Shown: one piece after another, positions 1 through 10,701 of the stretch
How positions within the stretch are numbered: the stretch's first letter is position 1
Layout: each line of letters opens with the position of its first letter
Source of the DNA: Campylobacterota bacterium
GTDB lineage: Bacteria; Campylobacterota; Campylobacteria; Campylobacterales; Sulfurimonadaceae
Direction of reading: 5' to 3'
Length of the DNA: 10,701 nucleotides
NCBI GenBank assembly: GCA_034717975.1
Contig: JAYEMF010000109.1
Location: 1-10,701 of the forward strand
Made by a program: the position numbers and the translations under genes
The notes under the pieces: generated by a model
The model's input: only the letters and a program-made list of their open reading frames with translations
The model's database searches: none
Told to the model about the DNA's origin: nothing

Positions 1-80
1 GCTAACGCTGAGTTTACTTCGGCAGCAGGCCCTCGAGCCCTTGTCGCTTTTGCGTTGTTAGACTCGAACACTTTCTTAGG
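1..80. repeat. Dispersed intergenic repeat, family B, copy 1 (truncated by window start)
   Basis: 1-56 aligns ungapped to 6096-6151 at 39/56 identities (shared GCTA.CGCT, CGGCAGCA, GCTTT.G.GTT). Both copies then carry TCGAAC and end in TTAGG. Confidence 0.65.
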
Positions 81-119
81 AATATGAGTAGAAAAAATAA
101 TTTTTATAGAGGAAAACGT

Positions 120-590
120 ATGTTCAACATCGTCCTTGTCCATCCGCAGATCCCCAACAATACCGGTACCATTGGGCGGCTTTGCGTCAATACCGGCTCG
201 ACTCTCCATCTTATCGAGCCGCTTGGTTTTGATATCACCGAAAAAGCGGTCAGACGTGCCGGTTTGGACTACTGGCATAAACTCGATCTGAAAGTATGGG
301 AGAGTCTGGACCATTTTTTCGAGGCACATCCTAAAGATATCCGCTGCTTTTTCGCCACAACCAAAACAGAGCGTCCCTATTTTGATGTTGACTTCAAGAA
401 GGGGGATTTTCTCTTTCTTGGAAGCGAAACAGCCGGCATCCCCGAAACACTGCTCAATGAGCAGCCTGAGAACTGTATGACCATACCGATGACAAAAGAG
501 GGCAGAAGCCTTAATCTGGCGATCAGTACAGGTATCGTTCTCTATGAGGCTATCAAACAAAATTTTACCGATTATCAGGAGATTATGTGA
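120..590 (+). CDS. trmL: tRNA (cytidine/uridine(34)-2'-O)-methyltransferase TrmL, SPOUT family
   Basis: Motifs IVLVHPQIPNNTGTIGRLC, LHLIEPLGF, RRAGLDYW, LGSETAG and RSLNLAIS are typical of TrmL/YibK. ATG at 120 follows GAGGA and matches the family N-terminus (MFNIVL), so it is preferred over the ORF-track start at 84. Confidence 0.95.
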   Translation: MFNIVLVHPQIPNNTGTIGRLCVNTGSTLHLIEPLGFDITEKAVRRAGLDYWHKLDLKVWESLDHFFEAHPKDIRCFFATTKTERPYFDVDFKKGDFLFLGSETAGIPETLLNEQPENCMTIPMTKEGRSLNLAISTGIVLYEAIKQNFTDYQEIM

Positions 591-757
591 ATCCAGTAGT
601 TGATGCTATTATGATTATTCTTTTTGTACTGTTTATGATTTTCATCTTTCAGGGCTACCATCAGTCGAAATACACACAGCGGCAAGAAGATGAAAAAAAA
701 CAAAATGATAAAAAAAAGCCGACTTCAGATAAGCCAGAAAAGCCAGAAAACAGATAA
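587..757 (+). CDS. Small single-pass membrane protein, 56 aa, hypothetical (not in ORF track)
   Basis: GTG start overlaps the trmL stop (GTGA), with AGGAG at 577-581. Translation MNPVVDAIMIILFVLFMIFIFQGYHQSKYTQRQEDEKKQNDKKKPTSDKPEKPENR gives a hydrophobic N-terminal helix and a charged tail. TAA at 755-757. Confidence 0.75.
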   Translation: MNPVVDAIMIILFVLFMIFIFQGYHQSKYTQRQEDEKKQNDKKKPTSDKPEKPENR

Positions 758-846
758 AATCATCCATTGATTTAGTTAAATAAATTTCTTACATTTTTAG
801 TTTTATTGTAGTATATTAGTCATATCAATAAGACAAAGGTGTCGGC

Positions 847-1716
847 ATGAAAAAGTATTTAATTGGTCTGGTCAGTGCGCTGCTTGTGGTAGGAGTGATT
901 AGCGGTTGCGGTGGAGGAGGTTCATCTGAGAGTGAATCCGGAAGCTTATCGTTGAATCTTACGGATTCAGTCATAGATGCTACAAATGTCGAAAGTGTCT
1001 ATATAACGATTATGGGGATTCAATATCACACCAGCGGCGGTGGATGGCAGACAATGGATGAATTTGAAGGACCTAGAAAAATCGACCTGCTTGATCTACA
1101 AGAGGGCAATACAACGGCTTTAGGTCAATTCACTCTTCCCTCCGGTCACTATACACAGATCCGTTTTGAACTGAACGCTTCGAAGAAGAGTACTTCGGGA
1201 TGTTATATCGAGTATAATGATGGCAGCTCTGATCAACCACTCTATGTACCAAGTGGTGAAGAAAAACTGACAGGCAGTTTTGATGTACCCGTGAATGGTG
1301 ATGTCAATGTAACTGCAGATTTTGATATTGCAAAATCGATTGTAGCTGAAGGAAACGGTGACTTTAAACTGAAACCGACCATCCGCTTGATTGTTAATAA
1401 TCAGGCTGGAAAAATCAAGGGTATCCTGACTGACATGGTTGATGGAGAAGTATATAGAGTATACTCTTACGAAGACGGGTCATGGGCTGACACTGAACCA
1501 TCTGATTTTGAAAACTCTGTTAACAGTGCCAATGTAAAAGATGAAGACGGAGATCTCGAAGGTGAATTTGTTTTGTCTTTTTTAGCAGCAGGAACATATG
1601 ACCTGGTCGTTGTTACTCTCGATACAACCGGTGCATATAATGGTACTTATAAAGTATTTGATATTGATGCCATTGTTCAAAGCGAAGAAAAAACTGAAGT
1701 TACTTTAGGTTTATAA
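847..1716 (+). CDS. DUF4382-like lipoprotein with C-terminal beta-sandwich
   Basis: Signal peptide with lipobox ISG-C and a Gly/Ser linker. Motifs LSLNLTD, IDLLDL, LPSGHYTQIR, L.VPSG, VTADFD..KSIV and KLKPTIR resemble DUF4382 as recalled. Confidence 0.8.
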   Translation: MKKYLIGLVSALLVVGVISGCGGGGSSESESGSLSLNLTDSVIDATNVESVYITIMGIQYHTSGGGWQTMDEFEGPRKIDLLDLQEGNTTALGQFTLPSGHYTQIRFELNASKKSTSGCYIEYNDGSSDQPLYVPSGEEKLTGSFDVPVNGDVNVTADFDIAKSIVAEGNGDFKLKPTIRLIVNNQAGKIKGILTDMVDGEVYRVYSYEDGSWADTEPSDFENSVNSANVKDEDGDLEGEFVLSFLAAGTYDLVVVTLDTTGAYNGTYKVFDIDAIVQSEEKTEVTLGL

Positions 1717-1730
1717 TCTACTCTGTAAGA

Positions 1731-1760
1731 CCTCTGAAATGCAACTACTGTTTTCAGAGG
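1731..1760. terminator. Stem-loop between convergent genes, probable intrinsic terminator
   Basis: CCTCTGAAA (1731-1739) pairs with TTTCAGAGG (1752-1760) across a 12-nt loop, just after the lipoprotein stop. The U-tract is weak. Confidence 0.6.
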
Positions 1761-1790
1761 CACTTTAATTATTATCTTACTTCTTCTCTT

Positions 1791-1874
1791 TTATAAAATT
1801 TTATCTGCCCACAACTCAAGCGAACGTTCGAATTTTCCAAAAAGTGTTTCTGCCTGTTTGATCATCTTTGCCAT
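1791..1874 (-). CDS. 27-aa amphipathic micropeptide (not in ORF track)
   Basis: Minus strand reads AAAGGA-tttgag-ATG, giving MAKMIKQAETLFGKFERSLELWADKIL-TAA. A candidate -10 (TATGAT) lies at 1913-1908 and a hairpin lies downstream. An alternative in-frame ATG is at 1892. Confidence 0.6.
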   Translation of the reverse strand: MAKMIKQAETLFGKFERSLELWADKIL

Positions 1875-1937
1875 CTCAAATCCTTTAATCATTTGATTGT
1901 TAATACAATCATAGGTCTATTTTGCATTCAGTGGTAA

Positions 1938-2085
1938 AAATATTGCAAATTGAAATATTTATATGTCATAATATTGCAATATTGTTTTCAAAGGCACTTT
2001 TTGAAATCTGTACGGCTATGAGATCCTATGAGTATCAGTATGATGGGGAGAAGTTGTCATAAATATTGCAAAATGACATATTTAT
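1938..2085. promoter_or_regulatory. Array of palindromic operator-like sites between the micropeptide and the repressor
   Basis: AAATATTGCAAATTGAAATATTTAT (1938-1962) and AAATATTGCAAAATGACATATTTAT (2061-2085) match at 23/25 and each is an imperfect palindrome. A perfect palindrome AATATTGCAATATT is at 1970-1983 and a further half-site ATATGTCA at 1961-1968. Confidence 0.7.
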
Positions 2086-2110
2086 TTCAATTCGAATCTC
2101 AAGGTATTAC

Positions 2111-2116
2111 TATAAT
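2111..2116 (+). promoter_or_regulatory. Sigma70-type -10 box of the repressor gene
   Basis: Perfect TATAAT about 25 bp downstream of the second operator-like site. Removing the 2118-2248 element puts it 8 nt upstream of the AAGGAG RBS. Confidence 0.6.
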
Positions 2117-2117
2117 A

Positions 2118-2248
2118 GAGTTCTTTCATAACTCTGTGTTGAACGCCAAATGAGCAAAGCCCATTTGACTACGCTAGCCGCTATGGCGCTAAAGCTGGCT
2201 TTATATAAGCCAGAGACCTCTTACAAAACCAAGGTTATGAAAGAAGTC
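2118..2248. mobile_element. 131-bp MITE-like element with 15-bp terminal inverted repeats
   Basis: GAGTTCTTTCATAAC (2118-2132) and GTTATGAAAGAAGTC (2234-2248) pair with 1 mismatch. Direct repeat TAATA flanks it at 2113-2117 and 2249-2253. It has no ORF and contains a family-B repeat segment and the hairpin CTGGCTT-tatat-AAGCCAG (2195-2213). Confidence 0.7.
2143..2192. repeat. Dispersed intergenic repeat, family B, copy 2 (partial, inside the 131-bp element)
   Basis: ACGCCAAAtGAgCAAAG...TTTGACTACGCTA..CGCTATG..CGCTA matches 6050-6114. Confidence 0.7.
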
Positions 2249-2274
2249 TAATAAAAAAGTAAGGAGCGTGTGAG

Positions 2275-2934
2275 ATGAAAAGTTTTACTGACGTTGTAGA
2301 ATCAATCAAAGATATTGTCTCGGAAGATCATCCTGGCAAAAAGATATTTGATAAAGATGTCGCAGGGATGCTCGGTATTTCGCAAATGAATTTTGCCACG
2401 ATGAAGAAGCGCGACAAGATCCCTTTCCATGAGCTGTTGGATTTCTGTGCCAAGCGCTCTATCGCAATCAACTGGCTTCTGTATGGACAGTCTCCCGAAA
2501 GCCTGGTCGAACCCACGAATCGTTTTTATATGGTGCGTTACTTCAGCGAAGTGAGTGCCTCTGCAGGTGGCGGAGCCTATAATGATGATGAGAATTATGA
2601 ACCATTAATGCTGGAGCCGAGCTTTGTAGCAACACTTGGCGGGGAACGTGAGCTAAAATACATTGAAGCGATCAATGTCAGTGGCGACTCTATGGAACCT
2701 ACTTTCAGCTATGGAGATATTGTTTTTGTCAACCGATCGAGAACCGACATTGGCAGAGGCGGTGTTTTTACTATAAATACCGAGGCCGGTCTCTTTATTA
2801 AGCGGATACAAAAGCGAATTGATGGTAAAATCGATATCATTTCAGACAATAAAGACTATCCGATACAGATCGCTCATTCTAATGAAGTGGATGTGGTAGG
2901 TCGTGTTGTCGGACGTTTTGGCGGGGTAGAGTAG
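2275..2934 (+). CDS. Phage CI-type HTH / peptidase S24 (LexA/CI family) transcriptional repressor
   Basis: N-terminal HTH (DVAGMLGISQMNFATMKKRDKIP...INWLLYG), Ala-Gly autocleavage site (VSASAGGG), catalytic Ser (GDSMEP), catalytic Lys (FIKRI) and C-terminal VVGRVV. RBS AAGGAG. Confidence 0.9.
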   Translation: MKSFTDVVESIKDIVSEDHPGKKIFDKDVAGMLGISQMNFATMKKRDKIPFHELLDFCAKRSIAINWLLYGQSPESLVEPTNRFYMVRYFSEVSASAGGGAYNDDENYEPLMLEPSFVATLGGERELKYIEAINVSGDSMEPTFSYGDIVFVNRSRTDIGRGGVFTINTEAGLFIKRIQKRIDGKIDIISDNKDYPIQIAHSNEVDVVGRVVGRFGGVE

Positions 2935-2958
2935 AGACTGCCTTCGCGGAGGAGAGTT

Positions 2959-4347
2959 ATGCGTCATTTATCAACTATTTTACTGGGGCTTCTTTTATTG
3001 GCAGGGTGTAGTTCAACAGAGCCAAAGGTGAAGAAGACGGTACCGCAGCCAGCAAAAGAAGAGTCAGCGACTGTTAAGAAAACGGGTGTAACACCTACCT
3101 TTAATTTGGCAGATCTTGAAAAATTTCCACAAAATGCCCATAGTTATGCAGCTAACATTCATGACCGGATGAGTCTTGTCACTATGCAAAAAGCGTATGA
3201 ACAACACTACTTCAAACCGTGGAACATCCAGCAGCCTCCAGAAACAAAATCGGCAGTAATGTGGCCTTTCCGGGTCTATACGGAAAAGGGCAGTTTTGGT
3301 GAGAACCTTAAACCATTACCAAAAACATGGTTTGAGCTGATGCTCAAGGCAGCAAACTTTGAGCAGTATGGAACCATTAACCGCTCGGCTATTACCCTGC
3401 AGTTCTCTCATCTAAGAAACTTCCCAACACACAAACCACTTTTTCGAGACCCTTCACAGGCCGGTGAAGGTTTCCCCTTTGATTATCTCCAAAATAGCGG
3501 TGTTCATGCCAACGAACCGCTATTTGTCTCGCACTACTCAAAAGACGGGGCATGGGTCTATGTCTTCAGCTCTTATGCCACGGGATGGTTACCCGCTTAT
3601 AGCATCGCCTATATGAAGCCTGAACATATGGAGCAGTGGCAACAGGCAAAGCAGCTTCATCTTATCACTGACAACTATCCGATCAAAGATGAAAAAAACC
3701 ATTTTGTTTTTTATGGCCGTATCGGTGTAATGCTACCTCTTGTTGCTATTGAAAAATCACATTATGTCGCGCTTGCAGTAACTGCAGGCCGCTACAGTGA
3801 AGCTACTTATACCAAAGTTGTTATTCCAAGGTTTGTGGGTCGTGAAGAAGTCCTTCCCCTCAGCAAGAAAACCCTGCCTGATCTGGCCAATGAGTTGATG
3901 CAGAGTAATTATGGCTGGGGAGGTCTCTATGAAGAGCGTGACTGCTCCTCTACAATCCGTGATCTTTACGCACCCTTTGGTATCTGGCTGCCACGAAACT
4001 CTTCACAGCAGTCTCGTATCGGTAAAAAAATCATGCTAAAAGATATGAGCCGAAAAGAGAAGATAGAGACGATTGTCAAATTTGGTGTTCCCTTTGAAAC
4101 ACTGCTCTACCGGAATGGACATATTTTGCTTTATTTAGGTATTTATGAAGATCAGGTAATGGTGATGCATAATGTCTGGGGTGTTAAAACAATGGAAGAT
4201 GATATCCAGGGCAGAAAAATTGTTGGTAAGACGATTATCAGTACACTAAATCTTGGCTGCGAACAAGAAGATTATGATGAAGAAAATAACCTATTGAAGA
4301 ATCTGGTCAGTATGAATATCATTACTGCCAGCAGAGAGGAAAAATAA
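2959..4347 (+). CDS. SH3-domain NlpC/P60 (C40) peptidoglycan endopeptidase lipoprotein
   Basis: Lipobox LAG-C. YGWGG...RDCSS carries the catalytic Cys, followed by LPRNS..Q, GHILLYLG (His) and MHN. GEGFPFDYLQNS is typical of this family. RBS GGAGGAG. Confidence 0.92.
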   Translation: MRHLSTILLGLLLLAGCSSTEPKVKKTVPQPAKEESATVKKTGVTPTFNLADLEKFPQNAHSYAANIHDRMSLVTMQKAYEQHYFKPWNIQQPPETKSAVMWPFRVYTEKGSFGENLKPLPKTWFELMLKAANFEQYGTINRSAITLQFSHLRNFPTHKPLFRDPSQAGEGFPFDYLQNSGVHANEPLFVSHYSKDGAWVYVFSSYATGWLPAYSIAYMKPEHMEQWQQAKQLHLITDNYPIKDEKNHFVFYGRIGVMLPLVAIEKSHYVALAVTAGRYSEATYTKVVIPRFVGREEVLPLSKKTLPDLANELMQSNYGWGGLYEERDCSSTIRDLYAPFGIWLPRNSSQQSRIGKKIMLKDMSRKEKIETIVKFGVPFETLLYRNGHILLYLGIYEDQVMVMHNVWGVKTMEDDIQGRKIVGKTIISTLNLGCEQEDYDEENNLLKNLVSMNIITASREEK

Positions 4348-4366
4348 GCCTTACTGCAGCTTACTT

Positions 4367-4672
4367 TTATGCTTTAATGTCTAGCAGGGTTCCAAACATT
4401 TGATCTTGTGTCTTGATAGCTGCCGCATTAGCATCAACTACATCCTCAATAACAATTTGATCGGTCAGCTCTTTACTCAGATCACTTTGACTCTGTGCAC
4501 TTCCGGTGTCTGTAGCTTCTGAAAGGTTGGCTGTTACTGCATTGCCGGCACTTTCACTTACCGTTCCGTTTGTTGGAACAAATCCATCTGTATTGGTATT
4601 GGCTACATTGTTGGCATTGTTGTTCATCAATGTCTGATGAGCCTGAATAGATGATACATTACTTGAAATCAT
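4367..4672 (-). CDS. Small flagellar basal-body rod/hook-like protein (N- and C-terminal motifs only)
   Basis: ANNVANTNTDGF is the rod N-terminal motif and DLSKELTDQI...ANAAAIKTQDQMFGTLLDIKA the C-terminal motif. The ATG at 4672 is preceded by AGGAG (7-nt spacer) and an upstream TATAAT. Confidence 0.85.
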   Translation of the reverse strand: MISSNVSSIQAHQTLMNNNANNVANTNTDGFVPTNGTVSESAGNAVTANLSEATDTGSAQSQSDLSKELTDQIVIEDVVDANAAAIKTQDQMFGTLLDIKA

Positions 4673-4756
4673 TATGTTTCTCCTCATCTTTGATACTTCT
4701 ATTATAGTCGGGTATTACTGATATGATAATTAGATGAAAAAATTAATTCCCGAATT

Positions 4757-4785
4757 CGAGCATCTTCGGAGGGAAGATACTTGCG
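4757..4785 (-). terminator. Stem-loop downstream of dapD, possible terminator
   Basis: The minus strand reads GTATCTTC-cctcc-GAAGATGC with an imperfect extension. The T-rich tract is about 20 nt further downstream. Confidence 0.4.
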
Positions 4786-4797
4786 AAAAAAAGGGGA

Positions 4798-5994
4798 TTA
4801 GTGAAGGTCAGCGTTAAGTTTGATCTCACGTGTTGAACGACTGGCTGTGATCTCACCGGTCATTGAGTTCTGACGGAAATGAATACCGTTAAGGCCAGCG
4901 AGTTGCTTACCTTTGAAAACTTCACCTTCAAGTTTGACCTGTGTGTTAACCTCTTGCAGCGTGATAAGTGCCTCAGGGTAGATACCTACCTTGGTTCCTT
5001 CGAGAATGGCAACACCGGCATCGATGATACAAGCATCTCCAAGAGGGATTCCACAAACACTGTTGGCGCCAAGCAGACAGTTTTTACCGACAGAGATAGG
5101 ATTGCCGTCTGTACCGCTAAGGACACCAAGAATAGAAGCGCCGCCACCTACGTCTGAACCGTCACCGACAATAGCAGAGCTTGAGATACGCCCTTCAACC
5201 ATGCTCACACCGGTGGTTCCGGCATTGAAGTTAATGTAACTTGCACCTGGCATAACCGTTGTACCGGCATGAAGCTGTGCACCAAAACGGACTTTTGATG
5301 TCTCAAGAATACGGGTATTGTCAGCCGGAATGATGTGTTGAAGGAAACGAGGAAATTTATCGACGAAGTCGATGTGCGGGTATTCGTTGGCAAATTTAAG
5401 CTCAATTTCGAATTCACGAAGCCAGTCAAGTTCAATCGGCATACCGCCAGACCATGCAACATTCGGTAAAGCACCGAATGCACCGTTCAGGTTAATGCTG
5501 CGAAGCTCCACTTTAGCCAGTGAAAGTGCATAAAGCTTCAGATAGGTTGCTTCAACGCTTTGACATGCAGCATCCTCAAAGAGGAAGGTAACACGAAATT
5601 CACCATCACGCATTCCATTTGCTTTAATCTCGTTATAGAGGGCTGAAATAACTTGAATATTTTTATGGGCATCGCCATAGGCTTCATCAGAGTAAGGTGT
5701 AAAGGCATTGAGACAGCTTGTCAGAAAATCAAGGTTAACGTTGCAGACCACTTCATCGGCGGTAAAGTCTACTTCTACACCTTGTTCTTCCAGCGCTTCG
5801 ATGAAAATAGCGGCACTGCCGAAGTTTTCATTCCAGTTGATGACAGGGTAGGTTGCCTGAAGGACTTTATCACTGTTAAGTTGACCCATGTCGGTACGGC
5901 AAATACCAAATGCTACAGGATCTTTATAGCCTGGTTTGTTTTTGATCGTTTCAATCAATGCTTTGAAGGCATCAGTAGTTTCTATTGTCTGCAT
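4798..5994 (-). CDS. dapD: 2,3,4,5-tetrahydropyridine-2,6-dicarboxylate N-succinyltransferase, Campylobacterota long type
   Basis: Motifs VDKFPR, VRFGAQL..GTTVMPGASYINFNAGT, MVEGRISSSAIVG.GSDVGGGASILGVLSG, LLGANSVCGIPLGD and C-terminal LNADLH. The ~400-aa form with a long N-terminal extension matches Helicobacter/Campylobacter. Confidence 0.95.
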   Translation of the reverse strand: MQTIETTDAFKALIETIKNKPGYKDPVAFGICRTDMGQLNSDKVLQATYPVINWNENFGSAAIFIEALEEQGVEVDFTADEVVCNVNLDFLTSCLNAFTPYSDEAYGDAHKNIQVISALYNEIKANGMRDGEFRVTFLFEDAACQSVEATYLKLYALSLAKVELRSINLNGAFGALPNVAWSGGMPIELDWLREFEIELKFANEYPHIDFVDKFPRFLQHIIPADNTRILETSKVRFGAQLHAGTTVMPGASYINFNAGTTGVSMVEGRISSSAIVGDGSDVGGGASILGVLSGTDGNPISVGKNCLLGANSVCGIPLGDACIIDAGVAILEGTKVGIYPEALITLQEVNTQVKLEGEVFKGKQLAGLNGIHFRQNSMTGEITASRSTREIKLNADLH

Positions 5995-6021
5995 GAACTC
6001 TCTTTGAATTTATTTTTCGGA

Positions 6022-6030
6022 ATTTTAACA
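6022..6030 (-). promoter_or_regulatory. Extended -10 promoter of dapD
   Basis: Minus strand TGtTAAAAT, 27 nt upstream of the ATG. Confidence 0.6.
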
Positions 6031-6049
6031 TATAGGTTATTAAGTTAAG

Positions 6050-6170
6050 ACGCCAAACGAACAAAGTACCCAAAGGGCATAAATCGTTTGACTACGCTAT
6101 CGCTATGTTCGCTACGGCAGCATGTTCTCACACCCCTGGTGCTTTAGGGTTCAGTCGTCGAACTGTTAGG
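6050..6170. repeat. Dispersed intergenic repeat, family B, copy 3 (most complete)
   Basis: The left part matches 2143-2192 and the right part matches 1-80. It contains the hairpin CAAACGA (6054-6060)/TCGTTTG (6084-6090) and a CGCT-rich tract. Confidence 0.7.
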
Positions 6171-6218
6171 TACTATGGCTATTAAAACCTATTCCTGTAT
6201 GAAGGGGCTGTGGCTTAA

Positions 6219-6570
6219 GGACACCTCTAAAAACCCTGTATATCATCAGAGGGCAAAGAAGGTGTAAGATTTTGTTCTAAGGTTTTGCAGGACTACCCGT
6301 AGGTAAATGTGCGAAGCCTGCCCTTGGGTGCAAGAGATTTTAGGACGGAAGCTTGCGCCTTATTTGCCCTCCCCAAGGGCGTCACACACATTAAGCAACT
6401 TTACTCGATGAAAATATGCCACTGGCATATTTCTCATTCGAGATATCGTTAGAACCTTGCAACCGTAACCAGTTACGCTAGCAAGAACCTGCCTTGCACC
6501 CAAGGGCAGGCTTCGCACATCACAAAGTCGTATGCAACGCTGATGATACACAGGGTTTTTAGAGGTGTCC
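6219..6570. mobile_element. 352-bp non-autonomous MITE, family A, copy 1 (complete)
   Basis: 31-bp TIRs GGACACCTCTAAAAACCCTGT(A/G)TATCATCAG at 6219-6249 and 6540-6570 differ by 1 mismatch. TTAA flanks both sides (6215-6218, 6571-6574). No transposase is present and a second copy starts at 10501. Confidence 0.92.
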
Positions 6571-6620
6571 TTAAATAAATTTGTTATTTTTATTTCAGTT
6601 TTATTGTGCAGAATGAGTCA

Positions 6621-6629
6621 TGATATACT
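6621..6629 (+). promoter_or_regulatory. Extended -10 promoter of the ankyrin gene
   Basis: TGaTATACT followed by RBS AAGGA (6641-6645) and ATG at 6651. Confidence 0.6.
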
Positions 6630-6650
6630 TCCGAGAAGAAAAGGATATGT

Positions 6651-7121
6651 ATGACAAAGTGGATCACTCTATTGCAAAATAACGATTATATAGGTGTCAA
6701 GCAACACATTAAAGAGGGTGCTGACATCAATGATCATAATGAAAACGATGAGTCTGTTCTTGCTCTGGCTATTAAATATAAATGTGATGACGAGTTGATC
6801 GATCTATTGATTGACAATGGGGCAGATCTGGAAGACTTTGACAATGAGGGTGTCAGTATTTTTGATTATGCCATCACTTACAATAATATCCCGCTTGTCC
6901 AAAAGATGATTGCTGATGGTACTGATGTCAATCAGACGAGTCGCAGAAGCAGGTTTACACCGTTAATGGCTGCTGTCTGTTATGGAAGAGTGGAGCTTGT
7001 TTCGATTCTTTTAGCCAATGGAGCGGACAAAAATGCCATGGATGCCCAAGGGTTTACGGCGGTCAGCTTTGCAGAAAAAATGCGTAAACAATCTATGCTC
7101 AAGATGCTTGATAGTAATTAA
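6651..7121 (+). CDS. Ankyrin repeat protein (about 4 repeats)
   Basis: Repeated GADIN/GADLE/GTDVN/GADKN turns, TPLMAAVCYGRVELVSILLANGAD and D..G.TA...A. Confidence 0.92.
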   Translation: MTKWITLLQNNDYIGVKQHIKEGADINDHNENDESVLALAIKYKCDDELIDLLIDNGADLEDFDNEGVSIFDYAITYNNIPLVQKMIADGTDVNQTSRRSRFTPLMAAVCYGRVELVSILLANGADKNAMDAQGFTAVSFAEKMRKQSMLKMLDSN

Positions 7122-7139
7122 TATTAATCGGTGGCTATT

Positions 7140-7328
7140 TTAAAAAAACTTCCCCTGTCCCTCGCTGTCAAGGGGTTTCTTCTTCTCTTTAGCCAACCAG
7201 TCCTGCAGCAGTCTTTCGACAACTTTACTTAAACTCATTTTATATCTTCCCCGCGAATATTTCATCGCATCATCCCACGTTTGCCGATCGATCAGCAGGC
7301 TGCGGGTGACTTCGTCTTTCGGTTTCAA
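7140..7328 (-). CDS. Small probable ribbon-helix-helix DNA-binding protein, 62 aa
   Basis: TTG start with GAGGG RBS. The pattern fits RHH: strand (VTRSLLID), helix (RQTWDDAMKYS), turn, helix (MSLSKVVERLLQDWL). Confidence 0.65.
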   Translation of the reverse strand: MKPKDEVTRSLLIDRQTWDDAMKYSRGRYKMSLSKVVERLLQDWLAKEKKKPLDSEGQGKFF

Positions 7329-7353
7329 ATTTGATGCCCTCTTAGTATATAAT

Positions 7354-7367
7354 TTACTATATAGTAA
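7354..7367. promoter_or_regulatory. Perfect 14-bp palindrome, candidate operator
   Basis: TTACTATATAGTAA lies 25 bp upstream of the RHH gene start and overlaps a minus-strand TATAGT -10-like hexamer. Confidence 0.45.
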
Positions 7368-7477
7368 TAATTTTTATCTTTAGACTCTCTGAATTAAATA
7401 GGTGCCAGAATTTTAAGCGTGACTTTTTAGACAATATTATGAAAATAGTGTAAAATACATCTCATCGAGGGATAAGT

Positions 7478-8737
7478 ATGAATCAATATATTGGACGTCA
7501 ACCTATTTTAAAACATGAAGGAGGGATCTTTGCCTACGATCTCTTCTATCGGGATGACACTGCCTCCAGCGATATAAGCAATGGACGACAGGCAACAGCT
7601 ACTGTTATCATGAGCGTTCTCAATAAGTTTGGTACAAAAGAGCTGTTAGGCGGATACCCGGCGTTTGTCAAGGTTGATCGCTCTTTTTTAATGCATGACC
7701 TGATCTGGTCTATACCAAAAGAGTTTTTTGTTCTATCTCTACTCGATGATATTGATATAGATGAACGTGTCATAGAGAGAGTAGAGCAGATGCACCTGAA
7801 GGGTTTTCAGTTCGCTGTTAATGATATTGCCTTATCACAAGAGAGCCTGAACAAATTTAAACCGATCCTTGACTATGTCAGTTTTTGTAAAATCAGTATT
7901 ATGACATCAGATCCGGATTTTATGGAAGAGGGGATTGCCTATCTTAAAGACTTTCCGCTTCAGCTTATCGCAACAAAAGTTGAAACGAGAGAGCAGAATG
8001 ATCAATTCCATACATTAGGCATCGACCTGTTTCAGGGATACTACTTCGCCAAACCCAACATCCTGGAAAATAAAAAGTATGACCCGAATCAGATGAGTGT
8101 AATACGTCTGTGTAATATGATGATGTCAGAGGTCGGTATCGATGAGATCACCTCCGCTTTTGAAGAGAACCATGCGTTGACACTGCAGCTTCTGCAATTC
8201 ATTAATTCTGCTGCGTTTCATTTCCGAAAAAAAATCGCTTCTATACACCATATTTTAACCCTGATGGGCCGCAATCCGCTAACCCAGTGGCTTTTGCTGA
8301 TGGTCTATTCGAAATCAGTTTCCAAAAACGGTGATGAAAACTCCCCGTTACTTTTAATGGTCAAAAGTCGTACAGAGTTAATGACAGGTCTGTTAAAACT
8401 CGTACAGCCGGGAGCAGGCACTAATCTAATAGGAGAAGCGTATTTTGTTGCTGTCCTATCGCTGATGGACACCCTCTTCTCTGTGAAACTTGAAAAAATA
8501 CTTGAGGACCTGAATGTGGCTGAAGGTGTTAAAGATGCCCTGTTACATAACAGAGGGGTGCTTGGTGAAATTTATGTGCTTGTCAGTTCGATTGAGCATT
8601 TTGAGACATCAGATATCGATCTGTTTGTGCAGAAATACCATTTGAACCGATCGGATGTAGAAAAACTGCTGATTGGTGCTATTGAGAATGTCAATATGTT
8701 TGAGGATTCACTGAAGAGTGAACAGCAGATTATTTAG
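7478..8737 (+). CDS. EAL + HDOD domain protein (YuxH/PdeH-like architecture), EAL apparently degenerate
   Basis: RQPIL...AYDLFYR, KVET and FQGYYFAKP mark the EAL domain. LTLQLLQFINSA...IASIHHILTLMG and LSLMDTL mark HDOD. -10 TAAAAT at 7451-7456 and RBS GAGGGA. Confidence 0.9.
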   Translation: MNQYIGRQPILKHEGGIFAYDLFYRDDTASSDISNGRQATATVIMSVLNKFGTKELLGGYPAFVKVDRSFLMHDLIWSIPKEFFVLSLLDDIDIDERVIERVEQMHLKGFQFAVNDIALSQESLNKFKPILDYVSFCKISIMTSDPDFMEEGIAYLKDFPLQLIATKVETREQNDQFHTLGIDLFQGYYFAKPNILENKKYDPNQMSVIRLCNMMMSEVGIDEITSAFEENHALTLQLLQFINSAAFHFRKKIASIHHILTLMGRNPLTQWLLLMVYSKSVSKNGDENSPLLLMVKSRTELMTGLLKLVQPGAGTNLIGEAYFVAVLSLMDTLFSVKLEKILEDLNVAEGVKDALLHNRGVLGEIYVLVSSIEHFETSDIDLFVQKYHLNRSDVEKLLIGAIENVNMFEDSLKSEQQII

Positions 8738-8746
8738 GAGCAGGGG

Positions 8747-8953
8747 ATGAGTACAGCATGGACATGTTCGCATCAGGTTGGCGATGTTTGTGTGTTACTC
8801 AGTAAACCATGCAATCCGGGCGACAAGGGGTGTACACTTTATGGTAAAGCCGTTTTTTCTGATGCTCAAACTCCCTCAAACAGTGCTGTAGAACGACGTG
8901 AGAACAAGCGTATAGCTCAGGCTCGTGAAGATGAAAGAAGAGGGCGTCGTTAA
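8747..8953 (+). CDS. Small Cys4 protein, hypothetical
   Basis: RBS AGGAG at 8736-8740, with the ATG 9 bp after the upstream stop. Motif WxCxH-x5-C-x6-CxPGxKGCxLxG followed by a charged helical tail. The stop overlaps the convergent gene's stop (TTAA 8950-8953). Confidence 0.8.
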   Translation: MSTAWTCSHQVGDVCVLLSKPCNPGDKGCTLYGKAVFSDAQTPSNSAVERRENKRIAQAREDERRGRR

Positions 8954-9699
8954 CGCTCGTTTAAAAGACGATACCCAATCTCTTCTTCTTTCAGAAAACT
9001 TTTGACCTTTTCAAACCAATGATTTAGAATGCTCTCATCTTTTGAAGCGAGTGAGAGTTCAACACTGGGTACGCCATCTCTGATCATAGGAAGCGACGAG
9101 AGCTCTATGCCTTCAGGAAGCTCTTCCATCAGTGAGATCAGCGTGTTTTCGCCTGTATCTGCCTTAAGCGTTCTTCGGTGCTTCAGCGCCTGTTTGGGGA
9201 AGAACCGATCCAGTGCCTCTTCAATCATTGTATGTGCCATCTCAGGAAAGCCCGGAACAAAAAAGTAGCGTTCATCCAGATAGAAGCCGGACATATTGTT
9301 AACAGGATTCTTCAACAGTTTCGAACCCTTTGGAAGATCGGCCATATGGATACGATGAGGGTAGGCTTCGCCGCCGAAGCGATCAATAATATCCTGCTCA
9401 AACTGCTCATGCCTTCTCGCCTTTTCAGCTGTAAAGACCTGTGAAGCTATTTCCCGTGTTAAATCATCCGGTGTTGAACCGATGCCGCCAAAGCTGAACA
9501 GCACAGCGTCTTTGTCCTCCCGCACAGTAGCGAAGGTCTTCTCAATCAGCGATGCATCATCTTTGATGGTCAGTGAGGCAAACAGTTCATAACCACGCTG
9601 TGCCAATGCCGTACGGACAAAAGCAAAGTGCTTGTCTTGACGGCGGCCGTTCAAGATCTCAGTTCCGATAATAACAGCGTAAAAGTGCGGGTTTTTCAT
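8950..9699 (-). CDS. Molybdopterin-binding-domain / CinA N-terminal-like protein (COG1058, predicted nucleotide pyrophosphatase)
   Basis: Motifs IIGTEILNGRRQDKH, SFGGIGSTPDDLTR, MADLP.G..L..NP and PGFPEMA. There is no C-terminal PncC domain. Confidence 0.88.
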   Translation of the reverse strand: MKNPHFYAVIIGTEILNGRRQDKHFAFVRTALAQRGYELFASLTIKDDASLIEKTFATVREDKDAVLFSFGGIGSTPDDLTREIASQVFTAEKARRHEQFEQDIIDRFGGEAYPHRIHMADLPKGSKLLKNPVNNMSGFYLDERYFFVPGFPEMAHTMIEEALDRFFPKQALKHRRTLKADTGENTLISLMEELPEGIELSSLPMIRDGVPSVELSLASKDESILNHWFEKVKSFLKEEEIGYRLLNER

Positions 9700-9719
9700 G
9701 GCTTTGCTTTGTGATTCAG

Positions 9720-9745
9720 GATGTCAAAGTGGAGGCTTCGACATC
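9720..9745 (-). other. Intercistronic stem-loop between adk and the COG1058 gene
   Basis: Minus strand GATGTCGAAG-cctcca-CTTTGACATC gives 10 bp including one G-U, with no U-tract. Confidence 0.45.
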
Positions 9746-9752
9746 TCAATGT

Positions 9753-10415
<663 letters not shown>

Positions 10416-10426
10416 TTAATAACAAA

Positions 10427-10482
10427 ATTATATTCAAATAGAGCTCAGGCAATGGTTAATATACCTGTTATAACGATATAAT
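10427..10482. promoter_or_regulatory. Divergent -10 boxes
   Basis: TATAAT on the minus strand at 10432-10427 (for adk) and TATAAT on the plus strand at 10477-10482 (facing MITE copy 2). Confidence 0.55.
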
Positions 10483-10500
10483 ACGCGTATAAAAAATTAA

Positions 10501-10701
10501 GGGCACCTCTAAAAACCCTGGATATCATCAGCGTTACATACATTTTCGTGATGTGCGAAGCCTGCTCTTGAGTGCAAGGCAGGTTCTTGTCAGCGTAGCA
10601 GGGCTACGGTGGCAAGGTTCTAACGCAGACTCACGGACATGTATGTAACGCCCTTCGGGAGGGCAAATAAGGCACAATCTTCCGTCCTAAAATCTCTTGA
10701 A
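10501..10701. mobile_element. MITE family A, copy 2 (inverted relative to copy 1, truncated by window end)
   Basis: TTAA at 10497-10500 is followed by the TIR GGGCACCTCTAAAAACCCTGGATATCATCAG. By hand alignment, 10501-10625 matches the reverse complement of 6447-6570 at about 108/125, and 10639-10701 matches that of 6329-6391 at 57/63. Confidence 0.92.

What the first reader, a model, noticed from the sequence alone, without database searches (positions are those of the whole stretch)
6219..6570. MITE with two head-to-head hairpin arms whose G-U pairs favour opposite strands
Seen, left arm: 6249-6289 pairs with 6329-6371. Apart from a 2-nt bulge, about 8 of its 10 non-Watson-Crick positions are G-U on the plus strand only. 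Seen, right arm: 6379-6389 pairs with 6530-6540 and 6397-6403 with 6523-6529, with G-U pairs only on the minus strand. Reading inward 5' to 3' from either TIR therefore gives TIR, long stem, then the same 28-nt core. Inference: the interior is not a decayed transposase but a symmetric device selected to fold as RNA or ssDNA whichever way it is transcribed or replicated. It might block TIR-TIR pairing, set RNase sites or present the core to a protein.
Basis: partly seen in the sequence, partly recalled or inferred. Interest (0 to 1): 0.8.

Follow-up and report, generated by a model that had tools for sequence, protein, structure and literature searches.

The report
Two-armed hairpin module riding MITE ends
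This small jumping element carries a fixed-length, cross-shaped fold whose two arms work on opposite strands, and the same fold turns up inside elements with different transposon ends and inside 16S rRNA genes of related bacteria, so it may be the source of those unexplained rRNA insertions.

Summary
The element at 6219-6570 is a real IS5-group MITE: 31-bp TIRs, a TTAA duplication, an empty site in a same-genus genome, 58 ends in this genome. The G-U asymmetry holds: left arm better on plus in 39 of 39 divergent relatives, right arm on minus in 37 of 39, with strong covariation. Two claims fail. The '28-nt core' is an optional 22-nt insert, and the arms nest inside the TIR stem rather than blocking it.

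The larger result: the ~230-nt interior is two head-to-head homologous ~99-nt hairpins forming a four-way junction. It keeps a total length of 262-273 bp inside seven distinguishable TIR types across Campylobacterales (two types in this genome). It is also the helix-10 insert of two 16S rRNA genes; two further inserts weakly keep only the sense-strand arm. Single arms occur in IS5-TIR MITEs of other phyla. ERIC resembles the arm in loop motifs only; the covariance models missed it.

Best mechanism (0.5): transposase-moved cargo selected to fold in read-through RNA in either orientation, probably excisable by RNase III. An ssDNA role (0.25) is not excluded. No expression data. I found no description in ten literature searches.

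The parts
6215..6218 (.). left 4-bp target-site duplication TTAA
   Evidence: a single TTAA at the empty orthologous dapD-ankyrin site in G002
6219..6249 (+). left TIR, 31 bp, IS5-group type; first 18 nt match ends of autonomous IS5 elements at 17 of 18 (18 of 18 for the family's common form)
6250..6370 (+). left arm: long imperfect hairpin favoured on plus; tandem GA-type and 3x2 purine loops; apical hairpin 6294-6305
   Evidence: R2 E 9e-12
   Evidence: 11 of 23 left arms
6371..6379 (.). central mini-hairpin CCC-NNN-GGG joining the arms (loop CAA here; R-N-A or its complement in 71 of 72 base-form elements)
6380..6539 (-). right arm, homologous to the left arm, favoured on minus; conserved outer loop CAAGGC (6491-6496) opposite AACG (6447-6450); apical hairpin about 6464-6477
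6392..6446 (+). optional ~55-nt hairpin module replacing ~13 nt of the right arm; related stand-alone copies on contig C39 and other inserts in G001 and L125
   Evidence: 6 of 32
6497..6518 (-). optional 22-nt insert in the right arm, inverted relative to 6309-6330
   Evidence: 7 of 37
6540..6570 (-). right TIR; shares the private GGACAC variant with the left TIR
6571..6574 (.). right target-site duplication TTAA
10501..10701 (-). second copy of the family, cut by the contig end (right TIR, right arm with insert, start of left arm)

Best explanation
A non-autonomous IS5-group MITE whose interior is an older structured module that is independent of its ends.

Shown: TIR, TSD, empty site and many copies. 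The interior is two head-to-head homologous ~99-nt hairpins plus a 3-bp mini-hairpin, which with the TIR stem form a four-way junction. Stems covary, loops are conserved, and each arm folds best on the strand read inward from its own TIR. The same interior lies in other TIR types and in 16S rRNA.

Inferred: an IS5 DDE transposase supplied in trans moves it. Selection acts on the fold in read-through RNA: whichever way the element lands, the transcript meets one correctly folded arm first and closes a ~31-bp base stem. That collapses ~270 nt to a compact insert that RNase III could cut out, as known for rRNA intervening sequences and Correia elements. Copies that fold this way harm the host least and survive, so the module outlasts its ends and is re-fitted with new TIRs. 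The conserved purine loops probably bind an unidentified protein or fix the tertiary fold.
For: Strand preference as RNA 39 of 39 and 37 of 39, about 12 and 9 kcal/mol. G-U versus A-C in Watson-Crick-majority columns 45:16 and 31:3, against 18:36 in the TIR control. Covariation: 25 of 29 and 34 of 38 pairs with two-sided changes, 95.9% and 93.5% of cells paired, slid controls 39-55%. The right-arm model also finds left arms. Whole-element energy is balanced between strands (mean difference -3.3, sd 9.0, on -132 kcal/mol, n=58). Full two-arm members form the helix-10 insert of 16S rRNA in G106 (3 copies) and G038 (E 4e-16 to 1e-10). In family f12 inserts only the arm on the rRNA strand is detectable (E 0.002 and 0.02 in 2 of 3). 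A lone arm lies on the sense strand just before tRNA-Thr in G003. IS5-TIR rows are rejected as one clade in both arm trees (p-AU 0.007).
Against: No transcript or cleavage data. DNA parameters give the same asymmetry (37 of 39 for each arm). The central loop fits a DNA GNA/ANA triloop as well as an RNA UNCG loop, and the UNCG-like reading of the apical loops falls on the non-preferred strand (loop thermodynamics recalled). Elements lie more often upstream of genes or between divergent genes than behind them (16 away-away, 24 co-directional, 3 convergent of 43 classified; crude ORF calls), and this copy sits between divergent genes. The rRNA strand folds better in only 3 of 5 16S inserts, one of them by under 1 kcal/mol. 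Another lone arm (L529) lies antisense to a neighbouring purD RNA motif. No IS5 transposase was found in G000, G001 or the single-contig genomes G027 and G188. The trees rest on 100 columns with paired sites. This genome's own family has lost the canonical inner loop of the right arm (0 descriptor hits beside its TIRs).
Confidence: 0.5

Rival explanations
1. The fold is selected as single-stranded DNA (lagging strand, transferred strand or extruded cruciform). It juxtaposes the ends, templates the copying of one end onto the other, and is recognised by a nuclease or recombinase that also delivers the small inserts and swaps TIRs and arms.
For: TIR positions 19-30 are 0.84 identical within an element but 0.41 between elements (n=44), and this copy carries the same private change at both ends. 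Small inserts starting YACCC follow TTG at all five cases seen (window twice, L074, L112, L163) and land at the conserved loops. Central loop R-N-A on one strand in 71 of 72. The 22-nt insert holds GCGAAGC, a DNA mini-hairpin (recalled). Left- and right-arm trees differ.
Against: Asymmetry is about three times larger with RNA parameters. The Y1/HUH genes of this genome are flanked by other repeats, not by arms. A similar insert in another repeat family follows AAG, not TTG. No arm was found flanking a gene among 16 regions checked.
Confidence: 0.25
2. The module has been domesticated as a host RNA element (stabiliser, processing signal or protein sponge), and host benefit keeps the structure.
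For: Retention in all rRNA operons of G106 and beside a tRNA. ERIC and Correia elements alter mRNA decay (PMC2229807, PMC10969869).
Against: Patchy distribution (15 of 401 genomes for the IS5 form; 11 of 151 for model R1), young near-identical copies, and absence from this locus in four relatives with enough flank.
Confidence: 0.1
3. Covariation is a mutational by-product: template-switch correction of quasi-palindromes keeps stems matched without selection.
For: Concerted change of the two TIRs shows such copying happens; hairpin-base deletions give TIR-only forms for four TIR types examined.
Against: It would erase, not conserve, the asymmetric loops (A-G-x-C and A-A invariant in 38 of 38). 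It does not explain opposite strand bias in the two arms with none in the TIR, nor constant length across TIR types.
Confidence: 0.08
4. The interior is a decayed piece of the IS5 transposase gene or sub-terminal region.
For: Type I MITEs arise this way (PMC10969869).
Against: No similarity beyond the TIR to eight TIR-bounded long elements, best tblastn E 0.68, no R1 hit at those elements, and the same interior in other TIR types.
Confidence: 0.02

Closest known systems
IS5-family (IS5 group, NF033581) non-autonomous MITEs
   Same: TIR matching autonomous IS5 ends, 4-bp A/T-rich duplication, many intergenic copies, no coding capacity.
   Different: Interior unrelated to the IS, under structural selection, and shared with elements that have other TIRs.
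Bacillus cereus group bcr1 repeat
   Same: Cruciform-like, two independent stem-loops, compensatory changes, transcribed (as summarised in PMC3184786, passages).
   Different: About 155 bp with 5-bp repeats; no opposite-strand arms or TIR exchange mentioned in the passages read. Sequence not compared.
Caulobacter/Brucella CIR elements
   Same: Two arms joined by a linker, conserved structure (PMC2229807).
   Different: About 110 bp, no TIR stem, GANTC motif. Sequence not compared.
ERIC/IRU (127 bp)
   Same: One long hairpin with the same order of loop motifs (AAGGC ... GGA/GA loop under an apical hairpin ... AACGC) on its better-folding strand (13 of 13).
   Different: Single arm, TA ends, longer middle stem; not detected by either covariance model; descriptor hit 1 of 13 strict and 3 of 13 after relaxing.
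Structured 16S rRNA helix-10 intervening sequences of Campylobacter and Nitratiruptor
   Same: Same helix, similar size, no ORF; one published 268-bp insert is described as bifurcated on a stem (PMC7476070, PMC11261738).
   Different: The passages read give no origin and no link to MITEs. I did not compare the published sequences with my loci.
Correia/NEMIS elements
   Same: Optional internal module; RNase III cuts the TIR stem (PMC10969869, PMC2229807).
   Different: Single hairpin, TA target; no two-arm interior.

Membership tests
IS5-group MITE | TIR shared with an autonomous IS5 element | tested here: met
   L101, L071, L054 (1273-1320 bp) and L154 encode NF033581 proteins above cut-off and start with the same TIR, exactly in the first three
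IS5-group MITE | 4-bp target duplication | tested here: met
   TTAA here; 7 of 10 full copies in this genome; 40 of 72 across the family; single TTAA at the empty site
IS5-group MITE | short, non-coding, multicopy | tested here: met
   58 ends in G000; longest stop-free stretch 69 codons
IS5-group MITE | cognate transposase in the same genome | tested here: not met
   none in G000, G001, G027, G188; present in same-genus G002. G000 is a 149-contig assembly broken at repeats
IS5-group MITE | mobilised by that transposase | not testable with these tools
   needs an in vivo or in vitro assay
ERIC/IRU | 127-bp single hairpin with TA termini | tested here: not met
   267-352 bp, two arms, IS5 ends
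ERIC/IRU | homologous core | tested here: inconclusive
   motif order shared; descriptor 3 of 13 against 2 of 2600 shuffles, but no covariance-model hit
16S rRNA helix-10 IVS (for loci L381, L385) | insert at helix 10 on a long base stem, no ORF | tested here: met
   272-nt insert near model position 208-215 in L239/L385; folds of both; no ORF of 70 aa within the L239 insert; L381 not scanned for ORFs
16S rRNA helix-10 IVS (for loci L381, L385) | excised from mature rRNA by RNase III | not testable with these tools
   no reads available
REP/REPIN with RAYT | repeat flanks a Y1 HUH gene | tested here: not met
   six PF01797 matches in G000; flanks carry other repeats, like the TIRYT class of PMC3733652
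any Rfam family | covariance-model match | tested here: not met
   no match in the window at E<=1; only sub-threshold miRNA hairpin matches in 20 loci
bcr1 / CIR | sequence homology to those repeats | not tested
   their sequences were not fetched

The most novel reading that the evidence does not exclude
The arm is an ancient selfish structured module with a protein-recognised loop code, separate from any transposon. It recruits the ends of whichever transposase family is active, appears singly in MITEs of several phyla (possibly including ERIC) and doubly head-to-head in Campylobacterales, and is the ancestor of their 16S rRNA helix-10 intervening sequences.
Probability: 0.3. Interest if true: 0.9.

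Novelty: new variant of a known kind. Interest (0 to 1): 0.74.

Why it matters
MITE interiors are usually treated as leftover IS sequence or generic hairpins specific to one family. Here one interior with conserved loops persists at constant length while the ends are replaced, which makes the interior the lineage and the TIRs exchangeable. It gives a concrete, testable origin for the structured 16S helix-10 inserts of Campylobacterota, whose role the papers read call undetermined. It also offers a defined loop motif for a pull-down, and a hint that ERIC shares it.

Tried and rejected
Rfam: nothing on the window or 20 related loci. RNA runs: none was listed, so no expression or read check was possible, and a chimeric assembly of this copy's three inserts could not be tested; matching TSDs, the private variant at both ends and the same modules in other copies argue against it. 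HUH/RAYT link: the Y1 genes are not flanked by arms. Viral contigs with the outer motif: 4 of 120 had a stem against 1% of shuffles, none bounded by inverted repeats; treated as chance. Partner transposases for the other TIR types were not found: plasmid BLAST, five-genome pattern searches, viral scans, IS1182 loci. Inward promoter in the TIR: a 9-of-12 match at both ends of this copy, but TAnnnT in only 47 of 88 family ends; not supported. Orientation bias against genes: none clear. ERIC homology by covariance model failed; the first descriptor found 1 of 13, and I relaxed it afterwards. A MAFFT alignment of mixed cores was unusable. Rows dropped: 72 elements reduced to 39 at 90% identity; L163 (insert) left out of alignments A1 and A2 and of the trees; L244 left out of the trees. 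L058's ORF was among the tblastn queries but is probably not a transposase. No earlier finding matched by sequence.

Full report
OBSERVATION. The element lies between divergent dapD-like and ankyrin genes. It has 31-bp TIRs (6219-6249, 6540-6570) and TTAA on both sides. Isolated halves fold better on opposite strands. The orthologous interval in same-genus G002 is 179 nt with a single TTAA and no element; three other relatives with enough flank also lack it. The bases just left of that empty TTAA resemble a TIR end, so an older remnant there is possible.

FAMILY IN THIS GENOME. There are 58 classifiable ends (24 left, 34 right) and 10 full copies, 7 of them 267 bp. The window copy is the base form plus three optional modules: a 22-nt insert in the left arm (11 of 23 scored), the same insert inverted in the right arm (7 of 37), and a central hairpin swap (6 of 32). 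The 'same 28-nt core' is therefore an insert. With both inserts present, they pair with each other (P 0.999) and displace the arms in the full-length fold, while the TIRs pair with P 1.0. This copy is an atypical member.

MOBILISER. The 18-nt TIR start occurs at the ends of 1.0-1.3-kb elements in several phyla. Proteins of L101, L071, L054 and L154 pass the IS5 model NF033581; L154 is from same-genus G002. No such gene was found in G000, G001, G027 or G188. A perfect 4-bp repeat flanks 40 of 72 elements. The interior matches neither the DNA nor the proteins (best E 0.68) of these elements.

STRUCTURE ACROSS RELATIVES. The IS5-ended base form was found in 15 of 401 order genomes in seven families and at 38 metagenome loci. 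From 72 elements, 39 remained at under 90% identity (mean 0.64). The left arm (98-100 nt) folds better on plus in 39 of 39 and the right arm on minus in 37 of 39 as RNA; as DNA, 37 of 39 each; by z-score 29 and 30 of 39 as RNA. On 38 aligned rows, 25 of 29 right-arm pairs and 34 of 38 left-arm pairs show two-sided changes, with 95.9% and 93.5% of cells paired against 39-55% for slid partners; the structures were derived from the same alignments and the rows are related. In columns that are mostly Watson-Crick, G-U outnumbers A-C 45:16 and 31:3, whereas the TIR control gives 18:36. The arms align position by position, and the right-arm model R1 finds left arms down to E 4e-4. The base form folds as a four-way junction: TIR stem, left arm, CCC-NNN-GGG, right arm. 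Its energy is balanced between strands. Conserved sequence sits in loops: CAAGGC opposite AACG, and a 3x2 purine loop under an apical TAGC-N4-GCTA hairpin.

THE INTERIOR CHANGES ENDS. R1 matched 11 of 151 class genomes (strict filters, 24 candidates scored per genome). The hits sit in different TIRs at 262-273 bp total length: the IS5 type and types starting GACTTCTTGC, ATACCAAA, GAGACCACTG, ATCACCGCAC, AACTGATGTT and AGTACCAGA. Best-offset identity between types is 5-10 of 16; three TACC-like types may be related to each other. The last type occurs in this genome (C65, C77). Two types coexist in G003, G104 and G027. In arm trees of 57 rows, IS5-ended rows are rejected as one clade (p-AU 0.007 for each arm). 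This genome's right arm groups with GACTT-ended elements (98/100) while its left arm does not. These trees have 100 columns and paired sites, so they are suggestive only. I did not find the transposases of the other TIR types. TIR-only forms of 38-70 bp occur for four types examined.

16S rRNA. In G106 the element is a 272-nt insert at helix 10 of 16S rRNA in three operons. A pattern for long helix-10 regions found 5 of 401 genomes. G106 and G038 match R1 on both arms (E 4e-16 to 1e-10). The base stem of the G106 insert resembles the second TIR type of this genome (19 of 25; 3 of 2000 shuffles); that of G038 does not. Three family-f12 inserts show at most the arm on the rRNA strand (R2 E 0.002, 0.02 and 2.5). 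The rRNA strand is clearly the better folder in two of five, and within about 4 kcal/mol in the others. Structured helix-10 inserts of similar size are known in Campylobacter with undetermined role (PMC11261738, passages), and a 268-bp bifurcated insert is described in Nitratiruptor labii (PMC7476070, passages and section 18). The passages read give no MITE origin; their supplementary figures (S2, S6), which I did not see, show the folds.

OTHER PHYLA AND ERIC. R1 and R2 hit single-arm IS5-ended MITEs outside Campylobacterota: L095 (Phnomibacter) and L082 (Tannerellaceae), and L130 and L115, whose organisms were not shown. A descriptor built from the arm hit 7 of 26 such short MITEs and 20 of 39 right arms, with 0 in 506 kb of background. 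Thirteen ERIC loci of E. coli K-12 were located with the published ERIC2 primer (PMC3866615, passages). They show the same motif order and fold better on that strand in 13 of 13. The descriptor hit 1 of 13; after relaxing it post hoc, 3 of 13, 0 on the other strand, 2 of 2600 shuffles and 13 background hits in 5.05 Mb. Neither model detected ERIC. This is a resemblance, not shown homology.

MECHANISM. Shown: MITE anatomy, structural selection, opposite-strand arms, shared interior. Inferred (0.5): IS5 transposase in trans; selection on read-through RNA, where head-to-head arms make the fold independent of orientation and the base stem offers an RNase III site, as reported for Correia elements and rRNA inserts (PMC10969869 passages; PMC2229807 parts 1-2 of 3). 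Main rival (0.25): an ssDNA device. TIR positions 19-30 evolve in concert (0.84 within, 0.41 between elements), small inserts follow TTG at the conserved loops, and the central loop is R-N-A on one strand in 71 of 72, which suits DNA mini-hairpins as well as UNCG RNA loops (recalled). Neutral palindrome correction (0.08) does not explain conserved loops or the TIR control.

PRIOR ART. Two-arm repeats are known: bcr1 (PMC3184786, passages) and CIR; their primary papers were not read. Ten searches listed no paper whose title or abstract describes this family, an interior shared across TIR types, or a MITE origin of helix-10 inserts; most subscription papers are outside the library. Rfam has no match.

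VERDICT. A real IS5-group MITE, an ordinary kind, carrying an unusual conserved two-arm module that moves between TIR types and into 16S rRNA. New variant of a known kind; interest 0.74.

Noticed in passing
window 6050-6150: A second repeat family (18 matches in the genome), absent from the G002 orthologous interval; this copy carries a CCC-AAA-GGG mini-hairpin insert like those in the MITE.
   Followed up: partly
G000:C65:14386-14657 and C77:19350-19622: Two-arm elements with a different TIR in this genome; a further end at C106:24640 and a TIR-only form at C130:65137.
   Followed up: partly
G000:C39:12469-12900: Two stand-alone copies of the hairpin module that forms the central swap, inside a longer tandem repeat.
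   Followed up: no
G000:C46, C113, C120, C146: Y1/HUH genes flanked by GGGG-type inverted repeats (TIRYT-like), two in tandem on C46, one truncated; an IS200/IS605-type tnpA on C57.
   Followed up: partly
L532:252-365 (G003): A lone arm directly before tRNA-Thr in a tRNA-Gly/Thr cluster, on the tRNA strand.
   Followed up: partly
L529:228-340 (G027): A lone arm on a long stem next to a purD RNA motif (Rfam RF01069), on the opposite strand.
   Followed up: no
L104-L106: 134-135-bp IS5-ended MITEs repeated every ~2.3 kb between similar genes in a Spirochaetaceae contig, like a tandem gene array built by MITE pairs.
   Followed up: no
L034, L043, L064, L068, L107, L114, L133, L139: Several further 117-184-bp IS5-ended MITE families in other phyla with single long hairpins and similar loops; others (L036, L042, L067, L131) hold CGTC-type palindromes.
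   Followed up: partly
L014, L015 (G001): Copies of 374-375 bp with a second, inverted hairpin module and a 13-nt insert in the right arm.
   Followed up: no
G000:C99:21970-21983: A full copy appears inserted into an older TIR remnant.
   Followed up: no
L035:2501-2767: Stop-free frames of about 240 codons run through a full element on both strands.
   Followed up: no
window 1938-2085: A 25-nt A/T-rich near-palindromic repeat, twice at 123-nt spacing, upstream of the CI-like/S24 regulator at 2275; possible operator.
   Followed up: no
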